From Epithemia pelagica (taxonomy: Eukaryota; Protista; Bacillariophyta), in the NCBI GenBank assembly GCA_946965045.2, contig OX337241.1, positions 2,418,001-2,482,000 on the forward strand: 64,000 nucleotides of DNA. Direction: 5' to 3'. The notes below the pieces were generated by a model. It worked only from the letters and a program-made list of their open reading frames with translations, had not been told where the DNA came from and made no database searches. Position 1 is the first letter of the stretch, and every line of letters starts with the position of its first letter. Below are positions 1 to 64,000 of the stretch, piece by piece. A program made the translations under genes and the position numbers.

Positions 1-302
1 TGGGTGTTCTCGATCGTGGAAGGTTGTTGGTGCTTGGGATTGGATTTCAGAAGGCCCATGCTTTCGGCTCGAACTTGTCCCAATCGACGTGCCAAGGACG
101 ACATGAGAACCGGTCTCTTGGTATTGTTGTTGTTGTTGTTATGGGTGGCTGGATTCGTCGCATGGTGATGATTCGTCGTACCACAAAGAGTTTCGTGCGT
201 TCCACTTCTGGTGGATAGAGGCGTGAGAGATTGCAGTTCCTTTTGGTTGTGCTGGTTGTCACCACCACCACCACCAAGGCGTTCCTCTTCTTCTTCTTCT
301 TC

Positions 303-1733
303 TTATTCTTCTTGCAACAGTTCTTCCAAGGAACGTTCGGCATGTTCCAGTCGTCGTGGTTCCACACTGCTGTCTCCTCCTCGTGCTCCTCCTTCGTCCT
401 GCAGTGATTCCTCCTCCTCGGGTGTGGACTGTTGTTGTTGTTGGTGATGTCGCGCAAAGCGCTTTTTGTGCGGTCGTCGGTGAAACAAGGGCGAGGAGGA
501 GTCTCCTGTCTCCTCATCTTGTTGTTGTTGCGGTCGTCGTTCGGCCAGCCACGCCAATTGGTCAAAAAAGTAGGTCGCTTGTTGGGTTTCGGGCAAGACG
601 GCCGATCGAGCGTCCAATCCTTGGTCCTTGCATTCGCTCACGAGCAATTGATTCAAGTGGAGTTGCAATCGGGATTGCACGAGGGGTGGTACCACGACCC
701 GTTCAACCAGGCCTTGTCCATCCATACCCACCACCCAACACCAAAATTCGGCCACACCCAAACACACGACACCCACCAATTGCAAGACGAACCACACACG
801 AACGGAGGAGGAATCCACGGACAGCGAGGTGGCATCAGACATGTGGTTGCTGTTGTTGTTGTTGTTGCGGTGAGACTGTGAGGCATCCTCAGTGTTGCTA
901 CTGTTCTCGTTGGTGTGGTTCTTGTCTGTCAATGTTTCCATCAGTCGAGGCACATGGACGCGACACAGCTCGAGTTCCAAGACAAGGTAGGGTCCTTGAT
1001 GAAAGACCACGTGCACGTCCAAGTCCAATCCTTTGGACTGTCCCTTGGTTTGAATCTTGTGCGGCAAGCTGGTCGCCAATACCTTGGCCACCTTGTCGGG
1101 CGTCACGAATCGTTTGGCCACAAAATGGGCCGCCAATCGAACCGGTCGAGGCATGTTCTTGCGTTCGTCCAAGTGTTGTGCCACCACGCCACTGGGATCC
1201 AACACAACCAAATTCACATACAAGAGACGACGGGGTCGATTCGTCGAGTGGCGGCGTCGAGCAAGAGTAGCCTTGTGGTGGGTCGAGTCGGGAGATATCG
1301 TTGTCGGAACAGACTCGGCGAGAGTCGTCGTACTCTTTGTTGCTGCTGCTGTGGTGGTTGAATCCATCTTCTCGACCAGGAGGGCACTCATGGCGGTGCC
1401 CGCCGAAGCGACGGACGACGATTCGTCTTGGTCGTCCTCGTTGGAACCGTGATTCCACGACACGGCAGCCGCATCGGCCGAAGCCGTGCGGTTCCGCAAC
1501 CGCAAGGAACGACCCAAGGCCGTGGCCATGACGACGGGAGAAAACTGAGTGGTTGTTGAAGTTGTGGTTGGTTCGACGGCTGGACCCACGACACGACGAG
1601 GATGACGACGTGTCGGTGTCAGAGTGGTGGCAGTCGTCCTCGTGGTTGGTCCTGGTCGATGATTCTCCATACTGTACAAGTGCCTCTTGGATGGGTCGTT
1701 CGGGGAGGGCGGCTTTTCTAGAGACCCGAACAA
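303..1733 (-). CDS. Hypothetical protein, 476 aa, low-complexity ends with a globular-looking core and a hydrophobic segment
   Basis: Long ATG-initiated ORF. T/S/Q-rich termini are typical of the host genes in this window. Ordered core (RRLLYVNLVVLDPSG...HQGPYLVLELEL) and hydrophobic stretch VWFVLQLVGVVCLGVAEFWCWVVG. No family recognised. Confidence 0.6.
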   Translation of the reverse strand: MFGSLEKPPSPNDPSKRHLYSMENHRPGPTTRTTATTLTPTRRHPRRVVGPAVEPTTTSTTTQFSPVVMATALGRSLRLRNRTASADAAAVSWNHGSNEDDQDESSSVASAGTAMSALLVEKMDSTTTAAATKSTTTLAESVPTTISPDSTHHKATLARRRHSTNRPRRLLYVNLVVLDPSGVVAQHLDERKNMPRPVRLAAHFVAKRFVTPDKVAKVLATSLPHKIQTKGQSKGLDLDVHVVFHQGPYLVLELELCRVHVPRLMETLTDKNHTNENSSNTEDASQSHRNNNNNSNHMSDATSLSVDSSSVRVWFVLQLVGVVCLGVAEFWCWVVGMDGQGLVERVVVPPLVQSRLQLHLNQLLVSECKDQGLDARSAVLPETQQATYFFDQLAWLAERRPQQQQDEETGDSSSPLFHRRPHKKRFARHHQQQQQSTPEEEESLQDEGGARGGDSSVEPRRLEHAERSLEELLQEE

Positions 1734-1925
1734 CGAGAGACAGAGAGTGAGAGCGAGAGAATCGGGTGCAGCGTGTCAAGATTCTCGTTGTTGCCCAGTC
1801 GCGTTCTCTCGGTTCGACCCCCGCCGAATGCGAATGATCCTCGCTTTTGTCTCTCTCGAATTCGACAATGTTACAAAAGTTCCTTTTTTGGGTGGGTTTG
1901 TTCTCGTTGTTGTTGTTGGCGATGA

Positions 1926-2409
1926 CTCAATGTACATCAAAGTTTAAGCGGGATCAAGAAGCGGGATTGGACCACGTCACGGAGCCTGCGCATTGATTGT
2001 GAGCGAAGAGAGAGAGCCGGGCGAGATCCAGAGAACATCGCCGGCACACCGAACAGGAAATAGATGAGGCAGAACAGGCGTGCAATTCGGAAGTCGAATT
2101 TGAGAAAGTATGTGTATCGCATCTACTGCGACAAAACACTTCCTGTTCAATCTCTGAAGTGCTATCATGCAAGAACCAAGGACTCGGCCTTTCAAGAGAC
2201 CTGGCTTATATGGAAGCAGACAACAATGCGCCAAAATGAGGTCCCTAGTGGAGCGCAAGCATCGACCAGATCCACTGAGCCAAAGACGCAACAAACAAGA
2301 CAAGAGGGAGAAGGAGCTCTCACTCTTTAGATTTCCTACGGTTCGACGGCGAAGGCTTGATCACCTTTGGCGTTGTTCTGAGTTCTCTGAAGAGCTGAAT
2401 CTCCAACTT
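1926..2409 (+). repeat. Split direct repeat A1 (484 bp)
   Basis: Starts ctcaatgtacatcaaag and ends gaatctccaactt. The same sequence occurs at 10643-11126, and ORF-track translations within the two copies are identical. Confidence 0.95.
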
Positions 2410-2446
2410 CGGTTTCGCTGCGCTCACCCTCTCTTTCCTCTCGGTC

Positions 2447-4879
2447 ATGTCTGTTCCTCCGCCTCCTCCTGCTGATGATGAGGATGCTGTCCTCGCTTCG
2501 CTCGTCGCTCAGGCGTCGATTGCCACTCCCTCCGCTATTGGGGCCGCCCGTTCGTCTACGTCGGCTCTAAGGGGGGACCGCGGTCAGATCTCCTTTGCGG
2601 AACCCGCGGAAGACATGATGCAAGCATCGGACTCCACTACTCTCCCATCGTCCACGTTGTCAACCCTCGGTCGTCACACGTCGTCAAGTAAGTTTGGAGT
2701 GGTTGTTCTACGTACAAGGGAATGCGCCGAAAAGTTGTTGTGTTTGGGCCTCAAACGAGGCGGTAGCACCTTTTGCATTGACCCCAAGTGCGCGAAAGCC
2801 GGGGACCATGGAACTGGACTGCCCGCCTACGATTTGGGGCCCAATGGAGGACTGTTTATTGCCAAGAACCCAGCCTCCGCTTTCTGTACCCCCGTGGTAC
2901 CTCTAGAAGACATTTCTCAGACCACACTTGAAGAAATTCAGGGCGAGAAACATTCTATGGAAGACTGGACGAAGAAATTCGTCGCTCTCAAACGCTTAAA
3001 ACAAGTCACAAACGAAGGAAACCTAGAAGCAAGCCTCAAGGAAACGGAAAACAAGATCTCAAGCATGAAGGATTTACGCACTCCGTTTACTTTACAGAAA
3101 TCCAAGTCGAAGACTACTTCTTTTCTAATTCAGAACTTTTCCCCACACCACAAGATCTTATCTGGCGAACTAAAGGAAGTTGTCCGCCAGATTTCGTCTG
3201 ATTCGACCCTCATCCCCACCACCATCCGTGAGATCGAGGACTCAGTCACAGAAGCAGGTGACATCATTCGAGCTCTTTTCTTGGAACAAGAGGAGATGGC
3301 GAGGGAAACAGGAGATGCGGTAGAAGGTCTCGGAGTCAAATTCGACCAACTCTCTATGGAAATTGGACCCCGCGAAGAATTGCCCGAAGAATACCAAGCT
3401 CCCACCCTCTGGGGGATCATTTCTTCTATGATCAGGAGCATCCAGGAAACATCACCGTCGACAGCTGAAGCAAACCAACAAGCAATGGACAGTCGACTTG
3501 CTGGGGTGGAATCGTCGATTGGAACCTTCTTCTCACGCGTTCAAGCTGAGATGTCATCCAAGCTCTCAGCCGCTCAAATTGAATCTCGAAATGGTGTGGA
3601 CAAGCTCCGTTCTCAGTTTGTCAAAGGTTTTGAGGGTCTAATCGGTAGGATGTCGGCCCTTGAATCTAATTCCTCCACAGCAGAAAAACTTTTGGAACTG
3701 GAAAGTAAATTGCAAGCTCATGACATGGCATTGAATCGGGTTGCAACTCGAACCGCGTTTGCCTCTGGATCCTCTAGCATCCCAGCGCCTGACTTTTCGA
3801 AAGATCCAAAATTCATGGCGATGGAAGCTGAGATTGCACATCTTCGAACCATGGTCAAGGACGCAAACACTGTGATGCAACGTCTCCAAAGCAAAGTGGA
3901 CACATCTGCTATCAAGTTCGGGAGTCTTGGCGTGGCGTCGGTCGACGACTGCAAAGCCTGGGTGGCCCTCAAGTTTGGATCCCAAGCCTATGGACTCTTG
4001 TTCGATCTCAATCTTGTCTTGGAATGGTGTGCTCCTCAAGAAAACGGTGACGTTCTCTCCATGCTCACGACCATGGAGAAACGTCACAAAATGCAGATTG
4101 CAACCACGAATGAAGCTCGAGCCATTTACTCCATGAAGAATGAATTCCCCCAGTTGTTATACAAAGACTTCCCTGGTACGGGTCGTGACCCCTCCTTTCT
4201 TACAGCAATGAAGGAGTTTGCGGACTGGGAGACTCCGGAAACAGGAGTGCGCGATAGAATCCTCAATCGTTTGGGCAACATGAACTCGATGTTTGGGGAG
4301 CAGATTGCAACTACGATGTCTGCTGAACCAGAGGCGCGGGCTTTAGCACTGTCGATGCTATCTGTTTCGGTCGGTTGTTGTCGCGAACTTGTGACTTACT
4401 TTGACGAGACCATGAATGAACTCACTATCAAGTCGAAGTTTACTACCCGTAAGGCTTTTAGCCTTGTCACACAAGTTGTCCGCCGCTTCTTCATGGATTT
4501 GTACAAGGTGCGGGCTCAGGTTTACTCCTCCTTGTCCACCACCGACAGTGCGGGGCAATGTGCATGGATCCTCTATGGAGTTCTACGCACGCATGACGTC
4601 ATGTCCGAATACGTCAAAGCCCGTTTCAAAAATCACCCGTCGGTCTCTAGCGAATACATTCGCTTTTTATCTACCAATTCTGGCTTCGAATCCTTGAAGA
4701 CACTAGAGGATCAAGTCGACAGTTTGAAGAAAACCTCTTGTCAGTTAGTTAAAGATGTTACAGCCGCCAAAAAGGCTTCGGACACGGCTAGCAGCTCTAT
4801 CGACACTGTCAAGAAAGATGTGACGGAGCTGAAAAAGCAAGCTCAACGCCGCAATGGTCAGGGTGGTGACAAAAAGTGA
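2447..4879 (+). CDS. Gag-like ORF1 of the Ngaro/DIRS element (810 aa; N-terminal Cys/His cluster, coiled coils)
   Basis: First ORF after A1. Cys/His cluster CAEKLLC...FCIDPKCAKAGDH and heptad-rich segments. Its position matches gag in DIRS elements. Confidence 0.8.
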   Translation: MSVPPPPPADDEDAVLASLVAQASIATPSAIGAARSSTSALRGDRGQISFAEPAEDMMQASDSTTLPSSTLSTLGRHTSSSKFGVVVLRTRECAEKLLCLGLKRGGSTFCIDPKCAKAGDHGTGLPAYDLGPNGGLFIAKNPASAFCTPVVPLEDISQTTLEEIQGEKHSMEDWTKKFVALKRLKQVTNEGNLEASLKETENKISSMKDLRTPFTLQKSKSKTTSFLIQNFSPHHKILSGELKEVVRQISSDSTLIPTTIREIEDSVTEAGDIIRALFLEQEEMARETGDAVEGLGVKFDQLSMEIGPREELPEEYQAPTLWGIISSMIRSIQETSPSTAEANQQAMDSRLAGVESSIGTFFSRVQAEMSSKLSAAQIESRNGVDKLRSQFVKGFEGLIGRMSALESNSSTAEKLLELESKLQAHDMALNRVATRTAFASGSSSIPAPDFSKDPKFMAMEAEIAHLRTMVKDANTVMQRLQSKVDTSAIKFGSLGVASVDDCKAWVALKFGSQAYGLLFDLNLVLEWCAPQENGDVLSMLTTMEKRHKMQIATTNEARAIYSMKNEFPQLLYKDFPGTGRDPSFLTAMKEFADWETPETGVRDRILNRLGNMNSMFGEQIATTMSAEPEARALALSMLSVSVGCCRELVTYFDETMNELTIKSKFTTRKAFSLVTQVVRRFFMDLYKVRAQVYSSLSTTDSAGQCAWILYGVLRTHDVMSEYVKARFKNHPSVSSEYIRFLSTNSGFESLKTLEDQVDSLKKTSCQLVKDVTAAKKASDTASSSIDTVKKDVTELKKQAQRRNGQGGDKK

Positions 4880-6532
4880 CGGTGTGCCGCGTCTAACCTA
4901 GATGATGATGTTTCATGTGATCCATCTGGTTTAGACGCAGGTAGTATTGCTTCCTCGCTCAGCAGCCATCATCCGCCAGATCCTCCTGCTAGCATAAAGC
5001 GTTCGGCTCCTCCTCCATCTGTCACCATTCGAACAAAGCGTCCACGTGTTCGAGCAGTTGATCGCGGCTCCAAGACCTTTCGCAGTGATCTTTCGTGCTT
5101 GATCCTTGGTCAATCCGCCATTACCTGGGGTCTTGCATTGAGTGTGGGTGACTGGCATGGCATTTACATGCTGGCCAGTGAGTACGAGGCACGACGGGCT
5201 GACCCTTTTTGGAGCGCTGTTTTGGCTCATTGCCATGACAAATTGCATCTGGTTCCAAGCATCGACATGGTGTTGGGTCGTGGTATCATTTCTGTGGTAT
5301 TGTTGGAGGGAGACCCGGACTTCTTAGCTTCTTCATTGGCGCTTGTCCCTTCCAGTTGGCCGGTACTGCTTCTCTTACCATCGGGATGGTCTCGGCCACA
5401 TTTGCCTCAAGTCCAATGGTTGGCTGTCACTCATAAGCAGTGCGGTGGAGTTACTACCGCTCGGGTGCATGTTGGACGGCGTGGCTTGTCGCCTTTATTC
5501 TTCAAGTTATCGTCACGCCGCACGATTGGATCTATCCTGATACATTCGGTTCGACCTGAACCGTGCTCCCCGCCGTCCGTATCCTTGTCGACTTACGGGA
5601 GTGACGACTTACTCCACACCCGTCAACTGCACAAACCGGTCAAGTTCGCCACTCGGTTTTACAAGAACGGCTGGGGCTCCCGTGCCCTTACTCCGTTGGA
5701 ACTGGGTGCAGCTTTTGACCTCCCATTGTGGATCATGCAGATGAACGATTCGTTTGATTGGTGGATCCAGCATGTGTTGTCCCCTCGTTTCACACCCGTC
5801 AAAATCCCAGGCCAAGTCTTGACCACCGCCCTCCCTTTTCTCGAGCCGGTGCTGATTCACCATCTTAGCACCGCTGGCACCAAACACGGTGGTCCACCGT
5901 CCCCTTTGCGTCCCACCAAACGAGGACGGTGGCTGTCAGCCCTGGCCGAACACACGCAGAATGGCGTACTGGGCACACATATTCCTTCTTTGCCCGCCTT
6001 CTTGCCTCACGCTGCTTGGTTAGATGATTCCAAAATATCGGATATTGCCGTCAAATCTGATGACGCGGTCGCACCTTTTTGGATATGGAACGGTCGGATT
6101 CGTGGATTGTTTCCTTGGATTTCTGATCGGGCTCTGGCTGGGTTTCGTTTACTTGGGCTCCGTTGGTGGCGTCGTCGACTGTATCGAAGCTTTATCGCCT
6201 ATTTACGTCTTCGGTTTGGACAGGCATGGCCATCTTTGGTGTCCGATTCGACACTCCAGGGGGGGACTCTGAATTTTCGTTGCACTCTGCTCCTCTTGTG
6301 CGTGCCGCTGGATGTCAAGTGCTCTCGCAATTGTTGGCAAGCACGTGGTGGGATTGGGATGAAGGATCTTCTCTCATTTTTTGGCGGTGGAATGGCCTCG
6401 ACCAACAAAATGAGGCCTGGTTTGGGACACCCATTCATGTCACCGGCGCTCTTCCGTCCTATCATCGCAAGCAACGTCCTCCTTCCGACGATATGCTCGC
6501 TCAAGTCGGCGCCAAACTTTCGACAGTTTTGA
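4880..6532 (+). CDS. ORF2 of the element, in frame with gag after a single TGA; degenerate C5-cytosine-methyltransferase-like motifs
   Basis: Translating by hand from 4880 gives no stop until 6530-6532. THKQCGGVTTARVHVG and RALTPLELGAAFDLP resemble DNMT motifs VIII and IX. The domain call is an inference. Confidence 0.55.
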   Translation, partial: RCAASNLDDDVSCDPSGLDAGSIASSLSSHHPPDPPASIKRSAPPPSVTIRTKRPRVRAVDRGSKTFRSDLSCLILGQSAITWGLALSVGDWHGIYMLASEYEARRADPFWSAVLAHCHDKLHLVPSIDMVLGRGIISVVLLEGDPDFLASSLALVPSSWPVLLLLPSGWSRPHLPQVQWLAVTHKQCGGVTTARVHVGRRGLSPLFFKLSSRRTIGSILIHSVRPEPCSPPSVSLSTYGSDDLLHTRQLHKPVKFATRFYKNGWGSRALTPLELGAAFDLPLWIMQMNDSFDWWIQHVLSPRFTPVKIPGQVLTTALPFLEPVLIHHLSTAGTKHGGPPSPLRPTKRGRWLSALAEHTQNGVLGTHIPSLPAFLPHAAWLDDSKISDIAVKSDDAVAPFWIWNGRIRGLFPWISDRALAGFRLLGLRWWRRRLYRSFIAYLRLRFGQAWPSLVSDSTLQGGTLNFRCTLLLLCVPLDVKCSRNCWQARGGIGMKDLLSFFGGGMASTNKMRPGLGHPFMSPALFRPIIASNVLLPTICSLKSAPNFRQF

Positions 6533-8805
6533 ACCGCGGGTATTTTGATCTCAACGCGCCTATTGCAAGCATGTCGGACTACTTTGCCGTACCAAAAGGT
6601 GACAGCGATATTCGTATGGTCTACAACGGCACAAGTTGTGGACTCAACGCATCGTTGTGGGCCCCAAACTTTTGGTTACCATCTTCCGAATCTGCGTTAC
6701 GTCTCCTAACGTGCGATTCCTACTGTGGTGACATGGACTTAGGCGAGATGTTTCTCAACTTCCCGATGGACATTCGCCTTCGTCCATTTGCTGGTGTTGA
6801 TCTAACTCCGTTACGTGACCATCTTGCCACACCACCGTCTGAATCCAAACCCAAGCTCGCACGCTGGAACCGCCTTTTCATGGGCATGTTGCCCAGTCCT
6901 TTCCACGCGGCGCGGCATTACTACATTGCGGAAGAAATGGCCAAGGGATCCCCGCAAGACCCGACGAGCCCGTGTGGGTTTGATGCTGTGCGGTTCAACA
7001 TTCCAGGGTCCGCCGACTACACACCAACACTTCCCTGGGTGATGAAATGGAACTCGAAGCTAGACAACATTGCGGGTGATGTGGTAAGCTATATGGACGA
7101 CCTTCGAACTGTCGGGTCGTCTGCGGAGCACGTATGGCAAGTGGCAAGACGGTTGGGCTCTCGATTACAATACTTGGGCATTCAAGATGCTCCTCGAAAG
7201 CGCCGCCCACCGTCAAAAACACCAGGAGCTTGGGCGGGCAGCGTCCATCACATTTCGGAGTCAGCAGTGTCGAAAACGCTGACGCAAAAGAAATGGGATA
7301 AGGGGAAAGCCCTGTTGAAGAAATACGTGGAAGCGTTTGCCGAAAGCGACGCTCCAATCCTCGACCACAAACAAATGCAGAGAGATGTCGGTTTCTTCGT
7401 CCACCAAGCCTTGACCTTTAGTTCCATGATGCCATTTTTGAAGGGCTTTTACTTGACGATGAATGTCTGGCGGCCGGACCGGAACGGGGATGGCTGGAAG
7501 TTTTCGACAAGAGAATGGATATCTCAGTTGCAGGAAAAACTTTCGGATGCCGAGGTGAATACCTTGTGTGGTTTCCTAGAAGAAGACGAGGAAAGCGAAC
7601 CGTCCATGCAAGATTCAAAGGGGACGAAAGTGCGTTCGGAAAATCCACCGAAGTCAGTGAAAGCTGTTCCGCGTCTCAAGTCGGATGTCAAAGCGCTGGC
7701 AGCGATGCTCGCGGAAGAAGAGCCTCCAAAGGTCCAAGTGAGATCTTCGTCCGTTTACGTGGCCTTGTTTGGGTGTGGAGACGCGTCGGGATGCGGATTC
7801 GGCGCGGCCTTCCAGTTGCCACAGAAGAAATTGTCCTACAGAGTGGGCGTCTGGGGAAGAGACATTGTTGTTGAAGAATCCTCCAACTGGAAAGAGTTTA
7901 CCAACTGTGTTGAGTCGCTCGAGGAAGAAGCAACAACTGGCCAACTTGATTCCACGGAAGTATTCTTCTTCACCGATAATTCCACGGTGGAAAGGTGTTT
8001 CTATAAGGGGTCGTCGTCCAGCCCAAAACTCCTAGACCTCGTAATTCGTTTGAGGCGACTAGAAATGAAGCATGCCCTGAGACTCCATATTTCTCACGTC
8101 TCGGGTAAACGGATGATCGCTGTTGGAGTTGACGGAATTTCAAGAGGTCAGTTGAATGAAGGGGTGATGGCAGGATCGCCTATGCTGTCCTACATCCCCC
8201 TTCACAAAACTCCTATCCAAATGTCAGATACCCTCTTTGAATGGGTCCGATCTTGGTTGGGTGCCAAGACGGAGCTCCTAACCCCCATGGATTGGTTCAC
8301 TACTGGCCATGACATCAGGGGATGGACGCTCCCGTCGGATCATAACGATCTGTCCCTGCCAATCCTTCGGCCAGGACATTTCGTATGGGCTCCTCCCCCG
8401 GGAGGGGCAGACGTGGCTTTAGAAGAGCTTCGAAAAGCCCGTCATAAGCGTCAGTCTTCCATGCACGTCTTCTTGTGCCAACGCTTACTTACACCTAAGT
8501 GGTTTAAACAATTGCACAAGGCTTGCGACCTTGTGCTGGAAATTCCAGCGGGAACTTCGTTTTGGCCTGAAGGAAACTTCGAACCTCTAATCGTTGGTCT
8601 TGTTTTTCCTTTTATCAGGTCACAGCCATGGCAACTCCGAGGAACACCGAAGATGTTCTCAATGGATCGGAAATTGCGCAAAATGTGGAAAGAAGATCCC
8701 GTGGGTGGACGGGATCTTCTGCGCAAATTTTGCGTACAGTGTTGGAAAATGCGCTCCATGTCGGAGCGCATGGTGTCCAGGGTGTTATTCTTTGAGCGAC
8801 GATGA
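6163..8805 (+). CDS. Reverse transcriptase + RNase H (pol) of the DIRS-type element
   Basis: RT motifs GDMDLGEMFLNFP, RLFMGMLPSPF and YMDDLRT. RNase H motifs CGDASGCGFG, SSNWKEF, FFTDNST and VDGISRG. No internal stops. Confidence 0.92.
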   Translation: MVASSTVSKLYRLFTSSVWTGMAIFGVRFDTPGGDSEFSLHSAPLVRAAGCQVLSQLLASTWWDWDEGSSLIFWRWNGLDQQNEAWFGTPIHVTGALPSYHRKQRPPSDDMLAQVGAKLSTVLNRGYFDLNAPIASMSDYFAVPKGDSDIRMVYNGTSCGLNASLWAPNFWLPSSESALRLLTCDSYCGDMDLGEMFLNFPMDIRLRPFAGVDLTPLRDHLATPPSESKPKLARWNRLFMGMLPSPFHAARHYYIAEEMAKGSPQDPTSPCGFDAVRFNIPGSADYTPTLPWVMKWNSKLDNIAGDVVSYMDDLRTVGSSAEHVWQVARRLGSRLQYLGIQDAPRKRRPPSKTPGAWAGSVHHISESAVSKTLTQKKWDKGKALLKKYVEAFAESDAPILDHKQMQRDVGFFVHQALTFSSMMPFLKGFYLTMNVWRPDRNGDGWKFSTREWISQLQEKLSDAEVNTLCGFLEEDEESEPSMQDSKGTKVRSENPPKSVKAVPRLKSDVKALAAMLAEEEPPKVQVRSSSVYVALFGCGDASGCGFGAAFQLPQKKLSYRVGVWGRDIVVEESSNWKEFTNCVESLEEEATTGQLDSTEVFFFTDNSTVERCFYKGSSSSPKLLDLVIRLRRLEMKHALRLHISHVSGKRMIAVGVDGISRGQLNEGVMAGSPMLSYIPLHKTPIQMSDTLFEWVRSWLGAKTELLTPMDWFTTGHDIRGWTLPSDHNDLSLPILRPGHFVWAPPPGGADVALEELRKARHKRQSSMHVFLCQRLLTPKWFKQLHKACDLVLEIPAGTSFWPEGNFEPLIVGLVFPFIRSQPWQLRGTPKMFSMDRKLRKMWKEDPVGGRDLLRKFCVQCWKMRSMSERMVSRVLFFERR

Positions 8806-10189
8806 CCGGTTCTACGTCGCGTCGCGAAACACCATGGTAGAAGAATCGGATCAAGACCGTCTGGTGGCTGAGACTTGGAGGAGTCGCACCAGAGACCGTC
8901 GAGAGGATTTCAATCAAGCACGAGCCGGCGATCACATGGTCACGCCGTTCGAATGCGATTTGTGCGTGTTCCGGAAACTGCGACAAGAGGAGCCTGACTC
9001 GCAAAACCTAAAAGACCAGTACCTTCTCACTTGCATAAGACGAATGAACTTGGACGCCTTTTGGAGCAGGGCTACGAGTACGGTCATGCAGAACACGAGG
9101 AATGCAAAAATGATGATAGAAAAATCCAAGAAAGTTGGGATTCCATTCGGACCCTTCAGAAGCCCTGGTCCTTTCCCTAATTATGACCATTGTGGCTATC
9201 ATGTGGCTTTCCTAATGCTGGATGCGTCGTTGGATCAAGGAAAATATCATCGAGACAGAAAGCAGTTTGATACGATACGAAAATTTCGCTCTACCTATTC
9301 AAATCACGTGAGAGCAACGGCTTCTACGTTGGTAAACGGCCATCCGTTGGTGCTTACAGACAACAATGGAAAGGCCTTTTCCCGAATGGGTCAGGATGAG
9401 AGCGGTTCGTTATGGTTCTCCAGATTTGTGGAAGGATGTCGACGTCGAATGGGCCAAGATTGGCGACCTGATCAGGCCGTGACCAGTGAACTAATGCTAG
9501 CCTTGTTGGGCTCAATTGAAGAGGAGATTCTGGAGAACCGAGAAGAACACGACGCGTTCTTCCTTGTTCTTGCTGGCACCTTCTTTGCTACGTCGTACGT
9601 TTTGTCGTTACGAGGCCCGGAAGGTTTGCTGCTGGACTTGTATGCGCTTGTAAAGTACATGGATCTTTACAAGCAACGAAACTGTATTGTGGTTGGGTTG
9701 TGGGGGCAGTTCAAAGGAGAGCATATGGAACGCTCACACCTTTTGCCATGTTGCGACGAGACCAGCAGTGGAATAAAGATAAGACGATGGATAAATCGGG
9801 CAGTTTGCCTGTCCCAGGAGATGGGACGATGCTCGGGACCATTGATGCTCAATCGCAATGGGACCCCCATCACATCAAGAGCTTTGGACGACACTCTTCA
9901 TCGTCACTTGATAAAAATCTTCGTTGAGCGGAAGGACCTTTTCCCGCTTGCTGCCATCAAAGACGAAGAGGACATTATATCAAGATACGCAGTCTTTCGA
10001 TCCTTCCGAAGAGGATCAAATACGAGAGCCAAAGAAATTGGCGTTGCCACTCCAGACGTTGATACAGTCAACCGCTGGAGAACGAAAGAAAATGCGGGCA
10101 CAAACAAGCCAGGAGCCAGGATAGACCACATGTACGCCGATCTAAACTTGCTTGTGGGTCCGTTCTTGAGGTACACTTGGTCCATGTGA
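8594..10189 (+). CDS. Tyrosine recombinase (integrase) with N-terminal Cys-rich region
   Basis: Catalytic-type motifs LSLRGPEG (Arg), GQFKGE (Lys), RSFRRG and IDHMY (Tyr). Overlaps the pol 3' end by 212 nt in another frame, as is typical for DIRS. Confidence 0.9.
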   Translation: MVLFFLLSGHSHGNSEEHRRCSQWIGNCAKCGKKIPWVDGIFCANFAYSVGKCAPCRSAWCPGCYSLSDDDRFYVASRNTMVEESDQDRLVAETWRSRTRDRREDFNQARAGDHMVTPFECDLCVFRKLRQEEPDSQNLKDQYLLTCIRRMNLDAFWSRATSTVMQNTRNAKMMIEKSKKVGIPFGPFRSPGPFPNYDHCGYHVAFLMLDASLDQGKYHRDRKQFDTIRKFRSTYSNHVRATASTLVNGHPLVLTDNNGKAFSRMGQDESGSLWFSRFVEGCRRRMGQDWRPDQAVTSELMLALLGSIEEEILENREEHDAFFLVLAGTFFATSYVLSLRGPEGLLLDLYALVKYMDLYKQRNCIVVGLWGQFKGEHMERSHLLPCCDETSSGIKIRRWINRAVCLSQEMGRCSGPLMLNRNGTPITSRALDDTLHRHLIKIFVERKDLFPLAAIKDEEDIISRYAVFRSFRRGSNTRAKEIGVATPDVDTVNRWRTKENAGTNKPGARIDHMYADLNLLVGPFLRYTWSM

Positions 10190-10216
10190 TTGTCCAGTCG
10201 AGATTCTCGGTGGAGG

Positions 10217-10643
10217 GGGTTTTGGTTCCTACAAGTTGAGAGAAAGCCGACATGGCAAGGCGTTTTCTCTTCTTGATTGTTGGTTTATGGGTTTGTTCCG
10301 TTACAGTCTGCTGTCCCTTGCCCCCTTTGCGATTGCATGGTGCTACCTGATTGCGTTGGGGGAATCCAGGGGAACAAACAGGAGTCTCGACATGGTTCAT
10401 CTACCCGTGGCTGATAAATTGGTACCCTTAGCTGGTTACAGAACACCGGCTTTGGCCCTGAGTGGAGAAGGTGTCGCCTTCCCCCCACAACACGATCTAA
10501 TCATATGACTATGATCGCGAGAATCTAATTTGTTTAAGTTATTGAGTTGTTTCATCTGTTTGTTCGCCTTGTATCTTTGGCTGCGAGGGATCTCTTGCTT
10601 GGATGGCTACGAGGAAGGGCCCAAGGTCGGCGTGCGAGTGCCC
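10217..10643 (+). repeat. Split direct repeat B1 (427 bp)
   Basis: gggttttggttcctac...gcgagtgccc, repeated at 11182-11608. Confidence 0.95.
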
Positions 10644-11126
10644 TCAATGTACATCAAAGTTTAAGCGGGATCAAGAAGCGGGATTGGACCACGTCACGGA
10701 GCCTGCGCATTGATTGTGAGCGAAGAGAGAGAGCCGGGCGAGATCCAGAGAACATCGCCGGCACACCGAACAGGAAATAGATGAGGCAGAACAGGCGTGC
10801 AATTCGGAAGTCGAATTTGAGAAAGTATGTGTATCGCATCTACTGCGACAAAACACTTCCTGTTCAATCTCTGAAGTGCTATCATGCAAGAACCAAGGAC
10901 TCGGCCTTTCAAGAGACCTGGCTTATATGGAAGCAGACAACAATGCGCCAAAATGAGGTCCCTAGTGGAGCGCAAGCATCGACCAGATCCACTGAGCCAA
11001 AGACGCAACAAACAAGACAAGAGGGAGAAGGAGCTCTCACTCTTTAGATTTCCTACGGTTCGACGGCGAAGGCTTGATCACCTTTGGCGTTGTTCTGAGT
11101 TCTCTGAAGAGCTGAATCTCCAACTT
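10643..11126 (+). repeat. Split direct repeat A2
   Basis: Copy of 1926-2409, directly abutting B1. Confidence 0.95.
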
Positions 11127-11181
11127 TCACAGGCACCAGCTAAGTGCCTAGTATTTTCTTTTTTCCCTCCCTTCCCGCCCT

Positions 11182-11608
11182 GGGTTTTGGTTCCTACAAG
11201 TTGAGAGAAAGCCGACATGGCAAGGCGTTTTCTCTTCTTGATTGTTGGTTTATGGGTTTGTTCCGTTACAGTCTGCTGTCCCTTGCCCCCTTTGCGATTG
11301 CATGGTGCTACCTGATTGCGTTGGGGGAATCCAGGGGAACAAACAGGAGTCTCGACATGGTTCATCTACCCGTGGCTGATAAATTGGTACCCTTAGCTGG
11401 TTACAGAACACCGGCTTTGGCCCTGAGTGGAGAAGGTGTCGCCTTCCCCCCACAACACGATCTAATCATATGACTATGATCGCGAGAATCTAATTTGTTT
11501 AAGTTATTGAGTTGTTTCATCTGTTTGTTCGCCTTGTATCTTTGGCTGCGAGGGATCTCTTGCTTGGATGGCTACGAGGAAGGGCCCAAGGTCGGCGTGC
11601 GAGTGCCC
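11182..11608 (+). repeat. Split direct repeat B2 (3' terminus of the element)
   Basis: Copy of 10217-10643. Identity ends after gagtgccc. Confidence 0.95.
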
Positions 11609-11715
11609 AACGATCCCCGAAAACTCTGAGCCAACAACATGAAACGCCTTAGCGTCTTTAATTATCCGTTAATGAAAAGGGAGTGCTTCACTACATGAGA
11701 AAAAATCAATTAATA

Positions 11716-11745
11716 TTACCGTAAAATCACATCTATTGCACCATC
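11716..11745 (+). repeat. Left terminal inverted repeat of the MULE-like element
   Basis: ttaccgtaaaatcacatctattgcaccatc is the reverse complement of 18290-18320 apart from one A in the A-run. Confidence 0.88.
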
Positions 11746-12142
11746 CGTTGAAATTTTCAGGCTCGCGTTCTATATGCACAATGTGTACCACCCAACGGAT
11801 TGGTGGTTAATTTTCCGAATCAATTATAGATTATTTCCGAATTATGTTTGAATGTATAACATCATAAGTATTTTTAATTGAACAATCTTGAGAAGCTCAT
11901 TCGAAAGAGACTCCCGATTAAACACACCCAGTTTTTCAATCCCATTTCCTTTTAAAACTCCGGGTACCCTTCCAATCACGCACGCCCCCCGGCCAAGGGC
12001 TAGTCGCCTATGTATTCCAAAGAGCATTGGATATATAGACAAACAACACGCTTTCATCGTGACCATAAAATTGGCCACCCCGCGCTGGACAAATTCAAAT
12101 CCATTTCCAGTTCAAAAACCGTCACATAGTTTGCATCCTATC

Positions 12143-15100
12143 ATGGTGGACAATAACGCTCAGCCCCTATCTGAGGATAACCTGGTTCCTATCCAAGATC
12201 TAACACAACAATACCTGGATGATCTCTTTGCATCATTGGACAAAGAATGGCACTCGCCACTACAATTCCAAATGCATGTAGGCAACAATTGTGCCAACAG
12301 TGACACAACTGTGGAACTGGACATTTGTGCCTTCTTTGGCCGACTACAAGCAGCGAATGGCATCAAGGGCAAGTACGCATACTTTGATCGTAGCACATAC
12401 CCTCCTCTCCAATCTGCAGATGAACTCTCAAAGGAAGGCAATTCAATGGCAAATCTTCACCAAGATTTAGTTGCAAAATCTTTAACATCCGGTTTTGTTC
12501 TTGTGAGCAACGGTAACTCCACCAAGAATTCTGCGCTTGCTTCCCGTAAACACTTCCCTGAAGGAAGTTCCCCTCCCTTTTTTTTCAAGAACCTTTTGAT
12601 GTGAACGTTACAGAGTCTACCGAAAGCGTAAAGCAAGTGATGAACCTTCCATTCAGCAATACCGTGGCATTTCTTTGCACAACAATCAACGAGCTAATAG
12701 TCGAGGACCGGAGGGTAGGAAACAAGCGCGTAAACGCATCACCAACCGAGCACTACATCGTGATCATACTTGCTCTTTTCATTTCACGGTCTTTGCCAAT
12801 TCCAAAGGTTTCTATATCACCAGAGTCGCCGGGAATGCATGTCACTGCAACCACATGAAGAAGATGTCATCTGACATTCCATTTCGCATTAGGAACTTTA
12901 CTGCTCAACAACGCAAACGTGCGGGTGAACTTGGCAATGCATTTACAGGACCAGCGGCTGGTCGCAACTACTTCCACGCTAATGGCAATTTGACCATTAC
13001 TCGTGATCAAATGCGATATGCTTTTCGTGTGACTGACACAACAGGAATGTACCACTTTGATGGAATACGTGCATCTGCAGAAGCCGTAGTTGAATGGCTT
13101 CGTACTGCCGAAAGTTTAAGCTACTGCATTTGGGGAGCGCGCCCAGACAGTGTTACCGATGCTCATATGGAACGGCAGTCAGGGTTAATCTTCAATGAGA
13201 ACAAAGAAGAAGATGGGAACCACAGTGTTTCAGCCTTGACTCACTTTTGTCAAGAGATCCTCCATGAATATACTACTGAAATGGAAAATCTGAAACTTGA
13301 TGTTGACCAGAATATGTTCATTGCTTGTGCTTGGATCACGAATAAGGAGCGGCGAATGTTTCGACTGTTTCCGCATGTACTGAAGATTGATGTCACCAAA
13401 GGAACAAATAGAGAAAACCGCCCCTTAATGACTGTGTCAATGCGCACGGCCTATGGAAAATATCTTGTCATCATGCGAATGTTTCTATCCAATGAGAGAA
13501 GAACAACATTTCGATGGGTTTTCTGCATTGCTTTTCCGACTCTTCTTGGAACACAGTGGATAGCACGGGTCAAGGCCATAGTAACTGATGGAGACTCCCA
13601 TGAAATTGAAGAATTGGAAGAATTGATGCGTCGATACATGCCACACTGCATCAGAATCCGTTGTGGCTGGCATATCATTTTCAAGGGTTGGAGTAGGCAG
13701 TGCTCCATTGAGGGAGCAATTCCACGGGAATACAAACGCACATACCGGCAATTTGCAACCACTGTAAAGAAGTGGTGTTACTCATTCATGTATCCACGCT
13801 ACTGTGAAAGTGAACACGAACTCCACATCTCAAAATGTCTTCTTCTTGCCTTTGTTTACTCCAGGCCTGTTCGCACTTTCTTGACCCCCCAGCTCCGGAA
13901 AGTTATCCACAACTTTCTTATTGGCTATGTCTTTGTTCACGACAGGCACTTGTGCTTCCATTATCGTAAAGGAATCTGCTATTATGAAGAATCGACAAAC
14001 AGCAGTCATGAAGGCACAAATCTTGGCTTAAAGGAACATTCTGCACCAGTGTTGGCCAACAGAACTGTTGCATTCAATGCAGCTATGCTCAAGCTCCAGT
14101 CTGACATGGCCATTGATGAACAGATGCATCGTGCGTCCTCAAGTGTAGAAGCAACGGCCACCTGGACAAACCGCCTTCCAGCCAACGGTTTTGTCACAGA
14201 ATTGTGTCTTGATCTGGCAACAAAATCATGGAATTTCGGGAAGAACTATAGTGTCCGTCGTGCACCTGTCCCCTTTTCTCCATGGCAATGGCACGTTGTT
14301 ATAAGCGACCCCTCTATTGTCAACAATGAAAAAAAACATTTGCTTCCTGTGTGGCATCGCACTCGATGTGTACATCTGAACAAAATGGGACGCCTGGAGT
14401 GCACCTGTATGTCTTTTGAACAACGCGGGATACCATGTGCTCACCAAGCAGCTGTGCTTATGCACGAGTATCCTAGCTACAAAGGATTTACCCACCATGA
14501 TGTGAGTATTGTGTGGTGGAAGAAACATGTCTTCCTTGGTCTCCGTGACGGGAATAACAATGTTGATGAGTGCATCCAGCACTTGCTGGACAACGACATA
14601 TCAGGACCTAAATTTCCCCTTCCCCTTCAAAATATAGATGGCTGGACAGAAGGCCCGTACAACACGGGAGACAATCCCATCAAATTCAAACATCTGCACG
14701 TTGATCCAAAAAGTAGTTGTGTGAACTATACAGAAGATCAAATACTGCGTGCTATCAATACATTTGGAGGAAGCCTTGTCTCAAATGCAACAGCAACAAC
14801 AACAACAACAAGGGAAACGGAGATATGTCCCGATCCTGGATATCTGTCCCAAGAATGTTTTGTCACAAATGATGACATCACAAACAATGCTTACACAACC
14901 CAAATGCCAGCATTTCCTTCGTTTACAGATGGCCAAGGCACGTACGACGCGCATTTCTCCACCCAGGAGAGTGAGGAGAATGAAATTTTCCTGCAGGCAA
15001 TTGAAGAAGAAGCTGGGGAGCAAATGACAACACAACAATTCATTTCATGTATTCGCGAAGAGGTTTCAGAACTACAGGATCTTTTCCGGTCTGGTAACTA

Positions 15101-15290
15101 TGTCGCTTCTGATCACAATCTTTTATCCCATCTTGAGTCATTTCGCCAACTACGTCGAGACATACGCCGGAAAATGGCAGAACGGGGACATCACAACCAA
15201 GGTCAGGAATGGGTTTCGGCCAATGCTGAACAAACCCAGCATAAACGTCGTTTCCGTGGTGCCACATTAGGTCTGACGTCTTTCACCTAG
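12143..15290 (+). pseudogene. MULE-family DDE transposase with SWIM zinc finger; 5' part disrupted (frameshift at T8 run 12578-12585 plus TGA at 12597-12599) unless removed by an intron
   Basis: Motifs LKIDVTKGTNRENRPL (D1), IVTDGDSHE (D2), RCGWH (CxxH), SHEGTN (E) and SWIM CTCMSFEQRGIPCAH in ORF 12675-15290. Its frame is open upstream to 12600. The N-terminal piece (ATG 12143 to about 12585) is in another frame. Confidence 0.8.
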
Positions 15291-15356
15291 TTTGTAAAAC
15301 TCCTATAACAGATCTAAACAATATTGTGCGTTTGTTTATGCAACATATGTTTTACT

Positions 15357-16778
15357 TTAATGACTTGTTTTGTTCTTGGCAGCTGCCAAAATTGCTTTTT
15401 CATTGTCCGTGATAGAAATTGTGTTGTCGTTCTTACCCACCACTGCAGTCTTCAAATAGCATGTCAGACAAAAGATGTCATGTTTGGTTGCCCGCTTGGA
15501 GACACAATGGTACTCAAGAGGATTGAAAATGATGATGTCGAGGTGTCGTAACGCCACAACTTGTCCATGTTCTGAGAAGACAAATTGAGCCAAAACTTCA
15601 TCCTTGTCTTTGTTACTTGGTTCCACAAGCATGACGACAGAAATGGACAGACCAAAGTCGTTGTCTGTATGGGCTTGAAGGAAAACGTTTCGTCCGAACG
15701 CAACAGAGGAGAAGAAATGTGTACTTTTCCCCTTGTGGGACCACAACTTGAATTCACCATTTCTTGCAGCGTTCTCGAACGCAAAAGAATAAGACCAGTC
15801 AATCCATTTTTCCAGCTGTGTCTCAAGCTGTTTGATGAATTGTAAGATTACCCATTTCTCCTTTGCTTTCAACTTAGAAAACTTTGAATCTACCAGCCCT
15901 TTTCTTCCCCGATTTGCATGGACACCAAGAGTGATGTAGTTTGTCTTGTGTTCATCACATCCGACATAACGTGACTTGCCACGTGATTGATGGTTGCATG
16001 TTGTCTCCAACTTCTCAAGAACATCAAGTAGGTACTGTGTCACATTATCACTTGTTAGAATTTGACGTGGCGGTTTGAGAAACGCAGGTAGTTTCTGGTT
16101 ATCTGGAGGAAAGATACTTCCTTGGTCACCAGACTCTCCAATTACTTTCCAGCTTGACAAGGAAACAGGGTGGGGGACATTTGGAGTGCATTTGGATAGC
16201 TCCAGCGGACCATCGGTAGGGTCATTTGTGAAGACTAGGCAGAACTTTTGTAGAACAGAAGAAGAAATCTTCAATGAATCAGGTGCTTCGGTAATCTCTT
16301 TCAATGCGTCTTCCTGCTTTTGTCTCTTCTTATTCCGGCAATATCGTTGTGCAGAAGACCTTGGCATGGAAGATGCTTTGGCAACCAAAGCAGCAACTTG
16401 TGTCCTTTGAGAACATGGTTTGTTGGACTTGAACACATGAAAAGCATTAGTAACATCAAAGCCTGTATGTTCTTCAGCTATGTTCTGCAGAATCTCATCC
16501 TGACTTAATCTCCGTGCAAGCCCCCCCGTACTTTTGTTGGCATGTACATTTGAAGATGTACTGCCTAAGCACTGGGCGGTGAGAGCCTGACCATTATGGT
16601 CTGGTTCTAAACGACCTCCCTTGAGGGCTTGCTTGGACATCACCCACGACAAATCCTGATGTAGACAACCAAAAAGACCCCAAATTCCAAAATCAAATCG
16701 CTTCTGAAGGACCAAAGCAATCAAACCAAGCAAGGTATCGTTAGAACTGTCTTGAAAAAGGGCTTTCCAACGAGCCAT
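15357..16778 (-). CDS. TET/JBP-like Fe(II)-dependent dioxygenase (473 aa ORF)
   Basis: C-terminal double-stranded beta-helix signature FSSVAFGRNVFLQAHTDNDF (HxD)...IIIFNPLEYHCVS (distal His)...CLTCYLK. The spacing resembles TET/JBP enzymes. The true 5' end is uncertain because it lies in the tandem array. Confidence 0.7.
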   Translation of the reverse strand: MARWKALFQDSSNDTLLGLIALVLQKRFDFGIWGLFGCLHQDLSWVMSKQALKGGRLEPDHNGQALTAQCLGSTSSNVHANKSTGGLARRLSQDEILQNIAEEHTGFDVTNAFHVFKSNKPCSQRTQVAALVAKASSMPRSSAQRYCRNKKRQKQEDALKEITEAPDSLKISSSVLQKFCLVFTNDPTDGPLELSKCTPNVPHPVSLSSWKVIGESGDQGSIFPPDNQKLPAFLKPPRQILTSDNVTQYLLDVLEKLETTCNHQSRGKSRYVGCDEHKTNYITLGVHANRGRKGLVDSKFSKLKAKEKWVILQFIKQLETQLEKWIDWSYSFAFENAARNGEFKLWSHKGKSTHFFSSVAFGRNVFLQAHTDNDFGLSISVVMLVEPSNKDKDEVLAQFVFSEHGQVVALRHLDIIIFNPLEYHCVSKRATKHDIFCLTCYLKTAVVGKNDNTISITDNEKAILAAAKNKTSH

Positions 16779-17858
16779 TCAATGTTGAAATCCGACTTAC
16801 ATGTAGAAAGTTATCAAGGGTAGTAGGAGAGGGTGCTGGAACAGCCACCAAAAAGACCCCAAATTCCAAAATCAAATCGCTTCTGAAGGACCAAAGCAAT
16901 CAAACCAAGCAAGGTATCGTTAGAACTGTCTTGAAAAAGGGCTTTCCAACGAGCCATTCAATGTTGAAATCCGACTTGCATGTAGAAAGTTATTAAGGGT
17001 AGTAGGAGAGGGTGCTGGAACGGCCACCAAAAAGACCCCAAATTCCAAAATCAAATCGCTTCTGAAGGACCAAAGCAATCAAACCAAGCAAGGTATCGTT
17101 AGAACTGTCTTGAAAAAGGGCTTTCCAACGAGCCATTCAATGTTGAAATCCGACTTACATGTAGAAAGTTATCAAGGGTAGTAGGAGAGGGTGCTGGAAC
17201 AGCCACCAAAAAGACCCCAAATTCCAAAATCAAATCGCTTCTGAAGGACCAAAGCAATCAAACCAAGCAAGGTATCGTTAGAACTGTCTTGAAAAAGGGC
17301 TTTCCAACGAGCCATTCAATGTTGAAATCCGACTTGCATGTAGAAAGTTATTAAGGGTAGTAGGAGAGGGTGCTGGAACAGCCACCAAAAAGACCCCAAA
17401 TTCCAAAATCAAATCGCTTCTGAAGGACCAAAGCAATCAAACCAAGCAAGGTATCGTTAGAACTGTCTTGAAAAAGGGCTTTCCAACGAGCCATTCAATG
17501 TTGAAATCCGACTTGCATGTAGAAAGTTATTAAGGGTAGTAGGAGAGGGTGCTGGAACGGCCACCAAAAAGACCCCAAATTCCAAAATCAAATCGCTTCT
17601 GAAGGACCAAAGCAATCAAACCAAGCAAGGTATCGTTAGAACTGTCTTGAAAAAGGGCTTTCCAACGAGCCATTCAATGTTGAAATCCGACTTACATGTA
17701 GAAAGTTATCAAGGGTAGTAGGAGAGGGTGCTGGAACAGCCACCAAAAAGACCCCAAATTCCAAAATCAAATCGCTTCTGAAGGACCAAAGCAATCAAAC
17801 CAAGCAAGGTATCGTTAGAACTGTCTTGAAAAAGGGCTTTCCAACAAGCCATTCAATG
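16669..17858. repeat. Tandem array, 179-bp unit x about 6.6 copies
   Basis: ccaaaaagacccc recurs at 16669, 16848, 17027, 17206, 17385, 17564 and 17743. Full units differ at only three transition sites. Confidence 0.97.
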
Positions 17859-18289
17859 CAACATGCAAGTACAAAGGTAGTAGGTGATTTTCTTCGGGAG
17901 ACCGTTGGAAGAGGGGACAGTTGATACACGTGCCTTGACACGTGCCTGGAGCGGCAGCATGGGGTGCTGACAGGCGTGGGAATGCAGATGGGGTCAGTTC
18001 TTATGCGACTGAAAAACTGGGTGTGGTTAATCGGGATTAGGCGCTTTCCAAATCACTGCGGTTCGTGAAAATCGGACTTACCCTTCCCATAATATCGACG
18101 ATTGAAAATTCGTCAGTGTTCGTGCGAAAGATAAGGATTTTTTGCCATGGCTTCTCCCCCCACCCTCTCCACCACGATGGCAATGCTCCGTGGTGGAGGG
18201 AGTGGGGCTCTGTTGGAGGGAGAGGCACGCGATTTTTGGGTAGGGCGCGCTCATTCTACAGGTAAATCGTGCGTTTTCTGCACCAATAC

Positions 18290-18320
18290 GATGGTGCAAT
18301 AGATGTGATTTTTACGGTAA
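18290..18320 (-). repeat. Right terminal inverted repeat of the MULE-like element
   Basis: gatggtgcaatagatgtgatttttacggtaa. Confidence 0.88.
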
Positions 18321-18621
18321 GCGCTATGCTATTACAAGCGCTAGGGATACCAAATTCTGGTCGCAGTCGCAGAAGTATGGAGAAGGGCGTGCGCGTGCGC
18401 GTGGATGCGAGATTCATTCTCACGCCAGCCAGTCCTCGCTTCCGGCGTTCTCTCCCTCCGGTCGACCCACCAAGAGAGAGTTTTCTTGTTGTTGTAGATT
18501 GTCCATGGCAGCAAGCTGAACGTTCGCCTTGAGCTTGTAGTGTTTTGTCTAGTGCAGGATAGAAATAGTTTGTTGCAACGAACCCAACCAAATCAGTCAA
18601 GACAAAACAATACCAACCAGC

Positions 18622-19580
18622 ATGGCATCTTCACCCAGCGATGAGGATTGGAAAAAGGTGACCAAGTTGGTCGATCAATTCATGAATCGACCCGATACAG
18701 GTACAAAGAAACCATATAGTTTGTTCAGAGTCTCCTTCTTTCTTCTTGTATGCATGTTCTCAATTCCATCCTTTTCATTATTCGTTGGAACATGACAGAG
18801 CCGTTTCGAGAGCCCGTGGATTGGAAGGCGCTCGGTAAGTCTAATGCAACGAGCCTAAGTACAACAATGGCAAGAAAAGGACGCATCTAACGGTTCGTTT
18901 GGCACGTACATAAACCTACAACACCGCTGCTTTCTATTCTACCAGGCTTGTTTGATTATCCCAAAATTGTCCCCGAGCCCATGGATTTGGGCACGGTGAA
19001 GAAAAAGTTGCAGAAAAAAGAGTACAAAACCTTGCAACAAGTCGGATTGGATGTGCGAAAAATATGGTCCAATTGTCAAGATTACAATCAAGAGGGGTCC
19101 GATTTTCACAAATTGGCGGGGACGTTGCGAAAACGATGGGATGACAAATTTACCAAATTGGTGGCCGACAGTCGATCGGCTACCACTACGAGTGGTACTA
19201 CCAGTGCGGGGGATGCCCCCATGGATGTGGAGGCCACACCAGCAGCTCCACCACCACCGTCCCAACCACCCATTTCCACCTTGGCCGAACGCAAATCCTT
19301 TGCCAAATCCTTGTTTGCGTTGACCAAGGAAGATTTGGGGAAATTGTTGGTGGAAATTGAAGCCAAATGTCCATCGGCCTTGACACGGAATGCGGCCGAA
19401 GATGAAGTCGAAGTCAATGTGGACAAGTTGTCCTCGGCGCTCTTGTTGGAACTCTCCGTCTTTGTGGCATCCACGACCCAAAAACCACCCAAGGCATCCA
19501 ACAGTAAAAAGGGAGGATCCAATTCCAACAAGCGTGCCAAAACTAACCCCAAACCTGCTGCATCGGCAGCTTCCAACTAG
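18622..19580 (+). CDS. BET/GTE-type bromodomain + ET (NET) domain protein; exons 18622-18700, 18799-18834, 18946-19580
   Basis: GT-AG splicing gives [34 protein letters not shown]...IWSNCQDYN (bromodomain). ET domain TLAERKSFAKSLFALTKEDLGKLL...EVEVNVDKL. Confidence 0.9.
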
Positions 19581-20096
19581 ACCAACTCTCTCTCTCTCTC
19601 TGTCTACTGCTACACTTTTTACTTCTGCTACTGTGTGTCTACTTTCTTTGGGGGGAGTAGAGATAGTGAACGGTTTGGCGCAAGGCACTGGTCCAACGAC
19701 ACGCACCATCCGTCGGAGGCATAAGGTTGCCGACCTTCCAAGGGAGAGTCCACGGGAGCGATACAAGAGGTGCGGATAGACCACGGCAATCACACAACAG
19801 TGTGTTCCATCCAGCGTAGACAGCAGCACACGCTCCTCTTTCCTCTCTTTTGTATGGATACGCCAACGAGAGAGAAACGTGCGGACTGGACACGATTTGC
19901 AGCATTGGGTCTCCTGGAAATTTTGGAAACGCCAGAAACGAAACCACCGGTCGAACGGAGACATTGCAATCATGTTTCAAAACTGTGGACCTGTCCACGA
20001 TATGGCTGTGCCGTCGCTTCGGATCCGTCGATTCGTTTCAGGAGTTCATTCTTTTTGACCCCGAGAGTCCTGTTGTATACCATCCCTACGTGTCCC

Positions 20097-20930
20097 ATGA
20101 TGCTGGTTTCGTTTGTGACTGCCGTATTCCCCTGGATTGTCGTCGTCGTCTCGGCCCAACACCAACTTCAACAAGACATGCCCCGTTGGTCGTCTGTGGT
20201 GGTGCCATCCTCCGAGTTACGACAACAAGACGACGAACCGCAGCAACGAAGCACTCGAGGACAATCACCACCACGTCTCCTAGATACGTGGGAACTCGTT
20301 TCTCGAGCGTTGGATGCTACTTCGACAACCTCTTCCCGAGAAGCTCGCAGGGACGAACCACACGAAGAAAGTAGCAGTCGCGGCAAATCCCGATTCTCCA
20401 AGCCTCGTGGTTTGGGAGCCAAAGAGACCATGTACGAGCAACACAAGGAGCGCAAGACGGAAAAGTCGAGAGGTTTGACAACGTCGGGCATGAAAGGCAG
20501 CGATGCGTACCACAAACAGGGCAAGGCTTGGAAATTTCACAAGGCGAACACAACGGCGGCAGCGGCGACCAACTTGGAAGATACGGAGGAATTGGTCCAT
20601 GCACTTTGCGACATGTGGGAGGTATTTAATGAAATGGGACGCCACGAAAACCGGGACTTGAACAATCCTCATTGGTCCAGTTTGTGCGATGACTTTGAGT
20701 CGTTGGACAAGTACTTGTGTCCTCCACGGGAATTGGTGGAGGAGGCCATTTGCACCCATACACGGCCGTACTTGGATCCGGCCGTCCGCACCCGGTACTG
20801 TCAACCTCTCACGTCGTACATTGTGGACCATGACAGTTTTCGTGACAAGTGTGTGTCTTGGTGTACCAATTATGTTAGTCATGCTCGTGGAAACTGTTGC
20901 GAGATTGGCTGTCCCACTCCGAGCTATTAA
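20097..20930 (+). CDS. Putative secreted protein with Cys-rich C-terminus
   Basis: Signal-peptide-like MMLVSFVTAVFPWIVVVVSA at ATG 20097, within ORF 19770-20930. About ten Cys in the C-terminal third. Confidence 0.55.
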   Translation: MMLVSFVTAVFPWIVVVVSAQHQLQQDMPRWSSVVVPSSELRQQDDEPQQRSTRGQSPPRLLDTWELVSRALDATSTTSSREARRDEPHEESSSRGKSRFSKPRGLGAKETMYEQHKERKTEKSRGLTTSGMKGSDAYHKQGKAWKFHKANTTAAAATNLEDTEELVHALCDMWEVFNEMGRHENRDLNNPHWSSLCDDFESLDKYLCPPRELVEEAICTHTRPYLDPAVRTRYCQPLTSYIVDHDSFRDKCVSWCTNYVSHARGNCCEIGCPTPSY

Positions 20931-21114
20931 ATGTCAATGGTTTTTTGAGGAACCTGTGTTTTCCTCGGTGCCGGACCATGATTTTGGAGAAAGTACCTCT
21001 CCTATTACAAACCGCGAATGTATGACTACACAAGACGTCGTGGTACTATAACTATACTACAACTTATCCTAAAATGTCAACTAGCTTTTGTGGTGTGACT
21101 GTGTGTGTGTATTT

Positions 21115-22272
21115 TTATGGAAAGTGGACTCGTCGTCCTTCGGGATTGCCCGCAAAGACATCGAGCATACGATAGGGCAAGGCTTGTTCTTGTTGTGATT
21201 GTTGTTGCGTCGTCGTGGTTGTGGTTGTTGGTGTTGGGTGTTGGGCATTTTCAATCAAGACATCCAAATCGGCCTTGAGAACATGACGAGGAATGGGTCC
21301 AATCAAGGCCGTTTCGACATCTCCACTGGCCGAAACCAAGGCCAAATGGGGAATGGCATCGACCCCAAAGGCTTCAATGTAGGGCCAGGATTCGGCCTTG
21401 TCGCCATCCACCATGACAAAATTGACCCGATCCTTGTACTCTTCCTCCACTTGCAACAAGGTGGGAGCCGCCAATTTGCAATTTTCACACCACTGCGGCG
21501 TGTGTACAGACAGTCCGTCCACCAAGAGACACATTCCACACAGAAAACCAAAAACAAACAAACAAGAACCATTGTGAGCCACATACTCTACACCAAGTAT
21601 TCGTATGTCGTATGTAGAGGATGGCCGAACACACCATGCCCATGCGGGTTGCACAGCAAATCAACAGCAACAACGACGTACCGGTGCCCAAAAGTCCACG
21701 ACGGTGGGTTTGTCATTGACCCCAATGACAGACATGGATTGTGAGTTTTGTTGCATGGTATACAAGAGTTGCACGGGTTGAACGGGATGGGTGAATTGAT
21801 AGAGGTAGGTGGTCACGGCCAAGGCAACCGATACCACGGCGGCCCATAGATTGCGTCGTTGCGATGCCTCGATGGCAGCGTCTGCTGTGGGAGCCGTATC
21901 CGTACTCGTCGTCGTCATGGCGGCCACCAACAACGACGCGTCCTCCGTTGGTGCATTGCTGCTTCTGGGTCGTTGGGTCAAGGGAACCGACTCGCCAAAT
22001 CGAGAAGGAGCCGTCGTAGTCGAGGTCTCGTCGTCGTCGTTTTCATCCAGCAACAACAGACTGTTGCTCTTATCGATCGTCGCGTTTCGAACCATGTCGT
22101 CGTCGTGTTGTTCTTTGGAGGACGACAGGGACAGTAGAGTCTGCTGGTTGGGCCCCTGCACTCGTCGTATTCTCAACAAGGTCGACGAACATGGTGCCGT
22201 CCTGGAAAAGGCATTGGACACGAAGCATGTCCATCCCAAAACATAAAAACACAACAACAATCTCCGTACCAT
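21115..22272 (-). CDS. HCF164: HCF164-like plastid thioredoxin; exons 22272-21682 and 21492-21115
   Basis: Removing the 21493-21681 GT-AG intron joins VVDFWAP to WCENC (thioredoxin CxxC typical of HCF164/TxlA). Signal peptide with SNA-F cleavage-type motif and a TM helix (LWAAVVSVALAVTTYLY) before the Trx domain. Confidence 0.85.
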
Positions 22273-22339
22273 CCTTATGGGACTTGTTGTTGTTGTTGTT
22301 GTTGCAGTCCTTTTATCACTTCCCGATGGGATGCAAATG

Positions 22340-22443
22340 TGACAAGGGAGTGCGACCTAATGGTGACCCCTTAGCCCTACGTCAGACTCGCAATCGTCAG
22401 TGCCAACGCACACCATATCTTTAGGCCCTACTACATTTCGTAA
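22340..22443 (+). repeat. 5' LTR, part 1 (continues at 25581-25622)
   Basis: Matches 32117-32220 with 2 mismatches and ends in the TAA target of the Harbinger insertion. Confidence 0.92.
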
Positions 22444-22636
22444 GGTTCGGTCTTATGGGAGCGTGATATCATCTCATATCACGCTGACGGACATTCTCCA
22501 TGTCGCACCTTCTAGTATGATAAAATTTGGTTCTTATCAAGATGATATGATATCATCTTATCATCCCCTCCTCTAGTTCTAGCCCCCCCAACTCTCATTC
22601 ATCTCGTCCAAATCAAAACAGCAACGAAACAAAAAG

Positions 22637-23932
22637 ATGGAGAGAAACAACCTTGGTGAAGAAAACTTCCAGCGCCAAAGGCAAATGGTGTTAGCAGTTG
22701 CTTCTCTAATGCCAGTTCTGTTATCAATGCAGAACAAACAAGAAGAAGCCACCCGAAATCAACCCGAGTCTCGCGAGAAGAGCACCCCATTGAAAAGAGT
22801 CAATTGGGAAACGTTCAAGGCGGACAACATTGGCAACAACCAGGCCGACTTCATCAAGTGCATCAGAATGCCCATGGATGCTTTCTTCCTGCTTCATGAT
22901 CTACTTAAGGAAGATCTACGCAAAAACCAGGAGATGGGTGATCTCCGTGGGGGACATATTGAGTCTGAAGTTAAGCTCTATTCTACATTACGATACTTGG
23001 GTGGTGATGCAGTTCACAACATAAGGCGAAGCATGGGGATTTCAAAATCTTACTGCTATCAAATATTGCATGAGGTTGCTGAAACAATCGTTAATTGTCC
23101 TGCTCTCGCTATTAAATTCCCAAGTACCGAAACAGAATGCGAAGAAGCAGCTATTGGGTTCGAGTCCATCTCGTTTGGTCAAGCAATCATCAATTGTGTG
23201 GCAGTGATAGATGGGTATCTCCTTCACACGAATATGCCCAGTAAGAGACTTGTGGGTAACCAACGCCAGTTTTACTCCGGTCACTACTGCAAATTTGGAT
23301 TCAACATCCAGGCAGCATGTGACCACAATGGAAAATTTCTATATTTTGCTATTGTTGGCCCTGGCAACATGAATGACAGGGTAGCATTCTACGAATGTGA
23401 CCTTGCTTCGATGGTGGACAACCTACCTCCGGGCTATTGCGTCATTGGGGACGCTGCCTACGACCCTTCGGAGCATGTAACTCCAATCTACTACAGGGTA
23501 AATCATACGGAGCCCTTTTTTGACAATTTTAATTACTTTGCTTCCCAGTTGCGCATTCGAGTAGAGATGGCCTTTGGGCTTATGCAAATGAAGTGGCGCT
23601 ATCTACAACGTCCCAGTCAAGTAACGCGTTGGCTCCCAGTATATGTTATGGCCATTGCACGGCTACACAATTTTGTTGTCCAATGCCAACTCAATCAAGG
23701 TGAGTCTTTGCAAAATATGCATCGAACCGAAGCTCTTCATAATCAAGACAACAGCACTTTTTTGCCATCACAACCTGTAGATGTGAGTGGAAATGTGTTG
23801 CTGTATGATGACCAAGGGTTTCTCCGTCGTAATCGTCGTCTAAACAGGTCACATTCCACTGTACGACATCAAATGGCTTCACGAATTGAACAACAAGGCC
23901 TTGTTCGTCCCACACAAAGCCACCAGAATTGA
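22637..23932 (+). CDS. Harbinger DDE transposase (HARBI1-like, 431 aa)
   Basis: Motifs VAVIDGYLL, FNIQAACDHNGKF, CVIGDAAY and IRVEMAFGLMQMKWRYL. Helix-turn-helix-like TLRYLG...GISKSYCY region. Confidence 0.92.
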   Translation: MERNNLGEENFQRQRQMVLAVASLMPVLLSMQNKQEEATRNQPESREKSTPLKRVNWETFKADNIGNNQADFIKCIRMPMDAFFLLHDLLKEDLRKNQEMGDLRGGHIESEVKLYSTLRYLGGDAVHNIRRSMGISKSYCYQILHEVAETIVNCPALAIKFPSTETECEEAAIGFESISFGQAIINCVAVIDGYLLHTNMPSKRLVGNQRQFYSGHYCKFGFNIQAACDHNGKFLYFAIVGPGNMNDRVAFYECDLASMVDNLPPGYCVIGDAAYDPSEHVTPIYYRVNHTEPFFDNFNYFASQLRIRVEMAFGLMQMKWRYLQRPSQVTRWLPVYVMAIARLHNFVVQCQLNQGESLQNMHRTEALHNQDNSTFLPSQPVDVSGNVLLYDDQGFLRRNRRLNRSHSTVRHQMASRIEQQGLVRPTQSHQN

Positions 23933-24002
23933 GACTACCAGGAATTGAAGTAATAAAGAAGGATATTAATACAGAGAGACATTTTGGACATTACAGATGT
24001 TA

Positions 24003-25385
24003 CTAATTTGATTCCTTGGAAGAGGTGGAAGAAGAGGATTCCGAATCTGCTGGTAAATCTAGCTTCTCCGCTAGCTTCTCCAACTTTTTGGCAAATTTGC
24101 GTTTCATACGTCCCTCTGCCGCAACCATGAGACGCTGGACCTGTTCATACTGTCGTTGAAGCGATTCAGTCGTCATCTGGTCCATGGCTACTTTTACTGA
24201 TTGCTGCATGGCAACAGCAGTTGTTCCTTCCAAAGACTTAGTTGTCTGGGAATTGGGTGTGGAGGAACGACTCTTCTTGCCTGACTTGCCTGTCGAAGAG
24301 ATTGTTCCAAGTGGCCGTGTACTCTCGGCTCGAAGACTCTCTGGCAGCGAAGTGGTGAATGTATGGGCAAAACCTTGGACCATCTCAGCCCTAGTGAAAA
24401 AGTAGAAGGCCACAAAGCGGTGCACTTTGGTAGTCGCCTTATACAAAGCCTGATCAACAAAAGCCATTGGATCACTGTCGTGTGATCCACTGGCTTTCAT
24501 CGCAGTAGAGATCAATTTCCTGATGTTCAACAAGGCCTTGAAAAGCATCGTAACATCGCTGCTTGTGATCTTTACACAGTTTTCAATGGTAGGTACCATT
24601 CCTTCTTGCTTTGCATCCGTGATGTGGCCATTGTAAGTGTTGTTCTCCTCTATGTCTTCTTTGAGGAGCAAGTCCTTGTACGGATCCTCAGGTGGGTCAT
24701 CCAACCCGAAGTCAAGAATTCTCCTCTCGGAATCGGCTGCTTCGATAGGTTGCGAGTCAGGAAGCTCCGCAAGGGTATCCTCTTCACGGACAAGGATTGT
24801 TTCCCGACTAGAACTTGATTGTTGTTGTTGTTTTTGGGGAGTGGTCTCCGAACCATTGACTGCATTGACAACTGACTTCCAAAAGCGTTCGTAGGAAGAA
24901 CCAGGCCCAGTTTCTTGTGTAGTTCTTGATCTGGCATCATTGAAAGCCACAAAGTCCTCCACATAGTTTCTATGAAACCATACATTGATTATACGACAAT
25001 GAGTGGCGGGGAGCTTTCGTGCGTCTCGCTGGATGATGCCTTGATCACCCTTGGAACGTAGGATCCAATAGCAGCACTGTCCCTTGGAAAGACTCCCTTT
25101 GGTAACACCGAGGTTCTTTGCAATCTTGCGGAGTTGTAGAGCAGTGAGCTCTTTTTCCAGTCGACACTTGTCGTCGCCCTTGATTATTGATTCCGCAACC
25201 TCCAACTCTTCCTCCACTCCGTCATCATTCTTTATTTTCTTCCTGGTGGAGGTAACTTCGTAGTCAGGCATGCTGAGAATATTCAGTGTTTGAAGAAAAG
25301 GTGGAAGGGGTTTCTCTACCTGCTTCTTTGCCTTCTTGGCTACAGGTGGAGGTGCTGTACCATCCGGTGGAGGTGGTTTCTCCAT
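24003..25385 (-). CDS. Harbinger second ORF (putative DNA-binding partner protein)
   Basis: Long ORF (track 24003-25499; likely ATG 25385, MEKPPPP) inside the TIRs, convergent with the transposase. Harbingers characteristically encode a second Myb/SANT-like protein, but the domain itself was not recognised here. Confidence 0.7.
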   Translation of the reverse strand: MEKPPPPDGTAPPPVAKKAKKQVEKPLPPFLQTLNILSMPDYEVTSTRKKIKNDDGVEEELEVAESIIKGDDKCRLEKELTALQLRKIAKNLGVTKGSLSKGQCCYWILRSKGDQGIIQRDARKLPATHCRIINVWFHRNYVEDFVAFNDARSRTTQETGPGSSYERFWKSVVNAVNGSETTPQKQQQQSSSSRETILVREEDTLAELPDSQPIEAADSERRILDFGLDDPPEDPYKDLLLKEDIEENNTYNGHITDAKQEGMVPTIENCVKITSSDVTMLFKALLNIRKLISTAMKASGSHDSDPMAFVDQALYKATTKVHRFVAFYFFTRAEMVQGFAHTFTTSLPESLRAESTRPLGTISSTGKSGKKSRSSTPNSQTTKSLEGTTAVAMQQSVKVAMDQMTTESLQRQYEQVQRLMVAAEGRMKRKFAKKLEKLAEKLDLPADSESSSSTSSKESN

Positions 25386-25580
25386 GGTGCTGTTTGTTCT
25401 ACGATAGGTGGGTAGCAAAGAAAAAGACAAGAGGTAGAGAGGATGATAAGGATGAATATCGTGCGTCAAAAATTTGCGCATGATATTCATTCTTATCATC
25501 TTATCATGCTGCTACGTCAGAACACGTGTGCAAAATCGTGATAGAACATGAATATCACGCTCCCATAGGACCAACCCTAA

Positions 25581-25636
25581 TACGTTTACTTAGTCATAAT
25601 TTTACAAACCATTCCCTTTTCAGGTTATGAGCCCAA
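25581..25636 (+). promoter_or_regulatory. 5' LTR part 2 (25581-25622) and primer-binding site (25623-25636)
   Basis: The LTR ends attcccttttCA, immediately followed by GGTTATGAGCCCAA. This resembles the GGTTATGGGCCC PBS of Copia elements primed by an initiator tRNA-Met fragment. Confidence 0.8.
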
Positions 25637-25837
25637 GTATCACGCACGTAAAATAACACACAATTTTGGTTGCGAAAGAGGAGAAAACCGGACCTTGACG
25701 TTGAGAAAGAGCCGTCGGAAAGAGCCCGTTGAAGTTCCCAAGTCCTACCGAATTGCAAGAACCACAAGAGCCCGTTTATATAAACGGTGAGCATCGAAGA
25801 CACGAAGAAAAGAAGAGCAGCTGTAGTTTTGCGGTGA

Positions 25838-28800
25838 ATGGAAACCCTTCAAGACCTTCTGAACCTATTACGAGATTCCGATTTGGATTCTGAAACAGGG
25901 TGGTCAGATACTGTAAGCGTAGCTAGTAGCATAATGTCGACAACCAGTACTACAGCCCCCATTGTGATCAATGGCGAGACCATTGAGGTTAACGATCAAG
26001 CGACGCCAGCACAGAACGTGGAAACCGCATTGTTCAAGAAAGAAGACCGTGAAGGGATGGGCGCAGAGAAGCGTCAAGAACTCTTTGCCAAGGCTTCAAC
26101 TTCTACCCCAGCCAAATTCGACCTTCTGTCTACCAACATTACGGACGTGAAGCAACTCGAAGAATGCTACAACCTCAACTTGATGGTCTCAAAAGGTTGA
26201 AGAGTCAGCATATCATGTATGATATGCATGACGTCTTTATGATTGTGACACCTGATGGCACAGGTCCCTCATTGAAGACTGACCAGAAGCACCAACCTAA
26301 AGACCTTTATTCGTATTATTCCGATCTTACGGAAGAACAGGTTGCTTTGAGCAATGAGTGGTACTCTACTTGGCCAAAAAAGAGCTGGTATCGGGAGAAT
26401 CTCATGCTGACTGCAAAACAGCTTGAGGTCAGTATGAAAAATACACTGTGGACGAAAGTCTACGAACGCTACAAGCGATACAAGACCGAACAGCAAGGAG
26501 GTCCTCTAGTCTTCATTATCATGATGAAGCTTCTTGTTACTCATACGGAACAAGCCACTAAGTCACTAGTTGACACAGTTGAGAACCTCAAGATCTCAAA
26601 AGTTCGCGGCGAAAATGTTTCCAAGATTGTGAGTCTGATTCTAGGAGCACACGAACGCTTAGAAGCCATTGACATGGTTCCCGAAGACTTCGACAAGACC
26701 GTTCTCTCTGTTCTTCAAACAAGTTCTGTGGACAAATTCAACAAGGCCCGATCCGGCTCATCCATCCAGTCGCAGTTCACGATCCCCAAGGTGGAGTCTC
26801 TCTTGGATCTGGCCGAGCAAGAGTATCTCTCTCTATGCCGTGCCAATGAATGGACTGGTGCCAAAACCCGTGGAAGTCCGTCGTCCTTTAACGCCTCTGA
26901 AACTTCTAAGACTAGCAGTTCTAATCGTAAAGGTCCTACCTGTTGGAATTGTGGCGGGAATCACACCCTCAAAGATTACCAGAAGCCACGCAATGAAGCT
27001 CTTATCGAGGCAAATTGGAAGAAATTCAACGACGCCAAGAACAAGACTGGAACCACCGGTTCATCATCAAATACTGGGTCACGTTGCCACAAATGGCGAC
27101 CTCCTACTGCTGACGAAAACAATCGGCGTGTGATCGATGGCACTCCTATGTCCTGGAATGCCGAAACGAAACGATGGGCGGCCGTTGCTAGCCCACCTAC
27201 TGAAGCCACTGCCGCAGGTACAACCGGATCTGGTGCCTCCACCAATTCCGGATCTTGTCGCGTGCAGATTGCTGATTCCGCAAACGTTGCCGCTGGCTAC
27301 GACGAGGCCAATAACCGTCGAGCCATTGAACGGACTGTCAATACCCTGATGGCCCAGTTCCAAGCCCTCCCGTGATGGTGTGGCCGTCGACTTGTCGATG
27401 TAGGCCACCTTCTCTTCCATTGCTGTGTTCCCAGGAGGGATACCTGGGTTCTTCTCTCTTTTGTTTGGTTGTTGTTTGTGTGTGGTGTTTCGTTCTGGCC
27501 CGGAGCTAGCGTTCCCTCCATTCCTGGATCTCTCATTCTTTTCCCCCTTTTGGTCTTGCTCTTATCCGTTGTGCCTCGTTCGCGAGAGGGAGGTGGACGG
27601 CGCACCTTTTTCGCCTCATTCCCATACAAGCCCGTCCGAGCACGCCGATCCTACAAGACCAAAACCTATCATGTGCGAAAACGTTTCACAACAGCCCTTT
27701 TGATGTTTAACATAGTCACCCATTCGACTGTCACATGGGCTGGTACGGTGGACCAAGGTAGATCCCCGTATACCAAGAAGCAACCGTTGAAAGTCCGACG
27801 ACGACCTAAGCCCGCGAAAACAACAAGGCCCAAGGCATCTTCTCGTCGAGAAACGCAACGAAACGACCGAAATGGTGAGATCGACCATGGTTGACCGGAT
27901 TCTTCCGCTACATTGTGGATGTACGAACCGACGCTGTTTCCAGAAGGACCAGATCGTTGGAAGCTACCGAACGGCCGTCTTTCCCAGTGCTTTGGGACTA
28001 CGGACGAGCTCATCGCAGTAATTTTTCAGAACGATCTTCCAAGGCAGACAATGGACCCTATAGCGCAGTTCCGTGCAATTAAGGAACTTGGTGGTGGATT
28101 GTTACATCGGACACGCAAGAAAGGAAGTCGACGAGTCTCTCAGGCCATGATTGCAGCGATAAAGCTCTCGACGACCTCCGGTTATCAAGACAATACGTCC
28201 CTCCATCATCGTATGTCGGTGTATCTCAACACGTCCAATGAACAAGACCATCCAGTCGTAATCGACACTGGAGCCTCCACATCCTTGACCCCACGCTCAA
28301 TGACTTTGATGGACCTATCAAGCCATGCGATACGACCGAACTCAACGGTCTAGCAAGCACAACCAAGGTAGTGGGTGTTGGCATGGTCCAGTGGACCATT
28401 CGCGATGTCTTTGGCGTCGTCCGAACAATCCGGACGAAAGCCTACTACGTCCCAGACGCAAGCATCCGCTTGTTCAGTCCGCAATCGTACTTCCAAGAAA
28501 AAGAAGCCGGTGGATTGTCGCTTGATCACGCCCGTTGCCGTCTCACATTGCACGAGATGGTAGCGAGTTGACTTTCCCGTTCAATTGGCAGAGCAACCTT
28601 CCCTTGATGTTGCCGAGCACGCAAACGCAGATGGGGTTGACCTTTGAAGATGTAATGTCCATCCAAGAGATGGAAGCTTTCATGTCGGTGGCAGCGGAGA
28701 CAAACCAAAATATGACTGCGGCGCAGCGCGAGTTGCTTTCATGGCACTGGCGCCTAGGCCACGCGCACTTTGAATGGATTCAAGATCTCTGTCGCGATCC

Positions 28801-31800
28801 AAAGATGGATCGTCGACGCGTCCTGCACACTCGACACACACAAGTGTCAAGCTGCCCGACGCGGAACCTACGCTGTACTGCTTGTCAACTAGGGAAGCAA
28901 CGACGTCGTGGAGCAAACACGCAACACGCTAATACTAAGGAAGGACGTCAAATGGTCACCAAGTCAGAGAACCTAGCTCCCGGTGACCGAGTGAGTATTG
29001 ACCAATATCAGTCACCCTTAACTGGTCGCTTGCCGCACACGAAAGGAAAAGAACCGAAGAAAGATCAGTACACGGGTGGGACTCTATTTGTGGACCATGC
29101 CTCTGGTCTTATGTACTGTGTCCACCAGGTGTCCCTCAACACTGGTGAGACCGTTGAAGCGAAGTTGGAATTTGAACGATATGCCCTTGACCATGGCGTG
29201 ACAGTTAAGTCGTACCTAGTGGATAACAAACCCTTTGGGAATGCCAAATTTGTCGAGGCTGTCGATGCGGCCAACCAGACCCTTTCTTTTTCGGGTGTCG
29301 GGGCACATCACCAAAACGGTGTTGCCGAACGTGGCATTCAAACTGTAACGAATTGGGCCCGCACCATGATGCTTCATGCGGTTCTTCACTGGCCCGAACA
29401 TGCACACGATTTGAGCCTTTGGCCCTTTGCACTACGACACGCCGTCTGGTTGTGGAACAACCTTCGCAAGCGTGGCACCTTTATTGCCCCATTGGAATTG
29501 TTTAGCGGTACTACCTTCCCTACGTTACATCACCTTCAACGGAGTCATGTCTGGGGTTGCCCCGTCTATGTGTTAGACCCGTCTCTTCAAGATGGCAAAA
29601 CACTGCCTAAGTGGCACCCGCGGTCTCGCCGAGGGCAATACTTGGGAGTTTCCCCCAACCATTCAAGCACCGTGGGCCTTATCCTCAACCTGACCACGGG
29701 ATTTGTCAGTCCCCAATTTCATGTGGTCTATGACGACCTCTTCTCCAGTGTCCCTAATGCTGAAACTGGAGGAGCCCTCCAGCCCGATGTGTTCACCGGT
29801 CCCTTTTGGGACAGCCTTCTTTCTACTGGCGTAGAGCGACTAGATGATGGAGATTACGATGGCGAACCGGAACCGCCGCCGCTTCATCACGATTGGCTCA
29901 CGAACGACGAGCTGGATGCGCTGCAACGACAACGCAACGAGGCCGAACGTATCAACGGCCTTCCTATACCTCAGCCGATTCTTCCGCCCCCTCCTTTGGC
30001 TCCAGAGGGAGCCGTGGTCCCTTTGGCTCCAGAGGGAGACGCACCGGATGTTGAGGACGCTCAAAGAGGACAACACTTTGAGCCGCCAGACGAAATGACT
30101 TTTGGTCGTGGCAAGAGAGTTCGCAAGCCTAATCCTAAGTATGCAAGCTTCTCGCAAGCACGGTGGGCTGCACTCTCTCATTTTTCCCACGAGTCTGAGA
30201 CGTACGGGCGAACAAAAGTAAAGCGCGACTCCCTCAATGATGCATTCCTGGCACGATTGGATTGGAGCACGGTCATTCACGAGCTCAAGTCTTCAACCAC
30301 ATCCCTATTGGGACGTCTCATGGCCCTCCACGTGGATGTAAGGACGGGGACGATGGAAGCTATGCATCCTATGATGCTAGTGACTAAAGCTGATGCAGCC
30401 GACAATCCTAGGTGGCATGATGCCATGAATGGACCGGACGCAGCTGGCTTTATGGAAGCCTGCAAGAAGGAGATTGACACTCTGTCCCGTCTCATGAAGG
30501 CCTGGGAAGTCGTTGACCGTCAGGATTGGATGAATGTCATTCCCTCTACATGGGCGTTTAAACGCAAACGCTATCCGGACGGATCGGTAAAGAAACTAAA
30601 AGCACGCTTCTGTGCTCGCGGCGATTTCCAAGTCGAAGGAGTTGACTTCTTCGAGACGTTTGCCCCTGTGGTTAATTGGACCACCGTTTGTCTCATGCTG
30701 ATCCTATCGAAAGTGTTGAACCTTGCAACGGTCCAAGTGGACTACACCGCCGCATTTCTACATGCACCAATTGATCGAGATCCCAACTGGAACTCGATGA
30801 CTCGACAAGAACGCGAACGAAGCGGCGTCTACGTCGAAATGCCTCGGGGATTTGGCCAGGACGGTAAAGTTCTCAAACTCATCCGGTCCTTATATGGCCT
30901 CAAACAAGCCCCAAGGAACTTCTTTTTACATTTTAAAGGGCAATTAGAACGCGTCGGATTTGTTTCCCAAGACGCAGTTGACCCATGTCTCTTTATTTCC
31001 GAACGAGTGATCGCAGTGGTCTATGTGGATGATATCCTCTTCTACAGCCCCAAGCGAGAATATATCGACGAAATCCTCGACAAGTTGAAGTCCGACGAAC
31101 ATGCCGAACTAGAAGTCGAAGGAAGTGTGGCAGGGTTCCTAGGAGTTCATATTGAAAGAGATGACTCGAACGGAACCATCAAGCTTACACAGAAAGGCTT
31201 AACCAAGCAAATCTTGGAAGCCCTACAAGTTGGTGACCTTGAGCGTAGCTGTACACCCGCTCTGTCAAAACCACTTGTGGAAGACAAGAATGGAGCACCA
31301 CCACAAGGACGCCATAATTTTGCTAGCGTGGTTGGGATGCTACAATATTTACATGCCCACAGTCGACCGGACATTACTTATGCCGTCAGTCAGTGTGCCC
31401 GTTTTACATTCAGCCCAAAGCGATCCCACGAAGAAGCGCTTGAGAAAATCGGCCAGTATCTGAAGCATACACAGGACCAAGGCCTTATACTTCAGCCCAG
31501 TACCAATTTGGATGTGGACTGTTTCGTGGATGCCGACTTTGCCGGACTATAGCCGTACGAAGACAAACTTGACCCAACGTGTGTCAAGAGCCGTACAGGA
31601 TTTGCGATTTGTATTGCCAACTGTCCTGTTATCTGGACCAGTAAGCTACAATCATCGATCACCTTAAGTACAATGGAGGCCAAATATAATGCCCTCAGTG
31701 AAGCCTTGAAGTCAGTTCTTCCCTTACAAGAACTCTTGACTCATGTGGCACGAGGAGTCGGTCTACCAGAAGATTACAAAACAACTTTCAAAACCACCGT

Positions 31801-32026
31801 TTGGGAGGACAATGCAGGAGCCTTGACGCTCGCAGATATGGAACCCGGTCGGATCACTCCTAGATCCAAATATTACGCGGTGAAGACTCATTGGTTTCGT
31901 TCTCATTTGAGCGAACGACTTAAAATTGTCAAAGTGGATACGACCCAACAACGTGCCGATATCCTTACCAAAGGCCTCACCCAAGCGACCTTCGAAAACA
32001 TTCAAAAACTGCTCTGTGGGTGGTGA
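25838..32026 (+). pseudogene. Copia gag-pol polyprotein, disrupted by frameshifts and nonsense codons
   Basis: Zinc knuckle CWNCGGNHTLKDY (last Cys lost), protease VVIDTGAST, integrase SIDQYQS/VDNKPF/HHQNGVAERGI, RT YVDDIL, RNase H FVDADFAGL*. Stops at 27373, 27892 and 31550. Frameshifts near 26190, 28295 and 28555. Confidence 0.9.
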
Positions 32027-32116
32027 GACGCCATTTCATTCCCTTTTCTTTTATTTTCATCACTACATTTACACTCTACTTACATGTTCTCATCCGAATG
32101 CTCGTCTGAGAGGGAG

Positions 32117-32262
32117 TGACAAGGGAGAGCGACCTAATGGTGACCCCTTAGCCCTACGTCAGACTCGCAATCGTCAGTGCCAACGCACACCATATCTTTA
32201 GGCCCTACTACATTTTGTAATACGTTTACTTAGTTATAATTTTACAAACCATTCCCTTTTCA
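32117..32262 (+). repeat. 3' LTR (146 bp)
   Basis: TG...CA, preceded by polypurine gagagggag. Three mismatches against the reconstructed 5' LTR. Confidence 0.92.
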
Positions 32263-33279
32263 AGCCTTTTCAAGGGACACTGCTTTTTTCTCCCAGCGAC
32301 TAGTCTGACAAAAGGACCACGACTTTGAATATACTTGTTGTTGTTGTTGCTTCTGCAGAATCGACCACCAACAACAAACGAACATGTACATGGGGACAAC
32401 AGGTGTTCCCTGCTTCCCTGCGCTGTCCATGATGCTGACGAAATGGACGCGTTGTGAGTTCGATGGCCACCTCTCTTTTGGAGCGACCCTGTCGCGTCCG
32501 AACCACGACCAAGAATCCCACGAACGTTCCATGCATCACAGTCATTGGGCAATAGAGTTTCAAAATGTCAATGACAGTTAGAGCGATATCCAAAGTCGTT
32601 CTGGCTTCAACATCATTAATTGATAAGAACCGACGAGTCATTCTGACACTCATGGACACGTGCCGTTTGCCAGTGGCCAGACGTGTACACTCCAGCGCTA
32701 TGAAAGAGGATGAAAGTAGAATCTTCATACAAAATGTTAGCTAGGTTCCATTCAATGTGCTGGAAATTGCATGGAATGAGGCGAGCGTTCTGAGCCACAT
32801 GCTCACTGTGTCTTTTCGTCGGACAGACAGACGGTTCGCGTTGTGTCAAGACGTCGTCCAGATGTGTTTGAAGTCGCATCTTGCACAATCATTGGTTGTC
32901 CTCGCCAAGGACAACCACTGATTCCAGTGTCATCATTGCTACCGATCGGTACCATCAGTATATCAAATAGATAATAAGATTGGATTAATCTTCAATCTCG
33001 ATGGGGAGTGTAATTGTATGTCGTGGGGGAGCGCCGGGAGTTCTCGATTTTGGAATTTGGAACACAGAGTCTGGCGACGATTGTTAATGGATGGTTGATT
33101 GATGGCTTCGCGGTTGCCTTCACGTTTCACGCACACAGTTTTGCGCTTTGTCGTGTCTTTGGCTTCGTCGTGGTGGTATCTGTGGTGTGAGCCATCCTGT
33201 GTGTATTCGCTCCTTCTCTTCTTCTCTTGTGTGTAGTATCATCTAGCGAGACGCGAAGCCAGCGCAGCATTGCCGGTGG

Positions 33280-34245
33280 TTGTTGGGAATGCACTCTTCT
33301 TCCTCCTCGTCCATTGTTCAAACCACGAGAATGTTTCATTCCCTTCCCAGACCACAGCATACCAGCTCCTTTCATCACCATCACTTTTTGCCCATGGATC
33401 ATCCTGTGGGTGGTGGTAGTCGTAGTGGACATCATGTGATGGAGGATCCTACTACGAGCCAGCACACCAATGCGGGCGCAGGTCCTTCCTTCTACCACAA
33501 CAACTGCTCGTGCTCGGACACTACGGGCCTCGTTCCAACCACAACCACAACCACAACGACTCCTTTGTTTCACCGACCACCGCATGCCATGTTGTCGGTC
33601 ATTCAAGAAAACGAAGATGACGATACGGAACCGACAACAAGCTGCTTGTTTTCTCAAAAAATCAAGAAGCAAACCGCCGTACAATGTCTCACCTCCTTGG
33701 CATCCTCCGCGGACGCGACGAATCTCCAAACCCTTCTCCACACGGACAACAACAACAACAACGAGGAAGAACAAGACCAAGAGGAAGACCGCATGGAGAC
33801 GGAAACGATTGTCGTTTCTCCGGACAACAGTCTTTGTTATGAAGCCACAGCAACCACAACAACAAGAGCGCAACTGGAAGATGCAGACCATGGGCCCTCA
33901 CAAGATGAAACGGAGGAGGAGGAGGAGGATGATTGGGGTTACTTTTATGCCGATTCCACCGCCAGTGATTCCGTGCTTTTCCCTCCTCCCTCTTTTTACA
34001 GTACACAACAACAACCGCCATCCTCCTTGTACTACTTGGTACCACAGGGTCACTACCACCATCCTCATAACAACAACAACAACAAAAAGTCCTCTTGGAT
34101 GTTGAATAAGCGACGAAGACATCGTCCCAGTGTCAAGTATCCACGAGTCGCCACTGCCGCATCTACCAGCCGATCGGGTTCGTGTAGTAGTAGCAGTACT
34201 ACGGCACCAGCCTCCAGCTTTGCCAACCGAGTGGGTTCGGTATGA
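33280..34245 (+). CDS. Hypothetical low-complexity protein (321 aa)
   Basis: Long ORF with T/H/N/E runs like neighbouring host genes, and an acidic stretch ending DDWGYFY. No family recognised. Confidence 0.5.
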   Translation: MLGMHSSSSSSIVQTTRMFHSLPRPQHTSSFHHHHFLPMDHPVGGGSRSGHHVMEDPTTSQHTNAGAGPSFYHNNCSCSDTTGLVPTTTTTTTTPLFHRPPHAMLSVIQENEDDDTEPTTSCLFSQKIKKQTAVQCLTSLASSADATNLQTLLHTDNNNNNEEEQDQEEDRMETETIVVSPDNSLCYEATATTTTRAQLEDADHGPSQDETEEEEEDDWGYFYADSTASDSVLFPPPSFYSTQQQPPSSLYYLVPQGHYHHPHNNNNNKKSSWMLNKRRRHRPSVKYPRVATAASTSRSGSCSSSSTTAPASSFANRVGSV

Positions 34246-34802
34246 CAAAACACCACTGTTGGAGAATGGCATGAATCTGTTGTTGTACTTTAGTAGCTAG
34301 GGGGTCCACGGACGTTAAATCAGTAATGTGAAACGCCCATTGCTTTGTTTCAACTGTTTCGTCGTCCTTGTTTGTGGTTGTTGTGGAAGGAGGGAAATCG
34401 TCACGCGGAACCCATCGAGTAGGGTACGTACGAATGGCACATTTGCTGGATCCAATCCAGTGCCCTATTCCGTCCATTCCATCCGAGTCTACACATGATG
34501 ATAAGAAAAATAGGGCATAGAACGAATCCTACCAATCCAGAGAGAAAGAGAGAGAAGATTACAATAAAGAAATGGTTGGTGTATGGAACTAGTATCCCAA
34601 CGACATACAGTTGAGCAAAAGAGCGGATGAGAGGTTCGTCCCTGTGCAGAGAGCCGTCACCCACACAAAACTGGATCCTAAGCCCCTGCAATCTCCAGGG
34701 TCCTCGATTTCTTCTTCGCATCATTGATTTTATGGATCGCATCATCTGTCATTCACACCATGAAATCAGACGAGAGATGCGCGGATAAAGCGATCCCTTC
34801 AA

Positions 34803-35963
34803 TCAACTCTTCCCGATCCCTTTGATAAGTATCATCCTTGGAGCGAAACAGTTCATGGCTGTGCTTTGAAAGAATGCCAACCATGATCGCCATCCGTTGG
34901 GCTGCTGTTCACAGAGACGACGAAAACACCACGTATTCTTGTCCATTAGTGGTAATGTTGCACAGGTAGGATTGAGCCATCCACCAATCACGGCAACTTG
35001 ATTGGCAACAGTCACCATAGTGCAGCCATCGCGGTCATTTTCGAATGATGGGAGATTCCACACACGGTTGTGGTACGTATCCAAGACTTCGACGCTTCGA
35101 CTGTCTATTCTTCCCGCCACCACCAGACAAGATCCCACGGCAACCACTGTACAAGAACCTCGTGCATAAGAAAGCCTCAACTCCAAATGCGTGATCCAGG
35201 TGGGTGAGAAGGAAATGACTGTCGTCAAAGAGTCGTCTTTTCTCTCGTCTGCAAAGTCCAAATACTCCACCGAATCAAGATGGTCGTTCTCGTTCCAACC
35301 TCCAACGACAAAGATGCGGTGGCCAATGACCGCACTGGTACAGTATGATCGAGGAACAGTCATGCTTGGTCCCGCAGTGACAGTGTGATTCCTGGTATCA
35401 ATAATATCCACCGACGACATACTACGGCAGTAGTAGCCACCCACCACAACAATATATCGATTGTGAACAGTGACAGCACTATGTCCTTTTCGTTTTGTTG
35501 ATAGTCGACAATTCAATGTCGTCCAATGGCTTTCATGTGTGGTGCTGCTTGTTAAGGATGATCGAAGCAAATTATTGGCATCGATTCGTTCAATACAATC
35601 CAAAGTTCCTCGACTGTATCCTCCCATCACGTAGACGCCGCCATTGCACACAACAGCGGCATGTTCGTCACGTTTCTTGTTCATGGGTGGTCCTTCTCGC
35701 CATTGCTTGTCTGGGTCTGATAGATTCAATACAAGAACGGAATCGAGCTCGCGTCGACCTGTCTGATATCCACCCAACACGACGACAGTTTGTCTCTCGT
35801 GGAAGCTATCGTTGTCCTTATCGGGATGATCAAGTACCACAAAAGTATGATGATTGTGCCATCCACCCTCGAGAGGAGGCCAGTTGTTTTCATTCCACTC
35901 TGGTGTCTCGTTCAACAGGACAAGGCCCGACTGCCATGCTTTTTCTTTCAGTGTCATGCTCAT
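34803..35963 (-). CDS. Kelch-repeat (beta-propeller) protein
   Basis: Repeated Kelch GG motifs VVVLGGY, VYVMGGY, IVVVGGY, IFVVGGW and VAVIGGW, with PMNKKR/PSMTVPR and conserved Trp positions. Confidence 0.9.
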   Translation of the reverse strand: MSMTLKEKAWQSGLVLLNETPEWNENNWPPLEGGWHNHHTFVVLDHPDKDNDSFHERQTVVVLGGYQTGRRELDSVLVLNLSDPDKQWREGPPMNKKRDEHAAVVCNGGVYVMGGYSRGTLDCIERIDANNLLRSSLTSSTTHESHWTTLNCRLSTKRKGHSAVTVHNRYIVVVGGYYCRSMSSVDIIDTRNHTVTAGPSMTVPRSYCTSAVIGHRIFVVGGWNENDHLDSVEYLDFADERKDDSLTTVISFSPTWITHLELRLSYARGSCTVVAVGSCLVVAGRIDSRSVEVLDTYHNRVWNLPSFENDRDGCTMVTVANQVAVIGGWLNPTCATLPLMDKNTWCFRRLCEQQPNGWRSWLAFFQSTAMNCFAPRMILIKGIGKS

Positions 35964-36230
35964 GGTTCCAAAATATGAACTGCAGAATTTATGAGGATCG
36001 AGACACTGTATTGTAAGTGGTTAGTGGTTTTGCTTTACTCATGTGATTCTGATGGGTGCGGACTGGAAGCACGACTGACTTCACGAAATGGATGCACCAA
36101 AGATGGGTCGCTTTGGAATCGTGACCGTAGCCACGCAAGGAAGAAGACCACGCATCCTTCTTGGGAGTATCGTGGAAGTTTTTGGATACCGAAATAAACC
36201 TCATGGCGAGAAAGACAACCACTGATATGT

Positions 36231-37130
36231 ATGGTTTCCATCTGTTTGTCTCTTTCCCTGTGTCACATCCTTAGGTTCTTCGTGAGCTCTCATGACAAGA
36301 GGATCTCTCTGCAAATTCTACTTGTTGAGCCTTTACTATGGATAACCACAACTACCCTTCTTCTAGAGGGACCATCGGGATGGCGAAGTGGATTCCACGA
36401 AACAAGAATTTCAATCATTGCGGAACACTTTTCCTCGGTCTATAAACCAAAAGTGGATACACTTCCATCATGATTGTTTTGGCCCGGTGGATCGCTCTTG
36501 TTCTTTTCTGGTTGCTGATCTGGTGGGAACTGCATACCGATCGAGCATGTGGCGCCTCCTTGGCCATCCTCACATCTCTGCAGGACAATGGCACGTTGCT
36601 TATTGCAAAGCAGGAACCAAGGCGTGTTTCCAATCACAAACAACAACAAAAGGCAATGATGGTGGGTTCGAACCAAGTTGGCCTGGCCATCCTGGCGCTG
36701 TGGACCAACTGACGTTTTCGTTGTGACGGCCAAAAAATGACAAAATGAGTCCTTGCTGCAGTATTCTTTGGGAAGAACACGACGGGTGTCACAGAGGACC
36801 ACCACGATACTGGCCTTGACGCATGAAAGGAACATGCCCGGAAGAGCAATGAAAGTTCCGCATTGTCGTTGCCATTTGTGTCCGTCTCGTTGTGGTTGTT
36901 GCTCCGGCTGCTAATTGCAATGAGCAGTGGAGTACATTGCTGTCATGATCTGCTTGACGACATTGGCAGCATTCATCACAGCAATGTCATGGACTAGAGA
37001 CAAGCACGCAATAAAGGATCCAGTCCTGTCGTTGCTTCATAACAGTTACCAAGTGGTGGACAGAGACGCTCGCAATGGCGATGACCTTGTTGGTGAGAAT
37101 GACGACGACGACAGTGCGATCGAGACATGA
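36231..37130 (+). pseudogene. Possible degraded multi-pass membrane-protein gene
   Basis: Several short hydrophobic ORFs in a row (RWIALVLFWLLIWW, VGLAILALW, YIAVMICLTTLAAFITAM) interrupted by stops. Identity unknown. Confidence 0.3.
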
Positions 37131-38223
37131 GTATTGTTGCGCCACTGGGAGTGTGGTTGGAGGTTCCCCAAGGAATCTACCATAAACTGCCCATGCAATG
37201 GATACATTTCATGACAATGGGAGTTTCTTGATTCACCCTACTTGGATTATCGAGATAAAGCTCGCAATAGGTCTTGAAACATGTAAATGACGCTCACCAT
37301 CCACCAAATCCACCAGACCAAAAGGGTAGCGAGCTTGTCCAGTTTTGTGAGCAAGATCCCAATCGATCCGTATCCCATCTGTCAGAATCATGCTGTCCAA
37401 TGAATGTCTCCGTGCACAATGCCGGCAAGCGTTCTCAGGCACTGGGCAATTTTGAAAAAACACATTCCTGCCTTGTGTATAGTCCGTCAAATGGGGGAGA
37501 GATCCACCCATCCTTCATGTGAGTGTCCCTAGGCCAGGGCTACAAAGCTCAGTTCCCGGCCGTCGACTACCCGATACTCTCGGAGCTCTTCGGCATCTGG
37601 AAATATAGACTTGTCACTGGCTGATACGAGCGGCCTCGCCATCATCTCCAGCAGCCGTAAATTCCTGGTACTTCTTCAAAAGCTCATCTACATACTTCAT
37701 CCGCAACTTGGTATCCTCATCTTTCTCGCAGTTGAAAGTATCCCGGAGAGTGCTTTCTTGAGAAAGTCAGCAAGAAGGACTTGGCTCGTACGGGCGGATC
37801 GGGAAGGGGTTCAACCTTTTGATCATCCCTCGTTTTCATTGGAAGTTTCGGCTCTGTGGTCCTGTGTTGAGTATAGCTGGAATCTGAGTCGACGCGTCGT
37901 GTGGATCGCTCACTCTGTTCTCATGGTCTCGGTGGAAAAGATCGGAGAGTCGATGATCTCATTTCTAAAACCGCTAGAAGTTTCTTGATTTGTACTTTAT
38001 AGCTGATAATCATCCATGAATTTTGCTACAACCCAGTGGTAAGTGTTGTCGTCATTGGACAACCCCAGTCTTCATCCTTGTGGAGCGCCGCCATCCCTTG
38101 GCCAATCCACATCAATCTCCGTTGATAGTGTGTTTGTGTCTCTCTCTCCTCTTTTTACTCTCTCCACGATTCTCCATTTCTCTCAATCTCTAAGAATCGT
38201 ACCAAGAATCGATCATATCCATC

Positions 38224-41030
38224 ATGTCTTCGAAATGGCATCAAAAAAAGGAAAAATTGGCGCGAGAAACCTTTGAACGAGAATTGCAAAATTCCGAGGA
38301 TTCCACCGTCAAGGAACTGGTGACGGATGTTGCCATGGGAGGAGGAGAACAAGAATTGTTTGAAAAGAAATTGAGCAAGGAAGAAAAAAAGGCTCGGGCC
38401 AAGGCCGCCCGAGAAGCCAAGAAACAACAAAAGAAAAAGGGTGGTGACACGACAGACCAACACGAGGACAACGCCTCGGATGCGGCCGCCGCGGCGGCGT
38501 GGAAACAAGTGCAAGCCGGAGGAACGAATGCTACATCAACTACTACTGGCGAAGACGATGGAATTGATCACGAGACAGGCGATGCCTTGGCCGCAGCCGG
38601 CACAATTTGTACCTTTAGTCGATCGCGCAAGGGTGTCGATGCCCGATCGCGCGATGTCAATGTGCAAAATTTGACTCTCCAACACATGGGTGCCGTCTTG
38701 TTGGATGAAACGGAAATGATTCTCAATCATGGCAATCGGTATGGTTTGGTCGGTGCCAATGGATGTGGAAAATCCACCCTCCTCAAAGCGTTGGGAGCCC
38801 GAGCCATTCCCATTCCCCGATCGATTGATTTATTTTTCTTGTCGGAAGAAGTGGAACCCTCCGATACCGTATCGGCCTTGGAAGCGGTCATGTCCGTCGA
38901 TGCCGAACGATTGGAATTGGAACAACAAGTTGAACGTTTGGATCAGTTATTGTCACATTTGGCCACGCTCACGGAACCCGATGAAGAAACGGGTCAAACC
39001 CCGGAAGAACAACAAGAACAAGTCATGGATGTCTTGAATCAAACCTATGAACGATTGGATGCCTTGGATGCCAGTACCGCGGAAGTACGAGCCACGACCA
39101 TTCTCAAGGGATTGGGATTTACGCATGAAATGCAACAAAAGAAAACCGCCGACTTTAGTGGAGGATGGCGCATGCGAGTGTCCTTGGCCCGTGCTGTACG
39201 TACCCCAAACAAGGAAGAAAAAGAGGATTTTTGTCGTGTGTGTCTTCACTGAAAATGGGAGCTTACCATGTTGATTGTATCTTTCTTGTGATTGTTTGAA
39301 TTCTCTCTTGCGTCGTTTTGGATACACAGTTGTTTATTCAACCCATTTGTTTGCTTCTCGATGAACCGACCAATCATTTAGGTATGTGCGATATTCTGTT
39401 TGTTGAATTCCCAGACTTGTCCGGAATCCCATCTCATATCAAACGTCGTGGGATGCTCGTTTCTTGTCGTGTTCTCATTATCACGAACACCAACGCAAAC
39501 AACAACAATCTCCCTCTCGTTGATTCCGTCCACCACAGATATGGAGGCGGTCATTTGGTTGGAGAATTACTTGCAAAGTTGGGACAAAATATTGCTCTTG
39601 GTCTCGCATTCCCAGGATTTTCTCAACAATGTCTGTACGCACATGATTGACTTTACCAATCGCAAAAAGCTAGTCTATTACGATGGAAATTACGATCAAT
39701 ACGTCAAAACCAAGAGCGAAAAGGAAGAAAATCAATGGAAACAATACAAATGGGAACAAGAACAAATCAAATCCATGAAGGAATACATTGCCCGCTTTGG
39801 TCATGGGACGGCCAAGAATGCCAAACAGGCTCAGTCCAAAGAAAAAGTCTTGGCCAAAATGATTCGGGCCGGGTTGACGGAAAAGCCCGAAGAAGAAAAG
39901 GCCATTAATTTCAAATTCACAGATCCAGGACATTTGCCGCCTCCCGTCTTGGCCTTTCACGATGTATCTTTTGGATATCCCAATTGTGAACCTCTCTATA
40001 CCGGTGTCAACTTTGGCGTCGATTTGGATTCGCGCGTCGCTCTCGTTGGACCCAATGGAGCAGGAAAGGTAAGACCGACTGTGCCAAGACGGATCACTGG
40101 TATTGTGTGATGTGGGAAGCGCTCAATTTCTGGTTTCCTGTTCTGTTTGTATTTGTTCGTTGCTCTGCTTGTTCGACCTATAATCTGTCACAGACGACAT
40201 TGATCAAACTCATGGCTGGTGAACTGGTTCCTACGTTGGGGGACATTCGTCCGCATGGCCATTTGAAATTGGGTCGATTTACCCAACATTTTGTCGACGT
40301 GTTGGATTTGGACCTTTCGCCCTTGGAATTTTTTGAATCCAAATATCCCAATGATCCCAAGGACGACTTGAGGAAATACTTGGGTCGCTTTGGGTTGTCG
40401 GGACGGATGCAGGTCCAAAAAATGTCGGAATTGTCCGATGGACAAAAAACGCGTGTCGTCTTTGCCAAATTGGGACGCGATGTCCCTCACATTTTGTTGT
40501 TGGATGAACCGACGAATCATTTGGATATCATGGGCATTGATGCCTTGGCCAAGGCCATTAATGAATTCGAGGGTGGTATGGTACTGGTGTCGCATGATAT
40601 GCGGTTAATCAGTCAAGTGGCCAAGGAAATTTGGATGTGCGACAACAAGACCATTACCAAATACGAAGGAGACATTTTGAATTTCAAAATGGAAATGCGA
40701 AAACAATTGGGCATTGACAATGAAAGTCTTCCCGCACTCCGGGGAGATGCCAGTGTCAAGAAAAAGGAAGACGGGGCAACTAGTAGTGCGGACAACAGCA
40801 ACAACAACAACAAGAACTCGACGAGCAAAAAGCCTACCAATGGCGGCACCAAAGCGTCCGTGTCCAAGACGCTAACGGCCACCAGCGCCGCACCCGTTGA
40901 ATTGCCCAAACCAGCGGCACCCAAACCACCCCCACCAGCCCCGCCAAAGCAAGAATCGTCTGAGCCTCCGGCCAAAGGCAAGTACATTCCACCTCATTTG
41001 CGACGCAAAATGGCGACTCAACAACCATGA
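38224..41030 (+). CDS. ABCF2: ABC-F family ATPase (ABCF2/Arb1-like); exons 38224-39195, 39330-39381, 39539-40068, 40194-41030
   Basis: Two ABC domains and no TM domain. Walker [10 protein letters not shown] and GPNGAGKTT, signatures FSGGWRMR and LSDGQK, two [11 protein letters not shown] motifs. Three GT-AG introns restore the frame. Confidence 0.93.
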
Positions 41031-42257
41031 CAAAACAAGGCTATTGATTGTGGAGCGGGTGGCTTGTTGCCATGAATTGTAGAATTTCATGCTGGATGTG
41101 ATTTGGGTGTAGATTTGAGGTCATTGAAGTCTTTTGTTGCCATCTGTTGCATCTGAGGAGGGAAGAGACTTCCCATAGAACCGCGAAACTCCTCTCGTAA
41201 CCATACTCGAAGCTAAGGGTATCGGTGTTGAGCTGATGACAACGATTTGAGGTGTAATACAGCGGACTAACCGCACTTGCAAAGTAGTACATGAATTGCT
41301 AAAGTTAAGAGTTCATTTCGTTCTCAAATGGTTTCAAGCACAGCTCCATGGATTCGTGGTGTGCCAAGCCGAACACAAGGGTGGCTGTCTTCGGCATTGT
41401 GTCATGACGACTGCCTTGTGCTTGTAGGTGGGTGTACACAGCAAGCAATCCCAGTTACAGTTTCTCTGTGCGTGGTGCATGATATCGTTGATAGGTAGAT
41501 CCAATGGCGGCACCAATTCCAGCCGCAACACAGGCGGCTCGATTGCCTCGTCCCGGTCGAAACATGAGAACACCCGCCATTCCTCCGACAACCATTCCTT
41601 GGGCGGCATGCCACAATCCTGTGTGTTACCAAAGAGGAGAACAATTCATGAGTCCGACAGCAGTATCCAAAAAAATGTTGGTTGAAACGACGGAACAGAG
41701 ACAACCGCTTCTGCAACCAAAACATGGAAACGCACTCTATGGGAACGTACCGCTTTCAATCGATACTTCCACACCTTCTGGCAACTTCCACGTTGGTGTA
41801 AAGACCGGAGGACTACTGCTGGTAGTTGGCACGGACTCTGGAGCCGCAGAGGAAGACGACGGTGATTCGGGTGTACTCATGGTGACAAAAGCTGTGGAAT
41901 GATATGGGGGTGGGGAAGTTTGACGGGGAGACAAACCGACGGCTTGAGAAAAAAGGGGCAAAGAATCCCTGGCGTTGATTATTATTTTTCATTAATAATA
42001 ATAATAGAAAATAATATGGTTTGGATGGGGCGTGATAGTTTTGGCCGCACATAACTTGCAGGACACAATGCTCCGCGAATGGTATCTTTCGGGTGATGGA
42101 TGACATCTGGAGAGGGAATTGGAGGTACTTCATCCTTGAATCTCATATATAGAAGCCAGAAAGCTCATCGAGAGCCAGTAGAGCATTATCAACATCAAAA
42201 GAAGGGTAAGAAGGGTAACTTCAAGAAGCGTGGAGGTAGCATCTCAGAAAAGCAAGC

Positions 42258-42704
42258 ATGTCGGCTGTTTCGTTCGTTGGACGACTTTTGTTCCCCTCAT
42301 GGTGCTGTTGTTGTTGTTGCCGATGCAAGAAACAAAATCAAGAGAAAGAGAACACGGAAACGGAAGACGAATCTGTGGCAACCGAAGAGTCGAATCCGAC
42401 AGCCGCTGCTTCGGATGACAAACAAACAAAGGGTCATGGTGATGACGCCTTTTACTTTTGGGAAAATTCACATCAAATGTACGTTGATGTGGTCAACTTG
42501 TCACCCAAATTGTTTCGTCATTATGCTCGTGCCGCCTATCTCAAGGGCATGCATCAGCATGCCGAAACGATTCAGGGAATACCAAATTCCATCAATGAAG
42601 AAATCATGTATATTGTCGTCAAAGAGCGGACCCCCAAGGAGCACCTGAAACAGGCTTTGGAAACCCTCGACAAGGATCGCACCACTCCTTCCTCATCTCA
42701 CTAG
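42258..42704 (+). CDS. Hypothetical protein (5' end uncertain)
   Basis: ORF with protein-like composition (DDAFYFWENSHQMYVDVV...). The upstream part is probably intronic. Confidence 0.35.
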   Translation: MSAVSFVGRLLFPSWCCCCCCRCKKQNQEKENTETEDESVATEESNPTAAASDDKQTKGHGDDAFYFWENSHQMYVDVVNLSPKLFRHYARAAYLKGMHQHAETIQGIPNSINEEIMYIVVKERTPKEHLKQALETLDKDRTTPSSSH

Positions 42705-43143
42705 TCCATGTGTAAGAATGAATGCAAGAGGTAAGGGTACAGGTCGTCCTAGATACTAGAGAATCATGATCCATGTTTCTATAGTCTAGTTGGCGTCGTC
42801 CCCCTTTACTTGGAACAGATCAACCCCGTCTTATATCTGTGACGACACAGGAACGCTCTGGTTGAATGGAGTCTGTTAAGACCAAGAGAACCCAGTAGTA
42901 CGACAGTCATGACACCAAGGCCTTTTGTGGATGAGATGCCTTTTCGCATACACAGAATATTCTCGGATCCTCTCAATACTGAATGGAATACAGGTATCTA
43001 AAGGACCAAGAATGTCTCTATTGCAGGTTGGAATTTTCGGGTGTAGTACGTCAGTTCCGGATTTTTATGCAAAGTGCGACGCACCAAAAACAAACATAGC
43101 CATTCTTAGGTCATTTACCGCAAGAAACCAAGTCCCACCAAGA

Positions 43144-44179
43144 ATGCCTCGCTATGAGATCCAAGACAAGTTTCTTCGAGTTGCCTACGGCGTCGCCGAC
43201 AACAGTGGCGTCTTTTTGTCCGTATACGACAGTCGGTTAAAGTATGATCCAAAGCAATCGCACCAGGTCAATGCCGTGACGGAGAGTTTTCAATCTGGAG
43301 AAGGCTGTTACTTGGACCTTCACACAGGACCAATAGGCTTTGAACAGCGCGTCGACGATGACAACATGGCAACCTATCTACGCCGCTTCGGTGCATCCGA
43401 AGACCAAATCACGATGCTTCCTCTCCGCTTAATCAAGGAAAATTATCCCTGCAATAGCTGTGGCAAAATGGCCACAAAGCGATGCCAAAGATGCGAACAA
43501 GTCTAGTATTGTTCCAAAGAATGCCAAACCGAAACTTGGCTCGTTCACAAGCTCTTTTGTGGTATCCAGATCCCAACCCCACCGCCGAAAAAGACCAAGG
43601 CGATCACGTCCTTGCTGCTCTCACAAAGCAATTCTGTGCCGAAGCTTGTGTCAATCACATTGGACGGGGACATTGTGAGTGAAGAAAGCGACGGTCCCGC
43701 ACCCCCTGGGATTGTGGAGGTTCCGTGGTACGCCTCCTCCGACAGCAATATTACCAGCAGTTTGGATCAATTCGATGATGCGAGTGAGGGCCTCAACTCT
43801 TTTGCAAGTTATGCTCGGTTGGATTTCTCCGAATACTTTCCTGACGGCAGCCCGGCTGTTTTCTCAAGTGAGTCCTATCACGGTGTGGATCCCAATATGT
43901 CGTGTGCCTACCATATTTTCTACCGAAAAATAGCGGCAAAGAAACCAGGATCGACCGACATCTGTGACCAAAATGGTCCATGCAGTAGCCAAATGGATCT
44001 ACAAGGGTCAGGTCAAAATCAACGATAGTTCAAATTTGCCTGGCATTTGTTTTCACGGTACTCTCCTGGTGGTAAAGCGCGAAAAGAGCCGATCTAGATA
44101 TCTTGATATGGCTCCGACAGACATGCTCGACGTAGCCAAACTTCTCTTTAAAGTCAATGCGGAATACGCAGGAGGATAA
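43144..44179 (+). pseudogene. MYND zinc-finger protein pseudogene
   Basis: CNSCGKMATKRCQRCEQV*YCSKECQTETWLVHKLFC is a MYND finger with an in-frame TAG at 43504-43506. The frame continues to about 43960, then apparently shifts. Confidence 0.75.
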
Positions 44180-45007
44180 ATATCATTATCGACGAGATTG
44201 TCCGGAGATGTCCTCATTTATGTAATGGACCCAACCTTGGAAATTCGAATCTATCAGTAAGTCTAGGTATTCAATCAGTCGCTGATATCAATCGTTCTTT
44301 GGTCACAATAGGTCGCGTCGTAGTTTGGTCTTGTGCGTTGGGGGCTATTCGCAAATCAAGACGGACGGCGTAAATCGCCGGGTGGGCCACATTCCGTTCA
44401 CAGAACCTACTTTTTGAGTAATAGTGGTACAGTGATCTTTACAGTCTAAGCCCTGCGTTGGTACATTTGAAAGGTGGGGTCATTTGTGGCGGAATACGAC
44501 ATTGGATTTGATATCGTATGCCGTCTGCCCCACCATAGGATTTTTTTGGCGAGCGCACGCACACCTCATCGCTCGCCAAGTGGATCAACACGCACAATGA
44601 CAAACCCAGAAAAGTAAGGTGTGTTGCTCCTCTTCATCGTTGTCGATGACCTTTTCGAAATTGGAAGGAAGATAAGCCATTGCATCCTCTGGCGTTTCGA
44701 AATAACCACGAACCCTTGCACATTTGCAAAACCATTGTTGAAGCAACGGCAAACATCGTCCTTTGAGAGCAGAGTACCGATTGCCTTTGTCATCGACGCG
44801 GTTGAGCGTCTTCCGAAAAAGAGAGATTGTTCGTGAACACCTCTCTTTATTGCTCCAGTCGCGTGATTTGGGAGTTCTTAACAACAAACAAACAAACAAC
44901 AACAAACACACACAGTCTTGCAACGCCAATCAATAATTCCAGAAATCGGTGTTGTCGAATTCTCTTTTGCTAGAAACTCTCGTAGTCTTTGAATTGTGTG
45001 AGACATT

Positions 45008-47534
45008 ATGGGTCAATCGGCAAGTAAGGAAAAGTTTCGCGAATCCGTGACAGCCTTGGTCCAATTGGATGTCTCGGCGGACGATGCCGATTTTTGGGAT
45101 GAATTGTGGAAAATTCCAGCCTCGGCCGAAGAAGTCTTTGAATTGATCCCTGCCGCTTCTGCTCGACGATTGCGTGACGATCGGTTTGCCAATTTAGCCA
45201 CCCTCTTTACGCAAGCCGTGGCGCAATTGTGTCAAATTGTGGAAACACCCTACAATATCTACTTTGATCAAGCCCTCAATTGCGTCCGTGTTTTGACCAG
45301 AATTCTTCCGTTTTTGTTGGAGAAAGGTACGGCGATAGAAAAAGACCAAAACAATGGGAGCAAAGCAGCTCTTTGTCAAGTTACAGCGGCCTAGGCATCG
45401 TGATTGCATTGTGCTAACAAGTATTTTGTTCATCGTTCTTTGTATTTTGACTTGCATTCCCTCTTCAGGTGACTTGGGAGAAGCTGATGAAAATGTGGAA
45501 CAGCTTTGTTGGGGAACAGGAAGCAACATGGGCGAGGATGAAAAAATCGGTTTGATGGTTGGTGGCGACAAGGATGATGGTGACAGTGCGACTAAAGGTT
45601 CCAAAATGAAGAATAGCGACGGTCCGGACGAACAGGAACCCTTGGCACTCTTGGTCGTGCATGCGGCTATGCACATGTTGTTCCTCCCCCAGTTCACCTG
45701 TGATTACTACGAAGATGCAAGTCTCAAAGGAGACGCCTCGAATGCTCGCGCCAAACGAGTGGAAACCAAGGAAGATCGTGACTTGAAAGCCGATGCCGGT
45801 TTGAAACTCAAAAAGGTGGAATGGGGAGTCTCCCTTGTACCCACTCCCACGTCCATTGTCTGGGCACCCGGTACAGGAGTCACAGCGTCCGAAATGGGAT
45901 TTGATGCCAGTACCCGCAAATACGACAAGAACCGCATTGAAGTCTTGCGCTTGTTGTTGACCACTTGCTGTGATCCTCTCTTTGCCCCCGCGGATGAATA
46001 CAATCCCTTGGCCAGTCGATGGTTGGCCGTGGCCACGGCCGCCGATGCTCCCAATGCGATTTGCCTGTTTTACTCCTTGCTCAATACCATTTTGACCTAC
46101 GACCCTCGTTCGATGCCAGTATCAAGTGGATTTTCCGAAGGTGCTCATGTCAAACTTGTCGAACTTTCCTCTCAAGTACTCTGTATCTTGTTGGATTGTG
46201 GCTTGCCTGGACGTCCTGATCCAGTGGTCGATCAGACTGGAATGCCTTGTGTGGAATTTGAAACGGCTTCCAAGGGAGGATTCAATCTGTTTCGAACATT
46301 GTTGGCTCGCGTCGACAGCACCAAGGAAATGACCGATATCTTCAACGGCTTTTCGCGTCTCTTGCGAAACTGTTATGAGGCGGAATCCACGTACATGGGA
46401 GGTACCAAGTTGGATTGTTATCAAGAATTACTTGTTCTCTTTTGGAAGTTTCTTGAAGAGAACCCTTTGTTCATGACTCATATTCTGACAAAGTGCAATG
46501 TTAATGAGATCATTGTTCCTGTGTGCTTCTTGATGTACAAAAGTCGTCGAGATCCTGCCCAGATTGGATTGGTCCATATCTGCACGTTTATTCTCTTGAA
46601 AATGTCTGGAGAGCGATCCTTTGGCGTATCGCTCAACAAGGCCTTTACCAAAAAATTGCCTACAGACCTGCCCCTCTTCAGTGGTTGTCATGCTGACTTG
46701 CTTACCATCACACTGCACAAATTGGTCGTCAATGGAGCCTATAAGCTTGTACCTCTATACTCTTGCTTCTTGACGATTATTGCCAATATATCACCCTACT
46801 GGAAGTCCATGAGCTTGGTGGCAGCGGTCAAATTGGTAAATTTGTTTGAACTTTTCTCGTCTCCCAAGTTTTTGTATTCGGGTGAATCCGCACACCGTCA
46901 TTTGGCCTTGTTGTTGGAGGTCTTCAACAACATCATTCAATATCAGTATCATGGCAACTCCCATTTGGTCTATGCCATTGTACGAAGAAAAGACGCCTTT
47001 GGACATTTGGCTTCCTTGACCTTGGAGAAGGCGCAAGCGCAGTGTCACAAGGTATATGGCGAACACACAAGCGTGAAGAAAGATGTCGATGCCACAGGGC
47101 CAGTGCAAATAGGAAGCAAGGGCATTCCTCGCATGAATGGTACAGACGACGCATCACAATCATCCAGTGTACAAGGACCTCCCTTCCAACCCAATGAAGA
47201 ATGGTTGGATGAACTCAAGGACAGTCTTCCAATGGAAACTGTCACACGGTTACTACAACATTTGGTTCCAGTGGTGGATGAAATTGTAGCAGGGAAAATG
47301 GGGATTGTCGACGAACAAGAAATTTTGGACGCCTTGAATGAAATGACGATGGTAGGCTTGCTACCCGTTCCCCATCCCATTGTCATTCGCAAGTACCAGC
47401 CCAATCAATACACAGCCCTTTGGTTTACAGCGTTTATGTGGGGTGTCATTTTCTTGCGAAACCAATCCTTGCCCCTTTTTGATGGACAATGCATTGAACT
47501 CTTTCAAGTGTCTCTCACTGACGAAGATGATTAA
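45008..47534 (+). CDS. HID1: HID1/Ecm30 (dymeclin-related) Golgi protein; exons 45008-45326 and 45469-47534
   Basis: N-myristoylation-type start MGQSAS. Family-like segments FWDELW, ALNCVRVLTRILPFLLE, GLVHICTFILLKMSGERSFG and C-terminal WFTAFMWGVIF. One GT-AG intron. Confidence 0.88.
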
Positions 47535-48036
47535 AGGGGTTCGGACAAGAACTAAACAGCATTGGACAAAGTTGTCGATATATATTCATGGCACATCGCA
47601 AAGTCACAGTTGTTGTAACAATGAGTTTTTCGGGGACAATGAAGGACGGAAGAACAGACAAGGAAAAAGAAACCGAGAACCGAGATTCGTACGATTTAGA
47701 AAAATACTTCTGTATTTAGTGGAAGGTCTTTCCCAACAATTCCATTCCTTTCCCCATGTGTAGGATCCGCGCTGATTGGAAGGTCTCTTACAAATGTTAT
47801 GGAGACAATGGAGGTGTGGGACGGTTAGCGGAATGCGTGAGAGTTGCACTTTGTGCTTCCGTGGTCACTTCCTGCCGTACCTCTTCTGCGACGGGATGAA
47901 CCGATGGACCGTGGACCACTCCAGCAGGGGAGAGAACACGAACGAAGAGGCACGCACAAATCACATTAGCCAATAGCGAGGCAGTCTGTTCGAAAACATA
48001 GTCTGTTGAGTGAACCAAATCAAGCCTTGCTGAGAA

Positions 48037-49617
48037 ATGAGGCCGGGAACGGTCCTGAAAGCTACTCAGGTGATCTTGGTTACTGTGCTAGCCATAGCAC
48101 GTGTGTCGTCGACGGCCATTCTTACGTCTTATTCGGATGGTGAATCGACCATCGGCAACCATGGCTTACGCGCAAGGTTTCTCTCAACCAAAAATGAAAC
48201 GATGGGTGCCCAACATCTGGTGTTGGTCAAGGAAACACTGAACTTACTCCTGGCTTTCCCCCAGTCTCTGTCGTATTCACATGTGGAGGTGGCTCGAAAT
48301 CTACACAATCATGAACTGGATATCTTTGCCAAGCTGACACGAAGTTATTTGCGGGCTCGGGAAGTAGCCCTCGTATCACTCGAACCACAGGGTCAGCATT
48401 GGCGGAATTACCACCATGTCCAACAACAGCAACAGCAGGACGATAAGGAAGCTCACGGGAACAATACGGAGCACCGAGCAACTGTTCTTGTCCATGATCG
48501 GGCCGAAACAGCGGGATCCACTGCCGCCATGGAACACTCGGCCACGGGATTGGATCCCGCCACACCCGTCTGGACGATCAACATGACCATTGAAGCATAC
48601 AATGCCAAGGATATCCCGTTTCTGATTGAAGAAGATGGTACTACGTACTTGAATGTTCTGGCGGTTGGTCTAGATCATGTGTTTTTGGACCACAGTGCGA
48701 CAGGTACAACTGGCCAGACCGAACAAGGTGATAGCTTGGCATGGATGTTATCGTCCTTGACCTTGTCTCTGTCTCTGCTGTTGGCGGTGTTGATTGTTCG
48801 GTGTTCTTCGTCGGGGCGTCGTCGAAAACAACAAGAGGAACAACAACGGCGTCATGCCGCAAGCAGTACCGAAGTGGTGGGTGACTTGCCTCGTATTCCG
48901 TACCCCCTGTGGTTGCACCGTCAGTGGCGTCATCAGCCCATGAAGGAGGGCAAGAATCATCACAATCCCATTGTTATCGACCACCAAACAAATATTATGG
49001 AGTTCAACAGCGACGTCGAAGAACAGCGACAGGACTATAGTGCCATGTCCTATGATTTAAATTCCGGAGTAGAGGAAGAAGAAGAGGTCTTGTCGTGTAA
49101 CCTTGGCGATGACTCGTTTCTTGATTCCTCAACCACCACCACCACCACGAGGGAATACCCGAAACTGCCACCCAATTTGGCTCCCACTGGATCCTTGAAG
49201 AATGGTACATTGGATAGTGTTGCGGCAAGTCTGAGCAATGTAGGAGTCGTACTGGTTCCTTCTTCCTCCGGAATCTTGTCCATGGAATCCAATATTATTG
49301 TCCCCCTGAGTAGCTGCGACAGCAGTCCGCAGCCTCTTTCCCCGGACGACAAGGTGCTGGACGAGCAACGAGAGCTCGAAGAGGCAACGGCTGAAACAGG
49401 CGGATCCATGAAACAAGAAGTACGAATCCAGAGCGACCCGCCGATCACCACCACTGCCACGCCGCCGAGTACTCCTACGGTTCCCACTCCTCCTTCCAGT
49501 CCCATGTCATCATCGCCATCGTCGTTGACAAAGAAGGACCAGGACGATGCGGCATCGACTCTCCTCACCTCGGACGATGGCGAAATTTTAGTTCGAGGGA
49601 CCCTCGTCTTTATTTAA
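48037..49617 (+). CDS. Hypothetical single-pass (type I) membrane protein, 526 aa
   Basis: N-terminal hydrophobic signal (VILVTVLAIA), TM helix WMLSSLTLSLSLLLAVLIV followed by RRRK, and a low-complexity tail. Confidence 0.65.
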   Translation: MRPGTVLKATQVILVTVLAIARVSSTAILTSYSDGESTIGNHGLRARFLSTKNETMGAQHLVLVKETLNLLLAFPQSLSYSHVEVARNLHNHELDIFAKLTRSYLRAREVALVSLEPQGQHWRNYHHVQQQQQQDDKEAHGNNTEHRATVLVHDRAETAGSTAAMEHSATGLDPATPVWTINMTIEAYNAKDIPFLIEEDGTTYLNVLAVGLDHVFLDHSATGTTGQTEQGDSLAWMLSSLTLSLSLLLAVLIVRCSSSGRRRKQQEEQQRRHAASSTEVVGDLPRIPYPLWLHRQWRHQPMKEGKNHHNPIVIDHQTNIMEFNSDVEEQRQDYSAMSYDLNSGVEEEEEVLSCNLGDDSFLDSSTTTTTTREYPKLPPNLAPTGSLKNGTLDSVAASLSNVGVVLVPSSSGILSMESNIIVPLSSCDSSPQPLSPDDKVLDEQRELEEATAETGGSMKQEVRIQSDPPITTTATPPSTPTVPTPPSSPMSSSPSSLTKKDQDDAASTLLTSDDGEILVRGTLVFI

Positions 49618-49857
49618 GAAACGAAACCCAAGGACAGCACTGGGGAGTCTCGAGATGCGATACACCACAGGCCCGTCGTCCTCTATACACGACTATGGAA
49701 TACTACATTGGTTCTATCTACCAGTTTGGGGTATGCACACACACACACACAAAAGTCCTTTCTCGATAGCACACTATACTTAACAAATGTGTGCCTTTCA
49801 AGCCTTGTCGTTTTGTACACGTTTGTTCCAAAATTGTAGAGTCCCTCATGTGATTAC

Positions 49858-51696
49858 CTAGGGCACCGCAGCCGTGGTGGTCACAGTTGTCGTCGTTGTC
49901 GTCGTGGAAGAAGCCGCAGGAATGGACGCCGATGACAAGGAGACGAGTTTGGGAACCACAACACTGGGACGACGACCAGGAGGAATGGGAGGTGGAGCAC
50001 CAGTCGTACTGGGGGGCATGGTCCTTGCCATGGGTGGAGTAGTAGTCGTACTTGTACTACTACTAGTAGCCGCAGTAGAGGATGGGAGTGGTGGTAAGGG
50101 AGGGAGAATTTGCGAAAAGGACACGTGTGGTGGTGGTAGGTGGGACGGTGGATGTGGTTTCTCCGGTTCCTCCTCCTCCTTGTTTTGTGTGGAACCACCA
50201 TCTTGTTGTTGTTGATGTTCTTGTTGGTGGTGGTGACCATGTTGACGACGAAGGACCGTCCCTCGGGGTGTCGCTGGAATCCACGCTCGTTCCAACCAAG
50301 TTCCTCTTAAGGCATGTCGCGGTTCCAGATTCATGGGAGGATCCCAATAATGGGGTGGAGGAAGGACCGTCAGCCCAGCATTGGCAGTGGCGTCGTCGTT
50401 GGCAGATGTTGCCGTTGTGACAAATTCGTACACGAGGGGCGTGGTATTGGGAATTTTGACGTGCGGCATGGTGTGGGGATTCACGACCGTGGGATCGAGG
50501 AGATGCAACAAGGCCTTGGCCGAATTGGCATGTCCGACCCACAACAAGGTTTGTCCCTGTTGCAATTTGGGAACCATGTCATACGTCCACAAGGGTTGGA
50601 GACGATCCAAGACATGACCAAAGGCTTCCGAAGCTGGCATTTGCAGCAATGGCGTAGTATGAGTAGTAGTCGTATTCGAAGAAGCAGAAGACGAAAAGGT
50701 GGTTTCGGGTATCACGGTCCAAGTGTCCTGGTAGTGGTGGTCCAACGTAGTGGGTGTTGGCGATGGTGGCTGATACACCAACGTGCGACATTGACACTGG
50801 ACCAAGTGTCGTCTCCAATACTGCAAGGTCGTGTCGGACATGGGTGGCGGTGGTACGTGTCGCCACGAATACCGCCATTGGTGCAATTGCTCGGCCTGGT
50901 AGGCGCGTTGGGCCCATTGTTTGGATTGACCCACCAAGGCCCCGTAATGACGTTCATTCAACCGCCAGGTACAGGTAATGGGAATCGTGGGACGGTGCTC
51001 GTAGTAGTAGTTGGCAGTTGCATCATCGTGATTAGGATCAGGATCCACACCCACAGTGTCGTCATTGTGGTTGTGGTTGTCGTGTTCGGGTCGTCGTTGT
51101 CGGGGAATGGGTGTCAGCAACTTGAGTTCGTGCAACATGAGTGCCAAGGTTTCTTGGGCTCGATCCAACAAGGACACATAGGCATGATCAATGGGAATCT
51201 GGTGGTTGTGGTTGTGGTTGTGGTTGCTGTTGTCGTTTGGTGGTTGGGAGTGAAAATACTCGCGCAAGGTATGACTGGCCGCCACGGCTTGGGCCCGTCC
51301 CAATTCGGTCAATTCCACATTGGCCCATCCCGTAAATCGAGCGTCTTGTGGCAAGGTGTTGTTGTTGTTGTTGTCGGGATGGGAGGAGGCTGATCTTGTC
51401 GTCGTCGTCGTGGTGGCGGCCGCACCATTCCATTCCGATTGACCATGTCGCAACACAATCAATCGACCCACTGTGGTTGTGGTTGCTGCATCCTCCTTTT
51501 TCTTTGTGTTGTTGTTGTTGGGGCGGTGAATGGTGTTGGACGACGACGACGACGAAGAAGAAAAAGAACGGGTGGTGGATGTGCCATACCAACCACCACC
51601 ACACGTCCGACGACGACGACAAACCCACGGCGGCACAACGACCCGAGAAGAACAAGACTGTGGGAATGTCGACGAACGACGCATCATCGTCCTCAT
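49858..51696 (-). CDS. gpmA: Cofactor-dependent phosphoglycerate mutase (histidine phosphatase family) with long insertions
   Basis: LIVLRHGQSEWN, RFTGWANVELTELG, LNERHYGALVG, VGHANS and IPNTTPLVYE. Arg/Ser-rich N-terminus resembling a mitochondrial presequence. Confidence 0.85.
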   Translation of the reverse strand: MRTMMRRSSTFPQSCSSRVVVPPWVCRRRRTCGGGWYGTSTTRSFSSSSSSSSNTIHRPNNNNTKKKEDAATTTTVGRLIVLRHGQSEWNGAAATTTTTTRSASSHPDNNNNNTLPQDARFTGWANVELTELGRAQAVAASHTLREYFHSQPPNDNSNHNHNHNHQIPIDHAYVSLLDRAQETLALMLHELKLLTPIPRQRRPEHDNHNHNDDTVGVDPDPNHDDATANYYYEHRPTIPITCTWRLNERHYGALVGQSKQWAQRAYQAEQLHQWRYSWRHVPPPPMSDTTLQYWRRHLVQCQCRTLVYQPPSPTPTTLDHHYQDTWTVIPETTFSSSASSNTTTTHTTPLLQMPASEAFGHVLDRLQPLWTYDMVPKLQQGQTLLWVGHANSAKALLHLLDPTVVNPHTMPHVKIPNTTPLVYEFVTTATSANDDATANAGLTVLPPPHYWDPPMNLEPRHALRGTWLERAWIPATPRGTVLRRQHGHHHQQEHQQQQDGGSTQNKEEEEPEKPHPPSHLPPPHVSFSQILPPLPPLPSSTAATSSSTSTTTTPPMARTMPPSTTGAPPPIPPGRRPSVVVPKLVSLSSASIPAASSTTTTTTTVTTTAAVP

Positions 51697-52146
51697 GCTC
51701 AGGATGATGGTCTCTCTATCTCACACAATCGCACACTATACAATCTCAGAGAACACCACCAAAGACGCTGTGTTCTGGATTGGCATCTGTCGTCGGAGGA
51801 GAAAAAAGAACCCATTTTGGATCGTTCGCGGATATATAATTAAATCCCAGCGGTTCATTGAGTCGCACGTTGATCATAGCATCATTTTGCAGGAATCTGC
51901 AAGAAACTCCTTCGCTCCATCATTGAAAATAACCGCTAGGGATTTCTAATAATCCAGACAACTTGCCAAGGGGGTTGCCGATGCGAGGCGCGAGCACCGT
52001 CTCTGCTTACCAGACGTGGTTTGCCCTCGAAAGAACGGGAAAACCCCAAATGGCATCCTAGACCAGGAATGAAACATTGCCCCAGACAACAACCAGAAAC
52101 CTGGGACAACACCCGCGATCAAAGAATCCACAACAACAACAGCAAC

Positions 52147-52912
52147 ATGGCCCACAAGGAAGAGCTACAAGAGAAAGGACACGTCAAGAAGGTGGTATAC
52201 TTGGACATTCTACGAACGAATGAATATGCCAAGTGGAAGGCGAATCCTCAGTTGGTGGGAGATGCCGCGCTCCGCACAAGACGAAACGTTTGCGACCCAG
52301 CATTGGACCGGAACACTGCTTGGATAGTTCCCATCTCCACCAGAATTGCGGGAGGCGTGGCAGGCTCAAGTCGCTACGCTCCCCCTTCCGCTGTACTCCT
52401 CTCCGGCCGTGAACCGCATGACGGAGGAATCGCCGTCGAGCGCGCTAGTTTCACTATTGTACGTTTGGGATGACCTAACGTGGGAATGCAAGTAGTATTC
52501 GGTCAAGCTGTGGGTCTCGCCGCAAAACAGGGTCCACAAGACCTTGGTAATTCACATGCCCAATGATGGCTACTTTACCATGAGCGGGATTCCAATGGAA
52601 CAGTTTTTGGGTGCAAACGTGGTGAAACGGGACGCCTTTAACCGTCGCCACCGGAACGCTGTGTACCACAAAGGCTGGTCGATTCTGGACAAGTTTGTCT
52701 GGGAACGACTCGCCCCGTTCCAGACCTTTATGGCCACTTGGTTCGAAACAAGTTACGATCCCAATCGTATGGAGCGGTTGATTCTCTATCATGCGGACGC
52801 CAACCGCCTGGATCTTGGTATGCGCCATGCAGACACCCATGTGAGCATGGAATTCTCCTTCGAGCACAGCTACCCGATGGCACATGAAGACGGTTGGTGG
52901 AGTACATTCTAG
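52147..52912 (+). pseudogene. Probable disrupted gene of unknown function
   Basis: The frame of ORF 52544-52912 extends upstream (FPSPPELREAW...LTWECK*YSVKLW) through one TAG. It needs a frameshift to join the ATG 52147 segment. Confidence 0.35.
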
Positions 52913-53086
52913 GTAGTGCTAGTAGAGTGGGTATCTTGATTGCTTTCTGGGGAACTATAGCAGCGGTGTAAGAGTATTGTAGGCCTGGCATCTGGCATCC
53001 AATATCCAATGTGTAGGTATTGAAACTCTACCTGCCTCGATCCCAAATTTAGACCATGGTCTACCATCACAACTAGGTACTCCTAC

Positions 53087-53992
53087 CTACTTGGCGGCCA
53101 CCGCCACGGTGGGCCTTCGCATGGCCATGCGTTTCATTTCATCAATCGACGGAATATTCCCATCGTCATCTTTGAGACGTCCCGTTTGTCGATAGTCCGC
53201 CACGGCGACACCCATTTGCGAGACAGCCATTAGGGCCGTGGCCGAATCTCGTTGTTGCACGGCCTGGTCAAAGACCTTGTAGGCGGCCTGATAGTCCAAG
53301 GCATCTTGTCGCATTTGCTTGGCAAAGCCCGTCGACATGGACAAGCCCTGTCCATCCAGGGAACTCACATATAATTGCAAGGGCAAAATGGCATTTTCGG
53401 CCGTTTTCCCAAAGGATTCGGCCGTCTCCCAATCTTGGACGGCCAAGGCATTGGAACAGGCCGAAATTTCCGCCGTGACTTTTTGAATGCGAGGAAGGTA
53501 CCGTTTCTTGGCCGTTGGGTAATAGTAGGAGGCCCGCAACGAGGGATCAATCTCCACTCGTGACGTGGAAGACGAAGGAGTGGTGGTGGTGGTGGCAGCC
53601 GAAGCGACCACTACGGGAGCGGGTTCAATCTTGCTGGGGTTGGAACCATAGTCGTCCAACAAACTGGCGTGCACCAGCTGTGGTGCCACGACTGTGGTAG
53701 TAGTAGCACCCATAGCCGACCACAACAATGACACCATGGTTCGACGGGTCAAAGCCGGTACCGAAGAGCTGCTCTCGACCGTCCAGTCGCTGTTGCCATT
53801 CTTGTGTGCTGATAACAAGGCCAAGTTTGTCCCCGTGGCTGCAACAACCTTGGTTGTTGTGGTTGCTGTTCGTGACCTTGTCGTCGTTGAAGACCATGGA
53901 TTGGCAGGAGGCGAATATGAGCGTGCCGATTGGCTCCACAGCAATATCAGCAGCACTACAGGGACGATTCGGCACTCTCGTGGGTTAGCCAT
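53087..53992 (-). CDS. Thylakoid-lumen protein, PsbQ-like
   Basis: Signal peptide, transit region, twin-Arg Tat motif (LTRRTM...LVHA), then a predicted helical domain beginning AKKRYLPRI. The family call is tentative. Confidence 0.6.
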   Translation of the reverse strand: MANPRECRIVPVVLLILLWSQSARSYSPPANPWSSTTTRSRTATTTTKVVAATGTNLALLSAHKNGNSDWTVESSSSVPALTRRTMVSLLWSAMGATTTTVVAPQLVHASLLDDYGSNPSKIEPAPVVVASAATTTTTPSSSTSRVEIDPSLRASYYYPTAKKRYLPRIQKVTAEISACSNALAVQDWETAESFGKTAENAILPLQLYVSSLDGQGLSMSTGFAKQMRQDALDYQAAYKVFDQAVQQRDSATALMAVSQMGVAVADYRQTGRLKDDDGNIPSIDEMKRMAMRRPTVAVAAK

Positions 53993-54687
53993 GGTCCTTG
54001 CTCTCTTCAGTGTCGTTTCAAATGTATTATTTCGATTCTCTCAAGATACAATCACGTTGTAGAGGATTGTCGAGAGGCGATCATTTTCATTTGTTCATTT
54101 GTATTTGTTCTGTAGTAGCATGACATCATACCACCAGAACTTGAACCATGTGACGTACCTACCCTATCTCCAAAACTGCGTTTTGTGCGATCCTTACGCG
54201 ACCCATATAATTGAAACCGCTTGGGAGTGATGAATTGTGACCGGCGACTCATACAGGGGTGTCACAACGGGCCATTTGAATTTTGTCAAAGCACAAAAGA
54301 GTTGCGCTCTCATTCCATCGGGCTCCATCATTCTTTCATTGCAATACAGCAGGAACAACCACTGCATTGTGAAACAAGCTCTTGCAAAGTAGTTGTTTTG
54401 ATTCTACGAGAGTGACTTGTGCTCTTTGTGGATTGTACAACATGGCCAAGTACGCATATGCTCCTCTTTCCATTGTAAGAAAACATGTGTCGTCGTTGTA
54501 GCATGTTTTGGAAGGAAGATTTGAGAAGAAAGGAATCTCAAAGGAAGAAACCTTTCGTTGGAGCACATTATCTGGAAGTATTCATGATTCTCACCGTAGC
54601 CTGTTTTGCTGCACAATGTTGTTGTTGTTGTTGTTGTTGTTGTTTTAGGATGAGGATCGTCGCCGACGCGACCTTTCTTCCAACGAC

Positions 54688-57600
54688 TTGAGTTCCGGTG
54701 GTGGGGGAAACTCGGGCGATCATTTGGTACACGAACGCATGCCTCTTTGTGTCGGATTTTGTGTTTTGCTGGCCATTGTCTATGTTCTCAGTCGGACCGG
54801 GAATCAGGATGCCTTTTTGACGCAACAACAGCAACAGCAGCCGGTGGTGGGAACCGACGCTCGTACCGTTGAAAGTAATGCGGCGGCGACGACGACGAGC
54901 CATTCCGATGTTCGTATTCCTTCCAGCGTGACGACAACTCCAGCCCCAGTGGACAACAAGTCGCCGAAGCAACAAGTGGCATCGGATTCCTCCTCCAAAC
55001 AGCAGTCACCAACACCACCGGAGCTCTCATCGGATAGCCCTCAGGATTGCAACTGTCCGGATCTTGAAAATACGGAAGAAGTCATTGCTTCCCTCCGTGA
55101 AAAAGCCTTGGCCAACTCTCCTCCACACATTATTGAATGTGCCCAAGCAGAACGCGGCGAAAGCCAGGAAGCTTGTCATTTGCCATCGAAGGAACGATAT
55201 GCCGCGTTGGGACAAAAGGGAGCCACCTTGTGGATGACGGGTTGCAGTGGAGCGGGGAAAACCACCATTGCGACCGCACTGGAAGAACGACTGGTGAAAC
55301 AGTATGGAAAACATGTGTACCGTTTGGATGGGGATAACTTGCGCACTGGCATTAATCGAGATTTGGGGTTTTCGAAAGCGGACCGTGCCGAATCGGTGCG
55401 ACGAACGGGGGAACTTGCCACATTGTTTACAGATGCTGGCGTCATTACTTTGGTCGGCCTCATTTCACCCTACCAAGCAGATCGTGATGCGGTACGTCAA
55501 CGACATGTGGAACAAGGTCTTCCTTTCTATGAAGTCTTCTTGGACGTACCGTTGGAGGAGCTGGAGAAGCGAGATCCCAAAAATCAGTACAAAAATGTCA
55601 AGGCGGGCAAGTTGAAGCATTTCACCTGTGTGGACGACCCCTACGAAGCTCCCGAGTTCCCTGAAATCACGCTCCGAACTCACGAACAAGAAATTGAAGA
55701 TTCGGTGAACCAACTCTTTCGTCGACTCGAACGTGACGGTATTCTCATTGGTGCCCCTAAACTGGCGCCTCCTGGACTTCCCAACCCGGATGGTGATGTT
55801 CTCGTGGATCTCCATGTACCAGACGAACTCAAGGCTACTCGCATGGCCGAAGCCGAGACCCTACCAAAAGTGTTGATTACGGATATTGAACTGAACTGGT
55901 TGCAGACGATTGGAGAAGGATGGGCTAGTCCACTCAAAGGTTTTATGCGTGAAGGCACACTCCTGGAAACCTTGCATTTCAATAGCATTTTGACAGACCC
56001 GTTCAACTTGACTGGAAATGCCAATCGATTGGAAATGCAAACGGATTTTTCACATTTTCCGGAACATTTACCACCCAACCGTGTGAGTATGTCCGTTCCA
56101 ATTACACTTTCGTGTACATCCTTCACTCGTGACGCCATTCAAGGATCACACTCCGTTGCATTGGTGACTCAAATGGGACAAACTGTTGCCATTCTTCGAG
56201 ATCCAGAAATCTACAACAACCGAAAGGAAGAAATTGCTACGCGCATGTTTGGTGTCATTGACCCAGATCATCCATACATCAAGCATATCTATGCAGGAGG
56301 TGACTTTTTGATTGGTGGAGAAGTCGAACTCCTCGACCGCATCCGCTACAACGATGGTCTCGATCAATGGCGCAAAACTGCGCAGGAACTCATGCAAGAA
56401 TTTGAAGCCAAGGGCGCTGATACGGTTTATGCATTCCAGACACGCAATCCGACTCATGCCGGCCATGCGTACCTGATGCGGTCGGCGGGTGAAGATTTGC
56501 GCAAAAAGGGGTATGAGAAGCCGGTCTTGTGGTTGAGTCCGCTCGGTGGCTGGACCAAAGAAGACGACGTCCCCTTGGACGTTCGTGTCAAACAACATGA
56601 AGAAGTTCTAGCAGCTGGACTCACCCATCCTGGAGGTTTGGATCCGGAAACGACCGTCATGGCCATTTGGCCTTCGCCAATGGTCTACGCTGGTCCGACG
56701 GAAGTTCAGTTTCATGCGAAGTCTCGTCGATCGGCTGGAGCATCCTTCTTTGTGGTAGGTCGCGACCCAGCTGGAATGAAAGGATCCTCCAACGCGGTCG
56801 CTCATGCCGATGATGACCTGTACGACGGAGATCACGGCCGTTACGTGCTGCAGTACTCTCCAGGAATTGGTGATATGCAAATGCTCAGCTTTGTCAAGGT
56901 CATGTATGACGTTACGGACAATGTGATGAAGGAACCGGATCCAAGTCGTCCACAAGATTTCATTAGTATTTCAGGAAGCAAGATGCGATTGCTGGCTCGC
57001 AATGGTGCACATCCCTGCAGCCCTACAGATATCCCCACGGATCTTGTGGGAGCCAACTGCGTACCATCTGGATTTATGGTTCCCAAAGGTTGGGATATGG
57101 TAGTCGACTATTACAAGAACATTGATTCGGACCGATGGACTCCATGGAGCAAACCTTTTATCGACCCACCAGTTGCTCAACACACAACCAAAGAAGGAGG
57201 CAGCTTTGGAAGTACGAAATTTATGCTCAAGAGCTCTAATTACGAGAGTTTGTGGCACGATGTACCCTTGTTTCCAACGGACGCCCAATTCAAGAATTAC
57301 AACAACATTATCAACATGGTAACGGAAATCCCTCTCCACTTTGCTCCGAAAATGGAGGTACAAAAAGAAAAAGCCAACAACCCTATTTCTCAGGATTCCA
57401 ACAAAGATGGATCTCCTCGATACTACACATATGGAGTTCCATTTTTCAACTATGGTCTCCTTCCACAAACATGGGAAGACCCCAATGTTCGCTCGGCCGA
57501 TGGCTACGGTGGGGACAACGATCCGTTGGATGTGATTGAATTGGGTTCTACTCAACTGGAGATGGGTAGCATCACTCCGTGTCGCGTTTTGGGCGAATTG

Positions 57601-57942
57601 GAATTGATTGATGAAGGAGAGACGGATCACAAGATTTTGTGTATTTCCTTGACCGACAAGGACGCTGGGTATATTCATTCGTTGGAGGATTTGGAAAAGT
57701 TGAAGCCGGGCCATTTGGATCGTCTCAAGGATTGGTTGAAGCGATACAAGACCAGTGATGGCAAGCCGGAAAATAGTCTTGCCTCTGAAATTCCCAAGAC
57801 GGCCTCCCAAGCCATGGGTGTGATCGAAGAAACCCATTTGCGATGGAAGTCGCTATGTGGACATGATGGTACTTATCTAACCATGCTTTCAAGCAAAGCT
57901 CAAAAGTTTTGGCTCAATAGCCCAGGGTGCCGAGGGGATTAA
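54688..57942 (+). CDS. PAPSS: Trifunctional APS kinase - ATP sulfurylase - inorganic pyrophosphatase (PAPS synthase fusion) with N-terminal membrane anchor
   Basis: APSK P-loop WMTGCSGAGKTT and RLDGDNLR. ATPS AFQTRNPTHAGH and GRDPAG. Family I PPase YGLLPQTWEDP, GDNDPLDV and DEGETDHKI. The 5' end is uncertain: the frame is open from 54649, after a ttttag acceptor-like site. Confidence 0.95.
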   Translation: MSSGGGGNSGDHLVHERMPLCVGFCVLLAIVYVLSRTGNQDAFLTQQQQQQPVVGTDARTVESNAAATTTSHSDVRIPSSVTTTPAPVDNKSPKQQVASDSSSKQQSPTPPELSSDSPQDCNCPDLENTEEVIASLREKALANSPPHIIECAQAERGESQEACHLPSKERYAALGQKGATLWMTGCSGAGKTTIATALEERLVKQYGKHVYRLDGDNLRTGINRDLGFSKADRAESVRRTGELATLFTDAGVITLVGLISPYQADRDAVRQRHVEQGLPFYEVFLDVPLEELEKRDPKNQYKNVKAGKLKHFTCVDDPYEAPEFPEITLRTHEQEIEDSVNQLFRRLERDGILIGAPKLAPPGLPNPDGDVLVDLHVPDELKATRMAEAETLPKVLITDIELNWLQTIGEGWASPLKGFMREGTLLETLHFNSILTDPFNLTGNANRLEMQTDFSHFPEHLPPNRVSMSVPITLSCTSFTRDAIQGSHSVALVTQMGQTVAILRDPEIYNNRKEEIATRMFGVIDPDHPYIKHIYAGGDFLIGGEVELLDRIRYNDGLDQWRKTAQELMQEFEAKGADTVYAFQTRNPTHAGHAYLMRSAGEDLRKKGYEKPVLWLSPLGGWTKEDDVPLDVRVKQHEEVLAAGLTHPGGLDPETTVMAIWPSPMVYAGPTEVQFHAKSRRSAGASFFVVGRDPAGMKGSSNAVAHADDDLYDGDHGRYVLQYSPGIGDMQMLSFVKVMYDVTDNVMKEPDPSRPQDFISISGSKMRLLARNGAHPCSPTDIPTDLVGANCVPSGFMVPKGWDMVVDYYKNIDSDRWTPWSKPFIDPPVAQHTTKEGGSFGSTKFMLKSSNYESLWHDVPLFPTDAQFKNYNNIINMVTEIPLHFAPKMEVQKEKANNPISQDSNKDGSPRYYTYGVPFFNYGLLPQTWEDPNVRSADGYGGDNDPLDVIELGSTQLEMGSITPCRVLGELELIDEGETDHKILCISLTDKDAGYIHSLEDLEKLKPGHLDRLKDWLKRYKTSDGKPENSLASEIPKTASQAMGVIEETHLRWKSLCGHDGTYLTMLSSKAQKFWLNSPGCRGD

Positions 57943-58243
57943 GCAAGCTTATGAAAATCGCGGAATCTCTCATCGACCATGATTACTAGACCAGCCTTGC
58001 ATGATTGACGTGAACCCCATCAGCCGCCTTGCCAAGCGATCCCATTGTCGACGTCCAAGGGAACCGGATCCCTCCACTATATAGAAGAAACACAAACTTC
58101 AAGTCTCATGGAAACTATACATTGTGTGTACTCTAGAAATGCATTACTGTATGGTACATATTCAACATGGTATTGTATTTTGTTCATCTCTCCGTATAAC
58201 CTAGCCTTTTGGTCGGAAGGAGACCAAGTCTTACGTGTGCAAG

Positions 58244-59014
58244 TCACGACATGGCATGAAGACGCGCCAGTTGCTGTCTGCTCAGTGGCTTGGGTCGTTG
58301 TCTCGACGATCGCAGAACAAACAGTTTGCGACTGCGACTTCGTCGTCTTTTGGAGAATGTTGGACATTCACTACTTGGAATGTCATTCGCGTCCATGACC
58401 TGCTCCCTCGAATCATCCAGCTCATAGAGCTCCAAACTCAGATATACTGGACCGTCGCCGACACCTCCCTCATCCAGTAATGTCCTGGCAAGTTCGGCCT
58501 CGGCAACCTCGTGTTGTCCCTCCTCTCCATCCTCGGTACTTTCCGTGGTGGAGAGGGAGGAGAAACTGAGTTGTCGTGCTCCCACATGAAATTCGTCGTC
58601 TTCCCCACCATGATTGTCGTCCAGCTCGGGATTGAATTGAAGAAATCGTTGTTCTGTGGAGAACTTTCTCACAAGCGAATCCATACGGCTGAGAGGAACA
58701 TTGGCAATTCGAGATCGTTTCCATTGTCGACTCGAAAAGGGAGGTGTTTGGAGACTGGACTCGTCGTCATCGTCGGTAAGCAGAATTGTGGATTCCTCGT
58801 CCAGCTGGTCGATGTCATTGTCATTCTCGTCTCCTGTGGCATGAAGATCAATAGCGTCCATGGATCGGCAACACCAAGAACTTGTGGAAAACCACAAAAG
58901 CATCACCATTCTGAGAGAGAGAGAGAGTTCTTCCGAGTCACAATCGTGGACGACGAGTCCGTGTGTGTGTGTGTCGTTTCCTCTCTCCGAAACTCTATTG
59001 TTTGTCACACCCAC
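58244..59014 (-). CDS. Hypothetical acidic low-complexity protein
   Basis: 256-aa ORF with D/E runs and a basic C-terminus (KRRRSRSRK). No family recognised. Confidence 0.4.
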   Translation of the reverse strand: MGVTNNRVSERGNDTHTHGLVVHDCDSEELSLSLRMVMLLWFSTSSWCCRSMDAIDLHATGDENDNDIDQLDEESTILLTDDDDESSLQTPPFSSRQWKRSRIANVPLSRMDSLVRKFSTEQRFLQFNPELDDNHGGEDDEFHVGARQLSFSSLSTTESTEDGEEGQHEVAEAELARTLLDEGGVGDGPVYLSLELYELDDSREQVMDANDIPSSECPTFSKRRRSRSRKLFVLRSSRQRPKPLSRQQLARLHAMS

Positions 59015-59548
59015 AAACGTTCCCGCGAAAGACAGTGGTCACACACGTTAGTGGATTGACTCTGTTGGTGGATTTGTGTTGATGCTTTGTTCGTTGTTGT
59101 TTGTTTGAGAGAATACGAATGGTTTGTGCTCTTTGCGGTTTGTTGTGGCCCCTGTGGGTTCGATGGATGCCGTTCCCCCATCGCCCAAAGGTTAGGAGCA
59201 ACGCGTGTATGCATAGGCCGTACGATCAAAAACGGACCAATGGCTCGATGGTTCGTTAATTGTCGTGTGACATGGAATCGGTTGAAATACTGTACGATGG
59301 AATGATAGTACCGTAAAAGGTGACTTGCATTCTTAAGGGACACGAATGAGATATACGACCCCAGACGGGACCAAGTCCCGCGCAGGACCTGACGAGAACA
59401 CCGGTCGACCTGCGGATTCCAACGGGCCATCACAAACTTGCGGGAGCACGAACCAACTGCCAACGAGACTACAGAGAATGAATTATTGCTGCTACTATCA
59501 TTCGCATTTGTTATTTGTGTATTTCTGACGCGCACAACAAGAGATGAG

Positions 59549-59797
59549 ATTGGGATTCTTGGATTCGAGTCCATGAATCTCGTTCCACCAGAGTACCATC
59601 CAATGTTGTTGCCCATTCTTGCTTTCTCCACAAGAACCACAGCTGGTGTCTTCCAATCAACCGAGCAATATAGAAAATGAATGTCAAATCTCTGATGGTC
59701 AGACTCAAACAAACGAGGACATTGGGATTGGATTCCAGTCCATGTGAATCTCGTTCCACCAAAGCACCATTCAATGTTGCCCATTCTTGCTGTCTCC
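59549..59797. repeat. Two diverged direct copies of an about 80-bp segment (59549-59629 and 59721-59797)
   Basis: Shared gaatctcgttccacca...aatgttgcccattcttgct core, 172 bp apart. Confidence 0.8.
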
Positions 59798-60383
59798 GTG
59801 CCGAACATACATCGATCTAGGTAGTGCAACTGGCTAGTAGAGACCCCCGAGGTCCCATGCAAAAAAGGAGGCGCGTTGTGCGAAGGATTGTTCCAAGGAT
59901 GCTTGAGGTTGGACAGAGGGAATAGAACACCAGCACTACCTGCTCGACTCTCCATGTTTCCAGCTTGTGTCTCGGTAGAGAGTTTTAGGTGTCGCTTGAC
60001 GATTGGCCGAGAGAGGCGACATACACAACTGTCATCAATTAAAGATGGGTCCAATTTCGCAAATGAACTCAAAGAAGAGAAGGAGAAAAAGGGATCGTCT
60101 CGAGTATTTCAGCAAATGTCGCGGTCAGGGAAAGAGGAGAAGGAGACCATCCATCCATGCGCAGAAAACATTCGATTCCATCCACCAGTCGCAGTTCCGG
60201 GCCACGCATCCGCAAAGATCGGAATTCGGAGAGCCGGGTATTGTGGGGCTGTCCAGGTAGTACTGATTATTCTAGTCTGCATGTTCCTCACATAGGCCTC
60301 TTTGAGGGCCTAAGCCTCCAAAAATTACGACTCGCGTGACGTTTTTCGTTCCTGTTGCATTTTGGGGGTCTCCCTACCACATA

Positions 60384-62093
60384 CGAGCTCCATCAATCGA
60401 TATGGGTAACCGTAGTGGCCCGTGCTTCACGTTTCCGATACTCGGTTGAACTTCCGGCCCTACGAGATTCACTACACCATACATTTTCCTAAAGTAAAAT
60501 GAATTGCCCTCATGCTCTTGCACATTTTGTTGCGAGATTCTTCTCACCAACGGCACCCACACCATCACCATGGTGAGGCGGCGCTAGCACAATAATCAAC
60601 CCGCCTCCTCTACGAGTATGCATATAAACAGCTACTAGTACAGAACATCTATCTAGCTTAGTACATGCTTCTTTGTGTCGTAGGTCGTACAATAGGCAAT
60701 CGTTTCGGTGTTGAGTATGGTGCTGTTGCCGTGCCGTGGTCGCCGAATGTTTTGCCGTTTGGCCGAAACGAGCAGTTGATTGTTGAGTATGTCATTGTCG
60801 TCGGATGTCGCTGTCGTCGCTTGTCGTTGTCGCCGCTTGTCGTTGTTGCCGCTTGCTGTCTTGTCGCATGCCGTTGTCGTCGCTTGTCGTTGTCACCGCT
60901 TGCTGTTGTTGAAGGGCACAGTCTCGGGCAGAGGGTTCGGTGACAGCGAATAGTTGATTGTTGCGTGGGGGTTGTTGTTGTTGTTGTTGTTGCCGAGTGT
61001 TGTTTTTGTTGTTGTTTGTTCATTCGTTCGTTCGTTCGATCAGTGGCGGTGAGTAGTTGATTGTTGTGTTTGGATTTTTGTTGTCGCCGAGTGTTGTTGT
61101 TGTCGTTCATTCGTTCTTTCGTTCGTTCGTTCATTCGATCGATCAGCTGTGACATCGTCGCCGATTGTTTCGCCATTTGTAGTTGAGCCGCTTGTGGTTG
61201 TCGTTGTCGTCGCTTGTTACCACCAGTGGACGAGGCTTCGATTTGTTGGGTGAGGGCAACGAAAAGACGAGGAGTTGATTGTTTCGTCGCACGGTAGAAG
61301 AAGGAGGACGACCACACCATCTTGTCGCCGAGTCTTGCCGCCGAGTGTCGTTGTCGAGTGTTGTTGCCGAGTGTTGTTGTTGTTCGTTCGGTGGCAGCGA
61401 GGAGTGAGTAGTTGATTGTTGTGTTTGGGTTTTGGGTTGTTGTTGTTGTTGCCGAGTGTTGTCGACTCGCAAGGCTCTTCGACCACCGCCCATCAGCTTC
61501 ACGGCATCCCCTCCTTCTTCCACTCAAATTGTGCTGTGGGAATCAGCCGCACCACCGGCACCACCATCGTCTGTCGCAGTAGAAGCAGTCCTTCCACCCA
61601 CGGTTCACGTTTGTTTTGTCTGGACAAATCAGCTTTTGTTGCGTTTGAGCCACCAACGGTCGAGGCTTTCCAATGTTGTGCTCGGTCTATTAAGTGACGA
61701 GGAGTTGATGGCTGCATGCGGACGTATGATCGGTGACTTGCTGGATGCATTCTATCGGTTGTCGTCGTCTTCTTCTCAAGGTCACTTCCTCTGTTTCGGA
61801 TGCCAAATAAGGAAGACTTCAAAACCTTGCCGTCGGTCCATAAAAAAAGCCAACTCATCCCTGCCCGCCCATTCCCTCACGGTACACTTGATTCTTAGGC
61901 ATCCTTGATGGTCGCAAGAGAGCTGGCACCTTTCGTTGGAGGTGCACACCGGCTTGAGTGTGTCATGGTGGGGTTACGAAGTGCAAAATGACCGTAGTGG
62001 TGTCCCTACGAAGTTAGAATCACTGTAGAAAAAACAGTGGGGGTATGAAAAGCACGGGCCACTACGGTTACCCATATCGATTGATGGAGCTCG
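60384..62093. mobile_element. Non-autonomous TIR element (MITE-like, Tc1/mariner-type ends), 1710 bp
   Basis: Perfect 46-bp inverted repeat at 60382-60427 and 62050-62095, including the terminal TA (TA|CGAGCTCC...GGAGCTCG|TA). The interior is low-complexity (GTT/GTC)n with no transposase. Confidence 0.75.
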
Positions 62094-62487
62094 TACATAT
62101 GTATATTTATAGTGCCCTTGAAGTCCTGTGATGCGGATGGGGCCTCTCTTGGCGTCCAAAAAGCCCCACAAATGCCCTGATGGACACGACACCCAACCGA
62201 AACAAAAAATCAATGAATGAGATCCTCCCCAGAATTTTGTCGCGCAAATCGCAATAGACAACCAGCAAACGAGGTTCAGAGGAAATCCATCTTCCCCTCT
62301 CTGGGTGGTAAGGACACACAGCAAAGATACACCAAAAGGTTGTGAGGATTGGTGGTGGTGGTCGTCTCTGGAAACAAAAACGAGTTGTTGCATTCATTCC
62401 CCACAACGCGCTCGATCGAGATTCTGAGAACCGAACTCACAGTTACACGGAAATCTTTTTTCGCCAAGACGAGAGCCGATCGACACG

Positions 62488-64000
62488 ATGGCAGACGCTT
62501 TGAGGATGAAAGCCAAGAAACGAAACACGAAAACAAAAACAGCAGCAGCACCATCACGTCTCAACGGCCACCAGGAAAAGGAATGTCATTTGCACCAGGA
62601 GACTGATTCCAACCAAAACCCCTCAAGTCTCGGTCCGAACCTCAAGAGCCATGTGCCCTGCCAACAACAACAACAAGAAGAAGAACATGGAGACAACCAC
62701 AACCACAAGCGCAGCGAGTATTATCGCGTCCTCCTTCCCAAAAATCCCAGTGGATGTACCTTTTATTTTTACGAAACGCCCGAGGGTACGGCCGCCTTTC
62801 GCAAATTTGATTGCTTGGCCGATGGATCGCCGTGTGCATCGATTGGCTTGATTCGACACAGGGGCGATGTCTTTTGTCAAGTTCATGACACGTGTTTGCA
62901 GTCCTTGACGTACCAACAAGCCCGTCGTGTCTTGAAACGATGTTTTCGTCAACACCTGGTCGTTCCCTTGGTCATGCGCGATTGTACCTTCCAGCGTAAC
63001 ACTACACGGTCCGAACCGACAACCATAACAACGACACTTCCGACAACACTCGTAGCATCTGGTTTGGATCGGAACACTGGAAACACCCAGCCAGCAACGA
63101 GGGTGCCTTGCTCCTCCACCAAACCACACCCCCCAATGACCCGCCAAAGACCACAACAACAACAACTAGTACCAGTCAAGGTCCAACAAACCCAATCTGC
63201 TACCAATTCGTCGGCAGCCCCCAATCATTCTACTACTACTACTTCATCACCATCCTCCTCCCAACAACGACCACCAATCCTCCGAGACGACGACAACAAC
63301 AACAAGACTCGGGATGATAGGGATCATCAAAATCATGAAACTAATCATACCGACAACCAACAACAGCAGCAGCAACAACAACAAAGATTGGAAACCATGA
63401 AACGATTGGAAGCACAATTGCGTCAGATTCGACTCCGGACCAAATCCAGGGCGGCTGCCCTGTACGCCGCACGCCGTCGCAAGGACAAACTACTAGGAGT
63501 ACTAGGACAAGAGCCGTTTGTCGATCGTTCATTTTCTTCGTGGACCGACGATACCACCGAGTGGTCGTCCTTTCTCACCGAACAAGAAGAAGAAGAACAA
63601 GAAGACAATGACAACGACGACAACGAGGATCCTGTTGGGCATGGCTCCTCCTCCATGTACAGAGACAACAATGTCTTGCTGCTGGGAGATGAAACCGTTT
63701 CGGTATCATCCTTATCCTTGCCGCTCTTGGACCAAGCCTTGAGTTTGACTCAAAATGTAGTCACCTTGTTGTTGGATCGGGAAGACGATGACAATCATTG
63801 TACTGCTCATGACGACAAAGATGATGACGACGACCAGTATTGTCACACATACCTCCCGGACCATCATCAGCATACGACAAAAAAGAGGATTAACAAGACA
63901 ATGGGCCGAGTGATATCCTCCCATCCACCCACGTGTATAGTGTTGGACGAAGCCTTGGATTTGACCAAGAGTCTGTGCGCTGTCTTGAACCAAGACGATA
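62488..64000 (+). CDS. PDZ-like domain protein, partial (runs off the window end; absent from the ORF track)
   Basis: Hand translation shows the frame open from 62428 to 64000, first ATG at 62488. It contains VLLPKNPSGCTFYF...LADGSPCASIGLIRHRGDVFCQVHDTCLQSLTYQQARRVLK, which resembles a PDZ fold. Confidence 0.55.
   Translation, partial: MADALRMKAKKRNTKTKTAAAPSRLNGHQEKECHLHQETDSNQNPSSLGPNLKSHVPCQQQQQEEEHGDNHNHKRSEYYRVLLPKNPSGCTFYFYETPEGTAAFRKFDCLADGSPCASIGLIRHRGDVFCQVHDTCLQSLTYQQARRVLKRCFRQHLVVPLVMRDCTFQRNTTRSEPTTITTTLPTTLVASGLDRNTGNTQPATRVPCSSTKPHPPMTRQRPQQQQLVPVKVQQTQSATNSSAAPNHSTTTTSSPSSSQQRPPILRDDDNNNKTRDDRDHQNHETNHTDNQQQQQQQQQRLETMKRLEAQLRQIRLRTKSRAAALYAARRRKDKLLGVLGQEPFVDRSFSSWTDDTTEWSSFLTEQEEEEQEDNDNDDNEDPVGHGSSSMYRDNNVLLLGDETVSVSSLSLPLLDQALSLTQNVVTLLLDREDDDNHCTAHDDKDDDDDQYCHTYLPDHHQHTTKKRINKTMGRVISSHPPTCIVLDEALDLTKSLCAVLNQDD

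Follow-up and report, generated by a model that had tools for sequence, protein, structure and literature searches.

The locus examined here raises the question of whether a Mutator-like transposon of the diatom Epithemia pelagica encodes an enzyme with which it could alter the methylation of its own DNA. The original prediction, made for a window of 64,000 nucleotides (contig OX337241.1, positions 2,418,001 to 2,482,000), described a MULE/SWIM transposase, a convergent open reading frame resembling the TET/JBP dioxygenases and a tandem array within one pair of terminal inverted repeats (TIRs), and read these as a candidate anti-silencing system. That a MULE carries a TET/JBP-fold accessory gene can be stated with high confidence, while the substrate and co-substrate of the enzyme, its nuclear location, the splicing of its transcript and the anti-silencing effect are what we infer, the last of these by analogy with known systems and from signs of CpG methylation on the element.

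The inverted repeat which was taken to bound the transposon (11719-18317) is real, pairing 11716-11745 with 18290-18320 (30 of 31 nt, one indel), and two matches to its 23-nt core were obtained in none of 100 shuffled sequences; it bounds another element, however. An inner pair of TIRs at 11912-11945 and 18003-18036 (34 nt, 91% identical) still encloses both genes and the array. Copies at the allelic loci L004/L013 and at L012, 96-98% identical to the window copy, match it from 11910 to about 18040 only, and the outer repeat is absent at these insertions; as the other insertions of the family show those ends, the inner pair is assigned to the MULE. The TIR on the transposase side (11910..11945, plus strand) begins ACTCCCGATTAAA, with homology to the other copies from 11910 and the inverted repeat itself from 11912, while on the dioxygenase side (18003..18036, minus strand) the match to the other copies runs to about 18040, with the transposon-free form resuming at 18039. 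This form was found in DNA reads of the organism, in which 18039-18319 follows the window's 11885-11908 sequence directly and with zero differences, and it represents the outer element without the transposon. Contigs span 18039-18319 at high depth, again with zero differences, and their flanks diverge past 18320. The outer pair is a separate, short, multi-copy inverted-repeat (MITE-like) element, without assigned strand, of which the left part (11716..11911, TIR 11716-11745) and the right part (18041..18320, TIR 18290-18320) now flank a MULE copy of approximately 6.1 kb inserted into it. No direct repeat of 8-11 nt with at most one mismatch was detected within 40 nt of the ends of the window copy or at L004/L013, and only at L012 was a degenerate 10-11-nt candidate target-site duplication seen by eye; the exact termini are asymmetric, and their placement may be off by a few bases.

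Assignment of the element to the Mutator (MULE/MuDR) superfamily is based on its transposase domains and on TIRs shared by independent copies. The plus-strand ORF of 871 aa at 12675-15290 matches the Pfam models PF21056 (ZSWIM1-3_RNaseH-like, 7e-12), PF10551 (MULE, 3.7e-9; 37.4 bits against a cut-off of 27.6) and PF04434 (SWIM, 4.5e-5), and the transposase of a sister family matches PF10551 at 1.3e-14. The domains thus agree with those predicted, but the gene (12143..15290, plus strand, likely start ATG 12143) is not intact in the window copy, where a run of eight T residues at 12578-12585 (seven in other copies) causes a +1 frameshift and a TGA at 12597-12599 replaces the CGA of other copies. 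At L012 a single continuous ORF of 1177 codons runs through the junction that is broken here. The transposase of the family, a protein of about 1,050 aa, is thus lost in the window copy and intact elsewhere in the genome, and for its movement the window copy would depend on transposase made by intact copies, for example the one at L012.

Convergent to the transposase lies the minus-strand ORF of 473 codons (15357-16778) to which the HxD...H motif had been ascribed, and this motif is borne out by 102 relatives of the protein. H370 (codon 15669-15671) is invariant among them, while D372 (15663-15665), D374 (15657-15659), H424 (15507-15509), Y441, K443 (15450-15452) and R266 (15981-15983) are each kept in at least 90%; in a domain alignment of 75 sequences H370, H424 and K443 are invariant. 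The putative iron-binding triad is therefore conserved within the family. In TET2 and NgTET1, 2-oxoglutarate (2OG) is held by two arginines (R1261/R1896 and R224/R289, respectively; PMC7854593). Judged from sequence, the nearly invariant R266 is a candidate for the first of these, while the near-invariant K443, within Y-L-K-T, falls by its spacing alone about where the second would be expected; R429 is common among the relatives but not invariant. The second 2OG-binding arginine of the TETs thus appears to be replaced by lysine. The next Asp follows HxD at +4 rather than +5 and the base-stacking position carries no aromatic residue, so that the substrate and co-substrate may differ from those of TETs.

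The assignment of this protein to the TET/JBP enzymes is supported by its fold and not by Pfam models. The window protein gave no Pfam match at E values up to 1, so that the comparison of 15357-16778 with Tet_JBP (PF12851) did not reach threshold. Among the 102 relatives nine have sub-threshold PF12851 matches (best 0.0023) and one a sub-threshold match to PF20515 (2OG-FeII_Oxy_6, 0.015); profile searches of PDB sequences with the dioxygenase family found no TET, and language-model neighbours of the protein carry PF12851 and PF20515. The structure model (pLDDT 85.5, core above 90) matched TET2, CMD1, CcTet or NgTET1 in all of its best 16 PDB structures (Z 13.9-18.3, 228-290 residues aligned), led by TET2 at 18.3 (282 residues) and followed by CMD1 at 15.8, CcTet at 15.1 and NgTET1 at 15.1, with a clear gap to FTO at 11.4. 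The same ranking was obtained with an earlier, shallower model. In the AlphaFold database (AFDB), JBP2, JBP1 and NgTet were the top Swiss-Prot matches, and the clusters returned included a 'Tet-like 2OG-Fe(II) oxygenase', a 'JBP1/TET' and a KDZ-transposase-associated protein. On the strength of this model, the cargo protein is placed in the TET/JBP structural clade; a separate DNA-binding domain was not seen in it.

Association of the dioxygenase with the transposon is not confined to the window. The same termini occur with different flanks at the window, L004/L013 and L012, representing three independent insertions and one allele, and the L004/L013 and L012 copies carry the dioxygenase gene between these TIRs at other sites than the window. 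At least five protein copies of the window family and at least seven of a sister family were counted, and a deletion derivative is present in the reads. Four MULE families of the genome, with transposases 23-58% identical, carry an intact dioxygenase gene (36-45% identity in tblastn against the loci) convergent to the transposase and inside their own TIRs, which measure 36-53 nt in the three sister families. The enzymes of the four families form one exclusive clade (support 0.999, 75 family representatives), whose unrooted topology agrees with that of the transposases. The homologues in this genome are multi-copy and without exception face a MULE transposase in convergent orientation between TIRs, as opposed to being single-copy host genes, and the dioxygenase is a transposon-borne TET in the sense of PMC12730594, being located inside the termini, multi-copy and travelling with the element. 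Distant relatives of the dioxygenase in other organisms adjoin helicase genes and not MULE transposases.

At the 5′ end of the dioxygenase ORF a tandem array was indeed present, consisting of 6.7 units of 179 bp (16668..17858, minus strand) that match each other at 98% and overlap the first 111 nt of the ORF. It resembles a spliced 5′ leader more closely than a binding array of the VANC type, a system which the original prediction had cited. An array of 178-179 bp is found in all four families, every unit of which contains GTAAGT together with a pyrimidine-rich ...CAG acceptor, and a TTCTAAC-type branch motif occurs in three of the four families, being not found in L001. For the window, splice-signal prediction on the minus strand placed donors at 17695, 17516, 17337, 17158, 16979 and 16800 and acceptors ending at 17778, 17599, 17420, 17241, 17062, 16883 and 16704, so that the array may be read as reiterated modules of a 97-nt intron and an 82-nt exon. 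The predicted introns (80-97 nt) are comparable to a verified host intron of 73 nt, and the predicted exons are devoid of ATG and not multiples of three in length, the ATGs falling in predicted introns. The first 46 codons of the 473-codon ORF lie inside a predicted array intron, and in alignment the paralogues begin at the position of M47; the array is thus probably a multi-intron, AUG-free leader and M47 the true start, giving a presumed gene of 15357..16640 (minus strand, 427 aa, stop at 15357-15359). Upstream, the pre-array region (17859..18002, minus strand) presumably holds the promoter and first exon; it contains CAACTGTC, starting at 17923 on the minus strand, and the motif which it has in common with the three other families is CAACTGCC.

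Evidence that the element has itself been a target of methylation comes from its CpG content. The observed/expected CpG ratio is 0.64 for the element and 0.5 for the enzyme gene and array as compared to 0.91 for the window, GpC being unchanged, and 24 of 79 substitutions between two copies are CpG transitions, approximately 6-fold over other sites; the stop in the transposase is itself a CGA>TGA, or CpG>TpG, change. Both the depletion and the transition excess point to past methylation of the element, and the decay is strong enough to show that the family is not kept free of methylation by the enzyme. A dN/dS of about 1 for the enzyme gene between two copies, based on 18 changes only, is as expected for dead copies but lends no support of its own.

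By analogy, the element probably interferes with the methylation of its own DNA, and we lean slightly towards a chain of events in which a MULE with a TET/JBP-fold enzyme eases its silencing by oxidising a methylated base. Transcription of the dioxygenase gene would begin, probably, between the TIR and the array, and the array would be transcribed as a leader in which short introns alternate repeatedly with mini-exons free of AUG, with translation from M47. The product would be a nuclear Fe(II)-dependent dioxygenase that most likely oxidises a methylated DNA base, the best guess being 5-methylcytosine at CpG, and by acting on the element and its relatives it would weaken methylation-based silencing such that transposase and enzyme stay expressed.

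An enzyme that modifies DNA bases without erasing the mark, either by hydroxylating thymine like JBP or by adding a bulky group to 5-methylcytosine like CMD1 with vitamin C, the new mark then regulating transcription or transposition of the element, is in our estimation unlikely. The leading positions of JBP2 and JBP1 among the reviewed AFDB matches and of CMD1 among the best PDB matches are in its favour, as are the seeming lysine and the differing base-recognition positions in alignment (PMC7854593) and the additional activity of NgTET1 on thymine (PMC12344493). The highest Z score, however, belongs to TET2, and the element contains no glycosyltransferase or other partner gene. In other enzymes with a double-stranded beta-helix (DSBH) a lysine can serve to bind 2-oxoglutarate, so that this enzyme too may use that co-substrate. 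Less likely again, and indeed very improbable, is an activity of the dioxygenase on RNA or protein, for instance that of an AlkB/FTO-type demethylase or of a protein hydroxylase, or a passenger gene that has no role for the element. FTO, AlkB and ALKBH proteins do match the fold at Z 10-11.4, the protein falls short of the TET/JBP sequence models, and the helicase neighbourhoods of the distant relatives fit such a reading, but the TET/JBP-clade structures are ahead by 2.5-7 Z units over about 280 residues that include clade-specific N-terminal helices, and a mere passenger would have lost its integrity, its place or its orientation in the time that the transposases diverged to 23% identity.

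As regards the array, it is possible, albeit doubtful, that it has another role in place of, or besides, that of a spliced leader, either offering the transposase or dioxygenase a series of repeated binding sites, such as VANC has in VANDAL21, or phasing promoter chromatin as a module of nucleosome length. In agreement with a role as DNA, the period of 178-179 bp is kept in the four families despite differing intron/exon splits (97+82, 80+98 and 96+83), L002 has a further in-frame repeat of period 180, copies differ in unit number from 2 to 6.7, and tandem arrays of red-algal Plavaka elements adjoin a 2OG-oxygenase accessory gene (10.1101/2025.02.11.637652). Against this, units of different families are barely alignable save for the splice signals (only those of the window and L001 align, at 61%), so that no shared binding motif is evident, and the enzyme model lacks a separate DNA-binding domain; the two roles are nevertheless compatible with each other. 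A more elaborate scheme, which we consider improbable, joins them in a two-layer self-defence, where the nucleosome-length unit would be both multi-intron leader and phased chromatin array over the promoter. Repeated splicing would tag the transcript as 'genic' and shield it from RNA-based silencing, and CpG methylation at the array would be rewritten by the Lys-type TET-fold enzyme, whose co-substrate or product might be unusual. What selection keeps would be the period, and neither the sequence nor the way in which a unit is divided into intron and exon.

Mobile DNA that edits the methylation marks of its host has its clearest candidates in transposons with TET-type enzymes. In fungi ten lineages of TET-carrying transposons have been described, none of them MuDR (Kojima 2025, PMC12730594), the TET/JBP carriers comprising Kyakuja-Dileera-Zisupton, Plavaka, EnSpm, hAT, Harbinger, IS3EU, ESTA and Helitron (PMC12730594, and Iyer 2014 as far as cited there). 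Like these, the present element is of the cut-and-paste type, holds a TET/JBP-fold accessory gene within its ends and occurs in many copies and several lineages; escape from 5mC silencing has likewise been proposed for the fungal elements, proteins of which are among the AFDB neighbours of the window protein. It differs from them in its Mutator transposase, which is outside the ten fungal lineages, in its diatom-like algal host, in an enzyme too divergent for PF12851 and PF20515 with an apparent lysine for the second 2OG arginine, and in the 179-bp exon-intron-like array that precedes the gene. The literature searched, in agreement with the original prediction, contained fungal and Chlamydomonas cases and no TET carried by a Mutator element or described in a diatom. 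In a diatom-like alga, Mutator transposases and a highly divergent enzyme of the TET fold have a deep association and diverge together, which extends the phenomenon to another transposon superfamily and another eukaryotic supergroup. The dioxygenase family, with about 1,450 cluster representatives outside current Pfam models, offers a testable enzyme whose lysine may mean new chemistry, and the conserved array may be a new device by which a transposon ensures that a TET-type gene is expressed, a proposal that is concrete and easy to test. As diatom methylomes and gene-editing tools exist, the anti-silencing idea is directly testable.

Other systems resemble the element in part. VANC is, according to the original prediction, a protein unrelated to TET/JBP. 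VANDAL21 of Arabidopsis is, as far as cited in PMC12730594 and 10.1101/2025.02.11.637652, a MuDR-type anti-silencing system, and in these accounts it resembles the present element as a member of the Mutator superfamily with internal tandem motifs and its own factor against epigenetic silencing, while its short VANC-binding motifs are unlike 179-bp units with splice signals. In Chlamydomonas, DNA-1_cRei carries CMD1 and Helitron2 families carry TET/JBP genes (10.1101/2022.06.16.496473); DNA-1_cRei is similarly an algal transposon with a TET homologue, and CMD1 (structure in PMC7854593), which matches the model of the window protein at Z 15.8, shows that 2-oxoglutarate need not be the co-substrate of a TET-type enzyme. 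Unlike the window element, DNA-1_cRei is of 18.4 kb with four genes, has no recognisable transposase, MULE or other, resides in a green alga and has no described tandem leader array. The red-algal Plavaka PAG3, a protein with a ParB-like domain and a 2OG oxygenase whose gene is adjacent to tandem arrays (10.1101/2025.02.11.637652), is likewise a 2OG-oxygenase accessory of a DNA transposon for which self-modification of the element has been proposed. It differs in its ParB-like DNA-binding domain, arrays of inverted repeats and Plavaka transposase, and its best reported HHpred hit is 2OPW (e-value 0.016) and not a TET/JBP entry.

The transposon was found to comprise a + strand transposase ORF of 871 aa (12675-15290), a convergent - strand dioxygenase ORF of 473 aa (15357-16778), and a tandem array of 6.7 units of 179 bp (16668-17858) which overlaps the first 111 nt of the dioxygenase ORF. 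The original prediction of an element in which a MULE/SWIM transposase (+) is convergent to an HxD...H ORF (-) with an array at the 5′ end of the latter was thereby largely borne out; its terminal inverted repeats (TIRs) had to be reassigned. Two nested inverted-repeat pairs surround the genes, an outer pair of 30/31 nt (11716-11745 / 18290-18320), previously taken for the TIRs, and an inner pair of 34 nt with 91% identity (11912-11945 / 18003-18036). Copies of the same family in the assembly holding the window (ENA ERZ21939226), namely L004, its apparent allele L013, and L012, are 96-98% identical to the window in a region restricted to 11910 to ~18040, and the outer inverted repeat is absent from all three copies examined. 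Three insertions whose flanks are unrelated share an identical transposase-side terminus, beginning ACTCCCGATTAAA, and the opposite end of the transposon starts with (C)GATTAAC. Some contigs from three DNA runs of the organism span 18039-18319 with zero differences and at high depth; in these the sequence of 11885-11908 directly precedes 18039-18319, and the flanks diverge beyond 18320. As the other copies lack the outer repeat and the reads contain the outer element in a transposon-free form, the outer pair was rejected as the TIRs of the transposon and assigned to a separate multi-copy element of ~480 bp, into which the transposon has inserted. The inner pair marks the ends of the transposon proper, ~6.13 kb in length, and encloses both transposase and dioxygenase, so that the proposed association of the two genes within one pair of TIRs holds, albeit not for the repeat pair that had been named. 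A target-site duplication, a hallmark of Mutator elements, was not found at any of the three insertions, a degenerate 10-11-nt candidate being discerned by eye at L012 only.

The ~480-bp host element (11716-11911 + 18041-18320) possesses 30-nt inverted repeats and, owing to its high depth and varied flanks past 18320 in the DNA runs, where it is free of the MULE, constitutes a separate multi-copy MITE-like family, at which no target-site duplication was observed. Just left of the transposon an exact 144-nt direct repeat is present at 10500-10643 and 11465-11608, 965 nt apart, along with ORFs at 10236-10508 and 11144-11473, and this probably represents the terminal repeat structure of an element ending there.

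The + strand ORF is a Mutator-type transposase, with matches to the Pfam families ZSWIM1-3_RNaseH-like (7e-12), MULE (3.7e-9) and SWIM (4.5e-5), all above Pfam cut-offs. In L012 the transposase is encoded by a single ORF of 1177 codons, likely starting at the methionine of MVDN to give a protein of ~1,050 aa, close in size to the transposase of a sister family (1047 aa). The window copy is non-autonomous, as its transposase gene carries two lesions, the first being a +1 frameshift (T8 at 12578-12585 as compared to T7 in L004 and all read contigs) and the second a TGA codon at 12597-12599 where other copies have CGA. The TIRs are both retained, and the second gene is intact. A contig from the reads of run X3, in which 12432 is joined to an array unit at 16755 with 4,322 nt skipped and 28 other letters between, suggests the existence of deletion derivatives built from the ends and the array. 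The window copy also lacks a 24-nt in-frame insertion which other copies carry at 14924, in the C-terminal region of the transposase. In the sister family L001 the element at 8388-20865 has an internally deleted transposase (residues ~298-773 missing) and an intact dioxygenase gene. Its right part occurs twice, the right TIRs lying at 13949-13993 and 20821-20865, and the two right-part copies are separated by a helicase-like gene (Herpes_ori_bp/AAA_30).

In silico analysis of the second gene established 11 relatives of its product in a word-indexed search and 1,447 at E <= 0.001 when 1.84 billion representatives were searched with a profile; conservation was assessed in three alignments, of 10, 102 and 75 sequences. 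H370 shows no variation in any of them, H424 and K443 are invariant in those of 10 and 75 sequences, and D372, D374, Y441 and R266 are conserved in at least 90% of the aligned relatives. The proposed resemblance to TET/JBP enzymes was supported by the predicted fold but not by Pfam, as the window protein gave no Pfam hit, no hit reached threshold in the family, and Tet_JBP was touched, below threshold, by just 9 of 102 relatives. Membership of the TET family was not proven by Pfam searches of the protein and its 10 and 102 aligned relatives or by phmmer against the PDB, and full-length and domain-only profiles retrieved nothing relevant from PDB sequences. The AlphaFold2 model built on the 102-sequence alignment had a pLDDT of 85.5, with residues 88-470 mostly above 90 and residues 1-87 disordered. 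Structural comparison of this model with VIA-align returned TET/JBP-clade proteins as the best 16 PDB entries, including human TET2 (Z 18.3 over 282 residues), CMD1 (15.8), CcTet (15.1) and NgTET1 (15.1), followed by FTO (11.4) and then AlkB proteins. Foldseek searches of the PDB, AFDB clusters and Swiss-Prot models agreed, with JBP1/JBP2, 'Tet-like 2OG-Fe(II) oxygenase' proteins and a KDZ-transposase-associated protein among the matches, and the nearest language-model neighbours in Atlas were unnamed clusters with a Bacillariophyta label, after which came clusters with PF12851 or PF20515. In this analysis the diatom affinity of the source is based on those labels, the host Dis3 protein indicating no more than a eukaryote. 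The protein is thus concluded to combine a well-supported TET/JBP-type fold and a metal triad that is intact, yet, judged by sequence, it lies outside the Pfam TET/JBP families as now defined. The co-substrate and base-binding positions appear to differ from the key residues of canonical TETs (PMC7854593): by sequence spacing only, K443 sits about where TET2 R1896 / NgTET1 R289 would be expected, the conserved Asp that follows HxD occupies position +4 as compared to the canonical +5, and the stacking position is not occupied by an aromatic residue. Two run searches gave, besides DNA runs of the organism, a single contig (149-151 nt) from an environmental metatranscriptome, which matches the best-conserved stretch of the dioxygenase gene (15795-15943) at 98% identity and 3 differences; it may represent DNA carry-over and does not prove expression of the gene.

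The three closest paralogues of the dioxygenase in the same assembly are 36-45% identical to it by tblastn to the loci (38-47% by protein alignment), and each is convergent to a MULE/SWIM transposase gene and enclosed by TIRs of its own (36-53 nt). Mutual identity is 41-58% among the window, L001 and L003 transposases, and the L002 transposase is just 23-26% identical to these. At least five and at least seven protein copies were counted for two of the families. These homologues are therefore not single-copy host genes unlinked to TIRs or transposases, in keeping with the original prediction. Among 75 family representatives placed in a tree, the four enzymes linked to MULEs formed an exclusive clade (support 0.999), and their unrooted topology, pairing the window with L001 and L002 with L003, equals that of the transposases, although with four taxa this agreement is weak. 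As the convergent linkage within TIRs spans four diverged, multi-copy families whose enzymes form an exclusive clade, recent capture of a passenger gene was excluded, and the matching topology is consistent with one ancient capture, after which enzyme and transposase diverged together. The dN/dS between two copies rested on too few changes to be informative. More distant relatives, 28-32% identical, occur on metagenomic contigs, one a 12-kb contig of ERZ27250427 and the others from Logan, where the convergent neighbour is an SF2 helicase gene of 858-895 aa (DEAD/ResIII/Helicase_C), accompanied by an unannotated 577-658-aa gene, with no MULE transposase beside them. The enzyme family thus extends beyond MULEs, and in other organisms it may be carried by, or act together with, another system. 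JBP2 is itself a helicase joined to an oxygenase.

The CpG observed/expected ratio is 0.64 for the transposon and ~0.5 for the enzyme gene and array, as compared to 0.91 for the whole window and 0.92 for a neighbouring young retrotransposon, with GpC unchanged where CpG is depleted. In addition, 24 of the 79 substitutions between the window copy and L004 are transitions at CpG sites, which make up ~6.5% of positions, and the transposase stop codon that helps to kill the window copy is a CGA>TGA change. This depletion, the excess of CpG transitions and the stop codon fit long-term CpG methylation of the family, which would provide the enzyme with something to act on; the decay also shows any protection to be far from complete. 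An anti-silencing function of the element is, we infer, plausible. The presence of TET/JBP genes in fungal DNA transposons is established for Dileera, Kyakuja, Zisupton, hAT, Harbinger, IS3EU, EnSpm, ESTA, Plavaka and Helitron lineages, MuDR being listed in the same study solely with VANC and SET cargo (Kojima 2025, PMC12730594). Similarly, Chlamydomonas has TET/JBP-bearing transposons, namely DNA-1_cRei with CMD1 and Helitron2 families (10.1101/2022.06.16.496473), and red-algal Plavaka elements carry the 2OG oxygenase PAG3 beside tandem arrays, for which the best reported HHpred match is 2OPW rather than a TET/JBP entry (10.1101/2025.02.11.637652). In agreement with the original statement for diatoms, no description of a Mutator transposase paired with a TET/JBP-type dioxygenase was found in the searchable literature, outside which lie most subscription journals and Repbase. 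As far as we can tell, several results are new here: the reassigned ends and the nesting of the insertion, the disruption of the transposase, the co-divergence of enzyme and transposase at clade level, the evidence from CpG decay and the exon-intron reading of the array.

Each of the four MULE families has an array with a period of 178-179 bp separating the TIR from the enzyme gene, of 2 to 6.8 units (2 to 6.7 within the window's family), the units of the window and L001 having 61% aligned identity and the other families only short common patches. In the orientation of the gene every unit carries a 5′ splice site of consensus GTAAGT (GCAAGT in three units of the window, GT in every matched unit of the intact L012) and a pyrimidine-rich ...CAG acceptor, and three of the four families have, in addition, a branch motif of the TTCTAAC type, L001 being the one in which none was found. 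The predicted introns are 80-97 nt long, an intron of the host Dis3 gene, verified through the conserved HFTSPIRR|YAD motif, measuring 73 nt (GTAAGA...TTCCAG). As neither the periods of 178-179 bp nor the predicted exons of 82, 82, 98 and 83 nt are multiples of three, coding repeats were excluded, and a structured or known RNA was likewise excluded, as the array had no Rfam match at E <= 0.1 and a fold energy no better than that of shuffles (z +1.25); no box C motif was seen by eye in a predicted intron. ATG occurs in each predicted intron and in no predicted exon (rotation control ~0.04 if the families are taken as independent). The 473-aa start at 16778 was dropped, as this first ATG falls within the last predicted intron, residues 1-87 are disordered in the model, and the paralogues begin at the equivalent of the next in-frame ATG (M47, 16640), which opens MSKQALKGGRLEP. 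Owing to the splice signals in every unit, the ATG-free exons and the alignment of M47 with the paralogue starts, the array is read as a predicted multi-intron, AUG-free 5′ leader. The sum of intron and exon stays at 178-179 across families though the split varies, and in L002 a 180-bp-period repeat (10038-10511; 2.6 copies, 98%) runs in frame through the N-terminal coding region of its dioxygenase paralogue P0004, with the 178-bp non-coding array, of nearly equal period, just upstream. Both observations hint, speculatively, that the DNA period itself, close to nucleosome length, is under constraint. A CAACTG(C/T)C motif, located at 17916-17923 in the window, is present between TIR and array in all four MULE families and is a candidate for a promoter element driving the dioxygenase gene. 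A metagenomic relative with 30% identity (L010) also has a tandem repeat, of 150 bp x 2.6 (221-608; 75% matches), immediately upstream of its dioxygenase ORF and running into it.

What the first reader, a model, noticed from the sequence alone, without database searches (positions are those of the whole stretch)
15357..15700. The TET-like domain appears to lack the canonical 2-oxoglutarate-binding arginine
Seen: the last strand reads YHCVSKRATKHDIFCLTCYLK. Aligned on the Tyr with the TET-type R-x-S-L-V-x-Y strand, the Arg position is Ile, while the HxD and distal His iron ligands are intact. Established: the Chlamydomonas TET homologue CMD1 keeps the Fe ligands, does not use 2OG, and uses ascorbate to make glyceryl-methylcytosine. 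Inference: this enzyme could use another co-substrate or make a non-standard base.
Basis: inference. Interest (0 to 1): 0.72.

Follow-up and report, generated by a model that had tools for sequence, protein, structure and literature searches.

The report
Transposon TET-like dioxygenase lacking cofactor arginine
A jumping gene in a probable diatom carries an enzyme folded like the TET DNA-demethylation enzymes, and it and its whole large, unannotated family have a greasy residue where every solved TET enzyme has the arginine that grips 2-oxoglutarate; how it binds its co-substrate is still open.

Summary
ORF 15357-16778(-) encodes a 473-aa protein with H370-x-D372, distal H424 and the strand I435-F-C-L-T-C-Y441-L-K443. 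Its C-terminal domain folds with high confidence (pLDDT 93.9). The best structural matches are TET2, NgTET1, CcTet and CMD1 (Z 15-17).

A model cut after Y441 aligns its last residue to TET2 Y1902, NgTET1 F295, CcTet F391 and CMD1 F416 in all 16 listed entries of those proteins. I435 therefore sits where those enzymes have R1896, R289, R385 and R410. None of 174 family members has Arg or Lys there.

The family is large (974 representatives at 50% identity), centred on diatoms and missed by Pfam. It is carried by Mutator (this window) and Helitron elements.

The interpretation (another co-substrate, an unusual base) cannot be decided. The CMD1 analogy is imprecise, because CMD1 keeps its Arg in sequence, and most CMD1 ascorbate contacts are not matched here. 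Conserved basic residues (R411, R429, K428, R363) lie near the deep end of the barrel and could replace the Arg, but the model's coordinates could not be read.

I favour 2-oxoglutarate held by a relocated basic residue (about 0.55). Follow-ups on other pieces of this genome reached the same family-wide conclusion.

The parts
15357..16778 (-). ORF of 473 aa (P0001), a TET/JBP-fold dioxygenase. The stop codon is 15357-15359. The first ~38 residues are encoded by the 179-bp tandem repeat, so the true start is probably further downstream.
15360..16166 (-). Catalytic double-stranded beta-helix domain, residues 205-473, as modelled.
   Evidence: AlphaFold2 pLDDT 93.9, pTM 0.90. Foldseek's top 24 hits are all TET-family chains. 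VIA Z values: TET2 16.9, NgTET1 16.2, CcTet 15.9, CMD1 14.9.
15657..15671 (-). H370-T-D372-N-D374: two iron ligands plus a conserved Asp near the base pocket.
   Evidence: H370 is 68/68; D372 and D374 are 67/68.
15507..15509 (-). H424, the distal iron ligand (strand VII).
   Evidence: Invariant, 68/68.
15474..15476 (-). I435, at the structural position of the canonical 2OG C5-carboxylate Arg (TET2 R1896, NgTET1 R289, CcTet R385, CMD1 R410).
   Evidence: Never R/K in 174 family sequences.
15450..15476 (-). Strand VIII, I435-F-C437-L-T439-C-Y441-L-K443. Y441 is equivalent to the base-stacking Tyr/Phe of TETs, and K443 occupies the position of the base-contacting His/Arg.
   Evidence: Y441 is 65/68 and K443 68/68.
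15492..15500 (-). S427-K428-R429 in the arch between strands VII and VIII. These are candidate replacement contacts for the co-substrate carboxylate.
   Evidence: S427 is 172/178. Position 429 is R/K in 154/178. K428 occurs only in this subfamily (17/178).
15546..15548 (-). R411 at the end of strand V (motif A-L-R-P-G-D), a second candidate replacement basic residue.
   Evidence: R/K in 166/178. It lies two residues after the position that, by offset, matches CcTet Y361, which hydrogen-bonds the distal carboxylate of N-oxalylglycine, the 2OG analogue in the crystals.
15909..15911 (-). R290, a probable counterpart of the N-terminal Arg that stacks on the flipped base and touches the co-substrate (TET2 R1261, CMD1 R244, CcTet R205).
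   Evidence: 62/68 Arg. The mapping is only approximate, from alignment offsets.
12675..15290 (+). Mutator-type (MULE) transposase ORF of 871 aa, tail-to-tail with the dioxygenase gene.
   Evidence: Pfam ZSWIM1-3_RNaseH-like 7e-12, MULE 3.7e-09, SWIM 4.5e-05.
11723..11745 (.). Left terminal inverted repeat of the element.
   Evidence: 23 nt, 100% complementary to 18290-18312. It extends to 11717 with one indel.
18290..18312 (.). Right terminal inverted repeat of the element.
16668..17858 (.). 179-bp tandem array, 6.7 copies, overlapping the 5' end of the dioxygenase ORF.

Best explanation
Shown: the gene is cargo of a Mutator-type DNA transposon. It encodes an Fe(II) dioxygenase with the TET/JBP fold. 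The iron triad (H370, D372, H424) is intact. So are the base-stacking Tyr (Y441), a basic residue at the base-contact position (K443) and an Asp beside the HxD motif (D374). The strand-VIII arginine that holds the C5-carboxylate of 2-oxoglutarate in every solved TET is Ile here and Val/Ile across the whole family.

Inferred: the enzyme oxidises 5-methylcytosine (or another 5-methylpyrimidine) in DNA. This would help the element escape cytosine-methylation silencing, as proposed for the transposon-borne TETs of fungi.

Inferred, and the least certain step: it still uses 2-oxoglutarate or a close 2-oxo acid. The distal carboxylate would be held by a basic residue recruited from another part of the barrel's deep end: R411 at the end of strand V, K428/R429 in the VII-VIII arch, or R363. 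S427, S428 and Y398 would help. JmjC/FIH-type oxygenases do something similar with a Lys from another strand.
For: Fold: AlphaFold2 pLDDT 93.9. Foldseek's top 24 hits are all TET-family chains. VIA Z is 16.9 to 14.9 for TET2, NgTET1, CcTet and CMD1, against at most 13.5 for FTO and AlkB homologues.

Register: the truncated model ends on Y1902, F295, F391 and F416 in 16 of 16 entries.

Family: 974 representatives at E<=1e-3. H370, H424 and K443 are invariant. D372, D374 and Y441 are at least 96% conserved. Position 435 is never basic.

Conserved polar or basic residues that the model's strand order puts at the deep end: R411 93%, R429 87%, S427 97%, Y398 91%.

Hydrophobic 2OG contacts of CcTet (T323, L339, V378) map by offset to L367, M383 and V426, so the pocket body looks TET-like.

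Transposon context: a MULE/SWIM transposase lies next door and TIRs flank both genes. The homologue P0002 also sits tail-to-tail with a ZSWIM/MULE-like gene, and P0009 lies beside a Helitron. Fungal precedent: PMC12730594. 5mC marks transposons in diatoms: PMC9998398 (abstract).
Against: No coordinates could be read, so no basic residue has been shown to reach the carboxylate site.

R411 sits in an R-P-G-D turn with invariant D414, and R429 lies near the conserved acidic residue 434. Either could be a purely structural salt bridge.

R411 and R429 are lost independently of each other (2 double losses observed, 1.3 expected), so there is no sign that one backs up the other.

No activity, expression or base-modification data exist. 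The sequencing runs available were contigs only.

Substrate assignment (5mC rather than T, or RNA) rests on analogy alone.
Confidence: 0.55

Rival explanations
1. The family has given up 2-oxoglutarate. With a hydrophobic residue at the Arg position, the deep pocket takes a different co-substrate, either ascorbate as in CMD1 or a shorter or less polar 2-oxo acid. The product may then be a non-standard base rather than 5hmC.
For: The Arg that defines 2OG binding in TET, AlkB and most related oxygenases is absent in 174 of 174 members, so the loss is old and tolerated. R385A abolishes CcTet activity. CMD1 shows that the TET fold can switch co-substrate and chemistry. S/T439 matches CMD1 S414, which contacts ascorbate through a water molecule.
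Against: CMD1 keeps its Arg in sequence and loses 2OG through W358 and a turned-away R410. Here the W358 position is M383 (His, Leu or Gln in relatives). CMD1's essential T337 and T399 correspond to G362 and V426. Two to four conserved basic residues and several Ser/Tyr remain near the deep end. JmjC/FIH enzymes show that the strand-VIII Arg is dispensable for 2OG use (established knowledge).
Confidence: 0.25
2. The protein is a working 2OG enzyme of the TET fold but does not act on 5mC in DNA. It might be a thymine hydroxylase like JBP or the dinoflagellate 5hmU enzyme, or it might act on RNA.
For: K443 replaces the His/Arg that reads the pyrimidine edge. The conserved Asp is at H+4 (D374) rather than H+5 as in TET2, NgTET1 and CMD1. 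AlkB and FTO relatives score only about 3 Z units lower.
Against: The stacking Tyr and an acidic residue next to the HxD motif fit cytosine N4 recognition as described for TETs. Transposon carriage fits an anti-5mC role.
Confidence: 0.12
3. The protein is catalytically dead. It would be a decaying passenger gene or a DNA-binding protein that merely keeps the fold.
For: Some copies in the same genome are broken. P0003 is a frameshifted paralogue, and a 1-nt deletion at 15725 is seen in contigs of runs X2 and X3. One family member, P0047, has lost D372, R290, R411 and R429 together.
Against: This copy is an intact ORF. The iron triad and about 20 other positions are invariant or nearly so across sequences that are only about 30% identical. 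That requires long purifying selection on catalysis.
Confidence: 0.06

Closest known systems
TET/JBP (5-methylpyrimidine) dioxygenases: human TET2, Naegleria NgTET1, Coprinopsis CcTet
   Same: Best structural matches (Z 15.9-16.9, about 210-245 residues aligned). HxD...H iron triad. An aromatic residue that stacks the flipped base, followed two residues later by a polar or basic residue. A conserved N-terminal Arg (R290).
   Different: The strand-VIII Arg of the R-x5-aromatic motif is Ile/Val. The Ser two residues after it is Cys. There is no Pfam Tet_JBP hit for this protein, and only 4 of 68 relatives reach E about 1e-3. No sequence-level hit to any PDB chain. The acidic residue is at H+4, not H+5.
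Chlamydomonas CMD1 (ascorbate-dependent 5-glyceryl-methylcytosine synthase)
   Same: TET fold (Z 14.9). Iron triad kept. The canonical 2OG salt bridge is not available. Ser at aromatic-2 (CMD1 S414, here T439).
   Different: CMD1 retains the Arg (R410) but turns it away and blocks the site with W358. Here the Arg itself is replaced and there is no Trp at the W358 offset. CMD1's T337 and T399 ascorbate contacts are G362 and V426 here.
Transposon-encoded TET/JBP genes of fungi (Kyakuja-Dileera-Zisupton, Plavaka, Helitron and others; Pfam 2OG-FeII_Oxy_6)
   Same: A TET-fold gene carried as cargo by several unrelated DNA-transposon superfamilies, proposed to counter methylation silencing (PMC12730594). 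Atlas TM 0.72 to the basidiomycete 2OG-FeII_Oxy_6 cluster.
   Different: Different host lineage (nearest Atlas clusters are Bacillariophyta). Different carrier here (Mutator/MULE, which is not among the carriers listed in that paper's abstract). Loss of the Arg.
JmjC/FIH-type 2OG oxygenases
   Same: Working 2OG enzymes that lack the strand-VIII Arg and bind the C5-carboxylate with a Lys from another strand plus Tyr/Thr (established knowledge). This is the proposed logic for the enzyme here.
   Different: A different branch of the superfamily that acts on proteins. No special structural similarity was found here. The comparison is an analogy of mechanism only.

Membership tests
TET/JBP dioxygenases (Pfam PF12851 clan; 5mYOX) | Double-stranded beta-helix with the TET-type N-terminal elaboration, closest in structure to solved TETs | tested here: met
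   Foldseek's top 24 hits are all TET-family chains. VIA Z: TET2 16.9, NgTET1 16.2, CcTet 15.9, CMD1 14.9, next FTO 13.5.
TET/JBP dioxygenases (Pfam PF12851 clan; 5mYOX) | HxD...H iron-binding triad | tested here: met
   H370, D372 and H424 are present. H370 and H424 are invariant in 68 sequences, and D372 is 67/68.
TET/JBP dioxygenases (Pfam PF12851 clan; 5mYOX) | R-x5-aromatic motif: a strand-VIII Arg that salt-bridges the 2OG C5-carboxylate | tested here: not met
   I435 occupies the position. 0 of 174 family sequences have R/K there.
TET/JBP dioxygenases (Pfam PF12851 clan; 5mYOX) | Aromatic residue stacking the flipped pyrimidine, with a polar or basic residue two positions later | tested here: met
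   Y441 aligns to Y1902, F295, F391 and F416. K443 is invariant.
TET/JBP dioxygenases (Pfam PF12851 clan; 5mYOX) | Match to the family's sequence profile above the curated threshold | tested here: not met
   No Pfam hit at E<=1 for this protein. 4 of 68 relatives hit PF12851, best E 0.0011.
TET/JBP dioxygenases (Pfam PF12851 clan; 5mYOX) | 2OG-dependent oxidation of the 5-methyl group of C or T in nucleic acid | not testable with these tools
   Needs enzyme assays and nucleoside mass spectrometry.
CMD1-type ascorbate-dependent TET homologues | Ascorbate-contacting residues (R244, H249, T337, W358, T399, S414), with W358 filling the Arg site | tested here: not met
   By offset from the iron ligands, T337 maps to G362, W358 to M383 and T399 to V426. 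Only S414 is matched, by T439. The offsets assume no indels.
Mutator-like (MULE) DNA transposon with cargo | MULE transposase with a SWIM zinc finger, terminal inverted repeats enclosing both genes, and a 9-10 bp target-site duplication | tested here: inconclusive
   Transposase domains are present. TIRs of 23 nt, 100% complementary, lie at 11723-11745 and 18290-18312. No matching duplication was seen in the immediate flanks.

The most novel reading that the evidence does not exclude
A very large family of TET-fold enzymes, centred on diatoms and carried by transposons, has abandoned 2-oxoglutarate. It uses another co-substrate to write a so far unknown derivative of 5-methylcytosine (or thymine) on transposon DNA. 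This would be a second, independent case after CMD1 of new chemistry in the TET fold, used by mobile elements against host silencing.
Probability: 0.2. Interest if true: 0.85.

Novelty: new variant of a known kind. Interest (0 to 1): 0.6.

Why it matters
TET enzymes are the only known enzymes that act on the methyl group of 5mC, and the Arg that holds 2OG is one of their defining residues; mutating it kills CcTet.

This family has hundreds of diverged members, keeps every other catalytic feature and never has that Arg. Either 2OG can be held in a new way within the TET fold, or the fold has changed co-substrate again, as in CMD1.

I found no paper describing TET homologues in diatoms. Here the genes ride on Mutator and Helitron elements. 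That extends the "transposon carries its own demethylase" idea from fungi to a major group of marine algae, and it gives a concrete enzyme to test.

Tried and rejected
- Sequence searches against PDB, with the single protein and with the 68-sequence profile, gave no TET hit. Residue equivalences therefore had to come from structure.
- The word-index search with the family alignment returned only 7 proteins and no annotated relatives.
- Cluster look-ups gave no names or taxa.
- tblastn of two family members against 50,697 phage genomes found nothing. PHROGs gave only weak hits to an unnamed family. I therefore could not fetch canonical Tet_JBP sequences, and I built no profile-profile alignment against them.
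- Mean-field direct-coupling analysis on 154 sequences was swamped by gap artefacts at the termini and gave no usable contacts.
- I tested whether R411 and R429 back each other up, meaning at least one is always kept. There were 2 double losses against 1.3 expected under independence, so there is no signal and I dropped the argument.
- Ala or Pro at position 429 goes with Tyr at 435 in 4 of the 5 sequences that have Tyr at 435. These are probably one clade, so I treat it as a hint only.
- Read laying gave contigs only. One 151-nt piece from a metatranscriptome (3 mismatches) is the only RNA-library signal. It does not show transcription in this organism.
- The CMD1 paper's structure-based alignment is an image and is not held as text.

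Full report
**What is in the sequence**

The minus strand between 15357 and 16778 carries one ORF of 473 codons. Its translation contains LQAHTDNDFG (H370, D372, D374). It also contains EYHCVSKRATKHDIFCLTCYLK (H424, K428, R429, I435, C437, T439, Y441, K443).

The first ~38 residues are encoded by a 179-bp tandem array (16668-17858, 6.7 copies). Each unit of the array carries the same short ORF. Close homologues align only from about residue 84 onward, so the real start is probably downstream of the first ATG.

**Context**

Tail-to-tail with this gene lies an 871-codon ORF (12675-15290, +). It has ZSWIM1-3 RNaseH-like, MULE and SWIM domains, so it is a Mutator-type transposase. Perfect 23-nt inverted repeats at 11723-11745 and 18290-18312 enclose both genes. 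I saw no target-site duplication in the immediate flanks.

The homologue P0002, on an unrelated long contig, also sits tail-to-tail with a ZSWIM/MULE-like gene. A more distant member, P0009, lies directly beside a Helitron helicase gene. The window holds only this one copy of the family.

**The family**

Pfam, NCBIfam and PDB sequence searches give nothing for this protein. The word-index search found four relatives at 45-52% identity plus a frameshifted 97% paralogue.

A profile of the four intact domains found 974 representatives at E<=1e-3, of which 581 were at E<=1e-10, in the library clustered at 50% identity. All members with a source name are "hypothetical protein". Only 4 of 68 aligned members touch Pfam Tet_JBP, at E about 1e-3, and one touches the fungal 2OG-FeII_Oxy_6 family. 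By shape, the nearest ESM-Atlas clusters are unannotated and labelled Bacillariophyta (TM 0.84 and 0.79). Next come phage Tet_JBP (TM 0.71) and basidiomycete 2OG-FeII_Oxy_6 (TM 0.72).

**Fold**

With the 68-sequence alignment, AlphaFold2 gives pLDDT 93.9 and pTM 0.90 for residues 205-473. Foldseek's first 24 PDB hits are all TET-family chains: CcTet, NgTET1, CMD1 and TET2. VIA-align gives the following Z values:

| Match | Z | Residues aligned |
|---|---|---|
| TET2 | 16.9 | 242 |
| NgTET1 | 16.2 | not quoted |
| CcTet | 15.9 | not quoted |
| CMD1 | 14.9 | not quoted |
| FTO | 13.5 | not quoted |
| ABH3 | 13.4 | not quoted |

The TET assignment is therefore by structure. The margin over the AlkB clade is clear but not huge.

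**The arginine position**

Published structures give one constant spacing in all four solved TET-family proteins:

| Enzyme | 2OG Arg | Stacking aromatic | Base-contact residue | Source |
|---|---|---|---|---|
| TET2 | R1896 | Y1902 | H1904 | PMC7854593, |
| NgTET1 | R289 | F295 | H297 | PMC7854593, |
| CMD1 | R410 | F416 | R418 | PMC7854593, |
| CcTet | R385 | F391 | R393 | PMC11040006, |
| This protein | I435 | Y441 | K443 | |

To test the register without access to coordinates, I folded the domain truncated exactly after Y441 (pLDDT 90.7) and aligned it to the PDB. The last model residue pairs with TET2 1902 in 5 entries, NgTET1 295 in 3, CcTet 391 in 3 and CMD1 416 in 5. In AlkB it pairs with residue 210 and in FTO with residue 322. 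From my own recollection of those structures, which I did not check here, the residue six positions earlier in each (AlkB R204, FTO R316) is their 2OG arginine.

The strand from residue 435 is unbroken in both models (435-441 in the full model, 435-440 in the truncated one). I435 therefore occupies the canonical Arg position.

It is also a family trait. Among 174 sequences the position is V, I, L or F in almost all and never R or K.

**What else is conserved**

In the 68-sequence alignment H370, H424, K443, G285 and N452 are invariant. D372 and D374 are 67/68, Y441 is 65/68, position 439 is S/T in 66/68 and R290 is Arg in 62/68. In the wider set of about 178 sequences the figures are:

| Position | Conservation |
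|---|---|
| S427 | 172/178 |
| Y398 | 162/178 |
| R411 | R/K in 166/178 |
| R429 | R/K in 154/178 |

Such conservation at about 30% pairwise identity argues for a working catalyst, not a decayed passenger gene.

The strand order in the model lets me place R411 (end of strand V), S427-K428-R429 (the arch after strand VII) and R363 (end of strand I) at the deep end of the barrel. That is where the distal carboxylate of 2OG points. This placement is an inference from topology. I could not read side-chain positions.

By offset, the CcTet residues that pack against the 2OG analogue (T323, L339, V378) map to L367, M383 and V426. CcTet Y361, which hydrogen-bonds the distal carboxylate, maps to A409, two residues before R411.

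**Interpretation**

CMD1 does not lack the Arg in sequence. R410 is present but points away, and W358 fills its place. CMD1's essential ascorbate contacts T337, W358 and T399 correspond here to G362, M383 and V426. Only S414 has a counterpart, T439. So there is no CMD1-like ascorbate signature.

On the other side, nothing I could compute shows that R411, K428, R429 or R363 reaches the co-substrate. R411 sits in an R-P-G-D turn with invariant D414, and R429 lies near the acidic position 434, so either could be structural. A test for mutual back-up between R411 and R429 was negative (2 double losses, 1.3 expected).

I therefore rank the readings as follows:

| Reading | Confidence |
|---|---|
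| 2OG, or a close 2-oxo acid, is still used and is held by a relocated basic residue, as JmjC/FIH enzymes do with a Lys from another strand (established knowledge) | about 0.55 |
| A different co-substrate, perhaps a different product | about 0.25 |
| A different nucleic-acid substrate | about 0.12 |
| An inactive protein | about 0.06 |

**Biology**

Transposon-borne TET genes are known in fungi on many transposon superfamilies and are thought to counter methylation silencing (PMC12730594). Diatoms methylate transposons (PMC9998398). My literature searches found no description of TET homologues in diatoms.

Public contigs show the element is multi-copy, with variant copies. These include a 1-nt deletion at 15725 that breaks the dioxygenase frame in some copies, and an internal-deletion derivative. 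No run demonstrated transcription.

**Earlier notes of this scan**

After my own analysis I found that the same claim had been noted on four other pieces of this genome. Three follow-ups had reached the same family-wide conclusion. These are not independent evidence.

What this report adds:
- the truncated-model test of the register;
- the point-by-point comparison with CMD1's ascorbate site;
- the list of candidate replacement residues;
- the negative test for back-up between R411 and R429.

**Limits**

- Model coordinates are not readable with these tools.
- No canonical TET sequences could be obtained for a profile-profile alignment.
- The offset mappings assume no indels.
- The organism is called a diatom only from Atlas cluster labels and earlier notes.

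Noticed in passing
window 16668-17858: A 179-bp tandem array (6.7 copies, 98% matches) runs into the 5' end of the dioxygenase ORF. Every unit carries the same 47-aa ORF beginning MARWKALFQ, so the ORF's first ~38 residues are repeat-encoded and probably not part of the real protein.
   Followed up: partly
window 11717-11745 and 18290-18319: The perfect 23-nt inverted repeats extend outward by about 6 nt with one A-run indel. The 9 nt outside them (AATTAATAT on the left, AGCGCTATG on the right) do not match, so no Mutator-style target-site duplication is visible.
   Followed up: partly
window 12432-16755 (joint seen in run X1): A contig joins 12432 to 16755 with 28 filler letters, skipping 4322 bp. 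This looks like an internal-deletion (non-autonomous) derivative of the element that lacks both genes.
   Followed up: no
window 14924 and 15725: Copies in the public runs differ from the window. A 24-nt insertion lies behind 14924 in the transposase tail. A 1-nt deletion at 15725 would frameshift the dioxygenase just before the HxD motif. P0003 is such a frameshifted paralogue, 97% identical over its first half.
   Followed up: partly
L005:1694-10087: The family member P0009 (626 aa) lies immediately downstream of a 1589-aa Helitron_like_N/PIF1 helicase gene and a DUF6570 gene. The same dioxygenase family is therefore cargo of Helitrons as well as Mutator elements.
   Followed up: no
L001:10325-15399: Beside the P0002 dioxygenase and its ZSWIM/MULE-like neighbour there is an 820-aa gene with Herpes_ori_bp/AAA_30 helicase hits. 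This may be further transposon cargo or a second element.
   Followed up: no
family alignment A3, members P0026, P0029, P0030: The few members with Ala or Pro instead of R429 carry Tyr at position 435, which is otherwise Ile/Val. This is a possible compensating pair that links the two positions, but it is probably a single clade.
   Followed up: partly
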